Below the pieces are notes generated by a model, which saw only the letters and a list, made by a program, of their open reading frames with translations, did no database searches and was not told the DNA's origin. A stretch of 64,000 bases of DNA from an uncultured virus (IMG/VR IMGVR_UViG_2061766007_000627) (taxonomy: Duplodnaviria > Heunggongvirae > Uroviricota > Caudoviricetes). Of the stretch, positions 1 through 64,000 are shown piece by piece; the first letter of the stretch is position 1, and the number at the start of each line of letters is the position of its first letter. The position numbers were made by a program, and so were the translations under genes. The stretch lies in IMG/VR virus record IMGVR_UViG_2061766007_000627; one strand, 5' to 3'.

Positions 1-105
1 GCGTATGCTTCCCAGTGCTTTCTGGTAGGCAGTACAAAATTATACAGGCAACAAATTTAACTTCTACCAGTGCATATGTAATATACTTCGGATAAGGAAT
101 TATAG

Positions 106-1371
106 TTGGGTACAATAGGGAAAATAACAGCAGGTGGTGTTACGCATTTATTGTCATCAACTGCTTATGCAACTTGCTCAACAGTTGCAGGAACATCAGC
201 AAAAATAGCAACTATTCAGGACGGTCAGGACTTCTCATTATTCAATGGAGAAACCGTCCATGTTAAGTTTACTTATACTAATACCGCAAGTTTACCTACA
301 CTAAACATTAATGGTACAGGGGCGTACCCAATAGCAAGATACGGCAATACTGCAGTAGGCACAACTGTCAGCACATCATGGCAAGCAGGTGCCGTGATTA
401 CTGTTACTTTTGACAGTGATTCTTTTGACGGCGGATGCTGGCAAATGAATGATTTTTCAGAAAGTGGAAATAATACAACATATTCATTGTCTGGAGAAGT
501 GGAGTCACACACATTTACAACTACACTAACTCCTTCTTCAGGAGCGTCAACAACATCAGAATTACAACTTTCTGCAGGAACGAACATTACCCTGACAGAC
601 ACTACTAATGGAATACAAATTGGTGCTTCACATTCTCATGGTGGAATTCAAAATAGCGGTGCATTTTTGCAAAATTCCACAACCACAGCAAATTTTGAAA
701 ATGCAGATAGACTATTATTTGTAGATGCTTCTTCAAGTAATATGATAAAAGCATCAAATATCACGTTTGGTACAGGTACAAATACCTATTTAAGAAATGA
801 TGGTACTTGGGCCACTCCTGATAGTGGAAGTTCGTACACAGCTACTTTTCCTATTGACATAACAAACGGAGATATAAGTCATGATATGAGTGGGGTTACC
901 CCAGGGACATATTCAATTACCGCTGACCCTATGGGTACTGGAGGATATTATGTTCCGTCATTTACTGTAGATGATATGGGACACCTTACAAGTGCATCTG
1001 CCTCATCAGGGTTGCTCCCGGCTGTAAGTATTGTAAACTATACATCGGGGGTACTGTCAGGTGCGCAATATACACGAATACCCAGACTTAGTGCGACTTA
1101 CCGAGCAGAATTTACATTAACCGCAGGTCTTACAACGGGTACATTTACAATATCAGATACATATGGACATCCTTCATACTTTATGATATATGATGTTAAA
1201 GCAAGAGATGCAGTTACAGGAGAGCCATTAGATGTTGGTTGGACAACTGATTATATTAGTAGTGATTCAGGCATGGCTACATCATTAGTATTAACTGTAA
1301 CTTTAAATGAAGCCTATGTTAATAATATCTACTTATTCCCGATGATGTCATACATGAGAGCGGGAATGTGA
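106..1371 (+). CDS. Tail fibre / virion structural protein (Thr/Ser/Gly-rich)
   Basis: 421-aa ORF with AAGGA RBS. The N-terminal YATCST...AK...F...NTA..PTLNINGTGA..I module is typical of Firmicutes phage tail fibres. Confidence 0.6.
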   Translation: MGTIGKITAGGVTHLLSSTAYATCSTVAGTSAKIATIQDGQDFSLFNGETVHVKFTYTNTASLPTLNINGTGAYPIARYGNTAVGTTVSTSWQAGAVITVTFDSDSFDGGCWQMNDFSESGNNTTYSLSGEVESHTFTTTLTPSSGASTTSELQLSAGTNITLTDTTNGIQIGASHSHGGIQNSGAFLQNSTTTANFENADRLLFVDASSSNMIKASNITFGTGTNTYLRNDGTWATPDSGSSYTATFPIDITNGDISHDMSGVTPGTYSITADPMGTGGYYVPSFTVDDMGHLTSASASSGLLPAVSIVNYTSGVLSGAQYTRIPRLSATYRAEFTLTAGLTTGTFTISDTYGHPSYFMIYDVKARDAVTGEPLDVGWTTDYISSDSGMATSLVLTVTLNEAYVNNIYLFPMMSYMRAGM

Positions 1372-1379
1372 GGAAGAAA

Positions 1380-1838
1380 ATGAAATATTTAGGACCAATA
1401 TCTGACCCACTTGATTATGTAAATAAAAAATACGTAGATGCTAATGATGAGGTTTACTACGAAGAAGATTCTGGTGGAAGCGAGGGTATCTACTCTAAAA
1501 CACTTGGCGAAAAAATATATACCGCTGGAGATATTGTTTGGAACCAAATGACATTGAGCGGCACCCAAATAGCATCATTCAGGATTGGTGATGAAGTTAA
1601 AGCAGTCTTTGCCCCAACTTCTGGTGGAAGCTCATATACTCCAATTTTAAGAATGAACAATGTTGACTATGCTATACAGCGATGGGAATATACAACCATA
1701 AGTGGAAAGACTGGAATCAATTTTGTATATCTAGATGGTGCAGATGAAGATACACTGTTTGTGCCAATTACCCCGCCTACACTTTCAATGTCGATAGACA
1801 GCACGGACACGAAAAAGTTGAATATATCATATCTCTGA
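1380..1838 (+). CDS. Tail-associated hypothetical protein
   Basis: Contains the D..NKKYVD fibre repeat motif and lies in the tail gene run. Confidence 0.5.
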   Translation: MKYLGPISDPLDYVNKKYVDANDEVYYEEDSGGSEGIYSKTLGEKIYTAGDIVWNQMTLSGTQIASFRIGDEVKAVFAPTSGGSSYTPILRMNNVDYAIQRWEYTTISGKTGINFVYLDGADEDTLFVPITPPTLSMSIDSTDTKKLNISYL

Positions 1839-1848
1839 TGAGGAACAA

Positions 1849-2700
1849 ATGAGTAAATTATTAAACGGCATAATCAATTACATAGGTGCAAATGGTATTT
1901 TCAAAAATAATGATGGGGATATTCCTATAACTTCTGGCAACATCATTTTAGATAATGGTAGAAAGTTGATGTCGAAGAACTCCCAAAATGTTGCTAAAAA
2001 CATTGTTGGGTATAACACAGATAAGGTTGTTTTCAACTACAATGGTGTCGGCGGCACAGATGTTAACGCAGAGTTATTTGGTAATTCGATAACAGCATCT
2101 GCTGGTGGCGGTGTGAATATAAGCAACACTTCTAATGGAACTACTGATATAATCTTACAAAGTAATGCAAGGTTTACGAGTACTATCGGTGCAGATACTA
2201 CTACTAACAGTAAAATTACATTGTCAAGTGATGACGGAAATGTAGATATATATACATACCGTAAAATAACTCGTAATGGCACTACCCAAACACATGAAAA
2301 TACATACACTTTTACATCGACAGGGCAACTGCAAGGCATACAAACACCGTCATCGGACACTAATGCCGCTAATAAAAAATATGTAGATGATAAGACCGTA
2401 TCTTTTGGAGAAAGTCAATCACTTAGTATTGCTTCTGCTATAACTAGTACTTCTGGGTGGACCGCAACTGGCACAGGATTTCTTACTGCTTATGGCACAA
2501 AAGACCACGCAACTGACATATCGAGTTATGAGCTACGTAAGACAGATGGGTTAATTTTAGGTGTATGTGTCAGCCCTGCTAATGCAGATAATACGCACTT
2601 ATCTTTAACGATTCCAATAAAACAGGGTACTGCGTATAGAATGATAAAATCAAATGCTACAACAGTATATTATTATTTTACACCAATAGAAATAGTATAA
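1849..2700 (+). CDS. Tail fibre-like protein
   Basis: TPSSDTNAANKKYVD motif. The short beta-rich C-terminal domain ends IPIKQG..Y. Confidence 0.55.
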   Translation: MSKLLNGIINYIGANGIFKNNDGDIPITSGNIILDNGRKLMSKNSQNVAKNIVGYNTDKVVFNYNGVGGTDVNAELFGNSITASAGGGVNISNTSNGTTDIILQSNARFTSTIGADTTTNSKITLSSDDGNVDIYTYRKITRNGTTQTHENTYTFTSTGQLQGIQTPSSDTNAANKKYVDDKTVSFGESQSLSIASAITSTSGWTATGTGFLTAYGTKDHATDISSYELRKTDGLILGVCVSPANADNTHLSLTIPIKQGTAYRMIKSNATTVYYYFTPIEIV

Positions 2701-2726
2701 TAAAAATATGGGGAGAGTGATTTAAC

Positions 2727-3410
2727 TTGAAACTGCCATCTATAAAACCAATTATTACTGATTTATCTGAACTTGATAAACTCGGTAGAGCCGAAGAAAT
2801 TGACATTACAAAAGAAAATAAATTAATGCGTGAAATCGTTGCTAATATTAAGAGAGCGATGAGAAAAAACAATCTTGTTTCTCTTTCTGCTCCAGCAATA
2901 GGGTACAACAAAAGGATTTTCTGCATTGATTTTTCTGATAAAGAAATAAAAACTTTTATAAATCCGCTTATGCCGAGAGCAGAAGGACTTGAACTCACAA
3001 GAGAGGTTTGTTCTTCAATTCCAGGCAAAGAATTTATAAGACCGAGAAATTCATTAGTTGAAATAATCTATCAAACACCAACTGGTGCAATCAAAACAAG
3101 GATATTCAAAGGACTTGCTTCTCATGTCGTACAACATGAATTAGACCATTTAGAGGGAATAACTCTTGCAGATATAGGTCTTGAAATAGATTCTGATTTT
3201 GACGAAGCAACAGATGAAGAAAGATTTGAAATTATCAATATGTATCTAGACTCACTAGATATTACAAGAGATGAACTTGTAAAAGATATTGAAGATGACG
3301 ATGAATTAAAAAAACAGTATGAAGCCGATAAATTTATGGAAATGCTTGCCAAAGGTAAAATAGAAGTAGAAGCCTTACAAGCAGTAGAGGAAAAGGAAGA
3401 AAATGCCTAA
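2727..3410 (+). CDS. def: Peptide deformylase-like protein (motifs partly degenerate)
   Basis: SLSAPAIG (motif 1 variant), FINP, EVCSS (EGCLS variant) and QHELDHLEG (HExxH), followed by an acidic C-terminal extension. Confidence 0.85.
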   Translation: MKLPSIKPIITDLSELDKLGRAEEIDITKENKLMREIVANIKRAMRKNNLVSLSAPAIGYNKRIFCIDFSDKEIKTFINPLMPRAEGLELTREVCSSIPGKEFIRPRNSLVEIIYQTPTGAIKTRIFKGLASHVVQHELDHLEGITLADIGLEIDSDFDEATDEERFEIINMYLDSLDITRDELVKDIEDDDELKKQYEADKFMEMLAKGKIEVEALQAVEEKEENA

Positions 3411-4218
3411 TACAAATACAACCATTCAATTTAAGCGTTCTGACTCGACAAAAGAAGTTCTTGCAGAAGAAACATTGCAGTATGGAGAACCACTGTTCTT
3501 TGAACAAGAAAATGGTAAGCATAAATATCTTGCAATAGGAAATGGTACTGATGGGATTGATACTGCCACTTTCTTTGCAGGAATTACCAATGCTGACCTA
3601 TTAGATAAAACTGTTTACGCTAATGACGAACTTTCTGCCGTACTTGCAGACGGAACGCCTGTCGGTGTATCAAAAGTAACACCTTCTCTTGCAACAATAT
3701 CCCGTGATGATAATGTGTCTAAATATTATCTGCTTTCTTACAATAATAATATCACAGATAAAAACGTATTCTATCATGGTGAGAACAGAGGAATTTATAT
3801 TACTGGTAATGGTGTTCTTTGCGGAGCGGCTTGGAATGATTACGCAGAAAGAAGACTTTGCGAAGATATTGTTAAACCAGGGAATGTTGTGTGCGAAACA
3901 GGTAATGGTCATGTTGCACTTTCAAAAGAAAAATTACAGCCCATTCCTCATGTAGTTTCTGATACATACGGAATGATTATTGGTGATAATCCTGGAATTC
4001 CTGTTTCTGTTGCAGGACGTGCGTTGGTTTATGTCGATTGTGAAGTGTCGCTTGGAGATGTTCTTTGTGCAAGAGAAAATGGCATTGCTACAAAAATGAC
4101 CCGCCAAGAAATCGTAAACTATCCCGATAGAATTTTAGGCATTGTCAGTGAAATTCCTACTTATGAAGTTTGGAATGGTGTTACTATTGATGGAAGAGTT
4201 TGGATTGCTATTAAATAG
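3403..4218 (+). CDS. Tail spike/fibre protein with C-terminal intramolecular-chaperone-like domain
   Basis: N-terminal IQFKR...L.YGEP....IGNG module. The C-terminal WNDYAE...VSD..G....PV.VAGR..V pattern resembles peptidase G2/S74-type chaperone domains. Confidence 0.55.
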   Translation: MPNTNTTIQFKRSDSTKEVLAEETLQYGEPLFFEQENGKHKYLAIGNGTDGIDTATFFAGITNADLLDKTVYANDELSAVLADGTPVGVSKVTPSLATISRDDNVSKYYLLSYNNNITDKNVFYHGENRGIYITGNGVLCGAAWNDYAERRLCEDIVKPGNVVCETGNGHVALSKEKLQPIPHVVSDTYGMIIGDNPGIPVSVAGRALVYVDCEVSLGDVLCARENGIATKMTRQEIVNYPDRILGIVSEIPTYEVWNGVTIDGRVWIAIK

Positions 4219-4230
4219 GAGAACCTATTA

Positions 4231-4818
4231 GTGAACAATATTGCAGTACAAGGATATATTCGTGACATTGAGTTTTCACACGATGTCGGAAGTATTGATT
4301 ATAACAAGGCAAGTATTATATGTCCAGGTGCCAACGGAAAAGAAGATGACTTATTCTTAATTCAGTTTAAGAAATTATCTAATAAGTATAAAGACGGTGA
4401 CTTCATTGAATTCAAAGGCAATCTTCGTTCCTACACGAGCAAAAAAGAAAACGGCAAATCACAGGTGCTGATTTATATTTTTACTTATTTTGACTTGCCT
4501 GATATTCCGATTAACACGACGAAGATTGACGGACGAATTTGTAAAATTGATTCTTTACGGCATTCTTCGGCAGGAGTACCATATATACATTTCACGCTTG
4601 CAAATAATATTTTTAAAGGCAATTCTAAACTCAACAGTTACATACCGTGTACTGCATACGGAGAGCAGGCTAAAAAACTGTCTTTGAATAAAGTAAATGA
4701 TTTTATTTGTGTTGATGGCAGGTTTCACTCACACACATATAAAAGAAAAACAGACAAAGAAATAATGCTGGCACACGAAGTCATTGTTAAAAACTATGAG
4801 GTCATAACAAATGGCTAA
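4231..4818 (+). CDS. ssb: Single-stranded DNA-binding protein, tandem OB-fold type
   Basis: Two OB-like halves (EFSH...GNLRSY and GRICK...LANN...SYIPCTAYGEQA...GRFHS) as in clostridial double-OB SSBs. Confidence 0.75.
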   Translation: MNNIAVQGYIRDIEFSHDVGSIDYNKASIICPGANGKEDDLFLIQFKKLSNKYKDGDFIEFKGNLRSYTSKKENGKSQVLIYIFTYFDLPDIPINTTKIDGRICKIDSLRHSSAGVPYIHFTLANNIFKGNSKLNSYIPCTAYGEQAKKLSLNKVNDFICVDGRFHSHTYKRKTDKEIMLAHEVIVKNYEVITNG

Positions 4819-5014
4819 GGAATATGTAAAAGATTTCTATGGCAGAGTATTAGGCTATATAGAAACAATCGGAACTAAACAATATGCACGAGATTTTTAT
4901 GGTCGAGTATTAGGTACTTATGACCCAAAAGATAATTTTACAAAAGATTTTTACGGCAGAGTACTGACTAAAGGCAATACTCTTATGGGACTTATTTATG
5001 CACAAAAGAAGTAG
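4811..5014 (+). CDS. Small repeat protein (3x [KR]DFYGRVL)
   Basis: Three imperfect repeats visible in both protein and DNA, with a GAGG RBS. Confidence 0.7.
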   Translation: MAKEYVKDFYGRVLGYIETIGTKQYARDFYGRVLGTYDPKDNFTKDFYGRVLTKGNTLMGLIYAQKK

Positions 5015-5017
5015 AGT

Positions 5018-5086
5018 AGTTTTTTAAATAACTCGCCGCAGCACGCGCTGCACCGGGGCTGGGAACGGTAACTTATTAAGAAAATT
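5018..5086 (+). ncRNA. Candidate compact structured RNA (two hairpins plus possible pseudoknot)
   Basis: GC-rich intergenic island with GCAGC/GCTGC and ACCG/CGGT hairpins inside an AATAA/TTATT stem. Confidence 0.35.
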
Positions 5087-5090
5087 GTAG

Positions 5091-5423
5091 GTGATTGATG
5101 TGCTAGAATGGAATGTATATTGGGAAGATTTTAATGCAAATAAGATTGTAGTCAGGAACATTTTTAATCTATCTTGGAAATTCAATGAATATCTAAAAGA
5201 AAATTTTAAAAAGAATAAAACCAAGGAAGACTTTTGCAAACAACTTGAGAGAGATTTGCAATACTGTTATTGGAGTAAATCGGAACATGAAGTTATAATC
5301 ACAAGTTGGCCACAAAAGGATGAATGCGATATAAAAGTAGATGTTTATTCGCAAGTAATGCTTAATTGGAATAAATTCGCAGACTACACATGGGAAAATA
5401 GAAAACTTATAAAAAATATGTAA
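5091..5423 (+). CDS. Hypothetical phage protein
   Basis: 110-aa ORF with a YWSKSEHE...KVDVYSQV..NW pattern seen in gut phages. Confidence 0.7.
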   Translation: MIDVLEWNVYWEDFNANKIVVRNIFNLSWKFNEYLKENFKKNKTKEDFCKQLERDLQYCYWSKSEHEVIITSWPQKDECDIKVDVYSQVMLNWNKFADYTWENRKLIKNM

Positions 5424-5430
5424 AAAAGAC

Positions 5431-5459
5431 TTTACAAATACAACACCCCGTGTTACTAT
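5431..5459 (+). promoter_or_regulatory. SigmaA/70-type promoter of the ncRNA/tRNA operon
   Basis: TTTACA-17 bp-TACTAT with extended TG. The predicted TSS (~5466) coincides with the start of the large RNA closing stem. Confidence 0.8.
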
Positions 5460-5465
5460 AGTTAC

Positions 5466-6103
5466 ATCAGAGGGGCTAATAAAATAATAAGACCTTGATA
5501 ACTCAGTGCAGAGCGTGTAAACTGCACGTGCTGAGAAATGCTGAATAGTCAGTCAAGTCTGTTAAAGGATACTTTGCAGAATTGGTTGTCAATCATATGT
5601 GAGTATGATTGAGAAGAATTGAGTTTCGACACTAAGGCATTGTGCATTGAATATCGCAACCAAAGGTAGGGTGCGAGTCGGCAGGGTAATAGAAAGCATT
5701 GATGATAAGTCAATGCCGAAGCCAAGTTAGATAGTAACAGATGGTGCTGACTATAAACCTTGGTAATACCAATAACCTGTTTGGCAGTGAAGCAGAGAAA
5801 TCTGTGTATAAGACTTGCATGCAACTCCGAGTAGCCTAATGCCGAGCCAAATGTTGATAGCAAGCGATATAAGAACGCTAAAAAACATTTGATGAAATGT
5901 AGGTGAAAGGTGTGGGTAATCAATCCCACCTACACTAAGACTGATTGATAAACAATGTTTATCAGTTAGATGTAGGAAAAGCAAGAACTTGCAATCCTTG
6001 CTCATCGCCTGCATGTAGTGACCGAATATGGTTGAAGATATATCAGATGTAGGGTGAACAAAAGCCCATCAATGATTCTTATTATTTTATTAGCCCTTTT
6101 GAT
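5466..6103 (+). ncRNA. Large structured ncRNA, ROOL-like (~640 nt)
   Basis: 27-bp terminal stem (5466-5492 with 6077-6103) containing two G.U pairs on the + strand, many internal hairpins, no + strand ORF, and next to tRNAs. The ROOL assignment rests on size and context. Confidence 0.7.
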
Positions 6104-6262
6104 ATGTATAAGGAAATTCCCATACTGTTCCAGTTTCCTTTCATCGTAGGGGTTTGATATGCCCAATCAAACCCCGCCTCCGAGAACAGGTCCTATTCCC
6201 AATAAGCGTGATGCCGTAGGACGATAGTAATGAACGAAAAGGAATAAGTTGCTATTATATAT

Positions 6263-6334
6263 AGGGGTATAGCCAAGCGGTAAGGCAGAGGATTTTGATT
6301 CCTCCACTCCCTGGTTCGATTCCAGGTANNNNNN
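6263..6334 (+). tRNA. trnQ: tRNA-Gln(UUG); 3' end falls in an N gap
   Basis: AGGGGTA-TA-GCCAAGCGGTAAGGC, anticodon arm GAGGA-TTTTGAT-TCCTC, T arm CCTGG-TTCGATT-CCAGG. Confidence 0.9.
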
Positions 6335-6565
6335 NNNNTATGAGAACACCTCCGTGAGTTTGTTTTTCCGTGACAAATTCTTAACACCCTCTTAACAGAC
6401 TGAGGGGAAATCAGAACTGACTTGGTATTTGGTGGTTAAAGTACTCCGTCTGGTATATGCGGAAAATATACCATAATATGCGGATATGGCGGAATAGGCA
6501 GACGCAAGGGACTTAATTGTGTGTCTATTAAAATCTTGTGTGTTTATCAAAATTCAAAAATTGAC

Positions 6566-6578
6566 TGCTAAATTATAT
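6566..6578 (+). promoter_or_regulatory. Putative phage late promoter motif TGCTAAATTATAT
   Basis: Recurrent intergenic motif, here upstream of the intron HNH ORF. Confidence 0.65.
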
Positions 6579-6609
6579 GTAATAAAACATGTAATAAGGA
6601 GTAGTCAAC

Positions 6610-7053
6610 ATGAAGAATATAAATAAGCAAGAGTTTATTGACACATGTAAAAGTTCTAAATCTATGTCAGAAGCTGCGGTTAGGTTGAATATGCACTTTA
6701 ATACTTTTAAACGGTATGCTTTAAAATTTGGGTGCTACTCACCGAATCAATCTGGAAAGGGTACAAAAAAAGTTAGGTCTGTAAAAATTTTAACTGAAGA
6801 TATTTTAGCTGGTAAGTACCCAGAATATCAAACATATAAGTTAAAAAACAGGCTTATCAATGAAGGTTATAAGGAAGATAAATGTGAATTATGTGGGTGG
6901 TCTGAAAAAAGATTAAATGAAAGATACACTCCATGCGAACTTCATCACATAGATGGAAACCGCTCAAATCATTTATTAACTAATCTTCAATTACTTTGTC
7001 CAAATTGTCATAGTTTAACTTCTACGCATAGAGCAAAGAACATTACAAATTGA
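6610..7053 (+). CDS. Intron-encoded HNH homing endonuclease
   Basis: N-terminal HTH-like segment, CELCG...ELHHIDGNRSNH..TNLQLLCPNCH, and an AAGGAG RBS. Confidence 0.9.
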   Translation: MKNINKQEFIDTCKSSKSMSEAAVRLNMHFNTFKRYALKFGCYSPNQSGKGTKKVRSVKILTEDILAGKYPEYQTYKLKNRLINEGYKEDKCELCGWSEKRLNERYTPCELHHIDGNRSNHLLTNLQLLCPNCHSLTSTHRAKNITN

Positions 7054-7300
7054 GCATTTAAGTAGGAAACTCTTAAATGAATGGTGTCAAATTCGGTGAA
7101 ACTCCTATTAGGACAATACCGAGCCAAGCCTCACTTTGTGAGGAAGGTGTAGAGACTAGACGGCACCCACCTAAACAGAACTGCATGGTGAAGGTATAGT
7201 CCAGACTACAACACAGAAATGTGGCTATGGTAACATAGAGTAGTAAGAAAATCCCTCGGTAGCAATATCGTGCTGGTTCGACTCCAGTTATCCGCACCAC

Positions 7301-7491
7301 TAAAATTGGATACCAATAGGGACGGAACAGGAATTTGCGCAAGTACTTTCCGAGAGAACATCCTCAAGACCGAGGTCGTTGGCAAGAAAAGCCCAGCCAC
7401 GATACAACAGTACCTGTACCTTGCTAGCAGGAATTCCGACCATACCAAACCAGGGAGTCGTAGAAAAGTTCAAAGGTATCCAGTAATTTTA
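7301..7491 (+). ncRNA. Candidate ~190-nt rod-like structured RNA (6S-sized)
   Basis: Closing stem TTGGATACC/GGTATCCAG and inner helix GGAATTTGCGCAAG/CTTGCTAGCAGGAATTCC. Confidence 0.45.
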
Positions 7492-7507
7492 AAGCAAAGG
7501 ATTATAA

Positions 7508-7834
7508 ATGCAGTCTATAATGGCGGTGATTGAAGAGCGCAAACTTAAGAAAGAAAAAGCGAAAAAAGGATACAACTACCAAGACTTGTGGAATATGGAT
7601 ATGTATCTTCTTGACTTATTCGCAAGAATGCTGTATGAAATGTCAAGAACAACAGTTTCATATCCCGCTGGAATGACACTTGATGGGTGGAAAGATTATC
7701 TTAATAAGATGGCATACGATTTTATTAAGATAAACAAGCAGATTGGTCTTGGTAAAGTGTCGAAAGAAACAAAAAAAGAATTTGAAGATGTAATGCAAAG
7801 ATTTATAGAGCATTTCTTTGATTTGTGGGATTAA
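7508..7834 (+). CDS. Hypothetical protein within tRNA cluster
   Basis: GY...DLWNMD..L...YP....W...L.KM...F.EHFFDLWD pattern typical of a phage family. Confidence 0.7.
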   Translation: MQSIMAVIEERKLKKEKAKKGYNYQDLWNMDMYLLDLFARMLYEMSRTTVSYPAGMTLDGWKDYLNKMAYDFIKINKQIGLGKVSKETKKEFEDVMQRFIEHFFDLWD

Positions 7835-7837
7835 TGC

Positions 7838-7924
7838 GGAGAAGTGACCGAGTGGCTGATGGTGGCGGTCTTGAAAACCGTTGAACGATGAGTTCCGTGG
7901 GTTCAAATCCTACCTTCTCCGCCA
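7838..7924 (+). tRNA. trnS: tRNA-Ser(UGA)
   Basis: Cloverleaf GGAGAAG/CTTCTCC, anticodon arm GCGGT-CTTGAAA-ACCGT, long variable arm, GCCA. Confidence 0.95.
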
Positions 7925-7928
7925 ATAT

Positions 7929-8004
7929 GGAAATATAGCTCAGTAGGTAGAGCAAGCGGCCGTTAACCGCTAGGCCCAAGGTTCGAGTCCTTGTATTTCC
8001 GCCA
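7929..8004 (+). tRNA. trnN: tRNA-Asn(GUU) with atypical C33
   Basis: Acceptor GGAAATA/TATTTCC, anticodon arm AGCGG-CCGTTAA-CCGCT, GCCA. Confidence 0.9.
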
Positions 8005-8172
8005 AAGGGTAGCGTAGGACTCGTAAATCGAGGGTAGCGTGATAGCGATAGTGGAATTCCCTGACTATCAGAGTTGTCTTGCTTTAGTAGACAGATTAGA
8101 TTGATTGAGCCTGCCATGGAGGGTTTTCTGCGGAACAAGCGAACAGTGAGTCGCAAGTCAATCAATCTACAT

Positions 8173-8247
8173 GCTAGTGTGGCTCAACGGCAGAGCATCT
8201 GTTTTGTAAACAGACGGTTGGGAGTTCGATTCTCTCCACTAGCCCCA
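8173..8247 (+). tRNA. trnT: tRNA-Thr(UGU)
   Basis: Acceptor GCTAGTG/CACTAGC, anticodon arm TCTGT-TTTGTAA-ACAGA, CCA. Confidence 0.93.
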
Positions 8248-8458
8248 TAAAAAGACGATTAAGTATGGTTTGTTGTGTCTTTCCTTGTGAGTATGAAGCA
8301 GGTAAAGAGCCGAAACGGTGTTCCCCTTGAAAGCAAGGTTCTATAAACAAATCAGTTATTATCAGAATACACATAAGGAACTCGTTATTTCTAAATTGAC
8401 TTGTAAAACTAGTGCTGTTGAAATATGTTCTGCGATTCATCTTCCTTATGTGTATTGT

Positions 8459-8535
8459 CGGAGTGTGGCGCAGTTTGGTAGCGCATCTGCTTTGGGAGCA
8501 GAGGGTCACAGGTTCAAATCCTGTTACTCCGACCA
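8459..8535 (+). tRNA. trnP: tRNA-Pro(UGG)
   Basis: Acceptor CGGAGTG/TACTCCG, anticodon arm TCTGC-TTTGGGA-GCAGA, ACCA. Confidence 0.95.
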
Positions 8536-8537
8536 TA

Positions 8538-8630
8538 TCGGACGTATCGTAACGGTAACGATGTTGCGAAAAGCAATTATTTGCGAAGTATGAACAGCGA
8601 TGATAGGTTCGAGTCCTGTCCGTCCGACCA
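8538..8630 (+). ncRNA. tRNA-like RNA lacking a canonical anticodon arm
   Basis: Intact acceptor (TCGGACG/CGTCCGA), D arm, T arm (GGTTCGAGTCC) and CCA, but no 7-nt anticodon loop. Confidence 0.75.
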
Positions 8631-8730
8631 TCAGAGGGTAAGTTAGGTTTGCTCCTTTTATGAATGATGTTTATTGTTGATACCTCTGATTTTGGATAAA
8701 CTATTTGTTCACTAACTTACCCTCCATTAA

Positions 8731-8804
8731 AGCGGGATAGTGCAAAGGTAACACATCAGGTTCATGCCCTGAAATTGTAGGTTCGATTCCTACTCCCGCA
8801 ACCA
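8731..8804 (+). tRNA. trnM: tRNA-Met(CAU), initiator-like (A1:A72 mismatch)
   Basis: Acceptor AGCGGGA/TCCCGCA, anticodon arm TCAGG-TTCATGC-CCTGA, ACCA. Confidence 0.88.
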
Positions 8805-8841
8805 CAGAAACCTTTTATAAGTGTTTCAGTCCCTTTCTCCC

Positions 8842-8883
8842 ATTCCTCTGCAGAGTCAAGTATGCAGAGGAATTTTTATTTTT
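8842..8883 (+). terminator. Rho-independent terminator of the RNA operon
   Basis: ATTCCTCTGCA/TGCAGAGGAAT stem followed by a T-run. Confidence 0.85.
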
Positions 8884-8892
8884 CAAATTTTA

Positions 8893-8906
8893 TGCTAAAT
8901 TATATA
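8893..8906 (+). promoter_or_regulatory. Putative late promoter motif TGCTAAATTATATA
   Basis: Recurrent motif directly after the terminator and upstream of ORF 8943. Confidence 0.65.
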
Positions 8907-8942
8907 TGTATATATACAATATAAATAACAAAGGAGTACTCT

Positions 8943-10055
8943 ATGAAAATCATTTTTGAAAACAAGCAACGCCTTGTTGAAGATAAAGTGGTCAAGTTTG
9001 ATGGAAAGATGTTCCCTAAATTTGGCTGGTGCGTTATCTTAATGGGCGGTGGCGGTTCTGGTAAAGGTACTGCATTTAATTCACTTATCCCGATTGAGGG
9101 TGCATATCTTAACATAGACAACCTTAAAGAGAATCCTAATTTCTGGAATATTCAACCTGCAGTTAGAGATGATGACCGAAAAGTTGTTAGAGATGAGCAG
9201 GGAAGAGTAGTACGCTCTGGTGATACCTATAAAGATAGGATAGAAACACAATTTGAATTAGGAAATCAAGAATCGGGTGAACATCGTAGCCTTGACCAAT
9301 ATTTATACAAAGGCAAGGTAGATGTTATTAAGCCGGGCGAAAAGGTAAAAGGCAGAGACCCATATGATTCAAAATTAAAGGGCAAGCCTGAATATGTTAC
9401 TGGTACTGGTCGTGACAGATTAAAAATGAATCTTGATGACCCCGAAGTTACTGGATATGTTCATAATGCCATGCGTAATCTTGGAAAAGCATGGAAACAA
9501 GGTTTCTATGATAATGTAGGAACTGATGCCGACCCATCTAGACTTCCGAATGTTATTTTTGATATTCAAGCAGACGAATTAAAAGATATTAAAAAGATTA
9601 CTTCGGTCTACAAACCAAAGGGATATAAGATAGCAATAGTATGGATGCTGTCCACGGTAAGCCGTGCATTAAGGAATAATTCAGGCAGAGGAAGAACTGT
9701 TGACCCTGAAATACTCATTAAGGCTCATAGAAAAGTAATCAATACTGCGAATGAATTATTCAGCAGCGGATATATTACAAATATTGACGAGTTCTGGGTT
9801 ATCAATACAAATACTTCAAACAGAGTTTTTGATAAAAAATATTCTAGAGAAGCAGGAAGAGATTTATACCATGATGCTCAAACCTGTTTCAGAGTTCCTA
9901 CAACACCAGATGGTTTAGATACCTTTATGGCAAAGTATAATGAAAATCCTTACTGGTCTAAAGAGAATAAGGCATTTGATGTAAGGAGTAGAATGAAGAA
10001 TCAACTTCAAGATATTCCAAGACAATTATCAAAGAGGGGCATCGAAGATAAGTAA
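8943..10055 (+). CDS. P-loop kinase, zeta-toxin/AAA_33-like
   Basis: ILMGGGGSGKG Walker A, NVIFD, and an ALRNNSGRGRTV lid motif. Confidence 0.7.
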   Translation: MKIIFENKQRLVEDKVVKFDGKMFPKFGWCVILMGGGGSGKGTAFNSLIPIEGAYLNIDNLKENPNFWNIQPAVRDDDRKVVRDEQGRVVRSGDTYKDRIETQFELGNQESGEHRSLDQYLYKGKVDVIKPGEKVKGRDPYDSKLKGKPEYVTGTGRDRLKMNLDDPEVTGYVHNAMRNLGKAWKQGFYDNVGTDADPSRLPNVIFDIQADELKDIKKITSVYKPKGYKIAIVWMLSTVSRALRNNSGRGRTVDPEILIKAHRKVINTANELFSSGYITNIDEFWVINTNTSNRVFDKKYSREAGRDLYHDAQTCFRVPTTPDGLDTFMAKYNENPYWSKENKAFDVRSRMKNQLQDIPRQLSKRGIEDK

Positions 10056-10061
10056 AAAGTA

Positions 10062-10090
10062 TTTACAACTCCTACAAAGTATGTTAGTAT
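10062..10090 (+). promoter_or_regulatory. SigmaA-type promoter
   Basis: TTTACA-17-TAGTAT with extended TG. Confidence 0.7.
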
Positions 10091-10114
10091 ATATGTGGGA
10101 GGGGGTGATATGCC

Positions 10115-10513
10115 ATGAACGAACTGATATACAGAGAACTGATTTGCAAACTTGCTATCTACAAAGATATTCTTGGAAAGGAAGATGAACAACACAGTAT
10201 TTCTGAACTAGCCGACTGGATATATCAAATAAAAGATGAGCCTTATATACAGTATTGTAGATATACTCCGTATTTCTCTGCTTTCGATAGTTATGAAGAT
10301 ACGCTGTATTCTGTAAGCAGTTTCTGGCGTGCAGTTAAAAATGGTGTGTATAAAAACTGTCCGACATTTGATAAATGGCAAAAATCAGGAACTATTGAAG
10401 ATACTGTTTACAAATTCGGAACAGACATCAGACAGTTAATCCGTTCTGTGCGGAACAAAGACATCACAAAAGAAGAAATTGAACAGCGTATATACGGCTT
10501 GCTCCACTCGTAG
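10115..10513 (+). CDS. Hypothetical protein
   Basis: 132-aa ORF with its own promoter and RBS. Confidence 0.7.
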   Translation: MNELIYRELICKLAIYKDILGKEDEQHSISELADWIYQIKDEPYIQYCRYTPYFSAFDSYEDTLYSVSSFWRAVKNGVYKNCPTFDKWQKSGTIEDTVYKFGTDIRQLIRSVRNKDITKEEIEQRIYGLLHS

Positions 10514-10548
10514 TTTTTAAGGAAACGAAACACAATTTCATTTCAAAG

Positions 10549-10562
10549 TGCTAAATTATATA
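10549..10562 (+). promoter_or_regulatory. Putative late promoter motif TGCTAAATTATATA
   Basis: Upstream of the baseplate/lysis block. Confidence 0.65.
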
Positions 10563-10599
10563 TAATGATTTGGCACTTTGTTTTTATGTGAGAAAAAGT

Positions 10600-10938
10600 A
10601 TGTATAAAACAACCACACCCACGTTCAGGTTAACAATTCCATATACGGCAGACGATATAGATAATTTTGTTCTAACCCTTGTTCAGCAGGGCAAAACGGT
10701 CTTTACCTTTACGCAAGATGATTGCGAAGTCATAGACAGCAAAGTAATATTCACCCTCACGCAAGAACAAACATCAGTTTTCGTCCACAGGTATCCAATT
10801 CATTTACAGTTACGAATGATGCTCAAGTCGGGTGTGGTTGTTTCGTCTGCCGTTGAGCATATCTATGTACACAGAAGTTTAAATAATACAATTTTATCTT
10901 TAACACTACAAAAAGATGAAGAAGAGTCTGAATCATGA
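10600..10938 (+). CDS. BppU-N-like baseplate protein
   Basis: MYKTTTPT...TL.Q....LTQEQT....QLR pattern. Paralog of the next gene. Confidence 0.55.
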   Translation: MYKTTTPTFRLTIPYTADDIDNFVLTLVQQGKTVFTFTQDDCEVIDSKVIFTLTQEQTSVFVHRYPIHLQLRMMLKSGVVVSSAVEHIYVHRSLNNTILSLTLQKDEEESES

Positions 10939-10996
10939 TAGACATAGAATTAGATTTTAGTAATAATGATGTAGAACTTGTTTTGGAGTTTGATGA

Positions 10997-11302
10997 ATGT
11001 ACAGAGGAACTACTCCTACAATAAAATTTAATCTTAAATTTGATATATCAAAGATAGAGGTACTTTGGGTCACATTTAAGCAAGGCAAAACTATTGTATT
11101 TGAAAAGCAATTATCCGATTGTCAATTAAGCTATGAAAAAAACCAAATCATAGTAAATCTTTCACAATCGGAAACACTTTCTCTCGCCGCCAACAAGGAC
11201 TTGCTCATACAAATCAGAGTTGGATTTACTAACTCAAAGAGGGGTGTGAGCAAGACTATTACTACGTATGTAGACGATATACTTCATGACGGAGAAATCT
11301 GA
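10997..11302 (+). CDS. BppU-N-like baseplate protein
   Basis: MYRGTTPT...VTFKQ...LSQSETL...IQIR...IL.DGEI pattern. Confidence 0.6.
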   Translation: MYRGTTPTIKFNLKFDISKIEVLWVTFKQGKTIVFEKQLSDCQLSYEKNQIIVNLSQSETLSLAANKDLLIQIRVGFTNSKRGVSKTITTYVDDILHDGEI

Positions 11303-11895
11303 TGAAACTGAAAGATGAATATATATTTGATGTGAATATGGAACTGTCTGATGAAGTATTTGATACCGAGTTAGAGGTTGATTCATATACATTCAAACCC
11401 GATATGGGTGACCCTGTAATCAATACTGCGATTACCGAACATAGCGAACTAGAAGGCAGAGATAAACCCAATCAGCACCCAATAGATTCCATTACCGGGT
11501 TACAACAAACGCTCGTAGATTTTGCAGAAATCGTGAAAGCAAAAGCATCAATACGACTCGGCACAAAAGAGTACTGGAATAATAATCCTCTTATCGTTCC
11601 CGAAAAGGGAGAACTGATTGTCTACACAGATTATTCTTCTAAAATCGTAGATGGTCAAACCGTCTATATTCCAAGGATGAAGATTGGAGATGGAAGTGTC
11701 GTAGTTGTAGATTTGCCGTATGTCGGTGATGATATAGAACTGATGATACAATCGCACATTGTAGATGATGATTTACATTTAAGAATGGGTGAAAGGCAGT
11801 TCTGGAATAACAAGGTCACGACCTTGTTAGACACGATAGATAATGAAAATCTTATTTTTACAACGAAACCAATAAATGTTATATATAACAGTTAA
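11302..11895 (+). CDS. Tail-associated structural protein
   Basis: HSEL.GRD..NQHPI..ITGL and W.....P..GE.IVY...KIGDG...LPY modules of tail proteins. Confidence 0.6.
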   Translation: MKLKDEYIFDVNMELSDEVFDTELEVDSYTFKPDMGDPVINTAITEHSELEGRDKPNQHPIDSITGLQQTLVDFAEIVKAKASIRLGTKEYWNNNPLIVPEKGELIVYTDYSSKIVDGQTVYIPRMKIGDGSVVVVDLPYVGDDIELMIQSHIVDDDLHLRMGERQFWNNKVTTLLDTIDNENLIFTTKPINVIYNS

Positions 11896-11910
11896 AAGAG
11901 AGGTCTAAAA

Positions 11911-13503
11911 ATGCCTGATACTAATTATATTTCCAAAGTGACACTGCCTTCGGTAGGCACTACGGGGGTTACTTACTACATCAAAGACGAAGAAGCCAGA
12001 CAGATGATTTCTGGTGGTATTAGTTTTAAGATTGTTTGGGCACAAACAGATTTTGAGTCTGCTACCGCACCTTCGTCTGCAAAACTTGCTACAATACCAG
12101 CAGGAACGGTTGTTTCATACAATAGCGGTGCAAGTACTGCTACTGGTACCCTGGCGGCTTCTGATGATACTGTTGCTATTTTCTATCTTATTTATTCAAA
12201 AACGCAAGCAGGAAATATCGACACATACGATGAGATAGTAACTATTAAAGATGACTCAACTACACCAATCACGTATTTCTGGGAAAGAATTGGTGACACA
12301 CAAATTGACTTATCAAATGTAGTTACTGGCTTTACAAAAGTGACCGATACTGTTATCGGTTCTGATGCTACATTTACAATCACTCAGCCGACAATCGCAC
12401 TCGCTACAGACACCACAAGCGGAACGGGCAAAGTACAAGTTGCCACAGGAATTTCAAGTGCATCTGCAAGTGGGGATTCTGTAACAGCGTTGACAGGACT
12501 TGGAACTCCAAGTACAGATACATTCTTAAAAGGAGTTAAAGTTACAACTCAACCGACAGTTACATTAACAGCAAACGAATCCACTGCAACGGGTAGACTT
12601 AAATATGTAGAAGATGTAACAGGTGGCTCAACATCTCCAACAAAAGTACACTTATCCGCAACAGCAAGTGGTGGTGCAGTTAGTGCAAGTGGTGATAGTG
12701 TTACTGCTCTCACAGGACTTGGCACACCATCTACAAGCGCCGCTGTTAGCGGAGTTAGTACTGCAAAACTCGCAGTAACATCTGTTACAGGAGTACAAGC
12801 AAGCACAACTACTGCTTCTAAAGCAACGGTAGGGACTGCAACTTCTCAAACAACTGCAACAGGCGGAAGCACGGCATCAACTTCTAATGATGATTTCTTA
12901 AAGGGAATTTCTGTACAAAACGAAACTCTGATATTTGGTGCGGCAACATTAAATACGCAAAGTACAAGTATTCCTAATATCTCTTTCGCTGATGTTACTG
13001 TTCCAATCAAGGCGGCTTCGGCTACGACAGTTGCTACTGGAAGTACTACATCAACAGGAGATGGTGCAACCGTTGCCACAGGTTCTTCAGGAACGATAAA
13101 CGCAGTAACAGGATATGCAAGCCCAACAACAGATACAGTTCTCGGTACAGCGTCTACTTTCGCTGTTACTAATCCAACAATTACAGTATCAACAAGCGGT
13201 TCGACTGGTCCGCAAGTTGTTGGTGATGTGTCTGACATTACCGTTTCCCCAACATACAAATATATGAGTGGTTCTGCAAGTGGAACTGCTGTTGGAGCAG
13301 ATGGAACTGGAAGTGCTGTTACTGCTCTTGGAACACCTACGACAGATACAGTTCTTGGTACTGGCTCAACAATTACAGTTACTCCGACAACAACATACAT
13401 CAAAGGTACTGCAAGTGGTGCTAATACTGCTTGGAACAATAAAGACCAAGTTGAAGTTCTTACAAGTGCTTCTGATGTTGTTAAGGGTGGAGCATCTTCA
13501 TAA
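11911..13503 (+). CDS. Thr/Ser/Gly-rich fibre or decoration protein with internal repeats
   Basis: Repeated SGDSVTALTGLGTPST and TDTVLG units, and a YYIKD.EAR N-terminus. Confidence 0.6.
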   Translation: MPDTNYISKVTLPSVGTTGVTYYIKDEEARQMISGGISFKIVWAQTDFESATAPSSAKLATIPAGTVVSYNSGASTATGTLAASDDTVAIFYLIYSKTQAGNIDTYDEIVTIKDDSTTPITYFWERIGDTQIDLSNVVTGFTKVTDTVIGSDATFTITQPTIALATDTTSGTGKVQVATGISSASASGDSVTALTGLGTPSTDTFLKGVKVTTQPTVTLTANESTATGRLKYVEDVTGGSTSPTKVHLSATASGGAVSASGDSVTALTGLGTPSTSAAVSGVSTAKLAVTSVTGVQASTTTASKATVGTATSQTTATGGSTASTSNDDFLKGISVQNETLIFGAATLNTQSTSIPNISFADVTVPIKAASATTVATGSTTSTGDGATVATGSSGTINAVTGYASPTTDTVLGTASTFAVTNPTITVSTSGSTGPQVVGDVSDITVSPTYKYMSGSASGTAVGADGTGSAVTALGTPTTDTVLGTGSTITVTPTTTYIKGTASGANTAWNNKDQVEVLTSASDVVKGGASS

Positions 13504-13547
13504 AGATAATTATTTAGTTTTATAAAGTAAAAATGAAAGGATAAAAT

Positions 13548-13832
13548 ATGTGGAATACTTTTCTGACATCAAATGATGCTTCAATGAGGTTATTAAGAAC
13601 TATCGTACAAGGCATTATAGGTGTTCTTATTGCTAATCTCGATGCTATTACTGACGCATTCTCATTTTCACCGACTGTAAAAACTCTCATTGTTGGAATT
13701 ACTATGGCTATTCTTTCCCCGATTATGGCAGAGATAGGCAAGAATTTATTAAACAATGCTGAAGTTAGAGTTGCGCCACTTGAAGGAGAGGTCGGAACGG
13801 TTATTGCTGATGACATTGAACCTTTAGAATAA
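13548..13832 (+). CDS. Holin-like membrane protein
   Basis: Two hydrophobic helices (RLLRTIVQGIIGVL...), upstream of a cell-wall hydrolase. Confidence 0.6.
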   Translation: MWNTFLTSNDASMRLLRTIVQGIIGVLIANLDAITDAFSFSPTVKTLIVGITMAILSPIMAEIGKNLLNNAEVRVAPLEGEVGTVIADDIEPLE

Positions 13833-13847
13833 AAAGGAGTATATACA

Positions 13848-14105
13848 ATGTTATATGAAGATTTATTAAAAATAAGATGTGAAGCGCTCGCTAGACGAAT
13901 CATAAATGAGTATTATAATTTTATAGNNNNNNNNNNNNNNNAATTCTATGACAAGTCTGTAGATGATTTTGTAGGAATGTCCGGGCGTGATATTAACACG
14001 GCTGTAAATCGTCTACATAATTATCTTACTGAAATAATCATACAACAAGCGCCAAGAATTGTTCAACCTGCAGAAGACTCGCTTTATGAAACATTAAAGC
14101 CGTGA
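13848..14105 (+). CDS. Hypothetical protein (contains N gap)
   Basis: AAGGAG RBS, and the ORF spans Ns. Confidence 0.5.
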   Translation: MLYEDLLKIRCEALARRIINEYYNFIXXXXXXFYDKSVDDFVGMSGRDINTAVNRLHNYLTEIIIQQAPRIVQPAEDSLYETLKP

Positions 14106-14115
14106 GGTAATACAA

Positions 14116-15376
14116 ATGAGTGTAATATATCGTCAATACGATTCGAGATGGGGTAATCTGTCTTACCCTGAAGGTAATACAATGGCAGGAAGCGGCTGTG
14201 GTCCAACTTCTTGTGCAAATGTAATTGCAAATTTATCTAATAGTTCAATCACACCAAAAGACACCAGGGCGTTCATGTTAAAACATGGTTATGCCGTTAG
14301 AAATGCTGGAACTGCTTGGGCTGGAATTCCTGCTTGTTTACAGAATTGGGGATTCACAGTAAAGAGTTGCCCGAATATGGCAACAGTCTGGGCAGAGTGT
14401 GCTAAAGGAAATGAACAAGGCATTATTCTGTTTACAGCAGGAACTAGGGGTGGAGTTACTTGGACAACTGACGGACATTTTGTAGCATTTACCGACTACA
14501 GAATTGAAAACGGAAAACATTGGTTCTACACAAGAGATAGCGGACCAAGAAAGAATGATGGTTGGCATTGTTACGAAACAACTATGCAAGGTCTTATTCC
14601 TGCTATCTGGACTTGCACCCCGCCTAAAGTAACTTGCTCTATTACATACAATGGGAATGGCGGTGTGAATATGCCGTCAAGACAGACATATACATATGCG
14701 ACATCTGGCAGAACTACATTATCTTCGGTTGTTCCTACAAAGAAGAACTATACATTCCTTGGGTGGTCGTTAAACAAGAATGCTACTTCTGCATCTTATC
14801 AGCCCGGGCAAGGTTGGAATTTAAGCAATCGTGGCGATTACATATTATATGCTGTCTGGCGTGGGAACAAAGTAACTATTAATTACAATGCAAATAAAGG
14901 TAGCAACGCCCCTGCAAGTCAGACATATTATTATGCAACTTCAGGGACAATAAAGTTATCCTCGAAGTTACCGAACAGAGATGGATTTAGATGCTTGGGT
15001 TGGGCAATAGATAAAAATGCTACGACAGCGGCATACAAAGCAGGTCAAGATTGGCAACTCCATAATAGTGGACCAACATATACTTTATACGCAGTATGGA
15101 AAAGAGCAGATGTGCATATTCCAACACCGTATCCGGGACCATTTCCAACGGGTATAATAAGCAAAGGCTCAACAGGTAGTAATGTTAAATACCTGCAAGC
15201 ATTTCTTAATTGGTATTCAGGCAAAAATGCTTTAGATGTTGATGGTATCTGTGGAGATGCTACAGTAGCAAAACTTAAAGCATTTCAAAAAAATTGTAAG
15301 TTAGAGGCTGACGGCGNNNNNNNNNNNNNNNNNNNNNNNNNNNNNNNNNNNNNNNNNNNNNNNNNNNNNNNNNNNG
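14116..15376 (+). CDS. Endolysin/cell-wall hydrolase: C39-like peptidase + InlB B-type repeats + PG-binding domain (3' end in N gap)
   Basis: Q.D.RW...SGCGPTS...GHFV...DS catalytic pattern, two Y..N.G...F.GW...LYAVW repeats, and GS.G..VK.LQ.FL...VDG..G..T. Confidence 0.8.
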
Positions 15377-15790
15377 ATGACAAAGGAGATGATTGTTGCG
15401 GTTATAATTGCTATCGTAGGGTCAAGTGGCCTGTGGGGATTTCTTCAATGGATACTTGAAACTAAGGTAAAGAAGCGCAATCAAATATTGAAGGACATAA
15501 ATACCAAATTAGACAAAGTAGTTACACGAGATGAATTGGCGGCTATTTCAGAAGAGTTGCTGTCTATTAAGAATACATTAGATATAGACAGAGAGTTAAC
15601 ACTTTCGATGGCAAGAGAAAAATTAAACGATATGTCAAATAAGTATTTAACGTTGGGGTACATTCCGATGGACGAGTACGTGGCTTACAATTCCATCGGA
15701 GAAGCGTACATTAAGGCGGGGGGAAACTCTGAAATAAAAGCCAAATTTGAGCTAGTTATGGAAGACCTGGACGTAACATCTCCTAAGTAA
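15377..15790 (+). CDS. Holin-like/lysis-associated membrane protein
   Basis: N-terminal TM helix, coiled coil, and a Y...GGN motif. Confidence 0.6.
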   Translation: MTKEMIVAVIIAIVGSSGLWGFLQWILETKVKKRNQILKDINTKLDKVVTRDELAAISEELLSIKNTLDIDRELTLSMAREKLNDMSNKYLTLGYIPMDEYVAYNSIGEAYIKAGGNSEIKAKFELVMEDLDVTSPK

Positions 15791-15813
15791 TATAAATGTA
15801 GATTGTTGATAGA

Positions 15814-15850
15814 TTAGAGGGTGTGTATTGCACTCTCTAATTTTTTTTTT
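15814..15850 (+). terminator. Rho-independent terminator
   Basis: TTAGAGGGTG/CACTCTCTAA stem followed by T10. Confidence 0.85.
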
Positions 15851-15871
15851 GTTTTATTTTGTTGAATAATG

Positions 15872-15900
15872 TTGACATCGGTATTTACTTATGTTATCTT
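15872..15900 (+). promoter_or_regulatory. SigmaA-type early promoter
   Basis: TTGACA-17-TATCTT with extended TG. Confidence 0.75.
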
Positions 15901-15941
15901 ATATGTGGGGGGTGGCCCCAGGTAATGCAAGGAGGTACGAA

Positions 15942-16217
15942 ATGACTACGAAGGAACTGAACGAGAAAGTTCTCGAACTGAAAAAGTGGGAAAAAGAGCA
16001 GAAGAACATTCAGTCGGTTATAGACGAACTTAAAGGTGAACTTAAAGCTGAACTTGAAGCGCTCGGTGTAGACGAAATCGAAACTGATATGTTCACCATC
16101 TCGTATAAAGATGTCGTGTCAAATAGGTTTGATACCACATCTTTCAAGAAAGATAATGCTGTACTGTATGAGCACTATCTGAAAGAGAGCGTGTCGAAAA
16201 GGTTTCTTGTGAAATAA
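15942..16217 (+). CDS. Small coiled-coil phage protein
   Basis: AAGGAGG RBS. The S.RFDT..FKK....LY..YLK....RF tail resembles YqaJ-associated C-terminal domains. Confidence 0.7.
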   Translation: MTTKELNEKVLELKKWEKEQKNIQSVIDELKGELKAELEALGVDEIETDMFTISYKDVVSNRFDTTSFKKDNAVLYEHYLKESVSKRFLVK

Positions 16218-16228
16218 GGAGGTGCGAG

Positions 16229-16435
16229 ATGACAAAGTGTATGAATTGTAAAAATGCAGTAGAACTTGTCGGTGCTTATACAGGAACTCATTACATTGAG
16301 TGCAGACTTGAAAGAGAGTCTGCAGAACACGCTTCTTTAGAAGAACTTGAACGAATGATATTACACCCTGAAGAAAGACCTTGTGAATATATTAAAGGAA
16401 AACCTGTGGATGGCGGTATTACCTTTGATGACTGA
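16229..16435 (+). CDS. Small Cys-containing hypothetical protein
   Basis: AAGGAGGT RBS and CxxC motif. Confidence 0.65.
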   Translation: MTKCMNCKNAVELVGAYTGTHYIECRLERESAEHASLEELERMILHPEERPCEYIKGKPVDGGITFDD

Positions 16436-16468
16436 TTGGTTTAATAATAAATAGAAGGGAGAATAACT

Positions 16469-17383
16469 ATGGCAACTACACTGAAAAGAGAACTTCCGTA
16501 CATCAATGCTTATGGAACAGTAGATATTTCTTCTGCAAAGACAGTTGAAGATGCACTTGTAACAGCGGGTCTTGATTGGGAGGTAGACAGCAAACCTCTT
16601 TATGATGAACACGGAAATGAGTATCCAAAGTATCGTGCAAATGTGCGTAACGATGATAATAAGCTGCTCGGTATCGTTACTGACGCTTACACAATAATTC
16701 AGAATGGTGAAGCCTTTGACTTTGTTAATTCACTTTCAGACGATGGGTTTACTTTCGACAGAGCAGGACAGTTCAAGGGTGGCGGTGCTATCTGGCTGAT
16801 GGGTAAACTTCCTGAAACGAGTATCCTTGGGGATAAGATTGATAATAATCTTGTATTCGTCAATTCACATGATGGCTCGCAGGGTGTAAAAGTTATGATG
16901 ACACCTGTTCGTGTTGCTTGCTACAATATGCTTAATCTTGCAATCAAGAAAGCAGATAGAATTTGGGCGGCGAAACACACTAGACATCTTTATTCAAAGA
17001 TTGAAGAAGCTCGATACACACTTGGGCTTGCTAATAATTACATCAAAGAACTCAGCGCACAGGCAGATATTCTTGCGAGTAAGGCTATCACAGATGCACA
17101 GCTTGAAGCAATCTTTGATAAGATGTTTCCGATTGATAAGACCAAGGACAGTGAACGTAAGATTAACAATATATCTATTCTGAAAAACAACTTCTTCGCC
17201 TGCTACAATGAAGCAGATATTGCCAAGTTCAAAGGAACAGTCTGGGGAGCAATCAATGCGATGGCAGACCTCGTTGACCACTCTGCACCACTGCGAAATA
17301 CTGCAGATTACTACAACAATGCGTGGAATAAACTGATACTTGGACATCCAACGCTTGACACTTTCTACAGACTTGTTAAGTAA
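16469..17383 (+). CDS. DUF932/DUF945-family phage/plasmid protein
   Basis: AGLDWEV...LGIV...Y..IQN.EAF.F...NSHDGS....TPVRV.C.N.L...HT...GT.WG..NA...DH. Confidence 0.85.
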   Translation: MATTLKRELPYINAYGTVDISSAKTVEDALVTAGLDWEVDSKPLYDEHGNEYPKYRANVRNDDNKLLGIVTDAYTIIQNGEAFDFVNSLSDDGFTFDRAGQFKGGGAIWLMGKLPETSILGDKIDNNLVFVNSHDGSQGVKVMMTPVRVACYNMLNLAIKKADRIWAAKHTRHLYSKIEEARYTLGLANNYIKELSAQADILASKAITDAQLEAIFDKMFPIDKTKDSERKINNISILKNNFFACYNEADIAKFKGTVWGAINAMADLVDHSAPLRNTADYYNNAWNKLILGHPTLDTFYRLVK

Positions 17384-17431
17384 ATAACTGGTGTATGTAA
17401 GGGGGTGTACTAATGCACCCCCTTAAAAATG

Positions 17432-17460
17432 TTTACAATTGTTTACTTGTATAGTATGAT
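17432..17460 (+). promoter_or_regulatory. SigmaA-type promoter
   Basis: TTTACA-17-TATGAT, just after the GC hairpin at 17398-17425. Confidence 0.7.
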
Positions 17461-17499
17461 ATATATAGTTTATTGTGAGATAATAGAATAGGAGTGGAA

Positions 17500-17664
17500 A
17501 TGAGAACTCGTAAAGAATCGGAAATACTGCATTGCAAAATTGATAAGCAAATAGCGGAAATGCTTGTTAAACTTTGCCAGGAAACGGGACTGTCAAAAAC
17601 AGTTGCGGTTGAACGTGCCATAAAAATGTATGAACAATACTTTAGAGAAACAGGTAAAATCTAA
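17500..17664 (+). CDS. Ribbon-helix-helix DNA-binding protein (54 aa, not in ORF track)
   Basis: MRTRKESEILHCKIDKQIAEMLVKLCQETGLSKTVAVERAI..., with an AGGAG RBS. Confidence 0.7.
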   Translation: MRTRKESEILHCKIDKQIAEMLVKLCQETGLSKTVAVERAIKMYEQYFRETGKI

Positions 17665-17692
17665 ATTTGTGTGCTAATATTATTGTGAGGTT

Positions 17693-17923
17693 GTGATGAT
17701 TACCATTAGTGGAAATATTGCAAACTTTGACGGAACTGCAAAGCAGTTAACACTTGAATTTACGCATTGTATTCTTGGTTTTAAGTATAACCTTATGAAA
17801 GAGTTTGGTTTGTCAGAAAATGAGGTTAAAGAAATCATAGGAAAATGCGGAGAAATCGCATTTATGTCAAACAAAGAGCGTCAGGAATATCTAAACATAC
17901 TGTTGGGAGAGGAAGAAGAATGA
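17693..17923 (+). CDS. Hypothetical protein
   Basis: GAGG RBS, preceded by a variant TGCTAATATTAT motif. Confidence 0.6.
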   Translation: MMITISGNIANFDGTAKQLTLEFTHCILGFKYNLMKEFGLSENEVKEIIGKCGEIAFMSNKERQEYLNILLGEEEE

Positions 17924-18459
17924 AGAACCAAGACTATATAAAAGAAGCATTAGAATTAAACGCAGTATCATTAGAAGAGGCAAGTACATCAAGGCTCGTA
18001 AGCAAGTTTATTGATGATGATATTGCTTTTGCAATTATCAGTGCCTGCAGACCAGATGAGGATAATAAAAAAAGGACGGCTGAATTAAAGAAAGATGTTC
18101 GCAGTCTAAATCTTGGATTCAATGAGTTTATCGGCAGATGGGTAGAAGATGGAGAGTCTTTTGATGAAACTTCTTTGCTGATAACAAATATACCTTTTAA
18201 GAAAGCCTTTGAACTTGGGCAGAAATATAATCAGTCCTCGATTATCTATAAAGATAAAAACGGAGTACGTGAGATATGTACTACGCCCTTTGAAACATAT
18301 AAAGTTGGTGATGTAGTGAGGACATATCATATCGACCCTGATAAACCGCTTAATACAGCTAAAAAGGCGTTCAATTTCAAAGAATCCTTTGAACTGTATG
18401 AACGACAACTGCTTAATACAAGACTCGGTTTTACTGAATCTAAATTGAATATAGATTAG
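17920..18459 (+). CDS. SAM lyase (T3 SAMase)-like protein with acidic leader
   Basis: IISACR..N..R...L...GRWVE...DETS...LG.KYNQSSII parallels the T3 SAMase pattern LVSAFR..N..R...GCYRE...EEKT...WEQDCVL (recalled from memory). Confidence 0.55.
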   Translation: MKNQDYIKEALELNAVSLEEASTSRLVSKFIDDDIAFAIISACRPDEDNKKRTAELKKDVRSLNLGFNEFIGRWVEDGESFDETSLLITNIPFKKAFELGQKYNQSSIIYKDKNGVREICTTPFETYKVGDVVRTYHIDPDKPLNTAKKAFNFKESFELYERQLLNTRLGFTESKLNID

Positions 18460-18488
18460 TTGCATAAAAATGACGATAGGAAAGCTAT

Positions 18489-19016
18489 ATGGATATTCAG
18501 GAGTATATAAAAACGGCATTAGACATAAATCAGGAATTACTTGAATTCGTAATTGATATACAGGTAAACCATGAAGTTGATACGGAGCTGTTAGAGGACA
18601 AGAAAATTCGTCCAGTAGTTGTTAACGGACAGCTTAATGACCAGGCATTAGCAGACTATCAGGATTTCATTTTAGAGATGTTATTAGAGTTAGATGATGC
18701 GGGGCTGGTTGTTATAGATTCAAATGAAAGTAAAAGAAGCAAAACTTCAAAGTATTTTACTTTGGCAGATGAAGTTCAGTATGCAAATAAAAACATGAAG
18801 TATATTATCTTTTTAAGAGTATCTGACCACGTGGCTGACCTGACAGCAGAACAGCAGAAACTAATCAAACAGCAGCGTGATAATGCAAGTAACCAGTTAC
18901 ATGCAAAATATAAAGTCAGAAGTATACTTGTAAATAACATCGAATATAAAACCTACGATGAAGCAATAGAATATGTCCGTAGAAAAGCCGCAGAATATAA
19001 ACAGGCATTGATTTAG
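18489..19016 (+). CDS. Hypothetical protein, probable internal head protein
   Basis: Leader YIKTAL..N..LLE resembles that of the preceding gene. Contains an LRVSDH motif. Confidence 0.6.
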   Translation: MDIQEYIKTALDINQELLEFVIDIQVNHEVDTELLEDKKIRPVVVNGQLNDQALADYQDFILEMLLELDDAGLVVIDSNESKRSKTSKYFTLADEVQYANKNMKYIIFLRVSDHVADLTAEQQKLIKQQRDNASNQLHAKYKVRSILVNNIEYKTYDEAIEYVRRKAAEYKQALI

Positions 19017-19025
19017 GGGTATAGA

Positions 19026-19247
19026 ATGACAATAGGAGAATATGTACGCAATAATGGTGACACAGAATTAGCAGGCATGCTTCTTTCATGGATGTTAACT
19101 GTAATCACGCTGTTAGGTATTGATTTTCGCAAGTTAGATTTAGAAACAGAATATCTTGAAATCATAAAATATTTACAAACACCGATGACAGATGAACTTG
19201 TGTCAGCAGTTGAAATGTGGAAAACACCTTCGGAGATTGTATCATAA
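19026..19247 (+). CDS. Hypothetical protein
   Basis: ORF with RBS, coupled to the next gene. Confidence 0.6.
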   Translation: MTIGEYVRNNGDTELAGMLLSWMLTVITLLGIDFRKLDLETEYLEIIKYLQTPMTDELVSAVEMWKTPSEIVS

Positions 19248-19918
19248 TGGAATTTAATTGTACGGATGAAGTGTTAAAAAATATGTATCGTTACTTGTGT
19301 AAGTATGTAGGTACATATAGAGTTAAAGCAGAATTAGATTTAGCAAAGAATGATTTTCCCCGGACAGCTACTGGAGAAGTAGATGAATCATTTGAAGATT
19401 TGTATATTCCGTGTACTCGTGGCATAATCAAACATACATATCTTGGAGAGAATGTTCTTGCTATTTGTTGTTATGACCACGCACAGCAGGCAAGGAATAT
19501 CTATTCGGCACTCAAAGAAAAATATCCTCGTATAGAAATAGAACTTGATGATGGAGAAACAGATGGAATGATTTATTTCTATGCGAAGGATATTAAGAAA
19601 GTTGCTACAATATGTAAGCCTAAAACTTCTGGAAAAGACATACCGCCTTTTTCTCCTAAAAACTTACCGAAATCTGATTATAAGATACCATCTAAAGACA
19701 TACAGGAGTTATATAAGATTACGAAAGATTTAGATAAACTTTCTACTATGCACTTCTTTAAAAGTGTTAATGCTGCTTTTCTGAAATCGCTAGGTAAAAA
19801 AGTGCAGACAGAAAAAGTAGCGTCAAGATTAGGTACACGAGAGTTTATTCACTCAATGGGTTTGTGGGAGAAGTATCTGAAGTATGTAAAAAGAAAGTAC
19901 TCAAAACTTAACGCTTAA
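19247..19918 (+). CDS. Hypothetical basic protein
   Basis: 223-aa ORF followed by a terminator. Confidence 0.7.
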   Translation: MEFNCTDEVLKNMYRYLCKYVGTYRVKAELDLAKNDFPRTATGEVDESFEDLYIPCTRGIIKHTYLGENVLAICCYDHAQQARNIYSALKEKYPRIEIELDDGETDGMIYFYAKDIKKVATICKPKTSGKDIPPFSPKNLPKSDYKIPSKDIQELYKITKDLDKLSTMHFFKSVNAAFLKSLGKKVQTEKVASRLGTREFIHSMGLWEKYLKYVKRKYSKLNA

Positions 19919-19945
19919 ACGCTCGATTTAAGCGTTTTTATTTTT
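19910..19945 (+). terminator. Rho-independent terminator
   Basis: AACGCTTAAA/TTTAAGCGTT stem followed by a T-run. Confidence 0.7.
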
Positions 19946-20046
19946 ATAAATGAGTATTATATCAAATGTTAAACGAAAACCTGAAATCGGTATGATTTTC
20001 TACAATATACTATGATAAATCAGGGGTAAAAATGGGAGGGTCATAT

Positions 20047-20718
20047 ATGAGAAAACTTGTAATTGCATTGGTACTATTTTTGTTGCTCATAATGTCTGTT
20101 GCACAGGTAGAGGCAAAACAGATAGAGGTGGCAGAAACTATTGCCATTTCACTTCAAGAATTATGTCACGATTGCGTGATATATGTCACACAGTATGAGT
20201 ATGAAGTAATAGAAGAAACTAGTGAATACTTATATACAACAAGTGAACTGAATTATCGTGCAAAGCCTACTATTAATTCAGAGGTATACGGAACACTTTC
20301 AGCGGGTACAGAAGTTTACCGAATGGGCATTTGCAGAAACGGCTGGNNNNNNNNNNNNNNNNNNNNNNNNNNNNNNNNGTGCTATATTTCAACAGACTAT
20401 CTGACAGCAGAAAAACCCGTGGCACAGCAGTCATATTCTTATTCTGAATACTCCCCATCTGATTTGATGTTACTGGGTGTGATATACTGGGGGGATTGGC
20501 GTTTTACTTGGTATTCAGAAAATGTACTTCCCGGCGGTGGGCTTTCTATTCCAGGAAGATGGTCAGACGGAAACTTTGTCAGAGATTGTGATAACTACAT
20601 TTGTGTAGCATCTTCTGACTTATCAAAAGGAACAGTATTAGAAACTCCGTGGGGTATGGCAAAAGTTTATGATTGCGGATGTGCTTCAGGAACTATCGAC
20701 ATCTACACTTCTTGGTGA
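20047..20718 (+). CDS. Secreted SH3b + 3D/RlpA-like cell-wall protein
   Basis: Signal peptide, SH3b pattern LNYR..P...SEV.G.L..G..V....NGW...YIS..YL, and C-terminal VAS....GT...TP.G...VYDCG....IDIY. Confidence 0.7.
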   Translation: MRKLVIALVLFLLLIMSVAQVEAKQIEVAETIAISLQELCHDCVIYVTQYEYEVIEETSEYLYTTSELNYRAKPTINSEVYGTLSAGTEVYRMGICRNGWXXXXXXXXXXXCYISTDYLTAEKPVAQQSYSYSEYSPSDLMLLGVIYWGDWRFTWYSENVLPGGGLSIPGRWSDGNFVRDCDNYICVASSDLSKGTVLETPWGMAKVYDCGCASGTIDIYTSW

Positions 20719-20743
20719 TAAAATATATAAACGAAAGAAAACT

Positions 20744-20758
20744 TGCTAAACTTATATA
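20744..20758 (+). promoter_or_regulatory. Putative late promoter motif (TGCTAAACTTATATA)
   Basis: Variant of the recurrent motif. Confidence 0.55.
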
Positions 20759-20772
20759 TACGGAGGGTTTGA

Positions 20773-21102
20773 ATGGCGAATGGGTCAGTATTTAGAGTAG
20801 TTAAAGATAAGAACTATACTTGTATCAACAATACGATTTTCAAAGAGAAAACGATGTCGTTACAAGCAATCGGACTGCTCTGTTTAATGTTATCACTTCC
20901 TGATGAGTGGGATTATTCACTTAAAGGTTTATGTAAGATACGGAAAGAAAGCATAAATACGATTTCAAAGTATCTGAAAGAACTCCGTAAATTTGGTTAT
21001 CTGGAAGTGATAAAACATACTCCTAATGAAACAAGTACAGGCAGATATGAGTATGAATACCTCATCTATGAAACTCCTGTATTTATGCAGAAAAATGAAT
21101 AA
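20773..21102 (+). CDS. Winged-HTH protein resembling the N-terminal domain of phage replication initiators
   Basis: FRV.K.KNYT.I.N....MSL.A.GLL..MLSLP..WDYS..GL.....L.EL...GYL...Y.IYETP. Confidence 0.75.
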   Translation: MANGSVFRVVKDKNYTCINNTIFKEKTMSLQAIGLLCLMLSLPDEWDYSLKGLCKIRKESINTISKYLKELRKFGYLEVIKHTPNETSTGRYEYEYLIYETPVFMQKNE

Positions 21103-21326
21103 TATACAGAAAAACAAGACACAAATTTTAATACCTTGTTTTTTGTGACTAAAGAAAGTAAGTAAAAAAGAAAGTACTGTAAACTATAATTACTAAAGTA
21201 ATTATAGTATTACAGCAGGTGTATAAAAGAGTGTATAAAAAGATAGTTAGCAAGAGTATCTAACGATACTCTTGCACGGCTAACGCCGTTTAATCATTCC
21301 TAACAGATAGTGTATAAGGATAGTTA

Positions 21327-22265
21327 ATGAAAGCATATACTGATTTAAATAAAGACTTACAGATAATTGAGGACTTCTTTGTAGATGAAGATGATAGTAG
21401 TTCTTTTGATGGTGTCTGTAACAAGATGGATATTTCAGTTACAGATTACTTAGCAATAAAGAATGGTGAGTTAGAACCTACAAAACAACAGTTAGAGAAT
21501 ATCTACAATTTTGCTTACAACCATGGTTTATATCTTAATGAAATTACATGGCAAGAATGTTTAGATGAGTACAGAAAGAATAGAGTTAAAGTTTGTACTC
21601 ATGGCGCTAGAACATATCTTAAAGGTGAGATTAGACTAGATGCGAATGGGTTAGATGATACTGGTATGGGAACCTCTGAACGCAGTGCGATTGCCGCATA
21701 TCGTGGTGGGGAAACTAATGACTTTGCAAGTGGTTTTTATATCGGACAGAACATCACACAAGCAGGAATGTTTGTGGGTAATGACCCTAACTCTTCTTTA
21801 TACTTTTTAACATTCGACCCAAAAGGATTGAGATGTGCATATTTTGATGTAGATGAAACATGGATGCTCGCCATTGGATTATTTAGAGGTAAGCTGAGAG
21901 AATATGAGGATAACCCCAAGTTAAAAGCAATCAGAGATAAAGTTGCTAATTGTGATTTTGTATTCGCTCCGATTGCCGACAATAGATTATTTGAAGTAAT
22001 AGATATGTTTATCAATGGTGAGATTACAAATCTGCAATGTCTGTATGCGATTTCTACTACATATCTTGGGTATCAATATGTGCTTAAAACGCAGAAAGCA
22101 CTTGATAATCTGAAAGTCATTAAACATTTATACTATTGCGCCGTAGAGAAATCCCTGTATAACAGAGAATCGGAGATTGAAGCTAATACATCGAACAATA
22201 AAGCATTAATCGCTCGTAAACGGTACAAAGATAAAGGCGAATATATTAGTGAAATTTTAGGATAA
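21327..22265 (+). CDS. DUF3990-like (ADP-ribosyltransferase-fold) protein with N-terminal HTH
   Basis: HG...NDF..GFY....QA...W...I...R...D.V.APIAD...LG.Q...KTQKA...L. Confidence 0.7.
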   Translation: MKAYTDLNKDLQIIEDFFVDEDDSSSFDGVCNKMDISVTDYLAIKNGELEPTKQQLENIYNFAYNHGLYLNEITWQECLDEYRKNRVKVCTHGARTYLKGEIRLDANGLDDTGMGTSERSAIAAYRGGETNDFASGFYIGQNITQAGMFVGNDPNSSLYFLTFDPKGLRCAYFDVDETWMLAIGLFRGKLREYEDNPKLKAIRDKVANCDFVFAPIADNRLFEVIDMFINGEITNLQCLYAISTTYLGYQYVLKTQKALDNLKVIKHLYYCAVEKSLYNRESEIEANTSNNKALIARKRYKDKGEYISEILG

Positions 22266-22275
22266 GGATAAACTA

Positions 22276-23241
22276 ATGAGAAGAAAGAAAAAAGTTCCCA
22301 CTTTACCAAATCACATAACACCCGTTATGCCTGATTTTACATACGGAGCAGATAAGTTTAACAATTCATGCGATGTAGAACAAGCAAGTTCTATGGGAAC
22401 GGGGTTAGCAGAGAATATGGAAAAGTTTAATTTTGATAATTTAAGAATGGAAATCGTCACCGCCACGATTGATTATATGACTGCAAATGGGTTTGAAGAA
22501 GATGATGCCCGGGCATATTCTGATTTTGAATTTGTAGATGATGGTGATAGATTTAGATGTGAAGTTCGTGGCGAGTTCGGGCTTGATGAGATGGGTGAGT
22601 TAAGTATGATACTCGACCCTATCGTGCAACGGTATGACCCAGATGCTTATTTTGATTTTGTTACAACGGGTATTCTTGAAGCATTTGTTTCTAAAAATAT
22701 ATCTGTTGTAGAATCCTTGAAGCGTGCAGACAGACATAATCAGTTCAAGTCTGATTTGACTGGGTTGTTTGAGTCAACACAGAATAAGTTATCTGCAAGG
22801 GATAAAAACAAACTCGCAGACTTTGTTAAGAATACTGATGATGTCGATGAGATTGAAACATATCTTAATGGTTTATTGAGTAAGAATGAGTCATTGTTAG
22901 AGTATTTAGACATTGATAATACAGACGAATTAGATAGAGAGTTAGAACAGTATGCAGATGAGTGTGATAGAAATATTTATGACGAACTCCCTGATTGGTG
23001 TAAGATTTATTTAGATGAATTTGATGGACCCTGGGTGCATTACGGAAAACTTCCGAGTGGTGTGTATTTCTATACTGATACTTATGATGTTACTTACTTT
23101 GCTAATATAGACGATTTTCTTGATGATATGAGATACGGCGTTAAGGAAACACAGAAAGAGTTTAAGGATTGGGATGCAGATGATTACAGTTTAGAGTTTG
23201 TTAATCTGATGGAATCCGATTTAGATAAGGTACTCAACTAG
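22276..23241 (+). CDS. Acidic multi-module protein, probable internal head protein
   Basis: Modules separated by LAEN/VVESL/LFES/NESLLE motifs. Confidence 0.6.
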   Translation: MRRKKKVPTLPNHITPVMPDFTYGADKFNNSCDVEQASSMGTGLAENMEKFNFDNLRMEIVTATIDYMTANGFEEDDARAYSDFEFVDDGDRFRCEVRGEFGLDEMGELSMILDPIVQRYDPDAYFDFVTTGILEAFVSKNISVVESLKRADRHNQFKSDLTGLFESTQNKLSARDKNKLADFVKNTDDVDEIETYLNGLLSKNESLLEYLDIDNTDELDRELEQYADECDRNIYDELPDWCKIYLDEFDGPWVHYGKLPSGVYFYTDTYDVTYFANIDDFLDDMRYGVKETQKEFKDWDADDYSLEFVNLMESDLDKVLN

Positions 23242-23252
23242 AGGATGGAAAA

Positions 23253-24158
23253 ATGAAGTTAAATGAAGATTTATTTGAACCTGCAAATGGCATTAGTATG
23301 CTTTTGATTGATGCACTTAATAAGAAGTGGGACAGTATATCTAATTTCAATTCAATTATAGTCAACTTACAAGAAGAAGGCTACGATGACATGGTTGGCG
23401 TTATTGAAAATATACTAGTAGATGAAAATAACCACGTCGGGCAGTTGCAGAAATTAATCGAAACTTTAAACCCAACTACAACGGAGATTGAGGTAGGTAG
23501 GGAAGAAGCAGATGAAACGCTTGGTGATTATACATCTACGATGCTGCCAGAAAGTTGGTTGAGAGAGTCTGCAAGTTTTGAAGAGGATATTTATGAGTGG
23601 TTGGAGAAGCACTATGCCACATCTGACCCTGCTGGCTGGATAACTGCATTCAATAAGTATATTGATAGAATTAAGCGTTCTGGGTATAACACAGTAAATC
23701 TTACTACGGACATCAATCGTGCGATTAAAAGATTTTCTAAAGACATCAATATAAAGCCACAGAAGATAGTGTCGAAACTGCAAGAGTCATTGAGAAATGT
23801 GAATAATATCGAGCATAATAAGAAACTCATTCGTAAAGATGTTGCTGTTGAATCTTTACAAGAGGATGTTGATGAAAATGCGTCTGTATTTTATGTTAGT
23901 TACTATGAGGAACAGCCTTTAACGGTAGATGCAGGCACAGAGAATGAACATCAAGTTGCGACTTGTAAACTTATGGAGAGTGAAGAATTTTATACCATAG
24001 ACGAAGCAAGGGAGCGAATTGCCGAACTTGCGGAAGAAGATGGTATAGTCGAGAAGGTATCCGATGATTTTTATATAGAGCGTAGTAAGTTTGTTGGTAA
24101 TGATAGATTTTATATAATAGAAACAGAACAAGGTTCTGAAGAAAAGGACGGAGAATAA
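23253..24158 (+). CDS. Acidic multi-module protein, probable internal head protein
   Basis: Starts MKLNEDLFE and contains LRES, LQESL and VESLQE linkers. The N-terminal region is helical and ferritin-like (DE..H.G.L). Confidence 0.6.
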   Translation: MKLNEDLFEPANGISMLLIDALNKKWDSISNFNSIIVNLQEEGYDDMVGVIENILVDENNHVGQLQKLIETLNPTTTEIEVGREEADETLGDYTSTMLPESWLRESASFEEDIYEWLEKHYATSDPAGWITAFNKYIDRIKRSGYNTVNLTTDINRAIKRFSKDINIKPQKIVSKLQESLRNVNNIEHNKKLIRKDVAVESLQEDVDENASVFYVSYYEEQPLTVDAGTENEHQVATCKLMESEEFYTIDEARERIAELAEEDGIVEKVSDDFYIERSKFVGNDRFYIIETEQGSEEKDGE

Positions 24159-24160
24159 AA

Positions 24161-25462
24161 ATGATATATCAGGTTGCACCTAATCCAGAATTACAAAAAG
24201 ATGTATTAGAAGATAGTGAGCGTTTGCACGATGAAGCAGAAGATGCTCTTGAGGCAAATGAAAAGGAAGCAAATGAGATAGCAAAACATCATGGGGAAGA
24301 TACAAAAGATACAGACGATGTTGTATCTAAATCTGACCTTAAAGACCTTAAATCCATGTATCTTTCTGAAGCGTTGTTTGAAGATTTAGATAAGGAAGAT
24401 TACGATTTATTTAGAAGTTATGTAGTCGAGGACCTTATCAAAAATTGCCTGCTTTTCCGTGGCGACATAAATGGTTATGATGTACGCAGATTACTTTCAG
24501 AGATAGACGATTCTGATATAATGCGTGAAGTAGAAAATCGTATTGAAGAAGAGCGTGATGATTATAACTATGGTTTTTTCGATGACATTGAAGATAGCCT
24601 TAATTCCTTGACCATCTGGAAAACTAAAAATGAGAGTCTGCACGAAGAACTTTCTCCGAAAGGAAAGCAGTTAGTTGCCGAATTAAAGCGTGAACTTGGG
24701 CCCGAACTTCAAAAGAAAGTAGTTGCCTTAATGAAAGATTTGCAGTCATCTTTAACTAAAGACACGAAAAAGGTTGTAGAAAGAGAAACGGAAAAGAAAG
24801 AACCCGATATGAAGGAATCCCTTGCAGGCGGAAAGTGTGATGGTTGGATTGCTTTCTATAGTCCTACTGGTAGGAGTGATGACACGCAAAGATTAGAAAT
24901 AACAAGAGATGAAGCAGATAGTCTGTATCAGGCGAAGTTATTTGCAATAAGCAAATTAAGAGTTCCGAAATCAAAGATGGGTATGCTTACTATAAAGCCT
25001 GCTTATAATGAATCATTAAAAGAGTCATGGTCTGTCTATTATATAGATGATATTCCTGAAGAGGGTACAATTTTTGAAAACGAAGATGATGCAAGGAAGT
25101 TCCAGGCAGAAATGGGAGAGGATTGGGAAGTTGTTCAATTACCAGATACAAAATGGGATATGTTATCTGACGAAGGATTATTTGATGAATCTTTAAAAGA
25201 AGAATTTGATTGGGATTTTCAGAGTGAAGAAGAATCAAAGATACAAAAGGCGTTAAAACGCAAATTAAATACTGTTGTCAATGTATCTGTGAGTACTAAT
25301 GATGATGACAATGGCGTAGAAGTTTGGGTAGAGCCTTATCCTGAAGATGAAGATGTTTGTATTAAAGTGTTAGAAAAATTTGGGTATGATTTTGTTAAAG
25401 ATTGCGGCGATGGTAGCAATAATGGCACTAAAGAATTACTGTTCAAAGGTACAAGAGGATGA
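24161..25462 (+). CDS. Acidic multi-module protein, probable internal head protein
   Basis: Linkers LSEALFE, NESLHEE, MKESL, NESLKES and DESLKEE. Confidence 0.6.
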   Translation: MIYQVAPNPELQKDVLEDSERLHDEAEDALEANEKEANEIAKHHGEDTKDTDDVVSKSDLKDLKSMYLSEALFEDLDKEDYDLFRSYVVEDLIKNCLLFRGDINGYDVRRLLSEIDDSDIMREVENRIEEERDDYNYGFFDDIEDSLNSLTIWKTKNESLHEELSPKGKQLVAELKRELGPELQKKVVALMKDLQSSLTKDTKKVVERETEKKEPDMKESLAGGKCDGWIAFYSPTGRSDDTQRLEITRDEADSLYQAKLFAISKLRVPKSKMGMLTIKPAYNESLKESWSVYYIDDIPEEGTIFENEDDARKFQAEMGEDWEVVQLPDTKWDMLSDEGLFDESLKEEFDWDFQSEEESKIQKALKRKLNTVVNVSVSTNDDDNGVEVWVEPYPEDEDVCIKVLEKFGYDFVKDCGDGSNNGTKELLFKGTRG

Positions 25463-25623
25463 ACAATAAGTATAAACAATACAACCCCAAAGATTTTGAA
25501 TACGATTATCCATATACTTGGGAAGAAAGAAATAAGAAATATCTTGAGAAGCGGGACGATAGACCCGTTAAGATAAGAATGATTGATAATTCATTTTTAG
25601 AAGATGATGAGGATGACGAATAA
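25459..25623 (+). CDS. Small hypothetical protein (54 aa)
   Basis: ATGA/TAATG coupling to both neighbours. Confidence 0.55.
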   Translation: MNNKYKQYNPKDFEYDYPYTWEERNKKYLEKRDDRPVKIRMIDNSFLEDDEDDE

Positions 25624-26516
25624 TGTCAATAAGTATTTTTAATATACAAAATCACCGACTTGACGGAGAGATGTTACGCAAACTTAATGACTTTTCTACG
25701 GGTGATTTCGGTGGAATGTTTGCGACACTCGCAGAGGGTGCAGTTCCTTTTAGTGGCACAGGGTCAGTTACAATAAATAGTTCATTACCCGACCCAATCG
25801 TTCTTATGGGTGGTGGTTGTATCATAACTGTTCCTAAATCAGATATTACATCGTTAACTTTAAAGAGCAGTAAAAAATACGTTGTAATAGTTAATTTGTC
25901 TAATTTAGATAATTTTATATCAGATGAAACTGTTTCAACTTCTTCTGTTCAGACGGAAATACGTGATATTTCTGCCTTACCAGAAACATATACAGGCAGA
26001 ACTATTTGGGTAAACTCAACTGTATTTGAAATACCCTTATTTGAAACAAACGGCAGTAAAAAAGTTACATCACTTATTGAAGTTAAAGATGGCAAGTCAT
26101 GGAGAGAATTTCTTACTGCAGATGCACTGGCACAATGGGAACAAGCCGCTGATGCGAAGTATACTTGGAAAGCAGGTAGTGCAGGAAACACTCAAAATGG
26201 TAAGGTTGGTAATTATGATTTTTCTGCCGATGCACTTTCACATATAGTGGGAACAACCTCTACTGAAGTGCTTGCTACAACTTCAGATAATGTGTTTAAG
26301 TTTTCGCAGTACGGCGCAGGAGCATTATCTGTTGATTCTAACCACATAGTAAATTCAGGAACGCTGTCTGTTGAAAATGGTGGAACAGGTGGTACAGATA
26401 AAAGTTCTGCAAAGCAAGGTTTAGGCATTTTCTATGGTAGTGAGCATCCGTCAGAGCATACTTTTGATGTAGCCTATGGTGTCGGAGATATTTATTTTAG
26501 AATTTTAGAAGGATAA
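25623..26516 (+). CDS. Tail/baseplate structural protein
   Basis: L.V..GGTG.....AK..LGI and GDIYF C-terminal motifs of tail proteins. Confidence 0.55.
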   Translation: MSISIFNIQNHRLDGEMLRKLNDFSTGDFGGMFATLAEGAVPFSGTGSVTINSSLPDPIVLMGGGCIITVPKSDITSLTLKSSKKYVVIVNLSNLDNFISDETVSTSSVQTEIRDISALPETYTGRTIWVNSTVFEIPLFETNGSKKVTSLIEVKDGKSWREFLTADALAQWEQAADAKYTWKAGSAGNTQNGKVGNYDFSADALSHIVGTTSTEVLATTSDNVFKFSQYGAGALSVDSNHIVNSGTLSVENGGTGGTDKSSAKQGLGIFYGSEHPSEHTFDVAYGVGDIYFRILEG

Positions 26517-26519
26517 GAT

Positions 26520-28124
26520 ATGCGTTCAGGTACAAACTGGGTAGGGACAGATTGGTTTCCTTCTGGTTCAGCACAATATTCATATAGTGGGCAAAGTCAA
26601 GTCTTTTACTTTTCTGCGTCAAGAGTATCTAATACAAGAAAAGTAAGAATAAATTGGTGGATGACTACTGAAAGTAACGATAACGCAGGTAGTCCTACAT
26701 ACTTTCTTTGTTATGGCACGCAGAAACTTGTAGTTAATGGGCAGACTATTTTTACTTACATTCCGAGTTCGGGAAATAATCCTTATTATATTAATAGCTC
26801 AGGAAATACTGTCTACTATGGTTTTGCCGATTCAGGTTCCTGGTTAGATAAAAATTACAATGGTCACGAATACTTTGATAGAAATGGTGACTATGTAGGC
26901 ATTAACCGCTATATAGTTGTATTAGGTACGAAGTGGCGCACAGGCGCTTTCGATTTAGAAGCAAATTCATTAGGGAATGTTTCGTTTAGTGTGTCTGGCA
27001 CTTTTGGTTGGTGGGGTAATAATTCACTGACATTTTCTAAAACCTTTACTGTTACTGGACTTGTTCCTACTGATACTTATACAATTTCCTTTAATGCAAA
27101 CACGAAAGATTTAGTGTCAGGGAATACTGCATTTGACATACCAAAAAGTATTACCAAGCAGTATAATGTCGATGTAAATCTTCCAACAGTTAAGCCTTAT
27201 GCGGGTACTAGGGGCAGGGTTGTTAACTATGATTTTTATAAGTGGATAACTAATCCCGCAAACAGTTTTGAGTATGGAACAAACTCTGTCGGGTGGACAG
27301 CAGGCGAGTTGTTCAGAGAAAACGCTAATACACAACTGTATGCCATATGGAAAAAAGCAAAGAGAACACTTACATTTGACTTAAATGGTGGTAAGTACAG
27401 AGCAGTGTCTGACAGGGTTCCCAATATAACTGCTTATTATTCTGATTCTGTTTCTTTGCCTACTGCAAAAGAGATTACAAAAGATGGATATATCTTTACG
27501 GGCTGGCGCGATTCTGCTGGAACATTTATTCCAAATCTAAAAAATTATACCGTAAATCAAAATACCACACTTACTGCACAGTATGAGGGCAGAAAGTACG
27601 AAATTATACTTTTAGATAAAGATGGTAATGCGTTTAGAAGTGTCATAGTTCAGTATGGTTCGGTAATTCAAGGCAAAGGTTGCGATTTTACATATACTCC
27701 TGCTGGGTATGAATGTGTTGGCTGGTCGGTCAATAGTATGCAACCAATAGATGTTGATGCAGATGCACCTAGAATTGCAAAGAATTATGAAACTCCCTTA
27801 AATAATTTGCTGTATATTGGTGCTGGTGATTATACTAATTCACCATTTATGATAGATGCAGAAACGGCACGTATACACAGTATAATTGGTAATGTGAATA
27901 TCTCAACCGTAGACCAGTCAGGTTCTCAAGTAATTGCTTATCGTAAGCCGACTGATAATATAGATGGTGTACTCTATCTGTATCCTATACTACGATACGC
28001 AACTTCATTTTATGTGTATACTAATGGTGGCTGGAAACTAGCTATGCCGTATGTATGCGATAACAATGGACTTTGGAAACAAAGTTCAGGATATATTAAT
28101 CAAGGCGATAGGTGGATTAGATAA
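26520..28124 (+). CDS. Virion adhesin-like protein with InlB B-type repeats
   Basis: F..N....P....F..W....LYA.W repeats and a C-terminal Y...GGWK...PYV...G.WK. Confidence 0.65.
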   Translation: MRSGTNWVGTDWFPSGSAQYSYSGQSQVFYFSASRVSNTRKVRINWWMTTESNDNAGSPTYFLCYGTQKLVVNGQTIFTYIPSSGNNPYYINSSGNTVYYGFADSGSWLDKNYNGHEYFDRNGDYVGINRYIVVLGTKWRTGAFDLEANSLGNVSFSVSGTFGWWGNNSLTFSKTFTVTGLVPTDTYTISFNANTKDLVSGNTAFDIPKSITKQYNVDVNLPTVKPYAGTRGRVVNYDFYKWITNPANSFEYGTNSVGWTAGELFRENANTQLYAIWKKAKRTLTFDLNGGKYRAVSDRVPNITAYYSDSVSLPTAKEITKDGYIFTGWRDSAGTFIPNLKNYTVNQNTTLTAQYEGRKYEIILLDKDGNAFRSVIVQYGSVIQGKGCDFTYTPAGYECVGWSVNSMQPIDVDADAPRIAKNYETPLNNLLYIGAGDYTNSPFMIDAETARIHSIIGNVNISTVDQSGSQVIAYRKPTDNIDGVLYLYPILRYATSFYVYTNGGWKLAMPYVCDNNGLWKQSSGYINQGDRWIR

Positions 28125-28134
28125 GTGTGAGTTT

Positions 28135-30132
28135 ATGACTAATTTATCAGAACTGGAAAAGCAAGAAGTTTTAAGAATACTGAAGCAGTTATCTACCGGG
28201 GATAATTCTAGTTATAATGCTTTATTGAAAGAAGATTATGATGAGATACCCGTGGACATTGAAACTTTCTTGCACGAACCAAAATATCTTGGGAATGGTT
28301 TGATTAGCGATGAGGGGAAGTTTACTGTTTATCCATATTGGGTAGACACGCTGAAAAAGATTTTTCCAGACCCATTAAAACCCGTGCAGTACAACACACT
28401 TGCACTCACGGGTGCTATCGGATTAGGCAAGTCTTTTATGGCAGTTTTAGTAATGCTGTATGAACTTTACCGAATGCTCTGTCTGAAAAACCCATATACT
28501 TATTATGGGTTACAGCCGATAGATAAAATAACCTTTGCGATTATGAACATCACTCTTGAAGCAAGTAGGGGTGTTGCGTGGGATAAAATGCAACAGTTGT
28601 TACAATCTTCTGATTGGTTTATGAGCAGAGGGACTGTTTCTGGAAATGTTAATGTAGAGTGGACACCCCCTAAAGGTATAGAACTTATAGCAGGTTCACT
28701 TCCAAGACATATATTAGGTAGAGCCGTATTCTGCTGTTTTGCTGATGAGATTTCATTCCAGCCGAATCAAGATGTAGAGAAACAGAAAGAGAAAGCTAAA
28801 GAACTTATTTCTGCTGCAAGTACACGTATGCAATCTCGTTTTATGAAGGGAGAGCATAATCCCACTATTTTGATTATTGCGTCATCAAAGCGTACAGAGC
28901 AGTCTTTCATGGAAACTTTCATACAGAAGAGAAAGGAAATGGAAAGCAAGACTACTCTTGTGGTAGATGAACCTCAGTGGGTAATCAGAAATGATAAGTC
29001 ATCAGACAGAAAATTTAAAGTAGCAATCGGAAATAAGTTTTTAGCCTCTGAGGTCATTCCGCTCTCCGCAACAGAAAAAGACATAAGTATATATCGTGAC
29101 AGAGGGTTTAATATTCTTGATGTCCCGATGGGATATTACGAACAGTTTGTAGAAGATATAGATAAGTCTTTACAAGATATTGCGGGAATTTCTACTACAA
29201 GCAGCTCTCGTTATATCAGCGGTGTTCGACTTAAAGAAGTTAAAAATTATGCACTCAAAAATCCATTCAAGCAAGATGTAATTGAAGTTGGCAATGCCGC
29301 AGATGATACTGCACAATACTATGACTTTTTCGATTTATCTAATATCCCTGATGGACTTAAAGAGAAGCCACTTTATGTTCATCTTGATATGTCTATCAGC
29401 GGCGATAAAACAGGTATTGCAGGTGTTTGGATAAAAGGAAGTAAACCGCACAAAGAGGGCGAGCCCGAATCCAGAGATGGACTTTTTCAATTAGCATTTT
29501 CTGTGGCTGTTAAGGCACCAAGAGGTTATCAAATCTCTTTTGAAAAGAATAGGCAGTTTATATACTGGTTGAAGGAGCAAGGCTTTAATATAAAAGGTGT
29601 GTCTGCGGATACTTTCCAGTCTTATGATTTGTTACAAGTATTGCAGAGTAGAAATTTCAACACGGAGATTATTTCAGTAGATAGACTGACAGATAGAGTT
29701 TGTTTGCCGTATCAGTTCTTTAAGAATGTTATATATGAAAAAAGAATTGATATGTATGACTCAACCTTGCTGACAGAAGAGATTATAGGGTTAGAACGAA
29801 ATAATAATTCTGGTAAGGTTGACCATGCTCCTACTGGGATAAATAGTAAAGATACTTCCGATGCTGTTTGCGGTGCATTGTGGAATGCTTCAAAGCATAT
29901 AGAAGAGTTTAATTTTGAGTTTGGAGAAACACTTGATACCATAGTAGATGTTTCTAGTGTTGCGACTAACCAAAATATAAAGCAACAAGTTATACTTGAT
30001 TTTGAGGAAGAACTTAAGCGTGCGAGAGATGCTATCCCTGACAAACAAAAAGATTTCTTTATGGATTTTGGTATGGGAAAGCGTGGCGACCTTAATGCTG
30101 ATTTATATTTGATGGACGGTATTATTCTGTAG
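28135..30132 (+). CDS. terL: Terminase large subunit
   Basis: Walker A TGAIGLGKS, Walker B CFADE, IASS coupling motif, and RNase H-like VHLD...GD...KVDH...SKD.SDA. Confidence 0.92.
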   Translation: MTNLSELEKQEVLRILKQLSTGDNSSYNALLKEDYDEIPVDIETFLHEPKYLGNGLISDEGKFTVYPYWVDTLKKIFPDPLKPVQYNTLALTGAIGLGKSFMAVLVMLYELYRMLCLKNPYTYYGLQPIDKITFAIMNITLEASRGVAWDKMQQLLQSSDWFMSRGTVSGNVNVEWTPPKGIELIAGSLPRHILGRAVFCCFADEISFQPNQDVEKQKEKAKELISAASTRMQSRFMKGEHNPTILIIASSKRTEQSFMETFIQKRKEMESKTTLVVDEPQWVIRNDKSSDRKFKVAIGNKFLASEVIPLSATEKDISIYRDRGFNILDVPMGYYEQFVEDIDKSLQDIAGISTTSSSRYISGVRLKEVKNYALKNPFKQDVIEVGNAADDTAQYYDFFDLSNIPDGLKEKPLYVHLDMSISGDKTGIAGVWIKGSKPHKEGEPESRDGLFQLAFSVAVKAPRGYQISFEKNRQFIYWLKEQGFNIKGVSADTFQSYDLLQVLQSRNFNTEIISVDRLTDRVCLPYQFFKNVIYEKRIDMYDSTLLTEEIIGLERNNNSGKVDHAPTGINSKDTSDAVCGALWNASKHIEEFNFEFGETLDTIVDVSSVATNQNIKQQVILDFEEELKRARDAIPDKQKDFFMDFGMGKRGDLNADLYLMDGIIL

Positions 30133-30149
30133 AAGAAAGAGAAATATAT

Positions 30150-32108
30150 ATGGAAGAAATCAAGCAAGAGTATATTGATAGAGAGGCGGAAGATATAGGG
30201 AAAAAGATAAACCCCGTACCAAAACCAGAACTTAATATCGGTATAGATACAAAAGATGAGTTTTATGACAATTTAGTTGACGCAGGTGTTGCGCAGGTTA
30301 TTGACATAGGTGCATTTAATAGTTTTTCTCAAATCTCACAGAGTAGAGAAACATTGTATCTCGTATTAGATACGATGGGCGAAGACCCAACTATTGCTTC
30401 TATGTTAGAGATTTATACTGAAGATGCTACCGAAACTAATGACCAGGGACAGGTTGTTTGGGTAGAATCGAGTAACGCTGAAGTTGCAAAGTATGTTACT
30501 TTCTTATTAAAGAGCCTTAATGTAGATAAGAACATTTATGCTTGGGTTCACTCACTTGTTAAGTATGGCGACTTGTATCTGCGTTTATTCCATCAGTCAG
30601 ATTTTAATGATGGCTTGTTTGAACATGGAGAGGACGCAGAAGAACTCTATACTTCTTTTGTTGCTTCTCAAAATCAGAGAAGTATGCTCAACGAGGATGT
30701 TGATAAAGACACTCTTAATGAAGATGTAGTTATCCGTGCGTATGAAAAGACTGATAAATTAGCAAATTATGTAGAGATGGTTCCAAATCCTGGTGAGATG
30801 TTTGAACTTACGAAGTTTGGAAAATCTTATGCCTATATCAAGACGAATACTACCCCGACAAGTCTTAACCGAAATGGTGTGTTCTCATCTGCTTACTACA
30901 CATACAAATTTAAGCGACAGGATATACAGGTATTTAGTGCAGTAGAGTTTGTTCATGGTGCTTTACAAGACGATACACCGAGAGTTCCTGAACAGGTGCA
31001 GATTTTCAGAAATGATGATGTTATGAGTACAGATGATACTGCATATACATATACTGTTCGTAGGGGTCAATCAATCTTGTATAATCTTTACAAGATTTGG
31101 CGGCAGATGATGCTTCTTGAAAATGCACTTCTTCTTAATAGACTTACTCGTTCTTCGATATTAAGGGTTATTGAAGTTGAGGTTGCTGATATGCCAAAGG
31201 AGAGAGTTGGTCCGCATTTACAGAGAATAAAGACTCTCGTTGAGCAGAAATCTTCAATCAATGAAGGTACTTCAATGTCAGAGTACACTAACCCAGGGGC
31301 TATGGAAAATAACATTTATGTTCCTACGCATAATGGTGTCGGTGCTATCCAAACTCAACAAATTGGCGGTGATGTCAATGTTCGTGATATTGCCGATATA
31401 GATTACTTTAAGAATAAGTTTTATTCTGCGGGCAAGATTCCTAAACAGTATCTTGGTGATACTGATGATGCTACTGGTTTTAATGGCGGTACTTCATTAT
31501 CAATTGTATCTTCAAGATATGCAAAGACAATTAAGAGAATACAATCAGTTGTTTGCCAGACACTGACCGATGCCATCAATATTCTTCTTATTGATAGGGG
31601 GCTTAACAATTATGTCAATAAGTTTGAATTAAGAATGCAAGAGCCTGTCACGCAGGAAGAACTTGATAAGAGAGATAATACTTCAGCGAAAGTTGGTCTT
31701 TCTGATGATGTAATGAGAATGGTAGACGGCATTGAGGACCCAATTATCAAATTAAAGATAATGAAGGCACTTCTGTCTAATGCAATTACTAATACCGAAG
31801 TCATAGATTTAATTCAAGAACACATAGACGCACTCGAACAAGCACAAGAAGAAGAGTCTGCCAATACAGACGATGATTTAGGTGATATGGGTGGCGATAG
31901 TGAGTTTGACTTTGGAGATGATTTTGGTTTCGGTGATGTAGGTGGTGGTGGCTCTTCTGATTTAGGTTCTGACCTTGGTGGTGAAGAAGATATGTTTGCT
32001 GATTTTACAGGCGGTGATACAGGAACTTCCGATATAGATACTGGTGGGGAAAGCACGCTTCCGAGTCCTGCTGATTTAGGTGCTGGTGATATGAGTGATA
32101 TGATTTAA
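30150..32108 (+). CDS. Portal protein (T4 gp20-like)
   Basis: KYGD.Y, G.SIL....K.WRQ..LLE.A.L..RL.R, DIDYF..K....KIP..YL and RYA..I.RIQ motifs, with an acidic Gly-rich tail. Confidence 0.92.
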   Translation: MEEIKQEYIDREAEDIGKKINPVPKPELNIGIDTKDEFYDNLVDAGVAQVIDIGAFNSFSQISQSRETLYLVLDTMGEDPTIASMLEIYTEDATETNDQGQVVWVESSNAEVAKYVTFLLKSLNVDKNIYAWVHSLVKYGDLYLRLFHQSDFNDGLFEHGEDAEELYTSFVASQNQRSMLNEDVDKDTLNEDVVIRAYEKTDKLANYVEMVPNPGEMFELTKFGKSYAYIKTNTTPTSLNRNGVFSSAYYTYKFKRQDIQVFSAVEFVHGALQDDTPRVPEQVQIFRNDDVMSTDDTAYTYTVRRGQSILYNLYKIWRQMMLLENALLLNRLTRSSILRVIEVEVADMPKERVGPHLQRIKTLVEQKSSINEGTSMSEYTNPGAMENNIYVPTHNGVGAIQTQQIGGDVNVRDIADIDYFKNKFYSAGKIPKQYLGDTDDATGFNGGTSLSIVSSRYAKTIKRIQSVVCQTLTDAINILLIDRGLNNYVNKFELRMQEPVTQEELDKRDNTSAKVGLSDDVMRMVDGIEDPIIKLKIMKALLSNAITNTEVIDLIQEHIDALEQAQEEESANTDDDLGDMGGDSEFDFGDDFGFGDVGGGGSSDLGSDLGGEEDMFADFTGGDTGTSDIDTGGESTLPSPADLGAGDMSDMI

Positions 32109-32122
32109 GGAAAGGATAGACT

Positions 32123-32299
32123 ATGAATCCATTTGATACAGTAACAGTAACAATAACAAAAGATGATATTGATTATACGTATGGTGGTACAATTATATGC
32201 ACATATACAGACGCTGATGGAACAGAAATGTGTGGAGTTTCATTAGCAAATGCTGATGGTGTGGTGTATATGAAGCAGTCTGATGTAAGTGCTATCTGA
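32123..32299 (+). CDS. Small hypothetical protein (58 aa)
   Basis: AAAGGA RBS and an open frame after the portal gene. Confidence 0.5.
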   Translation: MNPFDTVTVTITKDDIDYTYGGTIICTYTDADGTEMCGVSLANADGVVYMKQSDVSAI

Positions 32300-32314
32300 T
32301 TGGAGATGATTTGA

Positions 32315-32779
32315 TTGATAACGAAAACTGATTGTTTGAGTTTGTTGTTTGATTTGAAGAGTAAGGGTGTATCTTGTGATGAGCAAATCAAGAGATTGCT
32401 CACACTCCCCGAACCTGATATTGAAACTATAAAGTTTATTAATGATAACAGAGAACTTAATGTACGAAAGTTTTATGAGAAACTGAGAAAGTCATATAAC
32501 CAGAAGAAGTCAAATCTTTATATCAACATAGTAAGAGAGAACAGAGAAGATGTTGACCCAAAAGATTTAGTAATTACTCTTGCAAGTTTACAGTTACAAA
32601 TTCTTCTCTTTAATAAGAAACTTGACGATGTAGATTTTCTGCGTAACGCTCGTTTTGATGAAATCGGAAAAGTATTGCTAAATTATTATGTGAATAAAGA
32701 TGTGATTCCTTGTCAGAAATTGCTGGATTTGATAAGGAGTGATTTGAAAGTATTAGAGGAAATAAGTAATGTTAAGTAA
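32315..32779 (+). CDS. Hypothetical protein in head module
   Basis: 154-aa helical ORF. Confidence 0.7.
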   Translation: MITKTDCLSLLFDLKSKGVSCDEQIKRLLTLPEPDIETIKFINDNRELNVRKFYEKLRKSYNQKKSNLYINIVRENREDVDPKDLVITLASLQLQILLFNKKLDDVDFLRNARFDEIGKVLLNYYVNKDVIPCQKLLDLIRSDLKVLEEISNVK

Positions 32780-33161
32780 GCAAAATGTACGCTTAATGGA
32801 AAATATGACTAGAAAACTCTTGTCAGAGAGTTATTCTGCCGATGATTTTGTTTGGATAGACCCACAATATACTGGTGGCGGTATTTATATTGTACTCGGG
32901 CAACTCGCTGACGATACCTGGTTTATGGCAGACTGGGATTCACTAGGAATTGGTGTTATGTTTCTCGATGCTGATGTGAAGGCGGCGGGGGAAGATGCTT
33001 GGTGGCCCGAATGGCAGGAAAATCATGTAATAAGATATTTAGAAGATAATGGAGCAGAAGCATTAGATTTTGCAGATGCTATTATTGAGTGGTTAGGTGC
33101 AAATCAGCCTAAAGGAAATTATACTTTAGGTGAGTTAGAAAATATGCGGGATAAGTGGTAA
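32769..33161 (+). CDS. Hypothetical protein with L-x-E leader (probable internal head protein)
   Basis: MLSKQNVRLMENMTRKLLSES leader followed by an acidic globular domain. Confidence 0.6.
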   Translation: MLSKQNVRLMENMTRKLLSESYSADDFVWIDPQYTGGGIYIVLGQLADDTWFMADWDSLGIGVMFLDADVKAAGEDAWWPEWQENHVIRYLEDNGAEALDFADAIIEWLGANQPKGNYTLGELENMRDKW

Positions 33162-33163
33162 GT

Positions 33164-33781
33164 ATGATTACATTATCTAAAAATCAGAAAAAGATTATAG
33201 TTGAACAATTACAGCCTTTTTTAAAACGGAATGACCGCCTTGGTTTGCGTAGTGCCTTATCTGATTTAGAAGACAGATATATGGGTGGCCACTTTGCAGA
33301 CCCTGAAATAACAAATATTTCAGCATGGTTGTATGAACAGTTGGGAGAAGATTATTTTAAGGATTCTTCCTGGGTGAAGGCTTATGAATTCGCAAGCAGC
33401 GATATTACTAAGATGGTTTTACCGAGTTATATTCAGTCTATAGAGGATGGTGCATTCGGAGAATCTTCTATTTCACAAATTAAACTTAATGAGGGTTTAA
33501 CGCATATTCGAGCACACGCATTTCTTGATACACCTAGCCTTAAACATATTGTTCTTCCGTCAAGTGTTAGATATATAGGTGATTATGCTTTTTGGACAAC
33601 CGCATTAGAAAGTATTACTTTTCAGGGAAGTAACCCATGTAATATAGATGCGTCTGATGATGTGTTCTCAAGTGGTTCAAAACTGCAGATTATATTGCCT
33701 AAAAATAAAGAATTAAGATTTTATGGGAATGAGGATTCATTAGAAAACTGGATGACTAAATATCATGTTGTTTTAAGATGA
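33164..33781 (+). CDS. BspA-type leucine-rich repeat protein
   Basis: LP..I..I...AF / L..I.LP.SV..IGDYAF repeats. Confidence 0.8.
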   Translation: MITLSKNQKKIIVEQLQPFLKRNDRLGLRSALSDLEDRYMGGHFADPEITNISAWLYEQLGEDYFKDSSWVKAYEFASSDITKMVLPSYIQSIEDGAFGESSISQIKLNEGLTHIRAHAFLDTPSLKHIVLPSSVRYIGDYAFWTTALESITFQGSNPCNIDASDDVFSSGSKLQIILPKNKELRFYGNEDSLENWMTKYHVVLR

Positions 33782-33810
33782 TTACTTTTTAGTTAAATTG
33801 AAAAATCTAT

Positions 33811-33825
33811 TGCTAAAATTATATA
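33811..33825 (+). promoter_or_regulatory. Putative late promoter motif (TGCTAAAATTATATA)
   Basis: Upstream of bS21-protease-capsid. Confidence 0.65.
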
Positions 33826-33852
33826 TACAATGTGAAAAGAGGTGATTTCTTT

Positions 33853-34065
33853 ATGGCGACAGTCTATGTGAAAGACGGAGATATTGAACAGGCCATTAAG
33901 AGATTTAGAAAGAAAGTTGATGCCGAAGGTATTTTAGTAGAGTACAGAAACAGAATGTACTACAAGTCTAAAGGCGAAAAGCGTAGAGAGAAAGCTAAGG
34001 CTGGCAGAAGAAAGCAGTTAAAAGAGAAATACTTTCAGATAAGACTTGATAAAAAATACGAGTAA
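33853..34065 (+). CDS. rpsU: Ribosomal protein bS21
   Basis: V.VKDGDIEQAIKRFRKKVDAEGIL.E.R.R.YYKSK.EKRR.K. Confidence 0.9.
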   Translation: MATVYVKDGDIEQAIKRFRKKVDAEGILVEYRNRMYYKSKGEKRREKAKAGRRKQLKEKYFQIRLDKKYE

Positions 34066-34085
34066 TTAGTTAAGGGTAGAGATAG

Positions 34086-36674
34086 ATGTTACAAGAATCT
34101 AAAACAAACGAATTAGAATATCAAAGACTTTCAAAAGACGAGATGGAATCTCGTGGCATACTTGGAAGGCTTGTTGGTATTTGTGCTGATTTTATCAGCC
34201 CTACTCGTAATGGTAGAAAGTACCCGGAAAAACTTTGGGAGAATGTTTTTAATGACCCTATTATGAAAGAAAGAATTGATAATGGGGTTTGCTATGGCGA
34301 ATTAGGACATCCTGCCGACCGAGAAGAAACAGATATGGAGAAGATTGCCGTTTGTATGGCAGAGCAACCGAAGAAAGGTTCAGATGGTAAACTTCGTGCT
34401 GTATTTGATATTCTCAATACTCCTAACGGAAGAATACTTAAATCACTTTGTGATTATGGTTCAACATTAGGCATTTCGTCAAGAGGTTCAGGAGATTTAG
34501 AAACAGACTTTGATGGGCAGGAATCCGTAAATCCAGATACATATAACTGTGAGGGATTTGATGTTGTTCTTATTCCTGCAGTTAAAGAGGCAAGACTTCA
34601 GTACGTAACAGAAGCACTTGACAAGAAAAGATATAATAAGACATTAAGAGAAAAGCTCACAGAGTCTATCAATAAAGAAACTGAAGAACATCAGAAAGTG
34701 ATGAAAGAATCACTCGGCACTCTTGGTATTGTTCTTAATGAAGATAAATATGTTGCTACATTCTATGATGGTCCTGATGGAGATAAACATAAATCTATAA
34801 CGATAGACGCTGATAATTCTAATGACGCTCTTAACAAAGCACATGCTTATGCACGAAACAATGATTTACGATATAAGGGTTATAATAATGTGTCTGTCGA
34901 GAAAGAGAGTCCTGATGATGAACTTTGCATTTATGGTGCCGAGATTACCGCATTAGATGGTTGGGGTGATAATAGGACTGCTTATCTGTTCTTTAGAGCA
35001 TATACTGAACGTGATGTGCAGAAGTATATTAAAAATTATTTGATTGATAAAGTTTGTGTTGACCCCAATGGTCATATTGCTGATAAGAATGATTCATCTT
35101 GGGGTAAAAATCTTGGTTTGATAAAAAAGATTAAATCAATATATCGAAGCGGGGGTGAACGAGGAATAGATGTGTATAAAACTCCTATGAGTATTGATGA
35201 TATACAGTATGTGTCTTTGGTCGAATCGGTTACCATGCCTGCTGAAGATAAAATACTTGACGAGTCTGAAGAATTAGAAGAAAAATTGAATTATGCTGAC
35301 CAAGAAGCGAAGATGGATGCCTGGCATAATGGTACAAGAAGGCAAAATGTCGGTGCTTGCAGTCCTGAAAAATTGCTTATGAACCATAAAATTTGCTGGG
35401 ATAAGGGCTATGGGCGTGAACTTCGTGAAATTGAGCGCGTAATGGTAAGTAAGGGTGTAGAGATTCCCGATTATTCTGACACGGATATTGCAGAACACCA
35501 AAGAAGATTGATGGGTAAAACTTCTACGGCTGATGCAGAACCTGAAGAGTCTGTTCCTACTGCACCCATGAAACCTACCTGTAAGTTTGCTAGTACAGCA
35601 AAGAAAGAATTATTAGTACTTGCTGATGCTGCCGGGGAAGAACTTATTTCAAAGTTTATCGACCCACTTGACTTACCGACAATAGATGATGGTTCTAACA
35701 ATTACTATGTGATTGAGAAATCAATGCCTTTCGCACAGGCATTTGCACGGGAGTTAGTAAAGATATTAAAGGGGTCTGAACTTTCCGAGCAATTAGAATC
35801 TATCTTCCCAGAAGATAATGCAGAAGAAGTAGATATTGATGAGGAAACTCGTGATATAGAAACTACCAGTACTGCCGATGATGACGGGGTAATGGTTGAA
35901 GAATTACAAAAGTCATTAGACCTTAATCGTAAGTTAGACAAAAAGATAGTTGGCTTGCAAGAAAAATTATCAGTTAGCTATGCGAAAGAGATTAATCTGC
36001 AAGAAGAACTGGAGAAGTATAAATCGAAAGTTATCAAACTGTCTAGGCGTTTAGCCGAAGAAAAGGTACTCAATGAAAAACTGACAGAAGTTCAGAAAAA
36101 GAAAGTTATTGCAGATAAGAATTGCGAGAAACTTACAGAGTCTGTTAAATCAAGAGAAGCAAAGATTACTTCATTAAGAGAATCAATTGCAAAGAAAAAC
36201 GAACAGGTTAAGTCACTTACAGAGCAAGTACAACAACTGGTGTCTACTCTTGATGAGAGAAATAACCAGATTGAAACACTTACTGAAAAGTACGAAACGC
36301 TGAACAAAGATTATCAGCAGATGAAGGAAACATATTCTGCGAAGATGAATTCTCAAACAGAGCTTGTTGAGAAATATAGAAATGCGGCAGTCAAATCTGT
36401 TAATAAATATATTGATACACAAGCAACAAGATTGGGAGTTACTTCGGCAGAAATTAAGAATAGACTTCCTGAAAGTTATTCATTCTCTGATATTGATAGA
36501 GTCTGTGAGGACTTGCAAGAATACAAATTAAGTATTAGTAGTTTACCATTTAATACTGGAAACAGATTAAATGAGGGAATAAGAGTTAAGGCAAATAATG
36601 TTAGCCAAAGAACTTTGGTTCCCGTAGAAGAAGAACTTGATGACCTGACTCTGAGACTAGCAGGACTTAAATAG
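34086..36674 (+). CDS. Prohead protease (T4 gp21-like) fused to cargo modules and coiled-coil scaffold
   Basis: RNGR.YP, GELGHP, TPNG.IL, GISSRGSG and FD.V..PA motifs, with a long C-terminal coiled coil. Confidence 0.9.
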   Translation: MLQESKTNELEYQRLSKDEMESRGILGRLVGICADFISPTRNGRKYPEKLWENVFNDPIMKERIDNGVCYGELGHPADREETDMEKIAVCMAEQPKKGSDGKLRAVFDILNTPNGRILKSLCDYGSTLGISSRGSGDLETDFDGQESVNPDTYNCEGFDVVLIPAVKEARLQYVTEALDKKRYNKTLREKLTESINKETEEHQKVMKESLGTLGIVLNEDKYVATFYDGPDGDKHKSITIDADNSNDALNKAHAYARNNDLRYKGYNNVSVEKESPDDELCIYGAEITALDGWGDNRTAYLFFRAYTERDVQKYIKNYLIDKVCVDPNGHIADKNDSSWGKNLGLIKKIKSIYRSGGERGIDVYKTPMSIDDIQYVSLVESVTMPAEDKILDESEELEEKLNYADQEAKMDAWHNGTRRQNVGACSPEKLLMNHKICWDKGYGRELREIERVMVSKGVEIPDYSDTDIAEHQRRLMGKTSTADAEPEESVPTAPMKPTCKFASTAKKELLVLADAAGEELISKFIDPLDLPTIDDGSNNYYVIEKSMPFAQAFARELVKILKGSELSEQLESIFPEDNAEEVDIDEETRDIETTSTADDDGVMVEELQKSLDLNRKLDKKIVGLQEKLSVSYAKEINLQEELEKYKSKVIKLSRRLAEEKVLNEKLTEVQKKKVIADKNCEKLTESVKSREAKITSLRESIAKKNEQVKSLTEQVQQLVSTLDERNNQIETLTEKYETLNKDYQQMKETYSAKMNSQTELVEKYRNAAVKSVNKYIDTQATRLGVTSAEIKNRLPESYSFSDIDRVCEDLQEYKLSISSLPFNTGNRLNEGIRVKANNVSQRTLVPVEEELDDLTLRLAGLK

Positions 36675-36718
36675 TTCTTCAAATAAATTAATTATAGATA
36701 GAAAGGTTTTTAATTCTT

Positions 36719-38011
36719 ATGGCAAATATGTTACTTGAAAAATATGCAAAGAAGGTCCAACTTGCCGAGTCCGTTTATGCCAAGGCTCATAATGGCGAGA
36801 AGATGGACAATATGAAGAAGATGGTCGTTGCTAAGTGCCTCGACAATGTTAATAAGTTCCTCAATGAGTCACTTGAAGGACTTAATACTGCTACCACACA
36901 GCGTTCCGCTATGGGTGAGTACAAGAAGTTCTGCATGGCTCTTACTAACGTAGGTATTCCTAACCTTATCGCTTTTGACCTCGTAGCCGTTTCTCCGATG
37001 AGTGCTATCTCTGGAAATGTTGCCTACATCGAGTATGTAAAGGGTACAGATAAGGGACAGTCCCATGCTGGCGACCTCACAAACAACATTTGGAAGTTAG
37101 GCGATGTTGACATCAACTACACTGGTAATGCTGTTGTTGAAACTGTTGCTTCTGGACAGACTGCTCCTGCGTTTGAGCCGATTGAAGGTGCTATGGTAGA
37201 CCCTGCTACTGGCACTGGATATAAGTTCAAGGTTATCGGTGATACTCCGACCTTTACTAACACTTTCCCAACAACTGCGGGAACAAAGGTTGCTTACCTC
37301 TATGACAATGTTGTAGTTCCGCAGACTACACTTCCTACTCTTAAGGCTAAGTTAACAAATATTCCTCTCGAAGCCAAGGCAAGAAGAATTGCTATCTACT
37401 ACAGCCAGATGGCTGCCTTCCAGGCCAAGACTGACTATGGTTTCAGCCTTGCTGATGGTCTTGCTGAGCAGGCCGTTGGACAGCTCTCTTATGAGATTGA
37501 TACTGAAATCGTAAATATGCTGTTTGAAGCCGCTCCGACAACTGATACGATTGCTTCCTTCTCAAAGACACAACCTGTCGGTGTTGCTCTCTCCGAGCAT
37601 TATGCCGCTTTCGCCGCAAAGATTGAAGAGTACAAGATGTTCATTTACAGACAGACTAAGAAGTTTGCTCCGAACTTCATGGTTGTTGCTTCCGACATCA
37701 TGCCTATTCTTACTTTCGTTCCGGGCTTCCAGGCTGTTGCTATCAACGAGATTAACGGACCTTACATGGCTGGTACAATTAACGGAATTAAGGTATTTGT
37801 ATCACCGATGTTAGAGCCGGGCGATTTCTTCCTCGGTGTTAACCAGGGTGCTATGCAGGCTTCTGCTGGTGTCTATGCTCCGTATATGCCTGTCGTTCCT
37901 ACTCAACTCCTTGAGATGCCTGATGGACTTAATCAGCAGGGTTGGGCGACAATGTACGATGCTAAGATTCTCAATGCTGACCTCTTAGTAAAGGGTGCTG
38001 TTGTAGCGTAG
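36719..38011 (+). CDS. Major capsid protein (T4 gp23-like)
   Basis: PNLIA.DLV.V.PM, A..R.....S...A......G, EID.EI and G.YAPYMP motifs, with biased high-expression codon usage. Confidence 0.95.
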   Translation: MANMLLEKYAKKVQLAESVYAKAHNGEKMDNMKKMVVAKCLDNVNKFLNESLEGLNTATTQRSAMGEYKKFCMALTNVGIPNLIAFDLVAVSPMSAISGNVAYIEYVKGTDKGQSHAGDLTNNIWKLGDVDINYTGNAVVETVASGQTAPAFEPIEGAMVDPATGTGYKFKVIGDTPTFTNTFPTTAGTKVAYLYDNVVVPQTTLPTLKAKLTNIPLEAKARRIAIYYSQMAAFQAKTDYGFSLADGLAEQAVGQLSYEIDTEIVNMLFEAAPTTDTIASFSKTQPVGVALSEHYAAFAAKIEEYKMFIYRQTKKFAPNFMVVASDIMPILTFVPGFQAVAINEINGPYMAGTINGIKVFVSPMLEPGDFFLGVNQGAMQASAGVYAPYMPVVPTQLLEMPDGLNQQGWATMYDAKILNADLLVKGAVVA

Positions 38012-38050
38012 TTCATATAATCCTCCTTTCGATTATATAATACATTAAAA

Positions 38051-38088
38051 GTGAGAGCAGAGTTTAACCTCTGCTCTTATTTTTTTTT
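38051..38088 (+). terminator. Rho-independent terminator after capsid gene
   Basis: AGAGCAGAG/CTCTGCTCT stem followed by a T-run. Confidence 0.9.
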
Positions 38089-38187
38089 ANNNNNNNNNNN
38101 NNNNNNNNNNNNNNNNNNNNNNNNNNNNNNNNNNNNNNNNNNNNNTATGTGTGGGGGGTGGGTACCCCCGTGAGAAAGGAGCACCGT

Positions 38188-38715
38188 ATGTATACAGTAG
38201 ATGCAACGAAGAAAGCACTCATCAAGAGGTTTGAGGAAAATGGTTGGAAGGAACTTGAACTTACGCTTAAGACTGGCGACACAGTTTGGATTACTCCTTG
38301 TCACTATGGTGGAGGAACCCCATCAGTAGATAACATTGAGTACTATTTGATGGATTCTGATTCCGTGTATCTGTGCGGTTCAGAGAGTCTTGATAAAGTA
38401 GCAGAAACCTTGAATAATTTTTCCACTCTGAAGAAAGAAGATGTTTCGGAGAAGGAAACTCTGCAGAAATATTTTGAAGAGAATATTGCAGGTCACTCCG
38501 ACACAGAATGGCAGTTGGGTCGTGAACTTAATAAGATACTGTGGGATAATCCCAAGTATTCGTGGCAGACACCGCTTAAGGAGCTTGCTGAAGATTTGGC
38601 AAGGGAACTTAATGGCGATGCAGATAAGTTTGAGTCTGCACTTAAACTTATTGATTGTGCAAGTACTTACAGTGATTGGTACAAAGATGTTTATGGTCAT
38701 AGACCCAGATATTAA
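38188..38715 (+). CDS. Early hypothetical protein
   Basis: AAAGGAG RBS and a C-terminal YSDWYKDVYG.RPR motif common in large phages. Confidence 0.75.
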   Translation: MYTVDATKKALIKRFEENGWKELELTLKTGDTVWITPCHYGGGTPSVDNIEYYLMDSDSVYLCGSESLDKVAETLNNFSTLKKEDVSEKETLQKYFEENIAGHSDTEWQLGRELNKILWDNPKYSWQTPLKELAEDLARELNGDADKFESALKLIDCASTYSDWYKDVYGHRPRY

Positions 38716-38728
38716 GGAGGTGGGAATA

Positions 38729-38977
38729 ATGTTGAACTGGTATTTCGGCAAGGAAGAAGCAGAGCAGTTTGGTGATTATGTAGTTGCAAAACTTGAGGGC
38801 AAAACTATTTCAAAGAGAATAGATTTAGCAGAAGCTCCTGGTGGGTTAATCTATGAAGCAGACTTACTAGGTATGGATAAGTTTGAACTACTCCGTACTC
38901 TTGAGGGTCTTTGCTATCAGAGCAGAGCATTTGAGATAGATGATTCTACTTATTATGTGAAAGGAGAACTGAAATGA
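38729..38977 (+). CDS. Hypothetical protein
   Basis: AAGGAGGT RBS. Confidence 0.65.
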   Translation: MLNWYFGKEEAEQFGDYVVAKLEGKTISKRIDLAEAPGGLIYEADLLGMDKFELLRTLEGLCYQSRAFEIDDSTYYVKGELK

Positions 38978-39330
38978 AGAAGATTAAGGTGCTGTATATC
39001 GAGCCACTCGAAGACCCACGTGTTATTGAAATTGAAAACACGCTTGAAGCAAAACAGGAACTTGTTGATGGTTGGATAGAAATGGTTTGTCCTTGCAAGC
39101 ATAAAGATGATGCCGTGCTTATTTGCAATGAAGAAGGCAAGATACGAAATCTTCCGTGGAATAGAGCCTTGTTAGATGATAAAGGTGATATGTATGATGT
39201 TGTTTATGGTGCATTTTTCGTTGTGCGTGCCCCTGAAGATTCGGACGATTTTGATAGTTTGACTGATGAACAGATAAAGAAATATACTGATATGTATTCT
39301 GAAATGCTTATTCCGCTTAATGCGATGTGA
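38974..39330 (+). CDS. DUF3846-like protein
   Basis: LE..Q.LV.G.IE.V......LICNEEGK...LP.NR......G.F......F.SLT.EQ. Confidence 0.8.
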   Translation: MKKIKVLYIEPLEDPRVIEIENTLEAKQELVDGWIEMVCPCKHKDDAVLICNEEGKIRNLPWNRALLDDKGDMYDVVYGAFFVVRAPEDSDDFDSLTDEQIKKYTDMYSEMLIPLNAM

Positions 39331-39632
39331 GGTTTGATATGGGCAGGTATACGCAGACAGACATTACAGAACTTAATCAGTTTCTGATACAGAGCAGTAT
39401 AAATGTAGAAAAGTGTACTGAAAAGTTGAATGAGATAAATGCACAAATAAAGCAGTTGCGTAAATCTGGAGAAGATGTTTCTGAGCAAATCCGTGAGCGT
39501 GCAAAGATACGTAGACGATTAGAAAAGTATTATGACGATTTAGATTTTTGTATGAACAGCCTGTACCACCGGGACGAAAAAGCATATTGGAAAATCTGGA
39601 AAGATTTAAAAGAAAAAGGATTAAAAGTCTGA
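39327..39632 (+). CDS. Hypothetical coiled-coil protein
   Basis: ORF coupled to the upstream gene. Confidence 0.6.
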   Translation: MRFDMGRYTQTDITELNQFLIQSSINVEKCTEKLNEINAQIKQLRKSGEDVSEQIRERAKIRRRLEKYYDDLDFCMNSLYHRDEKAYWKIWKDLKEKGLKV

Positions 39633-39639
39633 AAATGTA

Positions 39640-39668
39640 TTTACAAGAGTAATTGAATATGTTATTAT
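39640..39668 (+). promoter_or_regulatory. SigmaA-type early promoter
   Basis: TTTACA-17-TATTAT with extended TG. Confidence 0.75.
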
Positions 39669-39710
39669 ATCAATGTAGGAGTGTTGAATGTACGATTAGG
39701 AGGTACAATA

Positions 39711-39929
39711 ATGAACATTGAATATGCACTTAACGAGTCGATGCCGTTTGAGAAGATTGAGATTGGAGCGTCTTTTGAACACACAGGAAATGTCTACATC
39801 AAACTTGAAAGATGTTATATGTCAGGTGGCAGTACATATAATGCTGTAAATCTTAACAAGGCTGAACTTGTATGTATTCCTGCTGATATGAATGTAAGAC
39901 CTGTCCGTGCAACTGTTCGGATTTCCTAA
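39711..39929 (+). CDS. Small beta-rich hypothetical protein
   Basis: AGGAGGT RBS and F..I..G..F.....YIK....YNAVNL pattern. Confidence 0.65.
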   Translation: MNIEYALNESMPFEKIEIGASFEHTGNVYIKLERCYMSGGSTYNAVNLNKAELVCIPADMNVRPVRATVRIS

Positions 39930-40109
39930 GTATTGGGGGTGTTGGGAATGAAGAGATATTACTACAAGGGAAAAGAGATAAGTAAGTTTCACGCAAATAT
40001 GATATTTATCGGTGCTATTGCTGGTTTGTTTGCTTCTGCGATAGGTGTATATGCCTGTCTGTGGTGTGTGCTTGCGATAGGTAATCTGATAGGCTAAAGG
40101 AGAGTTGAT

Positions 40110-40439
40110 ATGTTCTGTAATATATGTGGTAAGAAGATTGATGGTTATGGCAATAACCCGTATCCAATTATACAGTCCGATACTGATAGGTGTTGTAATG
40201 ATTGCGATTCTACTTATGTAATCCCCGCAAGGCTTGCACAGAGATGGGGCAAGCGTGGTCCTGCTAATGTCGGTGATAAGGTGATTATATTTGCGCTTAA
40301 AGGCGAACCTAATGTTACAGACTACTTGTTCAAGTCTGGTGTTATAGAGAGTATTGATGATGCAGGGCAACTTCACGGAACTTGGGGTGGACTTGCTGTA
40401 ATCCCTGAAGAAGATGAGTTTATTATAATTGGTGAATAG
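40110..40439 (+). CDS. Zinc finger + DUF4314-like protein
   Basis: C..CG....YGNNP.P...CC..C followed by G....IDDAGQLH..W..LA.IP.ED. Confidence 0.7.
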   Translation: MFCNICGKKIDGYGNNPYPIIQSDTDRCCNDCDSTYVIPARLAQRWGKRGPANVGDKVIIFALKGEPNVTDYLFKSGVIESIDDAGQLHGTWGGLAVIPEEDEFIIIGE

Positions 40440-40440
40440 C

Positions 40441-40683
40441 ATGAAAACTTTAAATGATATAAATATGACAGAACCCGAGGCTGTTATTGAAATAGAATAC
40501 ATGCGTGGGTGGGATAAGTATTTGTCCGAACATCTTGACCCTAAAGAGTACACCTTTCTTGCGGTTGGGTATGCGAGAGAAATAGTTTCAAAAGAGATGA
40601 AATCTTTTGGTATACCTGAAGATGAAATTGAAGAAATCTGCAATAAGGTGGAACAGATAGATGACAAAGCGCGATTCAACTAA
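40441..40683 (+). CDS. Hypothetical protein
   Basis: ORF in tightly packed operon. Confidence 0.55.
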   Translation: MKTLNDINMTEPEAVIEIEYMRGWDKYLSEHLDPKEYTFLAVGYAREIVSKEMKSFGIPEDEIEEICNKVEQIDDKARFN

Positions 40684-40891
40684 AGATGATGGTTCTATCG
40701 TTAATGGTAGACAGTGCCCAAACTGTGGTGATGTGTGGCAGAATAAAATTATTGACACAAGGACAGATAGACTTAAAGAAAAAAATCTAATTGTGCGTAG
40801 AAGAGAATGTCTTTTATGCGGGTGTCGCTGGAGTACAGTTGAAGTCAATCGTGTGTGGTTTAAGAAGTTTAGCGGGGGTAATGTATTATGA
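40661..40891 (+). CDS. NrdR-N-like zinc ribbon protein
   Basis: CP.CG......IDTR......RRRECL.CG.R.ST.E. Confidence 0.75.
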   Translation: MTKRDSTKDDGSIVNGRQCPNCGDVWQNKIIDTRTDRLKEKNLIVRRRECLLCGCRWSTVEVNRVWFKKFSGGNVL

Positions 40892-41032
40892 AAGAGAGAT
40901 TAACTTCTTGGAATGGCACTAAATGGGTACTGCCCCAGGGCAGGACTTCTGACGGACAAAGTTATTGGAGAATGATTGCAGAGCGTCTTGCTGAATACGA
41001 AAATAATGACCCTGAATTAGAGGAAGTAAACA

Positions 41033-41230
41033 ATGAGTCTGGACAAAGCAATTTCTCACAGTAAAGAAAAAAGAAAAGCGTATAGAGGTGCTAAAGCGAT
41101 TGACCCTACTTGCAGAAATCACGGCAGTTGTGATTATTGTAGGTTGGGTAGATTGCATAAGTACGAAAGACAAACTCCAATCTATGATGAAGATTGGGAG
41201 TTTGATGTTTGGGAAACAGAGGAAAGTTGA
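41033..41230 (+). CDS. Small basic Cys/His phage protein
   Basis: MSLDKAI..KEKRK.YRG.KAID..CRNHG.C.YC. Confidence 0.7.
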   Translation: MSLDKAISHSKEKRKAYRGAKAIDPTCRNHGSCDYCRLGRLHKYERQTPIYDEDWEFDVWETEES

Positions 41231-41231
41231 T

Positions 41232-41438
41232 ATGGAGTGGGAAGATTTTAATAGCAGTAATGAAACATTGTTGAATAACTATCAGAGATATATTCCAACA
41301 AGCATTCGTTGCCCAAAGTGCGGTCTGTATGTGAAGTTTGATAATTCTATTGTTCTTACAAGCATACCGCCGCAGTTTAGATATGTATGTGACTGTGGGT
41401 GGTCAGATACATCTTATAAGAGGTGGTACGGCATATGA
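41232..41438 (+). CDS. Zinc ribbon protein
   Basis: CPKCG....LTS.PPQ..Y.C.CGW. Confidence 0.65.
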   Translation: MEWEDFNSSNETLLNNYQRYIPTSIRCPKCGLYVKFDNSIVLTSIPPQFRYVCDCGWSDTSYKRWYGI

Positions 41439-41755
41439 GTCATAAGAAGTCACAGAAAGATAAAACAGTAGCTTTGAAGGTGGACGATTTTGCCACACTA
41501 TGTATCTGCGCCATTAGATATTGTCACGGCAGACAAACATATATGCCTGATTTAGTTAGGAGTATTGTTAAATCACATATATCATTGTTTGATGACAATG
41601 ATATAACAGTTATGCTAGATGATTGTGAATTTCAACGCAGATTTAATTTATATGGTGATGACAGAATTGATAAACCTGGCTGGATTGATTGGGAGCAGTT
41701 TCTTGCAGAAGAGTTGAATAGGCGTAATACGATAGAGAATGGTAACAAGTCATGA
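41435..41755 (+). CDS. Hypothetical phage protein
   Basis: CAIRYC.GRQTYMP motif. Confidence 0.7.
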   Translation: MSHKKSQKDKTVALKVDDFATLCICAIRYCHGRQTYMPDLVRSIVKSHISLFDDNDITVMLDDCEFQRRFNLYGDDRIDKPGWIDWEQFLAEELNRRNTIENGNKS

Positions 41756-42129
41756 AAGAAATAAGTATTGATACTATTGAACTTGGAAATTTACTCTTCG
41801 GTAATTCTAGGGGTAATTACTCTATTGAGAGAAGTGAATGGCAGGATATATTTTGTGATTTTTTAGATAAATGCGGTTTTGATTCTTATGGGTATAAGAA
41901 CGATTTAGAAGAACGATGTTTTGAAAATGATACATTTATTGTTAGACCCTATTATTGGGGTGATGATGAAGATATTGCTAACTTGCCTAATTTTGAATAT
42001 AAGCCGATAGGTTTCACCATTTCCTAGTATAAATATCCAATGAGGGACGCATACGCATCACACAATATAACTACACAGGAGTTTGAACAAATTTTGTGCA
42101 GATGTTCTGATAGTATGGGGGTGCGTTAA
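41752..42129 (+). pseudogene. Hypothetical protein with in-frame TAG at 42025-42027
   Basis: The frame continues (YKYPMRD...) to a TAA that overlaps the next ATG. Confidence 0.6.
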
Positions 42130-42867
42130 TGAGATTGATAGATGCAGATACACTAAAAATTTATAAAATAACCATTAACGGAATAATTATGGCAGTAGTA
42201 GACCGTCACGATATTGACGAAGCCCCGACAATCGAAGCAGAGCCTGTTCGCCACGGACATTGGATAGATACAGGGAGTGGACAAGAATGTTCTGTCTGCC
42301 ATGAGATACAGTATGGATATGACAACTATAGGTATTACTGTCCGTTTTGTGGAGCGAAAATGGAGAATGGGATATGAACTACGATTATACATTTTGCGTA
42401 AGCGATTGTGAGGATGAAAATTGTTTCAGACATAAAAGTAAAATCCCGAAAGGCATACCTGTAAGCATGGCGATGCTTAAAGGAACACCAGAGTGTGAGT
42501 TGGCAAGAGCAGAGCATGGGCAGTGGATAGATGGGGAAAATATGAACGGTGAGAAATTTCTCCCTGGCATAAAGTATTGTTCTGTGTGCCACAAGGAAGC
42601 ATACTGGGATAGTGAGCGAGGACAGCAACTATTTCCTTGTTGTCCAAATTGTGGGGCGAAGATGGAGAAGAATGAAGAAGCGAATAGGACGGATGACTTA
42701 ATAAACAGACAGGACGCAATCAACCTTTTGAAGAAATGGGCTGATGGCTATAACTACATCGAAACCGATACGGAATTAGCAATAAAGGAGTTTCAACGCT
42801 TGCCTTCTGCACAACTCTAATTTCCCCCGAAGTACAGAAGGTGGATTTGAAACAGAGTAGGAGTTTA

Positions 42868-43134
42868 ATGATGATACGAAAAGTACACAAATTAAAAATA
42901 AAAGAAGATTATGCTGATGCCGTACTGTGCGGTGATAAAACTTTTGAAGTAAGATGGAACGACAGAGGATTTCAAAAGGGAGATATAGTACATTTTATTC
43001 CGCTATATCGTAGTGATGGTCTTGAGATGATAGGACACCCTCTATCAGAACAAGAGTATGAAATTACATATGTCCATAGCGGGCTGGGGTTAGAACGAGA
43101 TTATGTTGTTTTTGGGATTAAACGTATCAAATGA
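42868..43134 (+). CDS. ASCH/DUF3850 domain protein
   Basis: H.LKI...Y..AV..G.KTFE.R.NDR.FQ.GD....ITYV. Confidence 0.85.
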   Translation: MMIRKVHKLKIKEDYADAVLCGDKTFEVRWNDRGFQKGDIVHFIPLYRSDGLEMIGHPLSEQEYEITYVHSGLGLERDYVVFGIKRIK

Positions 43135-45409
43135 TATGTTATGCGGTGAAAAAGTCTGCCCCTTTTGAAAGGAGAATATATGGAATACATAAAATCAGAA
43201 CACTACGATATAATGCGGAATGACTACGGTAGGGAATTAGTCATTCCGTCAGAAAAAGAATGGGCAGAAGTCAAACATGGGACATGGAAGCACACTAAAG
43301 ACGGTATTATTATTAGCGGGTACTGTTCCGAATGTGGCTGGGTGTCAGCCGTGGGCGAAACCGATGTAGCGGGTATGCCTTATTGTCCGAATTGCGGGGC
43401 AAGACTGGAGGACGGAGATGAGTAGGAGTGAGCTGAAACGCCTTACCGAAGAAGATAGATTCGCACGGAAGTATGCAACATGGGCGAGCAACCATGACTG
43501 TTGGAGCAGAGCGAAAAAACGGAACAGGAGAATCGCAAGGCGAAGATTGAAGAGGGTTGCAGAAAATGAACGACTTGATAAGTAGGCGGAAAGCACTCGA
43601 AGCCCTAACTGTTACTGAAGAAATGGGCACAGCAGAGTTATTGTGGCTTTTGACTACACGGATAAATGATTTGCCGAGCATACAGTCAGAGCCGAAGTGT
43701 GGACGATGGGAATCTATCGACTGGGCAAACGAATATTTTAAGTGTTCAGAGTGTGGCAGAATAGAGAGATGGTCGCCAAATTACTGCGCAACTTGTGGGG
43801 CAAAAATGGCAACTCGTACTCTGTATGTTCGTGGCACACCGAACATTATAGAAGAGCCGAACGGCAGAGCGAAAACGGAGGAATAGGAATGAGTTGGTAC
43901 ACAGACGGAGAACCTTTTGACGAATTTGAATTCAGTTTTTGTAAAGGCTGTACGATTTCAGAGAGTAAAGCATACTGTGACGCCTGTATAAAAGCACATC
44001 TGGGAGAAGATGAGGTAGAAGACGATGAGGCCAATTGACGCAGACGAATTAAAAGTCGANNNNNNNNNNNNNNNNAATGGGTACACTTTGCTACCGATAT
44101 ATAAGCAAAGAGCAAATAGACCGTGCGCCGACAATAGAAGCAGAGCCTGCACGCCGTGGACGTTGGAAAGTAGACACTAATGACGGATGGGCGTGTTCAG
44201 AGTGCGGAGTAGGCAATATGTATGCTTATAGTTGGGATATTAAGGGCTATAAATTACAAGACTGTTACTGTCCTCACTGCGGAGCGAAGATGGAGGTATA
44301 GGAGTGAGTGACCTTATAGATAGACAGATAGCAATCGAGATTATAGATAGACACATATTCTATGATGACTATGACAGCATGGATAAAATTGATTTAATAA
44401 ATGCGATTAAAAATCTACCCTCAGTCGAGAAACATGGGCGGTGGGTAACGATGTCTGGTGCAGATGGGGTTTATTGGGCTTGCTGTTCGGAGTGCGGCAT
44501 GGCCACTATTGCCAAATGGAAGTACTGTCCATTTTGTGGCGCAAAGATGGGAGAATAGAGATGATAGGAGAACGCTACACGCTAACACTTCGACACGAAA
44601 TAGTTAAAACTGATGGTGATAGGTATGAGCTTGAGCCACCCTTGCAAACGGTTTATACAATATTTGATGTGCTTGACCGTGGTGGAGTGAGATATATGGT
44701 CAATGATATGTTCAAACAATTAGAGCATTCTTTCATGGAAAGATTAGATAGCGAAGTGGGAAACAAAGATGAATGACTATTCAATATCCTGGGGATATAT
44801 AGTTTCAAGAATGGAATCCCTTTATGGAATTAGTCCTGACAACGATGAAAAAGTTGCTTTCGGAGAAATTGAAAAACACATAGCCTATATATGGCAAGAA
44901 TATTTTGAGATGCTCTATAAAGAAGAATTTGGTGCGAAGACAGAGGAACAGGAATGACTATAACAACACATGATTGCTTTGCGATATTTCCGAAAAGGTG
45001 TGATAGATGTAATCGGTTATTTTGGTTAGAGCCATATGATGTTTATTACAAAGAAGTAGGAATAGAGCATTACTCGTTAAAACAAATTAAGTGCAGTAAA
45101 CACTGCGGAACAAAGACGGAGAAACAGGAATGACAGAGTATAAACATTGGTGCGGTAATTGTCAAATTCGTATATATATTCAACGGCATGAGGGTATAGT
45201 TTTGAATTGGCGTGATTGCCCGTATACTTGTGAATATGCAACCGCTATGCGCGCGCAAATGGAGGTTGAAGAATGAAAGTAAGTGAAAGAATAGAGCAAC
45301 TTCGGGCAGAAATAGAAAAATTAAAAGAAAAATATTGTGATTATTGTCAAGAGTATTCTTGTGAAGATTGCTTAATAGAATATGGTAAGTCAGAAAGGAG
45401 CGGTGAGAT

Positions 45410-45730
45410 ATGATTAACAGAAATGGGGAAACGATTTATACAAACGCTGAGATTGCTTATGAACTTGGAATTGCACCTGCGACAGTGAACGCTTGTGCAA
45501 AAAGATTGTTCGGGGGCGGCAGGATTCCGCATTGGACGCTTAACGATGTTAAGTTGATTGTGAAGTACATTAAATCAATTAGCGTAGATGAAGATGCGAA
45601 ACGGCTGGCTACACTCCACGAGTGCGTTGCAGAGATTATGGGCGATTCGATTGCCGATGATGCTAAGACGAAAAACTTTGCGAAAAAAGATATAGTATTA
45701 AGAGAGATTGAACCCGAAGGCGGAATTTGA
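45410..45730 (+). CDS. HTH-like DNA-binding protein
   Basis: YTNAEIAYELGIAPATVN, with an AAAGGAG RBS. Confidence 0.6.
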   Translation: MINRNGETIYTNAEIAYELGIAPATVNACAKRLFGGGRIPHWTLNDVKLIVKYIKSISVDEDAKRLATLHECVAEIMGDSIADDAKTKNFAKKDIVLREIEPEGGI

Positions 45731-46246
45731 AAGCGAAGGAGGAACAGAAATGACATTAGGAGAACTTATAGCGATTATATGCAAGTATGCAAGTGATGAA
45801 GATGATTCAATAATGGTGAAAGGTATAGATGATATTGAAATTCGTGGCGACCATGTAACTCTTTATTTTACTGATGGAAATACAGAAGATAAAATACTCT
45901 ATGAAGATGGGCATTGGGAGTACAGGAGAAGATAACTAATGATAAGATTGGTAAATATAGATGACCTTTCATTAACAAGTCCTGCTTGGGAAGATGTCCT
46001 TAAACTAGAAATATGGGAGCCCAAAGATATTGTACTGTGGTACTTAACTCAAAATAACATTACGAGGATTGATGATACTCGTAAAGGTTATGAAAAAACG
46101 TATAAACTTGTTCGGTATGGAAGTTGGGAAAAGACCTCTCCGCTTACAGATACAATTGTGTGTTCAAACTGCGGATATAACTGGCCAAGTGAAGAAATGA
46201 AATCAAAGTATTGTCCAGGGTGTGGTGCAGAGATGAGGGAAGAGTA

Positions 46247-48126
46247 ATGAGTGATATTATTTGGGGTATCGACTTAGGAACTTCAACAACGAATTACACT
46301 CCTGTAAAGAGATATTGTAGAAGCCTTAATGGTATGTGCGAATTAGCTACAGACTTTGGTTATTGTAAGTTGACGGCTTGTTTTAAGAAAAGTTATAGTT
46401 CCCAATGTGTTCAAAACGAATATCGGTATGTAATGTGTATTAAAACAAATTTCAAAATAGAAAAGGAAGAACAATGAGGGATATAAATAGAATAGATGAG
46501 ATACTCGCTGATTTAGGTGAGCAGTGGAAAAGAGTTCCTGATTGGAGATTAGGACAATTGTTTAATAATCTACAGAGATATGCAGGTAATGATTTATTTT
46601 ACTTTGAAGATGACAAACTTATATCGAAAATAAGAGAATTTTTAGATAGTGCTGTTGGGGGTGAAGAAGAGATTGATGGAATAGACTTGTTGATAAAAGT
46701 GCTTGACACTATTCCAGATAAGAATGGAAAAGCATTGTTGCTTCAGCAGTATATTTCTATTTATGGACCAATTCCAGATGAGCGTGGAGATGAAGTAAAA
46801 AGTGCATTGAGTAGGGGTGAGTAGCGTGTGGAATAACTGGCATTTTGATTCTGATGATTTTAACGATTCTCTTGGGCAGGAAATTGCCAGAGAATATGAA
46901 GTTCAGGAAGCTGTAGAAGAGAGTAATGCAATAAACGGTATCTGGACAAAAAAAGATGGCACCACTATTAAAGTTGAAGATATGACAACTGAACATATTT
47001 GCAACGCACGGAATATGCTCAAAAAAAGTAATAGCCCGATTGCAGATACGTGGATAGAAGTGTTTAATAAAGAACNNNNNNNNNNNNNNNNNNNNNNGGA
47101 TACTAGGGTAAAATTTGATAATACAATAGTTGCCTGTTCATGTGAAATATGCGGAAAAGGCACAGAGAGTGTCCATCATCATATCTGCAAAGAGTGCCGA
47201 AAACGACTATATAATGCTCTGTATTATAATGACGATGCTAATTTGATTAAAAATAGAGTATACGGAGGTTTTTAGATGAATATTTCAGAAGTAATCTCGG
47301 CAATGGTAAACTATGTTCGTAACGTAGAGCCAGATTGTAAGTATAGCGGCGTAGAAGCCATTGAGGTTTTTAAAGACCACATGGATTTGTATTTTGAGGA
47401 CTATGATACAAGAGATGTGCGTATTCATAGAAATGGAAAGATTGAATATATTGACCAGGGGTACATTGACCCAGAAAGAGAATTCTAGTTTATAACAGAT
47501 AGGAAAGGAAATCTGTATGGGACTGCAAACTATAGTAGATGGGAATATCCGCTCGCTCAAATGTACGCATGAAGATAAGATTGTGGAGCGTGAATTTCAT
47601 TTATCTGGAGATGAACTCGTTATACCAAACATTATTGACTGGAATGGAGAAGCATTTTTTATAAACCAGGTTATTCTAAATAAAGAATTATTTAGACAGA
47701 TGTATAAACAGTGGATATTGGAAGATACTAGTTCTGATAGTTTAGAAGTAAGGAGGGATTCAAATGAGTTATTATAATCCTGATTACAACGGGATAATGA
47801 GAGAGGGTTGGATTTGCCCGAGATGTGGCAGAGTAAATGCACCTTGGGTGCCTAACTGTACTTGTAGCGGGGTGACAGTCACTTATACAAAAGATACTTC
47901 TACAACGGCGCCCACAGGAAAAAGTTACACTATAAATCCGAGTTCTTATATTACCAATGCCAGTATACCAGACAATGAAAGAAATAAATCTACTGCTACT
48001 ACGCATAAAGGAAGTTCGGAATATGATAATTTTCTTTGCGACGTAGTTGACAGAGATGTTGAGATGCTTGATAACTGGCTCGAAAGTTTAAAAAGATATG
48101 AACAGTATTTAGAGGACGATAAATGA
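46247..48126 (+). other. Run of small hypothetical ORFs (46247-46477, 46474-46824, 46817-47275, 47276-47488, 47517-47777, 47764-48126)
   Basis: Tightly coupled ORFs, including MRD.NRI...W...PDWR.GQL and GW.CPRCGR.NAPW families. Confidence 0.65.
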
Positions 48127-48704
48127 AGCAGATGTCAAGTTGGCTTGCTACAAACAAGTTCAATGTTAAAGACGAATACTACACACCGAAGATTTTAGTA
48201 GATGCAATTCTGCCGTTTGTTCCTATTGAATATACAGTTTGGTGTCCGTTTGATACAAAAGATAGTGAGTTTGTTATAGCATTTCAAGAGCGGGGCAATA
48301 AAGTGGTGTATTCTCATATCTGGTTAGGGCAAGATTTTTTCACATACGAGCCTGACGAGTATGATTGCATTATTAGCAATCCACCCTTTACTCGCAAGTT
48401 AGAGGTATTAGATAGATTGTATAAGTTGAACAAACCATTTGCTGTGGTGCTTGGTCTTCCGATTTTGAATTATCAAGAGGTTGGGGAGTTCTTTGTCGGA
48501 AAAGATTTGCAACTGCTCATAGTGGATAAAAAAGTCAGCTTTGATGGGAATACGGCAAGTTTTAATAATAGTTATTTCTGCCATGGGTTATTGCCTAAAG
48601 ATATTATGTTTGTCCATTTAGAGCATAATAACTCTGGAAAGAATTATACAGCAAGCCGTATGTGTGAAGATATAGAAGATGTAAAACGAAAAGGTTTATG
48701 GTAA
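48123..48704 (+). CDS. N6-adenine methyltransferase-like protein
   Basis: DEYYTP, WCPFD, DFF and ISNPPF motifs. Confidence 0.75.
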   Translation: MKQMSSWLATNKFNVKDEYYTPKILVDAILPFVPIEYTVWCPFDTKDSEFVIAFQERGNKVVYSHIWLGQDFFTYEPDEYDCIISNPPFTRKLEVLDRLYKLNKPFAVVLGLPILNYQEVGEFFVGKDLQLLIVDKKVSFDGNTASFNNSYFCHGLLPKDIMFVHLEHNNSGKNYTASRMCEDIEDVKRKGLW

Positions 48705-48705
48705 A

Positions 48706-49188
48706 ATGAGTAATAGTATTTTAGATTCAGGTAATAGGACAGAGTTTGATACAGGTGCCGTAAGAGATATACAAGAGGGTAAGGGTAGATGTGACTTGCT
48801 TCCGTTAGATATAGTGCGACTGCTGATACCTATGGAAAAAGATGACCATGATATTCTTGATTATATTTATGTTTTTACACGAAGCGGTGATGAGTGGTAT
48901 TTGATAGAAGCCGCTAATGCGTTTATTTCTCAATTTTATCCTGATGCCTCTACTGCTATAATTGAACTTTCAAAGCATTTTGAGGACGGTGCTAAAAAAT
49001 ATGGCGACTATAACTGGCAGAAGGGCATACCTCTTGCAAGATATGTTGATTCAGCGGTTCGGCATTTTCTTAAACATCTTCGTGGCGATAAAGATGAGCC
49101 ACATGACAGAGCCTTTCTTTGGAATTTAGTTTGTGGCGCATGGACGTGCAGACATAAAGAAGAGATGAATGATTACCTTGTTAAGTAG
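48706..49188 (+). CDS. dATP/dGTP diphosphohydrolase (DUF5664-like)
   Basis: F.TGAVRD...GKGR.DLLP...GA.KYG..NWQKG......DSA.RH......DE.H. Confidence 0.8.
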   Translation: MSNSILDSGNRTEFDTGAVRDIQEGKGRCDLLPLDIVRLLIPMEKDDHDILDYIYVFTRSGDEWYLIEAANAFISQFYPDASTAIIELSKHFEDGAKKYGDYNWQKGIPLARYVDSAVRHFLKHLRGDKDEPHDRAFLWNLVCGAWTCRHKEEMNDYLVK

Positions 49189-49196
49189 GAGTTAAT

Positions 49197-50736
49197 ATGA
49201 AATTATACTATGAAAATAGTAATGTATCTTTGTATCAAGGAGATATGTTAGAGGTGCTAGATACTTTTGAAGAAAATTCAATAGATTGTATTGTGACCGA
49301 CCCACCATATGAATTGAACTTTATGAATAAAGACTGGGACAATACAGGTATTGTGTTTAATGTAGAAGCCTGGAAGAAGTGCTTACGGGTGTTAAAACCT
49401 GGTGGGTATCTTCTTTGTTTTGGTGCATCAAGAATATTCCATAGGGTTTTTTGTGCTATTGAAGACGCTGGGTTTGAAATAAGAGATACTATTATGTGGC
49501 TGTACGGCAGTGGCTTTCCTAAAGGTATTAATATTGCAAATGCTATTGAGGGAAAACTTACCGTTGGTAGTGCAAATAAAAAAGACCAAAAATTGCTTGC
49601 TGGTGAAAAAGGTATAACTTCAATCGGGTACAATAAAGAGAACGAGTTTCAGGGAAATCGTCCCTCAAACTATAATGGTCAGGAAACCACTATAAAGCCA
49701 GACATAACAACAGAAGAAGCAAAGAAATGGATAGGCTGGAATGTCGCTTTAAAGCCCGCTTATGAGCCTATAATGGTAGCAAGAAAACCATTTGAAGGAA
49801 GTCTTATTGACAATGTTTTGAAAAATGGTGTCGGTGGTTTTAACANNNNNNNNNNNNNNNNCGGATTATATTGAGGGTGGAACTGCCCCAGATTTAAGAG
49901 ATGTAGGTAGAATATCTAAAGAAGTTTGCGGTCAGGATAAACTTTCATTTGGTCAGGTAGAAAACGCAAAAAGAATACCTTATGAAGGACATACTGGCAG
50001 ATACCCTGCTAATGTAATTCTTACTTATGATAAAACTGATAAGGAAGAGGTTTGTGGTGGATTTCCTTATACTAAATCTACTGGCGGTAGCGGTGAGGCA
50101 AGTAAGAAAAATACTTTTGCAAGCTATGCTGGTGGCTGGGGAAAAGAAAAAGACTGCACTCATTTAGGTGGTTTAGGTGACGAGGGTTCTGCATCACGTT
50201 ATTTTAAGAACTGTGAATATACTGATGATGATTTAGAAGATGCAAGAAGATATTACTATTGTCCTAAAGCAAGCAAGAAAGATAGAAATGAGGGGTGTCA
50301 AGATTTAGAAGATACTGTAAATGCTTGTAGTAATCAAGCGATAGCAGAATTAAAAAGAGGTAATGATACTTTTAGTAATGAAACAAACAGCACATTTAAT
50401 AAAGTTTACAAAGGCAAAAATACACATCCAACTGTAAAGCCATCTACGTTATTACGGTATCTTATAAGGTTAGTTGCACCAAAGAATGCTATTATTCTTG
50501 ACCCATTTAACGGAAGTGGTTCAACTGGCAAGGCTTGTATGCTAGAGAATAGAGAAAGAGATGTCAATTATAAGTATATCGGCATTGACCTTTCAGAAGA
50601 ATATTTGAATATCAGCAGGGCAAGAATCGAGTGGGCTATCGGAACGGATATTGCTAATACTTTTAATAACATCCCGGATTCATCCAGCAGCATCCAGGAC
50701 CGTCCTCCTGTTATTAAGAAAACTAATTTGTGGTGA
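49197..50736 (+). CDS. DNA methyltransferase, N4C/N6A beta class (one gene split by N gap)
   Basis: TDPPY and YGSGFPK before the gap, HPTVKP and LDPFNGSGSTG after it. Confidence 0.9.
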
Positions 50737-50740
50737 TGTA

Positions 50741-50769
50741 TTTACAAGTCAAATGATTTCTGCTATACT
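50741..50769 (+). promoter_or_regulatory. SigmaA-type promoter
   Basis: TTTACA-17-TATACT with extended TG. Confidence 0.8.
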
Positions 50770-50809
50770 ATGGTTATACATATAGCTTGTAAATAGTTTG
50801 AGGTATTTT

Positions 50810-53496
50810 ATGAAACATTATGGTGACATAACTAAACTTAACGGAGCAGAACTTCCTGTGGTAGATTGTATTACTGGTGGTTCACCTTGTCAGGATTTGT
50901 CTGTAGCGGGGCGAAGGGCAGGACTTGATGGAGAACGAAGCGGACTTTTTATGGAGCAACTTCGTATTATAAAGGAGATGAGAGAAAATGAGCAAAAAAA
51001 CGGCAGAACCCCACGCCCACGATTTATGGTCTGGGAAAATGTTCCCGGAGCCTTCAGTTCCAACGATGGCGATGACTTCCGAGTTGTCCTTGAAGAAACG
51101 GCAAGGGTCGTCGACCCAACTGCCACTATTCCTCGACCTGCGGAAAGTTGGTCCCCATCAGGATGTATCTTGGGTAGTGGGTGGAGTATTAGTTGGAGAG
51201 TACACGACGCGCAGTTTTGGGGAGTTGCCCAGCGTCGTAAAAGAATCTCGCTTGTCGCAGATTTTGGAGGAGAATCCGCTTCCGAAATACTCTTTGAGCG
51301 AGAAAGCGTGTCAGGGAATTCTGAATCGAGCGGAGAGACGGGGGAAGGAACTTCCACCTGCACTTCGGAATGCGTTGATGGCACAAGCAGTGTTGAAATA
51401 GAAGATTTTATTGATGCTGTAAATGCAGAAGCAACTCATCAGCAAGATTTAATACAAAGTGATTTAGGGGTTTCTCGTACTCTTGCACCAGGTACTCATG
51501 CAAGTGGCTCACATTTAACTAAAACTTTGATTACTTCTAATACAGATAATGATTTTGTTTTTCAGCAAAATCAGCGTGAAGAGTGTCGAGTTATGGAGTC
51601 TGCGGGGTCGATTACTTCTGAATCAGGAATGCACAATCAGAATTTTGTTGTATCTTATGGTGTTGATGGATATAACGGAGCGATTGATGAAGAAAGCACT
51701 TCAACTCTTGGTGTAAACTGCGGTATGTCTACTGGTAGAAATGGGGTTATGACCTATTCTAAATCTCGTAGAGCAAAAGACCCTGAAGATTATACTACTT
51801 GGGTAGAATCTGAAACTGCTAATACTTTGAATACTTTTGACCTTGGTGAAACTCGTACTAACGAACTTGTATATTGTTTACAGGGTAACGGAATAGACCG
51901 AGCTGATACGGCAGGGTGCAACGGCAGNNNNNNNNNNNNNNNNNNNNNNNNNNNNNNNNNNNNNNNNNNNNNNNCTGTTGCTTATGAGCCACATAGAAAA
52001 GCATATTTGGCTAATGGGGAAGAAGTTACTGGCTGTCTTACTGCAAGCGGATATGATAAATTAGGTGCGCAAGAAATGATGTCTGGTGCTTATACAGTAA
52101 TTGAAGAGCGTCCGATACAATCATTTAGTCAGGATTCTTTTTATGAGTTTTCAGAAAGTCCTGTTTCTTCTGCATTAAGACATAGCGGTGGTCCAGCGGG
52201 TTATGGTGGTAATGCTATAATTGTAGAATCGTATGGTGTAACCTCTAAAGGAAATGGAGATGCTTTTCTTAATCCTGAAACTGCTACGAGTATTACTACT
52301 GGCGGTGGACAGGCAGGGCAGGGTTATCCTTGTGTATTGCAGGCAGTCGGAGTTGATAGATATAATCAAACCACAACAGGTGAAGTTTCAAGTACAATAA
52401 AAACACCTGTTGGCGGTGGCAATATTCCGTGTGTTATGTCATTTGAAACACATCGTTGTTCAGTAGTAGAAGAAACATCACAAACTTTAAGGGCTCGTGA
52501 TTATAAAGACCCCCTTTGTGTAGTTCAATCTATGGGGGTAGATGTTTATAATCAGAGCGTAACGGGAGAAGTTTCTAAATGTCTTACTAATGTCAGTTCT
52601 GATTCTGACCACATTCCTTGTGTAATGCAGGCAGTTGAAAATAAAGATGTGCTTGCCTTTGAACCAGGAATAGCATCACGGAAGGGTGGACATGTCTATC
52701 CTAATGTCAGCGGTACTTTAAGAGCAGAACCTGGTGATAACAGAATGGCGGTTGTTTATGGTATCGACCAGCAGGGNNNNNNNNNNNNNNNNNNNNNNNN
52801 NNNNNNNNNNNNNNNNNNNNNNNNNNNNNNNNNNNNNNNNNNNNNCTTACTAGTAGAATGGGTACTGGTGGTGGAAATGTTCCTCTCGTTGTTGAACCTA
52901 CAACTATTGAGGGGTCTTCTATTTCTCCTACACTCATTCGTGGTCAGGCAAAACAGAATGAAAATACGCAAGACGGATTAACCGTAGTTACTTATTCTGA
53001 AGAAAAGGAACAGGATAAGGCGCTATATGCCCCCATTGTGCGCCGTTTGACCCCAACGGAATGTGAAAGATTGCAAGGTTATCCTGACGGATGGACTAAA
53101 CTTGAATCTTGGGTAGACACTAAGGGAAAAGTGCATAAGGATTCCGATAGTGCAAGATATAAAGCATTAGGAAATAGTATTGCACTACCTTTCTGGGACT
53201 GGCTTCTCGGTAGGATAGTTAATCAATATAGTAGGACAGCAACATTAGGAAGTTTGTTTGATGGAATAGGCGGATTTCCTTATTGCTGGGAAAAACACGC
53301 AGGAAAAGGCACGGCATTGTGGGCAAGCGAGATTGAGGAATTTCCTATTGCAGTTACAAAGGTACATTTTCCAGAAGTTGATTTTGAAACATTTGATTGG
53401 TGGACAGAATATACAGATGCCATAAGTAATGAAACAGAAGAACCTAAAGTAGAATCTGTACTTCCGAGTTCACCCACTAAACATAAGTTATTTTAG
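50810..53496 (+). CDS. C5-cytosine DNA methyltransferase, circularly permuted, with many TRD-like repeats (N gaps inside)
   Basis: N-terminal GSPCQD, ENV and QRRKR. C-terminal RRLTP.ECERLQG and GNS, then SLFDGIGG...SEI (motifs I-II). Confidence 0.9.
50988..51401 (+). CDS. Overlapping alternative-frame ORF, probable beta subunit of the C5 MTase
   Basis: AAAGGAG upstream and an ESRLSQILE...KY.LS.KAC.GIL.RA.RRGK.LP..L..AL pattern. Confidence 0.7.
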   Translation: MSKKTAEPHAHDLWSGKMFPEPSVPTMAMTSELSLKKRQGSSTQLPLFLDLRKVGPHQDVSWVVGGVLVGEYTTRSFGELPSVVKESRLSQILEENPLPKYSLSEKACQGILNRAERRGKELPPALRNALMAQAVLK

Positions 53497-53512
53497 AAAG
53501 GAGTATTTTTGC

Positions 53513-53683
53513 ATGGATAAACCAATATCGCCAGCAAAGAGTAATGTAACAATGACAATTAGAGTTAATGAAGCACAGCATAAGGCTGTAAAGGAGCAAT
53601 CAGAAAAAAAGAATATGTCACAGTCGTGGTACTTAATGTCATTGGTAGAGGATGATATTAAGAGAGAAGCATTAAATGAATAA
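53513..53683 (+). CDS. Ribbon-helix-helix protein (56 aa, not in track)
   Basis: MTIRVNEAQHKAVKEQSEKKNMSQSWYLMSLVEDD, with an AAAGGAG RBS. Confidence 0.65.
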   Translation: MDKPISPAKSNVTMTIRVNEAQHKAVKEQSEKKNMSQSWYLMSLVEDDIKREALNE

Positions 53684-53689
53684 GGAAGT

Positions 53690-53947
53690 GTGATGCGACA
53701 AATATACGTTGATACTTTATTAGATGAGTTAACACTTTGGAAAGCACAATCTGTTGGTTATGAGAATTGGGTACTTGGCAGGGTTATTACACTTGTTAAG
53801 AAACAACCTATTGTCGATGCTATACCTGTGGTATATTGTCAAGAGTGTGATTATTTCTTAGGTGAGCAGAGATGGTGCGTCAATGACCAGATTGCTAATG
53901 TAGGTAAGACTTGCATGTTTGCTAAAAAGTCAGAAAAGGAAGAGTAG
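53690..53947 (+). CDS. Zinc-binding protein related to the 42-46 kb array family
   Basis: RQI..D.L...P.VDA.PVV.C.EC.Y. Confidence 0.6.
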   Translation: MMRQIYVDTLLDELTLWKAQSVGYENWVLGRVITLVKKQPIVDAIPVVYCQECDYFLGEQRWCVNDQIANVGKTCMFAKKSEKEE

Positions 53948-54147
53948 TGTACGAAGATGGTTGCGACAAAGAGGACTGTATTTATAGGTCTGTTAATCAC
54001 GGGTTCCTTATAACCTGTGACTATTTGTTGATAACTAATAATTGTAGGGGTTGTGGTATCGGAGATGATTGCGATAAATATACCCCAGGCGAAAAGTCAA
54101 AACATAGATGGATGGATTCGCTATTTAAAATCCATAGAATTTATTAA
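53947..54147 (+). CDS. Cys-rich small protein
   Basis: C...DC.YR.....CDY.L.T...RGC....C.KY. Confidence 0.6.
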   Translation: MYEDGCDKEDCIYRSVNHGFLITCDYLLITNNCRGCGIGDDCDKYTPGEKSKHRWMDSLFKIHRIY

Positions 54148-54161
54148 TAGGGAGAAAATGT

Positions 54162-54422
54162 ATGGAAGATTATAAAGTAAGAATGATAGAAGAATACCAG
54201 TTTGTAAAAGATAAATCAATTAAACTTCATAACATACTCGTTAAACTTGAAGCAGGTACGCTTGATTTTGAAGTGACCAATGCTGATATATTACGTAAAC
54301 AACTCGAAGTTATGGGTCAGTATCTGTATATACTTGAAGTTCGTGCTGAATTAGAGGGTATTGGTGTAGAGCATCTGTCACATGATATTGCGATGAAGGA
54401 GTTGCCTGATGAACGCTGTTGA
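54162..54422 (+). CDS. Helical-hairpin protein, crAss001_48-like
   Basis: DYK.RM..EY.....KL......G.L.F......L..QL..M..YL.IL..RA..EGI. Confidence 0.65.
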   Translation: MEDYKVRMIEEYQFVKDKSIKLHNILVKLEAGTLDFEVTNADILRKQLEVMGQYLYILEVRAELEGIGVEHLSHDIAMKELPDERC

Positions 54423-55230
54423 TAGAATTGCTGTTATTGAAGCCTTACATATGGCTTCACACAATAATCAAGTGCATATTGAAGATGCACTTGATATTAT
54501 TAATGATTTGCATGATGTGTATGGCAGTTTACCATTACAGAAGTATGATGTTGTTTACGTACTTAAACAAGATGTAAATAGTGAAGAATTGAAGTACAGC
54601 ATCCGTTCTGTTGTGGAGAATATGCCCTTTAACAGAATAGTTTTCTATTGCGGTTGCCCTAATGACATCAAGCCCGATGTTTATGTTCAGTTTGAACAGG
54701 TCGGAAATGGTAAGATGGCAAAAGCAAAATCAACATTCAAGTCTATTATGAGCAATGATGATTTAACAGAAAACATTTGGCTGTTCAACGATGATTTTTT
54801 CATTATGCGTCCATTAAATTCTGAAAAACCTATTTGCAATGGCACGTTGTATTCTGTTATTCATACTATAGAGAAATCACGCAACAGAGCGAGCCGATAC
54901 ACAAGAAAATTGCGTGAAACAGCATTGTATCTGCAAGCACAGGAGTTAGATACGATTTCTTACGAGTCACATGCACCGATGCTTGTGAACAGAAAGAAAG
55001 CACAGTTTATTTTAGATGAATTTCCAGATACCATTGCATTTAGGTCTGCCTATGGTAACTATTATAAGATTGAAGGACAGTTAAGACCCGATGTGAAGAT
55101 ACCAAGAGATGAACAAGAGTTTGATGAAGAACTTGATTTGTTAAGTACTAATGACCATTCATTTAGTAAGGGCAAAGTAGGAACTTATATCAGAAGTTGT
55201 TTTCCGAACAAGAGTAAATATGAGGTATAG
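54409..55230 (+). CDS. Stealth-like sugar-phosphate transferase
   Basis: DVVY (CR1-like), EELKYSIRSV and LFNDDFF (CR2-like), H.P and LSTND motifs. Confidence 0.65.
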   Translation: MNAVDRIAVIEALHMASHNNQVHIEDALDIINDLHDVYGSLPLQKYDVVYVLKQDVNSEELKYSIRSVVENMPFNRIVFYCGCPNDIKPDVYVQFEQVGNGKMAKAKSTFKSIMSNDDLTENIWLFNDDFFIMRPLNSEKPICNGTLYSVIHTIEKSRNRASRYTRKLRETALYLQAQELDTISYESHAPMLVNRKKAQFILDEFPDTIAFRSAYGNYYKIEGQLRPDVKIPRDEQEFDEELDLLSTNDHSFSKGKVGTYIRSCFPNKSKYEV

Positions 55231-55232
55231 AA

Positions 55233-55388
55233 ATGGAAGTTGAAATCCCTGTCCAACAAGGGTGGTTATGTCCTCGCTGTGGTCGTATAAATGCACCGTG
55301 GTTACCTGCTTGTGACTGCACACCAATGGATAAAGAAGAAGATAAGGAAAGCACGCAGAAGAAAGAGATTCTGTATAAACTTCCGTAA
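55233..55388 (+). CDS. Small zinc finger protein, paralog of 47764-48126
   Basis: QGWLCPRCGRINAPWLPACDC. Confidence 0.65.
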   Translation: MEVEIPVQQGWLCPRCGRINAPWLPACDCTPMDKEEDKESTQKKEILYKLP

Positions 55389-55408
55389 ACAAGTATTTTT
55401 GAATAATA

Positions 55409-55445
55409 AGGGGCATCAGAAAGTATTTTCTGGTGCTTTTGTTGT
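55409..55445 (+). terminator. Rho-independent terminator ending the early region
   Basis: GGCATCAGAAA/TTTCTGGTGCT stem followed by a T-rich tail. Confidence 0.75.
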
Positions 55446-55476
55446 AATAAAAGCACAATAAAAATAAACAAACAAA

Positions 55477-55490
55477 TGCTAAATTATATA
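55477..55490 (+). promoter_or_regulatory. Putative late promoter motif TGCTAAATTATATA
   Basis: Recurrent motif after the terminator, upstream of the AAA/vWA/neck block. Confidence 0.65.
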
Positions 55491-55550
55491 TATGAGATTA
55501 GTATGTCTTGACTTTAGTTTTTTGCAAAGAATTAAGGAGATGAAATATTC

Positions 55551-56138
55551 ATGAGTTATTTAAGAGATGCCATTTTGGAGTCGAACCAGTTAGAAGATGA
55601 TGTTCGGTTTCAGAAAGCAAAGAATCCGCCTACATTAAAAGGTAGGAGAAAGCGTGAGATAAAAGAGTGCGGTGATGCTCCAGCAGTAGAAGTGACAGAG
55701 GGTGTTGTTAAAGATACTATCGGAGCAATCGGTGACACAGCAGAAAAGGTAAGTAAAGTATGCGATGTCATTACCGAAGAAACCGAACCCCTTACAGAAG
55801 AAGCGGGATATGTAAACATTGAGGATATTGTTCCTAAAGAAGCATATGTAGAATCTTTTGGCACAAAAAAGATTGTAGAAAGTATTGAACTTCCGAACAG
55901 ACCAAAGAAAGGTAAAAAGGGTTCTCCTGAATATGATGCTAATGAGGGGCGCAGAAAAAGGGTTGCTACTTATCGTAAGATAGCAAATCTTGAAGAGTCT
56001 GTAGATATTACAGAAGATAATATTATGGACTGGGCATTTAAGAGAGCTTGTATGTGGGAAGGTGTTTCTCCTGAAAGATTACGCGCCGAATTGTTAAGAC
56101 AGCCGTTTACTGGTTTAGAGAGATATGAAGAGGATTAG
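55551..56138 (+). CDS. Acidic L-x-E-rich protein, probable internal head protein
   Basis: ILES, LTEE, YVES, IVES and LEES motifs. Confidence 0.6.
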   Translation: MSYLRDAILESNQLEDDVRFQKAKNPPTLKGRRKREIKECGDAPAVEVTEGVVKDTIGAIGDTAEKVSKVCDVITEETEPLTEEAGYVNIEDIVPKEAYVESFGTKKIVESIELPNRPKKGKKGSPEYDANEGRRKRVATYRKIANLEESVDITEDNIMDWAFKRACMWEGVSPERLRAELLRQPFTGLERYEED

Positions 56139-56143
56139 TTTTT

Positions 56144-57322
56144 ATGAAATTTAGATTAGTAGAAGATGCAGAAGTATTAAAAGACCCCGAAGTTGAAGAA
56201 ACTATAGAGGAACTTCCTGAAGAAGAACAGGATGTTGTAGAAGAAATCTTATCTGTAATTGATGATGTTACTCCTATTGATAATCCTAATGATATTACTA
56301 GAGCATTAGATGCGGCATTACAAACCGCATTAGATGCTTTTGATGTTGGTGCTCAAACTGCTGGTGCGGCGGCTAATGTTTTATTAGTCGGAGGTGCTGG
56401 CGTTGGTAAATCTAAAATAGTTAGACAATGGGCAAAACATAGAAAAATAAATTTAGTTTCTAAAAATGCTTCTTCTTTTGATAAGGCAGATATGGGCGGT
56501 GGTGTAGCTGCAGAGGTTGATGATACTGGCAAGAGATTAAACTCGATGACTCGTTTAACTAATAAAGAGTTTGATAGTTTAATGAAACCCGGTTCTGTAT
56601 TATTCCTTGATGAGTTAAACAGAGCTGACCCTGAAGTTGTCGGTTCATTATTAACTCTTATTCTTGACCACACAGTACCCGATAACTATAGCGAGGGTGC
56701 AGTAAAATATCTTCCTGGGTACTTATTTACTATAGCGGCAATTAACCCCGCAAAGTCTGATGCTTATAGTGGTACAAGCGAATTTGATAATGCGTTACTC
56801 GACAGATTTTCACAAATTGCTATTTATCCTGATATTCCGCAATATCGTAAGCACTTACTAGATGAGTTAAATCATAATTTAGAGGTCTTTAAAAAGAAAG
56901 CGGAGAAGAATCCAGCAAGATACGCTAAAAAGATTACAGAAACAGAGGGGCGCATTAAGTTAGCAACTACTGTCTTATCTTCTCCATTATTCTCGTTTGA
57001 TAGTATTGAAGATGAAGAAAAAGCCTATTCTACGGAACAAGAGGGGGATAGGAAAATTCTTCAAAACAAGATTTTATCTCCGAGAGGTTTTTCTGCTTTA
57101 ATTAGGGCATGTAACGGAACAAAAGAAGATTTCTTAAAGAGGTATCCAGACTTTTGCAATATCAATAAACTCGACATTATGGAGCAGATTTTAACTTCAT
57201 ACAAGGATGTTGAAGATAAGGCAAACAGCGCGTTAAAGTATAAAGACGGGTTCTTACCAGATGAAGAGGAAGAAACAATCTTCAAGGAAAATGATTGGGA
57301 TAAGTTAAGCGGATTACTTTAG
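56144..57322 (+). CDS. MoxR-like AAA+ ATPase
   Basis: GGAGVGKS, LFLDELNRA, AAINP, D.ALLDRF and SPR motifs. Confidence 0.88.
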   Translation: MKFRLVEDAEVLKDPEVEETIEELPEEEQDVVEEILSVIDDVTPIDNPNDITRALDAALQTALDAFDVGAQTAGAAANVLLVGGAGVGKSKIVRQWAKHRKINLVSKNASSFDKADMGGGVAAEVDDTGKRLNSMTRLTNKEFDSLMKPGSVLFLDELNRADPEVVGSLLTLILDHTVPDNYSEGAVKYLPGYLFTIAAINPAKSDAYSGTSEFDNALLDRFSQIAIYPDIPQYRKHLLDELNHNLEVFKKKAEKNPARYAKKITETEGRIKLATTVLSSPLFSFDSIEDEEKAYSTEQEGDRKILQNKILSPRGFSALIRACNGTKEDFLKRYPDFCNINKLDIMEQILTSYKDVEDKANSALKYKDGFLPDEEEETIFKENDWDKLSGLL

Positions 57323-57344
57323 AGAATAACTAGGAGAATATGCT

Positions 57345-58088
57345 ATGTCTATGACAAGATTAGAAAGGGGAACAAGGCGCTCGCTTGCAGAGTATTTGCG
57401 TAAGCAAGGCTATGTTACCTATGCAAGTATTCTTTTAAGTAATGATTTAAACTTCCATCGTCCACCCTATCCGTTTGTCGCTAAGATAGATGCTGATAAA
57501 AGAATTATCTATATCAATCCAAACCTTACCGACAAAGAGTCTTTGTCTACTATAATTCGTCACGAGATTTTACATCAGTATTTAGCCCATCAGGAAAGAG
57601 TTTTGAAGCATTGGGCACAACAGCATGGCTTGTCGTGGAAAGCACTAAAAGACATACCATTAGAAAAGCTCGTTGGTATGAACGAGCATGACTTTGCAGA
57701 ACTTGCAGATTCTCTTGGTGATGACAAACAGCAGGCATTAGATAACCGAACTATAGCACGAGGTCTTTATAGCAGAAGTTTTGCAGGTATGCCATATCAT
57801 AATGTGATTAAAGATGCTGAAATCTCTAATAGAGGATATACAGAAGCTGATAAGGAAATCGTAAAAGCATTAGAGATTGATGGTATGCCATTTCCTGGTA
57901 TTGTAACAGATACAGATTTTCCTCATTGGGCTAATATGTCTGTTGAAGAAATGATGGATGATGTAGAAGAAAGACTTGAAAAGGAAAAGAAACTCGCTGA
58001 AAAACTTAAAGGTAAAGTTTTAGGTATGCTCAATCGTGCTAACGGAACTTTTATTGATGTGACAAATGGGGTAGTTTACGGAGTATAA
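57345..58088 (+). CDS. Zincin-like metallopeptidase (DUF2201-N-like)
   Basis: IYINP...IIRHEILHQYL.H...N...D.EI. Confidence 0.75.
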   Translation: MSMTRLERGTRRSLAEYLRKQGYVTYASILLSNDLNFHRPPYPFVAKIDADKRIIYINPNLTDKESLSTIIRHEILHQYLAHQERVLKHWAQQHGLSWKALKDIPLEKLVGMNEHDFAELADSLGDDKQQALDNRTIARGLYSRSFAGMPYHNVIKDAEISNRGYTEADKEIVKALEIDGMPFPGIVTDTDFPHWANMSVEEMMDDVEERLEKEKKLAEKLKGKVLGMLNRANGTFIDVTNGVVYGV

Positions 58089-58092
58089 GTAA

Positions 58093-58455
58093 ATGCGAAT
58101 TGTTGAAGAAACTAAAATATTTGATGGTACTTTTATTGATGACCATACTTTTGTAGATGCGGATGGCAATGAGATTGAACTTCGGGTGTCAGAGTTTGAT
58201 GAACCACCAGAACCACCAGAACCGCCTGAACCGCCTGAACCGCCTGAACCGCCTGAACCGCCTGAACCACCTGAACCACCTAAAGAACCACCCAGAAAAC
58301 CGCCCAAAGAACAAAAAAAGTTACCACCAGATGACACTAAGTTGTATATAGATATTTTTGAAAATAAGGCATATAAGTGGAGTAGACGGGATGGGGCATT
58401 TGTAGAAGTTGAAATGCCTAAAGATGTACAAGAGTTATTAGATGGGTTAGATTGA
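58093..58455 (+). CDS. Pro-Glu repeat protein
   Basis: (EPP)9 tract between two small beta-rich modules. Confidence 0.7.
   Translation: MRIVEETKIFDGTFIDDHTFVDADGNEIELRVSEFDEPPEPPEPPEPPEPPEPPEPPEPPEPPKEPPRKPPKEQKKLPPDDTKLYIDIFENKAYKWSRRDGAFVEVEMPKDVQELLDGLD
58201..58281 (+). repeat. 9-bp tandem repeat GAACC[AG]CC[AT] x9
   Basis: Read directly from the sequence. Confidence 0.9.
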
Positions 58456-58456
58456 T

Positions 58457-59910
58457 ATGAAATTTAGATTATTAGAAGAAGATAAGGTATTCATTTATCG
58501 TGATAAGAATACGGGTAAGATGTATACTTATGATGGAACAGCCTTACGAGAAATAAAAAAAGGTGGCGGTGGTGGTCGTGGCGGCAGAAAGATAGATTTG
58601 CCACCTGATGATTCTGAAAAAGATAAGCCTGAAGATGAACCTGGTCGCAAACCAGATAAGCCTGAAGAAAAACCAGATAAGCCTGAAGAACCAAAAGAGC
58701 CCAAAGAACCAAAAGAACCTTGGGAACCAAAAGAGCCAAAAGACCCCAGAGAGCCAAAAGACCCTAGAGAGCCTAGAGAACCCAGAGAGCCTGGCGAGCC
58801 TAAAAAGAAACCAGATGGTTCAAAGAAAAAACCAAGCGAACCTACTGAACCTGGTGAACCTACTGAACCCGGCGACCCCACTGAACCTGGCGAACCTACT
58901 GAACCTGATGAGCCTACTGAACCCGGCGAACCTGTTGAACCGCCACCAGAGCCAACAGAACGGTCTGAACATGGTGAAGGGGGCAACTTTACAATAGACC
59001 AACTTGACCATATTTTAGATGAGATTGATGATTTATCTAAAGTATGGAATGACTTGACCGAGGAAGAAAAACAGTATTTAAGAGATAAGGCACACGAAAC
59101 AGATAAAGCAACTCTTGAAAAAGAGCAAGAAGAACGGGAAAAGGAAATCGAAAAAGAAGTAGAAAAACTTGGTGACCTTCACCCCGGCTCTGAAGAGGCT
59201 AAATCGAAATTGGAAGAAATCGGTGACCTTTTAAATGATGATGCTGTAATGAACGACTTGCTTGATGAAACAGAAAGGGCAGTTCGTAAGAGTAGACAGG
59301 AAAGAGAGCGAGAAAGAAAAGAAGCAGAAGCCGCTACTAAAATGTTTNNNNNNNNNNNNTTCTTGATATAAATAAGTTAATTAAGTCCGAAGTTAAGAAA
59401 ATTACTAAAAAGGACTGGGGAAGATTTAATAAACGAACCGAAGGTTCTGGTATCTATAAACCTGGGAAGTCTACACGAAAGAATCCTAACGTCCCAAGAC
59501 TTTTCGTTTACTATGATTATTCTGGTTCTTGGGGGTATGATGATATTGAAGTAGGTAACGCGGCAATAAGTACTTTGCGTTCTGTGTATGAGAAAAAAGG
59601 TCTTTTGACTATTGAAACCTATTTCTTTGCTCACGACTTAGGTACGACTCCTGCTGGTGCAGGCACTCGTGAAATTGAGTGTTTTGATAAGGTTTATAAT
59701 CACATAAAAGAACGAAAACCAGATAATGTTATGATTATGACAGATAGTGACGGTGACTATCGTGGTTATTTAGATATAACGAAATTAGATATAAGAGACC
59801 CCATTTATGTTCCCGGCGGTATGTTCATCTTATTTAGAAGAGGACGAGTTTCTAAGCAGGTGGCAAGAGTATTTAGGGGTAAGAAATTGAGTAAGATATA
59901 TAGATTTTAA
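58457..59910 (+). CDS. Pro-rich linker + coiled coil + vWA domain protein (split by N gap)
   Basis: EPK/EPT repeats. After the gap the frame reads LFVYYDYSGSW (MIDAS DxSxS)...GT...IMTDSD. Confidence 0.8.
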
Positions 59911-59925
59911 TAAGAGGATTTGTCT

Positions 59926-60528
59926 ATGGTAACACTTTCAACAGAAGATAAAAATTTTATAAGGAAAGAGTTGAAACCTCTTTTAACTAAAGGTGATTGG
60001 GATAAGATAAGGCGTTTGTGCGGAAAGAACTCTGGTAGATTCCATATCTTATGCTTTATGGCAGAAAATGGTATAGATGTGTTTAAAGGTTTGTCCTCTA
60101 TTCCTAAAGAGTTCTTTCTAGGTGCAGAGATTATGCAAATCACCATCCCATCTCATATTCGTGGTATTGGACAGCATGCGTTTTTAAAGTCTACATTAAG
60201 TGGTATTACATTTGAAGATGGTGTAGAAACAATCGGTGATTATGCTTTCCATGGCACTCCTATCTCAAATGTGGTACTCCCCGATACGGTTGAAACGATT
60301 GGTGCGTTTGCTTTTGCTAATTGCAGAAATCTGTCTAATATATTCATTCCAGATTCTGTCACCATTTTGCCGAGGGGGTTATTTGATGGGTGTGATAAAG
60401 TAGAAGTATATTTGAACTCTCGCAAGCAGTTGCCAAAGCATCTGCAGTTACAGATTCCTCGTGGGGAGGCTGCTTGGTACAAAGAACACGCAAAGATTAA
60501 GAGTGCAGGAGAAACAGATGGTATCTAA
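59926..60528 (+). CDS. BspA-type leucine-rich repeat protein
   Basis: IP..I..IG..AF / LP.TV..IG..AF..C..L..I.IP.SV repeats. Confidence 0.85.
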   Translation: MVTLSTEDKNFIRKELKPLLTKGDWDKIRRLCGKNSGRFHILCFMAENGIDVFKGLSSIPKEFFLGAEIMQITIPSHIRGIGQHAFLKSTLSGITFEDGVETIGDYAFHGTPISNVVLPDTVETIGAFAFANCRNLSNIFIPDSVTILPRGLFDGCDKVEVYLNSRKQLPKHLQLQIPRGEAAWYKEHAKIKSAGETDGI

Positions 60529-61756
60529 AGATTATTATAGATTATTAACGGAAGGTTTAGAAAGGAAGTATGCTCCTGCTAAACTGAATGAGGCTTGGTC
60601 AGATTCCATGCCTTCTTGGTTAAAAAAGAGATTAAGTGAAATTGGATTTACCGATAAGTTTAAAAAGTCTTCTCGCTGGGACCGTGGACCTGCTATTGGG
60701 AAGGCATTTAAGGAACTTGAAACTTATCCAAGGTTTAAGCGTGCATATGATTCCTATATAGATAATGGTTTTACTCATGAAGATGCTGTTGCTGCTGTAC
60801 TTAAAGATATGGGATTTAAGTATGAACCGCTTGATTATGTAAAGCCTCGTGGTGCTACTTATGCTGAAAAAGAAGCGGCGGGTCGTAATATTTTTCAACA
60901 ATTTTATGATGTTCACCATATTGATTTACAGAAGGCAGAGTTTATAGAATCAGAGCCACCTAAAAGTGCAAGACACCCTGCTTTCAATGATGGCAATATT
61001 CCTATCTGGTTCATTCATAGTACTAATCAAATCTACGCTAAAGGCATAAATGATAACGAAGTTTTGAATGGTGCTTCTGGTTCAAGTTATGCTGGTAAAG
61101 CATTTAGATATGTTCCATTAAAAGAGTTGGCAGAATTATGTGAGGGTGATTTCTGTTATATAGACGGAACGACTATAGATAAAGATGCTATTCCAGAGAA
61201 GAAGAGTGACCGTGCGCTTAGAAAAGATTGGGAAAAGTCTTCTCGCTGGACACGGGGTACTCCTGGTGAAACTGTCACTATGACTATGCCAGACACATAT
61301 AAGGATATTACTGTAACAAGAGATAAGTCTGGATATTTTGTAATTCCTAGTGCTGCCAAATATGCGAAGATTTTAGAAAAGTCTAGGGCAAAAAATTATG
61401 CAACTACTTTATCTAAAGTTGAAGCAGAATTAAGACGCTATTATGCTCTTTTAATTAATGCGCCTAGATTAAGCACTTGGGATAATCCTGATTTTGCACA
61501 GGGATTTCAAACGCAGTATAAGAACGCATTAGATTCTTATAAGGCACTATTACAGACCATTGATAGGATAGTTTCTGCATATGGTGAGGATTCAGAAGAA
61601 TTTATTGAATATTTGACTTCTGACTATGATTGGTCAAAGCACTTTGGTGATATTTATGCTAATCCATTTAAAAGGCAGATGAGAATATTGCGCAGTAAGT
61701 TGCGTGATGTAGAGCAGTCTGCTTCTGATTATGATTTTGTTCCATTAGATATATAG
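60518..61756 (+). CDS. Hypothetical protein with L-x-E leader
   Basis: RLLTEG...KLNEA leader and a 412-aa ORF. Confidence 0.65.
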   Translation: MVSKDYYRLLTEGLERKYAPAKLNEAWSDSMPSWLKKRLSEIGFTDKFKKSSRWDRGPAIGKAFKELETYPRFKRAYDSYIDNGFTHEDAVAAVLKDMGFKYEPLDYVKPRGATYAEKEAAGRNIFQQFYDVHHIDLQKAEFIESEPPKSARHPAFNDGNIPIWFIHSTNQIYAKGINDNEVLNGASGSSYAGKAFRYVPLKELAELCEGDFCYIDGTTIDKDAIPEKKSDRALRKDWEKSSRWTRGTPGETVTMTMPDTYKDITVTRDKSGYFVIPSAAKYAKILEKSRAKNYATTLSKVEAELRRYYALLINAPRLSTWDNPDFAQGFQTQYKNALDSYKALLQTIDRIVSAYGEDSEEFIEYLTSDYDWSKHFGDIYANPFKRQMRILRSKLRDVEQSASDYDFVPLDI

Positions 61757-61776
61757 AAAAATATAAGGAGAGATAA

Positions 61777-62067
61777 ATGAAGGTATTTGAACAAAGACAA
61801 GACGATGGTTCCAGAAAACTTATGGGAACTATGACTGACATTGAAGATGCAGTCGAAGTTACTTTAAAGACAAAAGATGGAACTGAATCCAAGTTTGATT
61901 TTGCTGGACAATATCACTATGTAGCGCCTGGTTCATTTGCAGTTAATGGAACTGACGATGCTCTTGGTATGTATATTGGTGAAGTAAGAGTAGTTCCGCC
62001 ACTCAATGTTGATTTTGAGGACAGCGAAGATTCGGAATCTGGTGAAGAGTCACAAGGACAAAAATAG
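61777..62067 (+). CDS. Hypothetical structural protein
   Basis: AAGGAG RBS, upstream of the neck gene. Confidence 0.65.
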   Translation: MKVFEQRQDDGSRKLMGTMTDIEDAVEVTLKTKDGTESKFDFAGQYHYVAPGSFAVNGTDDALGMYIGEVRVVPPLNVDFEDSEDSESGEESQGQK

Positions 62068-62079
62068 TAGGTTATATAA

Positions 62080-62811
62080 ATGGTTTTAGCAGATTACAGA
62101 GAAGAAATAAAATTAAAGTTGACGGGCGACCTATTAGAATCAGAACTTGATGAGGATACCCTTAACAAAATAATCAAATCTGCTTTACGAGAGTTGCAGA
62201 GATATATAACAAGTACGAGGTTGATTACAATCCCGTATAAGCGTTGTATTGATTTGTCAAATCCTGAAGATACTAACGGAGAAGAAATCAGCGTTAACTC
62301 TGTTGTTATGATTTATAGGACAGAAGATTTAACGGGGGTTTCTTCTTCGGCAAGTATTACTGACCCAATGCAGGTAGCGGCATGGCAGTTAGTTAGCGGA
62401 ATGGGAAGTTTAGTGAACTTTCAAGATGCTGTCTGGAACTATGGTGCGTGGTCAACATTAGGTCAAATAAGAAATACTGTATCAACAGATTTGGCATTTA
62501 GATATGATAAGGCAACTGATAAGTTGTATATCAATGTATCTTCAGGAACTCCTGCAACTATTACTGTTGAGTATATTCCAAAGATTGAAGATGTATCTGA
62601 AATCACTTCTGATTACTGGATTGATATGTTAATGAGATTATCTATTGCACTTACAAAAGTAACGCTCGGTAGAATAAGAACTCGTTATACTCAATCTAAT
62701 GCTTTATGGACGCAAGATGGTGATACTATTCTTGCAGAGGGCAGAGAAGAATTGACTAGTCTGCGTGAAGCATTGCTTACTAATTCAGAGTTGTGCTATC
62801 CGATAGACTAA
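62080..62811 (+). CDS. Neck/head-completion protein (T4 gp13-like)
   Basis: IKLKL.G...E.EL....I..AL, W......A..K..LG.IR.RY and DG..IL.EG..E motifs. Confidence 0.7.
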   Translation: MVLADYREEIKLKLTGDLLESELDEDTLNKIIKSALRELQRYITSTRLITIPYKRCIDLSNPEDTNGEEISVNSVVMIYRTEDLTGVSSSASITDPMQVAAWQLVSGMGSLVNFQDAVWNYGAWSTLGQIRNTVSTDLAFRYDKATDKLYINVSSGTPATITVEYIPKIEDVSEITSDYWIDMLMRLSIALTKVTLGRIRTRYTQSNALWTQDGDTILAEGREELTSLREALLTNSELCYPID

Positions 62812-62885
62812 CCATGATAAAATTTTGTTTGTTATTAGTTATAATAATTGTTGTTTTAGTTAGCGACAATGACAAGGAGATATAA

Positions 62886-64000
62886 ATGTCACAGTATATT
62901 AACGAAGCATTTAAAAAGTTCAGGCTTCTGGAGGACTATGAAGAGTTTTCGTTATCTCCAGAAGGACTTGACAATTTAGGTTCTTTTATGGGGCAAGCAT
63001 TAGACGATGAATCAGTAGATGTTATTGATTTAGAAGCAGAAGCCCAAGAGGACTTAAAGAAGTCTTATGTAGGAAAAGTTATTTGCGATTGCAACGTATG
63101 TCATTCCAACATTTTCTTCAATAAGGAAGATATTGTTATTGATGATGATGGTATTGTAAATGCAGAAGAGGAATGCCCATATTGTATGTCGAATGATGGT
63201 TATACAATTATTGGTGAAATCCAGGCATATGACCCAGGTCTTGAAACAGAAATTGATACTGAAGTTTCTGATGACGAACTCGCAGATGAGCCTATCGAGA
63301 TTGAAGATGAGGAAGAAACTGAAGTAGTTGAAGAAGGACTTAAACTCGATGGAGTAAAATCATTAAGAGGAGTCAAAGGCTTAAAGAAAAGACCTGAAAA
63401 GGCTGGAGTAAAAGCAATCAGAGGTATCGGTGATTCCAAGATTAGTGGAACTACTTTAGAAGAATCCATTAGATACCAAGGACCTGGCTACTATGATTTT
63501 TATTACATGCAAGATGATACTGACTATGTAGTTGGTTGGGATGAGCCGAGATGTATGTATTCTTGCGAAGTTGAAAGCGAAGACGAGTTTAACGATGAGG
63601 TAGATAAATACGCATATTTAAGGCGTGGTCAACAATACCTTGTTGATGTTAAATTAGACGAGTCTTGCAGTAAGAAGCATAAGAAAATCAAAGAGTCTAT
63701 CGAAGATGTAACCATCAATACTGAAGATGAAACTATGACGATGACCACTAAAGAAGATGGTGGCGTTGTAGTTGAAACTTCCCCAAGAGAAGATGGTGAG
63801 TTCTATGATGATTTCGATATGGATGTAGAGTCAGATGATGTTGATATTTCCGATGATGTAGAAGCGGGTGATGAGATTATTGCTCCGCTTTCTGACGAAA
63901 CAGAAGAAGAAATCATGGATAATTCTGAAGAGTCCGAGCCTGGGTTTGAAGAAGAAACTACAGAAGAAGAAACTTTTGAAGAAGAACCCGAAGGCGAAGA
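62886..64000 (+). CDS. Very acidic protein with zinc finger, partial (runs off window)
   Basis: AAGGAG RBS, MSQYINEAFKKFRLLED...CDCNVC...CPYC, and LEES/LDES/IKES linkers. Confidence 0.75.
   Translation, partial: MSQYINEAFKKFRLLEDYEEFSLSPEGLDNLGSFMGQALDDESVDVIDLEAEAQEDLKKSYVGKVICDCNVCHSNIFFNKEDIVIDDDGIVNAEEECPYCMSNDGYTIIGEIQAYDPGLETEIDTEVSDDELADEPIEIEDEEETEVVEEGLKLDGVKSLRGVKGLKKRPEKAGVKAIRGIGDSKISGTTLEESIRYQGPGYYDFYYMQDDTDYVVGWDEPRCMYSCEVESEDEFNDEVDKYAYLRRGQQYLVDVKLDESCSKKHKKIKESIEDVTINTEDETMTMTTKEDGGVVVETSPREDGEFYDDFDMDVESDDVDISDDVEAGDEIIAPLSDETEEEIMDNSEESEPGFEEETTEEETFEEEPEGE

Follow-up and report, generated by a model that had tools for sequence, protein, structure and literature searches.

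A probable co-transcribed ROOL-tRNA island with hairpin-closed spacers in a rumen phage

Introduction

Is a gene-poor stretch of phage DNA with seven tRNA genes transcribed as one unit, and does cutting at the tRNAs set free the RNA between them as products in their own right? The question is raised by positions 5431..8883 of a 64,000-nt stretch of DNA from an uncultured virus (the window). An earlier note had read this region as a single operon behind one strong promoter, in which tRNAs punctuate a toolkit of phage non-coding RNAs, most of them uncharacterised. In mitochondrial tRNA punctuation and mascRNA-type signals, tRNA shapes direct cleavage by RNase P and at the 3′ end, freeing the neighbouring RNAs; these systems are eukaryotic and not homologous to the phage region, in which the freed pieces would be candidate functional RNAs. 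In phage T4, RNAC and RNAD are released by tRNA-processing enzymes. The T4 tRNA region, as described in passages of PMC3014915 and PMC9697503, is likewise a tRNA cluster that also gives small stable RNAs; the likeness is one of description, and the island analysed here differs in adding a 610-nt ROOL RNA, an intron-split tRNA and a tRNA look-alike. In phages, ROOL frequently lies close to tRNAs, and co-transcription has been proposed (a passage of PMC5737381); a passage of PMC12990946 places it "within tRNA arrays". Its occurrence inside phage tRNA arrays is already published.

Layout of the island

The region is a gene-poor + strand stretch of a rumen phage that holds ROOL, seven tRNAs, a tRNA look-alike and hairpin-closed spacers. 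The order on the + strand is promoter-like site, ROOL, tRNAs with spacers and intrinsic terminator, as follows.

5431..5459, + strand: promoter-like site (TTTACA, 17-nt spacer, TACTAT, TG before the -10 hexamer)
5478..6087, + strand: ROOL RNA, full length (Rfam RF03087; 292 bits against a gathering score of 99.1, model 1-574/574)
6088..6262, + strand: spacer S1 (local 10-bp hairpin at about 6150-6176; fold z -1.33 on the + and -2.76 on the - strand)
6263..6338, + strand: tRNA-Gln(UUG) (Rfam tRNA 43.4 bits at 6268-6328, model 6-65; anticodon read from the sequence)
6339..6479, + strand: spacer S2 (z -1.23; 8-bp hairpin finishing 7 nt ahead of tRNA-Leu)
6480..7299, + strand: intron-split tRNA-Leu(UAA) (ARAGORN with introns enabled; 5′ exon 6480-6514, group I intron 6515-7247, 3′ exon 7248-7299 with encoded CCA)
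6610..7053, + strand: HNH homing-endonuclease ORF, 147 aa, in the P1 loop of the intron
7300..7507, + strand: spacer S3 (z -2.10 as a whole)
7508..7834, + strand: 108-aa ORF, hypothetical phage protein with homologues
7838-7924, + strand: tRNA-Ser(UGA)
7929-8004, + strand: tRNA-Asn(GUU)
8005..8096, + strand: spacer S4a, a dispensable segment absent from the DNA contig of a close relative
8097..8169, + strand: module M1 (perfect 12-bp closing stem, ending 3 nt ahead of tRNA-Thr)
8173..8247, + strand: tRNA-Thr(UGU)
8248..8458, + strand: spacer S5 (z -2.26), including module M2 (8366-8456), whose perfect 15-bp stem ends 2 nt ahead of tRNA-Pro
8459..8535, + strand: tRNA-Pro(UGG)
8538..8630, + strand: tRNA look-alike, about 92 nt (ARAGORN at lowered thresholds only)
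8634..8724, + strand: module M3 (perfect 13-bp closing stem, ending 6 nt ahead of tRNA-Met; spacer S6, z -3.50)
8731..8804, + strand: tRNA-Met(CAU)
8842..8883, + strand: intrinsic terminator (perfect 11-bp stem 8842-8852/8863-8873, 10-nt loop, T-rich run; z -5.72)

The seven tRNAs counted in the earlier note are all recovered with ARAGORN or Rfam and identified here as Gln, Leu(UAA), Ser, Asn, Thr, Pro and Met, those for Ser, Asn, Thr, Pro and Met by default ARAGORN as well as Rfam. The 3′ end of tRNA-Gln is masked by an N run (6329-6338). Only two ORFs inside the island are supported, in agreement with the earlier count. The HNH ORF matches phrog_14736 (E 5e-24) and Pfam HNH (22.8 bits, cut-off 21.4). 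The 108-aa ORF has two homologues at 93% and 85% identity and is matched at 23-32% identity in nine distant loci, of which two are on the same 101,074-bp contig and none is near tRNAs; its cluster matches are to hypothetical viral clusters only. Nine further ORFs were compared with PHROGs; eight gave no match and one a 19-residue match (E 0.0036).

The ROOL RNA

The RNA of about 640 nt in the earlier note is a full-length ROOL of 610 nt. Its score exceeds the gathering score over the full model, and it lies beside tRNA genes in a phage context, with portal, terminase, head protein and endolysin genes within the window. The sequencing runs that carry this member are labelled bovine gut, matching the family name. 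The main RNA of the island belongs to a family with cryo-EM structures and is not an uncharacterised one. Homo-oligomeric cage self-assembly is known for other ROOL members (a passage of 10.1101/2024.12.08.627333), the present member being known here from its sequence.

Like other ROOL RNAs of phage and prophage tRNA arrays, this one is phage-borne with its array on the same strand, and the linkage is common: in 26/26 other ROOL loci fetched from viral contigs all tRNAs are on the ROOL strand, with none opposite. The layout is typical of such phages and is not a new kind of system. It differs in that ROOL comes first in the island, right behind the promoter-like site; at least one tRNA precedes ROOL in 25/26 loci. 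The order and content of the tRNAs vary widely among 13 clusters of ROOL loci. The distance from ROOL to a tRNA is 19-24 nt in 3/26 fetched loci. Here 175 nt separate the 3′ end of ROOL from the next tRNA, and RNase P would therefore not define that end by itself.

Transcription and RNA-library cover

The promoter-like site sits in the 54-nt gap between the stop of the upstream ORF (5423) and the ROOL start. It has 9/12 matches and an extended -10 TG, scored against a sigma-70-type consensus (hexamers spaced by 16-18 nt) that may not be the host's. The region has 17 sites of such quality and shuffled sequence 14.0 +/- 3.7, and the promoter can therefore not be called strong. The terminator of the earlier note stands: the hairpin is directly followed by a T run. 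A consensus scan missed it because the loop limit of the scan was 8 and the actual loop is 10 nt. Inside the region, neither the consensus scan nor a stem search gave a + strand terminator-like site before 8842. One strand, one terminator and no inner + strand terminator-like site fit co-transcription followed by tRNA-guided processing, an idea published earlier for ROOL (PMC5737381).

The same parts could be separate units, with ROOL, the tRNA groups and the two ORFs each having their own starts and the shared strand reflecting only general phage orientation. In the 64-kb window the + strand holds all family-matched genes and the majority of ORFs with 100 aa or more, which makes the shared strand a weak argument. 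Inner promoter-like sites are found at 6099, 6698, 7172, 7278 and 7673; these are, however, no commoner than in shuffles, and there is no + strand terminator before 8842. The gaps between modules and tRNAs (2-6 nt) and between tRNAs (3-4 nt) leave no room for promoters there. We regard separate units as quite unlikely, although the RNA-library contigs differ in depth about 5-8-fold between ROOL and the spacers.

ROOL is covered by metatranscriptome contigs from two studies, and two of the spacers by contigs from one; none lies on flanking or internal coding DNA. This cover is contig-level, and contigs tell neither RNA ends, strand nor stability. For ROOL, the contigs of X16 span 5494-5816 and 5807-6096 (0 and 1 other letters) and that of X17 spans 5534-6067 (4 other letters). 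The contig starts near the 5′ end are thus 5494 and 5534 and the 3′ limits 6096 and 6067; a DNA contig goes on from 6094. In X17, one of the two RNA runs compared, a 183-nt contig lies exactly over 7297-7479 in S3 and a 187-nt contig over 8268-8436 in S5 (2 other letters), at depths of 9 and 16 compared to 77 for ROOL. The contigs break at tRNAs because of shared k-mers. RNA-run depth is zero at 5000-5431, 6584-6871, 7592-7735 and 8600-9300, all of which are covered by DNA runs.

Spacers and closing stems

The earlier note had almost every spacer structured. S1, S2 and S4 (z -0.27), three of the six, fold no better than coding controls (n=5, z -1.27 to +0.89); S3, S5 and S6 are the spacers of lower z. 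The rod of about 190 nt was not found; 7300-7479 folds as a multibranch structure with z -0.38. The stem-closed modules do exist, in the form of three perfect closing stems of 12, 15 and 13 bp. These are the only perfect stems of at least 12 bp with 49-65-nt loops in the 64 kb, and each abuts the 5′ end of a tRNA. The interiors of M1-M3 were not reported as repeats of each other and no relatives of them were found, which fits a role of the stem itself and not of a specific sequence.

The placement of hairpins recurs in related arrays. The comparison took 12 representative ROOL loci, the window excluded, and their tRNAs preceded by a gap of 60 nt or more. A perfect stem of at least 9 bp ends within 16 nt of the tRNA in 15/75 cases, compared with 24/957 background anchors (Fisher 1.3e-8; coding DNA makes up most of the background, and the loci are mutually related). 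Such leader hairpins are seen in 7/12 loci. Within the spacers, stems of at least 8 bp peak in the last 16 nt, but stems of at least 10 bp are equally common at -25 to -40. The hairpins recur across related arrays, while the spacer sequences are not conserved in more distant relatives. The drum RNA (RF02958) has a comparable geometry: it is a structured RNA with a terminal hairpin a few nucleotides before a tRNA in ROOL-phage arrays, lying 4-10 nt upstream of the tRNA in 7/8 drum matches in related arrays. M1-M3 differ in sharing no sequence with drum or with each other, and drum has no match at E<=1 in 5200-9100.

The spacers might instead be DNA-level leftovers of cassette shuffling, in which phages exchange tRNA and homing-endonuclease genes; the inverted repeats would then mark junctions or past recombination, or be small mobile inserts, and play no part at the RNA level. 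All three long stems are perfectly Watson-Crick paired, and the lack of G.U pairs in their arms might just as well be due to something at the DNA level or to a recent origin. For S6, S4 and S1 the two strands fold about equally well, but with composition allowed for, the + strand folds better for S5, S2 and S3. In a close relative, a DNA contig (X3, record 21) runs straight from 8005 to 8098 without the 92 nt between them (8006-8097), a clean presence/absence difference adjoining M1. The HNH gene in the island, HNH-like DNA in three other ROOL arrays and the wide variation in tRNA order and content would also suit shuffling. Shuffling is nevertheless improbable: on the transcribed strand every stem has its 3′ arm 2-6 nt ahead of a tRNA, a placement that recurs in unrelated arrays, and the modules share no sequence and so are not copies of one mobile element.

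The tRNA look-alike

The tRNA mimic of the earlier note is present. Acceptor, D and T arms are all there, as is an encoded CCA; the anticodon arm is replaced by a 39-nt domain with an inner hairpin. It gave no match to Rfam tRNA (RF00005) at E<=1 and no call by default ARAGORN. Reading it as an ordinary tRNA was rejected: the anticodon arm of the low-threshold ARAGORN call is not kept in the homologue in locus L012, and there is no 5-bp stem with a 7-nt loop. In the two sequences 23/23 pairs are kept, five of them changed on both sides, as compared to none in slid controls. A model of the look-alike (R1) finds only the window and L012 sequences, the next-best matches being ordinary tRNAs. tRNA-like genes whose anticodon region carries an insert of 33-42 nt occur in other ROOL arrays.

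The conservation of the look-alike in a second phage bears on the reading of the earlier note, in which the spacers and the look-alike would have small-RNA functions of their own (for example as regulators, as decoys for host defences that target tRNAs, or as ROOL cage partners or cargo), with the tRNAs as cutting marks. The RNA contigs fit two spacers nearly end to end with the ORF between them uncovered, drum holds the equivalent position before tRNAs, the T4 tRNA region yields two small RNAs (PMC3014915 and PMC9697503, in the passages noted above), and the tRNA-like genes with inserts point the same way. We still consider this reading unlikely. No spacer has a sequence relative in the 26 other ROOL-tRNA loci or in GenBank phages, nor at the corresponding place in L012, where the other look-alike is found. 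The close relative does without 92 nt of S4, S1, S2 and S4 do not fold above coding controls, variants in S3 have no compensating pattern, and the look-alike occurs in just 2/27 ROOL loci, the window included. The lack of spacer relatives, the 92-nt loss and the coding-like folding of half of the spacers likewise speak against a phage ncRNA toolkit.

The tRNA-Leu(UAA) intron

The intron (733 nt) lies between anticodon positions 1 and 2 (ARAGORN with introns), and its exons join as a canonical 87-nt tRNA-Leu(UAA) cloverleaf. Its identity as a group I intron is confirmed by the Rfam Intron_gpI core (RF00028) at 7034-7226, with 68 bits against a gathering score of 50. P1 is formed by 6512-6518 paired with 7048-7054, where the last exon U and G7052 make a U.G wobble at the 5′ splice site, and the intron terminates in G7247. 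The guide sequence of P1 is conserved in the intron of locus L038, which has no ORF and is about 540 nt shorter. From these features, the intron is predicted to splice itself out. The tRNA-Leu exons have almost no specific cover in the RNA runs, and no spliced joint is listed there.

In cyanobacterial group I introns the insertion site is likewise between anticodon positions 1 and 2. The phage intron resembles them in insertion site, in the U.G wobble, in the terminal G and in the Rfam core; it differs in being located in a phage tRNA gene and in carrying an HNH endonuclease gene in the P1 loop. Work on cyanobacterial tRNA introns appears among the reference titles in PMC3984707. As a separate observation, intron-split tRNA calls are common in viral contigs (n=59; 58 with introns of 162-263 nt and one of 792 nt), in contrast to the statement of a 2014 review that every phage intron then known was in a protein-coding gene.

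Proposed processing of the island

We infer, with a probability of roughly 60%, that the island is a co-transcribed, RNase P-processed ROOL-tRNA unit whose spacers are mainly leaders for processing or stability. Most likely there would be a single long precursor, or a few, starting within the 5432-5494 gap and ending at the 8842-8883 terminator. Host RNase P would cleave the 5′ end of every tRNA and of the look-alike, endonucleases and 3′ exonucleases would complete the CCA-encoded 3′ ends, and the group I intron would remove itself from tRNA-Leu(UAA). The products of importance would be ROOL and the seven tRNAs. The spacers would serve chiefly as leaders, with the long closing stems finishing 2-6 nt ahead of the RNase P site and preventing adjacent tRNAs from misfolding into one another. 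After cleavage, the stems may give hairpin-capped 3′ ends that resist exonucleases, so that some freed spacers persist as by-products.

The anatomy of the earlier note is mostly retained in its parts, less the strong promoter, the near-universal spacer structure and the rod. Of its proposal that tRNA processing frees the spacers, punctuation stays plausible, in view of the RNA contigs on two spacers and the recurring leader hairpins.

Significance

Few bacterial or phage RNAs that lack an assigned role are as large as ROOL, for which the tie to tRNA arrays is the main clue available. Specialists may find more interest than in the operon idea itself in the conserved tRNA look-alike with no normal anticodon arm and in the phage tRNA-Leu(UAA) gene split by an endonuclease-bearing group I intron. 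The island could also be a purpose-built RNA package, in which processing frees ROOL, a look-alike with a re-engineered anticodon domain and hairpin-capped spacers that act jointly, for example as decoys or cage cargo shielding phage tRNAs from host anticodon nucleases. We think this highly improbable; if true, ROOL would gain its long-sought function. For the co-transcribed ROOL-tRNA unit that we favour, the locus is a compact and well-delimited example of promoter-like site, ROOL, tRNAs and terminator. RNA-library contigs back ROOL and, less strongly, two adjacent spacers, which makes the locus a usable test bed for whether ROOL is processed from a tRNA precursor and whether its neighbours matter.

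Organisation of the island

An upstream ORF that stops at 5423 and a 370-aa ORF that starts at 8943 flank the island, which has only two supported ORFs of its own. The inventory drawn up in the earlier note was correct: seven tRNAs, a group I intron, a tRNA mimic, two ORFs and one terminator.

Features of the island, in order along the window
5431-5459, +, promoter-like site, 9/12 match with TG
5478-6087, +, full-length ROOL RNA (292 bits; gathering score 99.1)
from 6263, +, tRNA-Gln(UUG), 3' end masked by the N run 6329-6338
6480-7299, +, tRNA-Leu(UAA), split by a 733-nt intron (ARAGORN with introns)
after tRNA-Leu, +, spacer of 208 nt
after the 208-nt spacer, +, 108-aa ORF, relatives real but uninformative
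after the 108-aa ORF, +, tRNA-Ser, -Asn, -Thr and -Pro (default ARAGORN)
between tRNA-Pro and tRNA-Met, +, tRNA look-alike of 92 nt
after the look-alike, +, tRNA-Met (default ARAGORN)
8842-8883, +, hairpin with T run, a strong terminator (fold z -5.72)

CCA is encoded by all island tRNAs and by the look-alike. The window is identified as phage DNA by portal, terminase, head protease, major head protein and endolysin families downstream of the island; nearly all of its long ORFs are on the + strand. A peptide deformylase-like gene (2727-3410) and an SSB-domain gene (4231-4818) are located upstream, and 11 runs of N (e.g. 6329-6338, 15317-15375, 52777-52845) mask 354 bases of the window.

The promoter proposed at the head of the island does match at 9 of 12 positions and carries the TG, but matches of such quality number 17 in the region, against 14.0 ± 3.7 in shuffled sequences. 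Support comes from its position and from the RNA-library contigs that start just behind it. A layout in which the region is served by several promoters is less likely.

The 370-aa ORF directly behind the island (8943-10055, phrog_5268) has a single match in Pfam, a sub-threshold Zeta_toxin (P-loop kinase type), and comparison with solved structures gave nothing below E 0.17; a polynucleotide-kinase-like role beside the tRNA array is conceivable but unsupported. As an anchor in viral contigs it retrieved no locus, and the 108-aa ORF retrieved one. In metagenome contigs, the 108-aa ORF has eight distant loci (23-32% identity), one being the contig of the viral-contig locus, and ARAGORN called no tRNAs on the eight distinct distant loci. 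Two further homologues are near-identical, and the Atlas places the ORF in hypothetical viral clusters only. Within this ORF, a perfect 12-bp inverted repeat with a 14-nt loop (7696-7733) is the only stem of at least 12 bp in the 64-kb window besides three stems in the spacers. No credible family was found for nine other ORFs overlapping the island RNAs.

ROOL loci in viral contigs

A search of viral contigs with the ROOL motif returned 26 loci, all with ROOL above the gathering score. Every one carries a tRNA array, and all the tRNAs share the ROOL strand, with none opposite. At 90% ROOL identity the loci form 12 clusters; the window makes up a thirteenth of its own. tRNAs precede ROOL in 25 of the 26, whereas in the window ROOL comes first. 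Genes for tmRNA or tmRNA-like RNAs are present in some of the arrays (L009 1004-1319, L014 694-1024, L012 2417-2497; L-numbers denote loci taken from viral contigs), and several loci have suppressor-type tRNA calls (Sec/UCA, Pyl/CUA). Earlier work already describes ROOL, its phage and prophage habitat, its closeness to tRNAs and a suggested co-transcription (PMC5737381), its cage structure (10.1101/2024.12.08.627333) and its placement 'within tRNA arrays' (PMC12990946). Since these elements are in print, the ROOL-tRNA island is a further example of an arrangement already described.

RNA-library evidence

The region occurs in runs labelled bovine gut metagenome, of which two RNA and two DNA runs were compared, all as contigs. 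Near-identical ROOL contigs are present in both RNA runs, which come from different studies: run X16 covers 5494-5816 (0 other letters) and 5807-6096 (1 other letter), and run X17 covers 5534-6067 (4 other letters). Two spacers are also represented, in one study and one of the two RNA runs. In X17, a 183-nt contig maps to 7297-7479, beginning where tRNA-Leu ends and reaching the closing stem of S3 (the 208-nt spacer, 7300-7507), and a 187-nt contig maps to 8268-8436, within S5 (8248-8458, ahead of tRNA-Pro). Depth in both RNA runs is zero at four stretches that the DNA runs do cover, 5000-5431, 6584-6871, 7592-7735 and 8600-9300. The pattern speaks against carry-over of DNA and in favour of RNAs that are longer-lived than the messages around them. 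Specific RNA-contig cover is nil on spacers S1, S2, S4 and S6, the intron and both ORFs, which is not evidence of absence. No spliced tRNA-Leu joint appears among the RNA contigs, which barely cover the exons, and its absence there carries no weight. The contigs carry no information on ends, strand or level and break at tRNAs; the DNA runs contain relatives diverged by a few percent.

The intron in tRNA-Leu(UAA)

The intron separates the first anticodon base from the second. Its core matches the Rfam group I model (68 bits; gathering score 50), and an HNH endonuclease ORF is located in its 5' part. The end of the 5' exon together with the start of the intron (6512-6518) pairs with 7048-7054, placing a U.G wobble at the splice site; G7247 is the last intron base. 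The same tRNA gene in LR756501, a 735-kb uncultured phage record (2444-2734 of locus L038), has an ORF-less intron of 205 nt at the same site, with a core 77% identical to that in the window and a conserved guide sequence. The additional ~540 nt of the window, with the HNH gene, are thus placed in the P1 loop. The conserved core motif occurs in at least 120 viral contigs, some of which may be misclassified host DNA. Of these, 80 loci were taken (L039-L118); in 59 an intron-bearing tRNA is called across the motif, tRNA-Leu(UAA) in 27 cases, and only one of the 59 introns exceeds 400 nt. A 2014 review has all phage introns then known in protein-coding genes (PMC3984707), and our literature search turned up no publication on phage tRNA genes with introns.

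The tRNA look-alike

Neither default ARAGORN nor the Rfam tRNA model (E<=1) calls the look-alike, and ARAGORN with lowered thresholds gives conflicting readings. A homologue is present in one other ROOL locus (L012), likewise directly behind a tRNA. Both sequences form every pair of a fold with a 7-bp acceptor stem, canonical D arm, 6-bp T stem and 3-bp inner hairpin. In five of the pairs both partners differ between the two sequences, against none in slid controls. The 39 nt that replace the anticodon arm hold two invariant single-stranded runs. A model derived from the two sequences recovers them at 118 bits and no others, the next matches being ordinary tRNAs at 35 bits or less. With two sequences, such conservation is suggestive only. 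Scanning viral contigs for an exact 25-nt stretch found nothing, and a degenerate pattern recovered the L012 contig and no other. A match to a second pattern in one bacterial genome reads as part of a protein-coding frame and was rejected as chance. tRNA-like genes with inserts of 33-42 nt in the anticodon region, unrelated in sequence to the look-alike, occur in two other clusters of ROOL loci (ROOL-oriented coordinates: L009 4433-4553, L014 4433-4554, L023 and L024 near 2950-3100); one of them scores 50.9 bits with the Rfam tRNA model over 119 nt.

Spacers, closing stems and leader hairpins

The earlier note held that almost every spacer is structured. Folding is uneven: S6, ahead of tRNA-Met, stands out (z -3.50), followed by S5 (-2.26), S3 (-2.10), S1 (6088-6262; -1.33) and S2 (6339-6479; -1.23), but S4, which begins at 8005, reaches only -0.27, and five coding controls span -1.27 to +0.89. 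The rod of ~190 nt was not found.

In three spacers, perfect inverted repeats of 12, 15 and 13 bp enclose 49-65 nt, and their 3' arms stop just short of tRNA-Thr, -Pro and -Met, at distances of 3, 2 and 6 nt. The entire 64-kb window has 13 perfect repeats of at least 11 bp; the four with arms of at least 12 bp all lie within 7696-8724. A DNA-level origin of the repeats is the less likely explanation. A close relative in a DNA run joins 8005 to 8098 and lacks 92 nt of S4 (8006-8097) while keeping M1, the stem-closed module before tRNA-Thr (8097-8169); these 92 nt are therefore dispensable. The same stretch, between tRNA-Asn and M1, contains a 9-nt direct repeat (GGGTAGCGT, twice).

Comparison with related tRNA clusters returned the geometry but not the sequence of the spacers. 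With blastn of 5301-9000 against the 26 ROOL loci, no spacer from S1 to S6 matched; matches were confined to parts of ROOL, tRNAs, the HNH gene and the look-alike, and in GenBank phages to tRNAs and the intron core. A scan of viral contigs for an exact 24-nt piece of S3 gave no match, and S3 variants in the run contigs, read against the predicted fold, gave no compensating pattern. S5 was also aligned with the gap of equal length that L012 has at the corresponding position; the score (z 1.05) shows no similarity, and a relationship was dismissed.

The hairpin-before-tRNA placement was examined in 12 representative ROOL loci, the window left out, using tRNAs preceded by a gap of at least 60 nt. 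A perfect stem of at least 9 bp ends within 16 nt of 15 of 75 tRNAs, compared with 24 of 957 background anchors (Fisher 1.3e-8), in loci that are mutually related and against a background of mostly coding DNA; seven of the 12 loci have it. Within spacers, stems of at least 8 bp peak in the last 16 nt, and those of at least 10 bp are equally common further upstream. Because of this and of the mostly coding background, we regard the signal as moderate. In seven of its eight matches in ROOL-phage arrays (L004, L005, L007, e.g. 802-929, L017, L020, L022 and L027), drum RNA (RF02958) precedes tRNA-Ile(UAU) by 4-10 nt; its hairpin, described as a 3' 'terminator', may act as a tRNA leader hairpin in these arrays.

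Proposed processing

RNase P identifies its substrates by the acceptor/T minihelix, and stable stems stall 3' exonucleases. We favour an island that would be co-transcribed and then processed by RNase P and 3' nucleases. The closing stems beside the RNase P sites would insulate the tRNAs as they fold and leave the released leaders capped. The earlier note instead saw the spacers as a toolkit of functional non-coding RNAs. The two spacer RNA contigs (7297-7479 and 8268-8436), the conserved look-alike, and the precedents of drum RNA and of T4 RNAC and RNAD (PMC3014915, PMC9697503) speak for that proposal, to which we give about one chance in five. Under the favoured processing of a co-transcribed island, stem-capped leaders would account for the persistence of some spacers in RNA libraries despite their lack of conservation.
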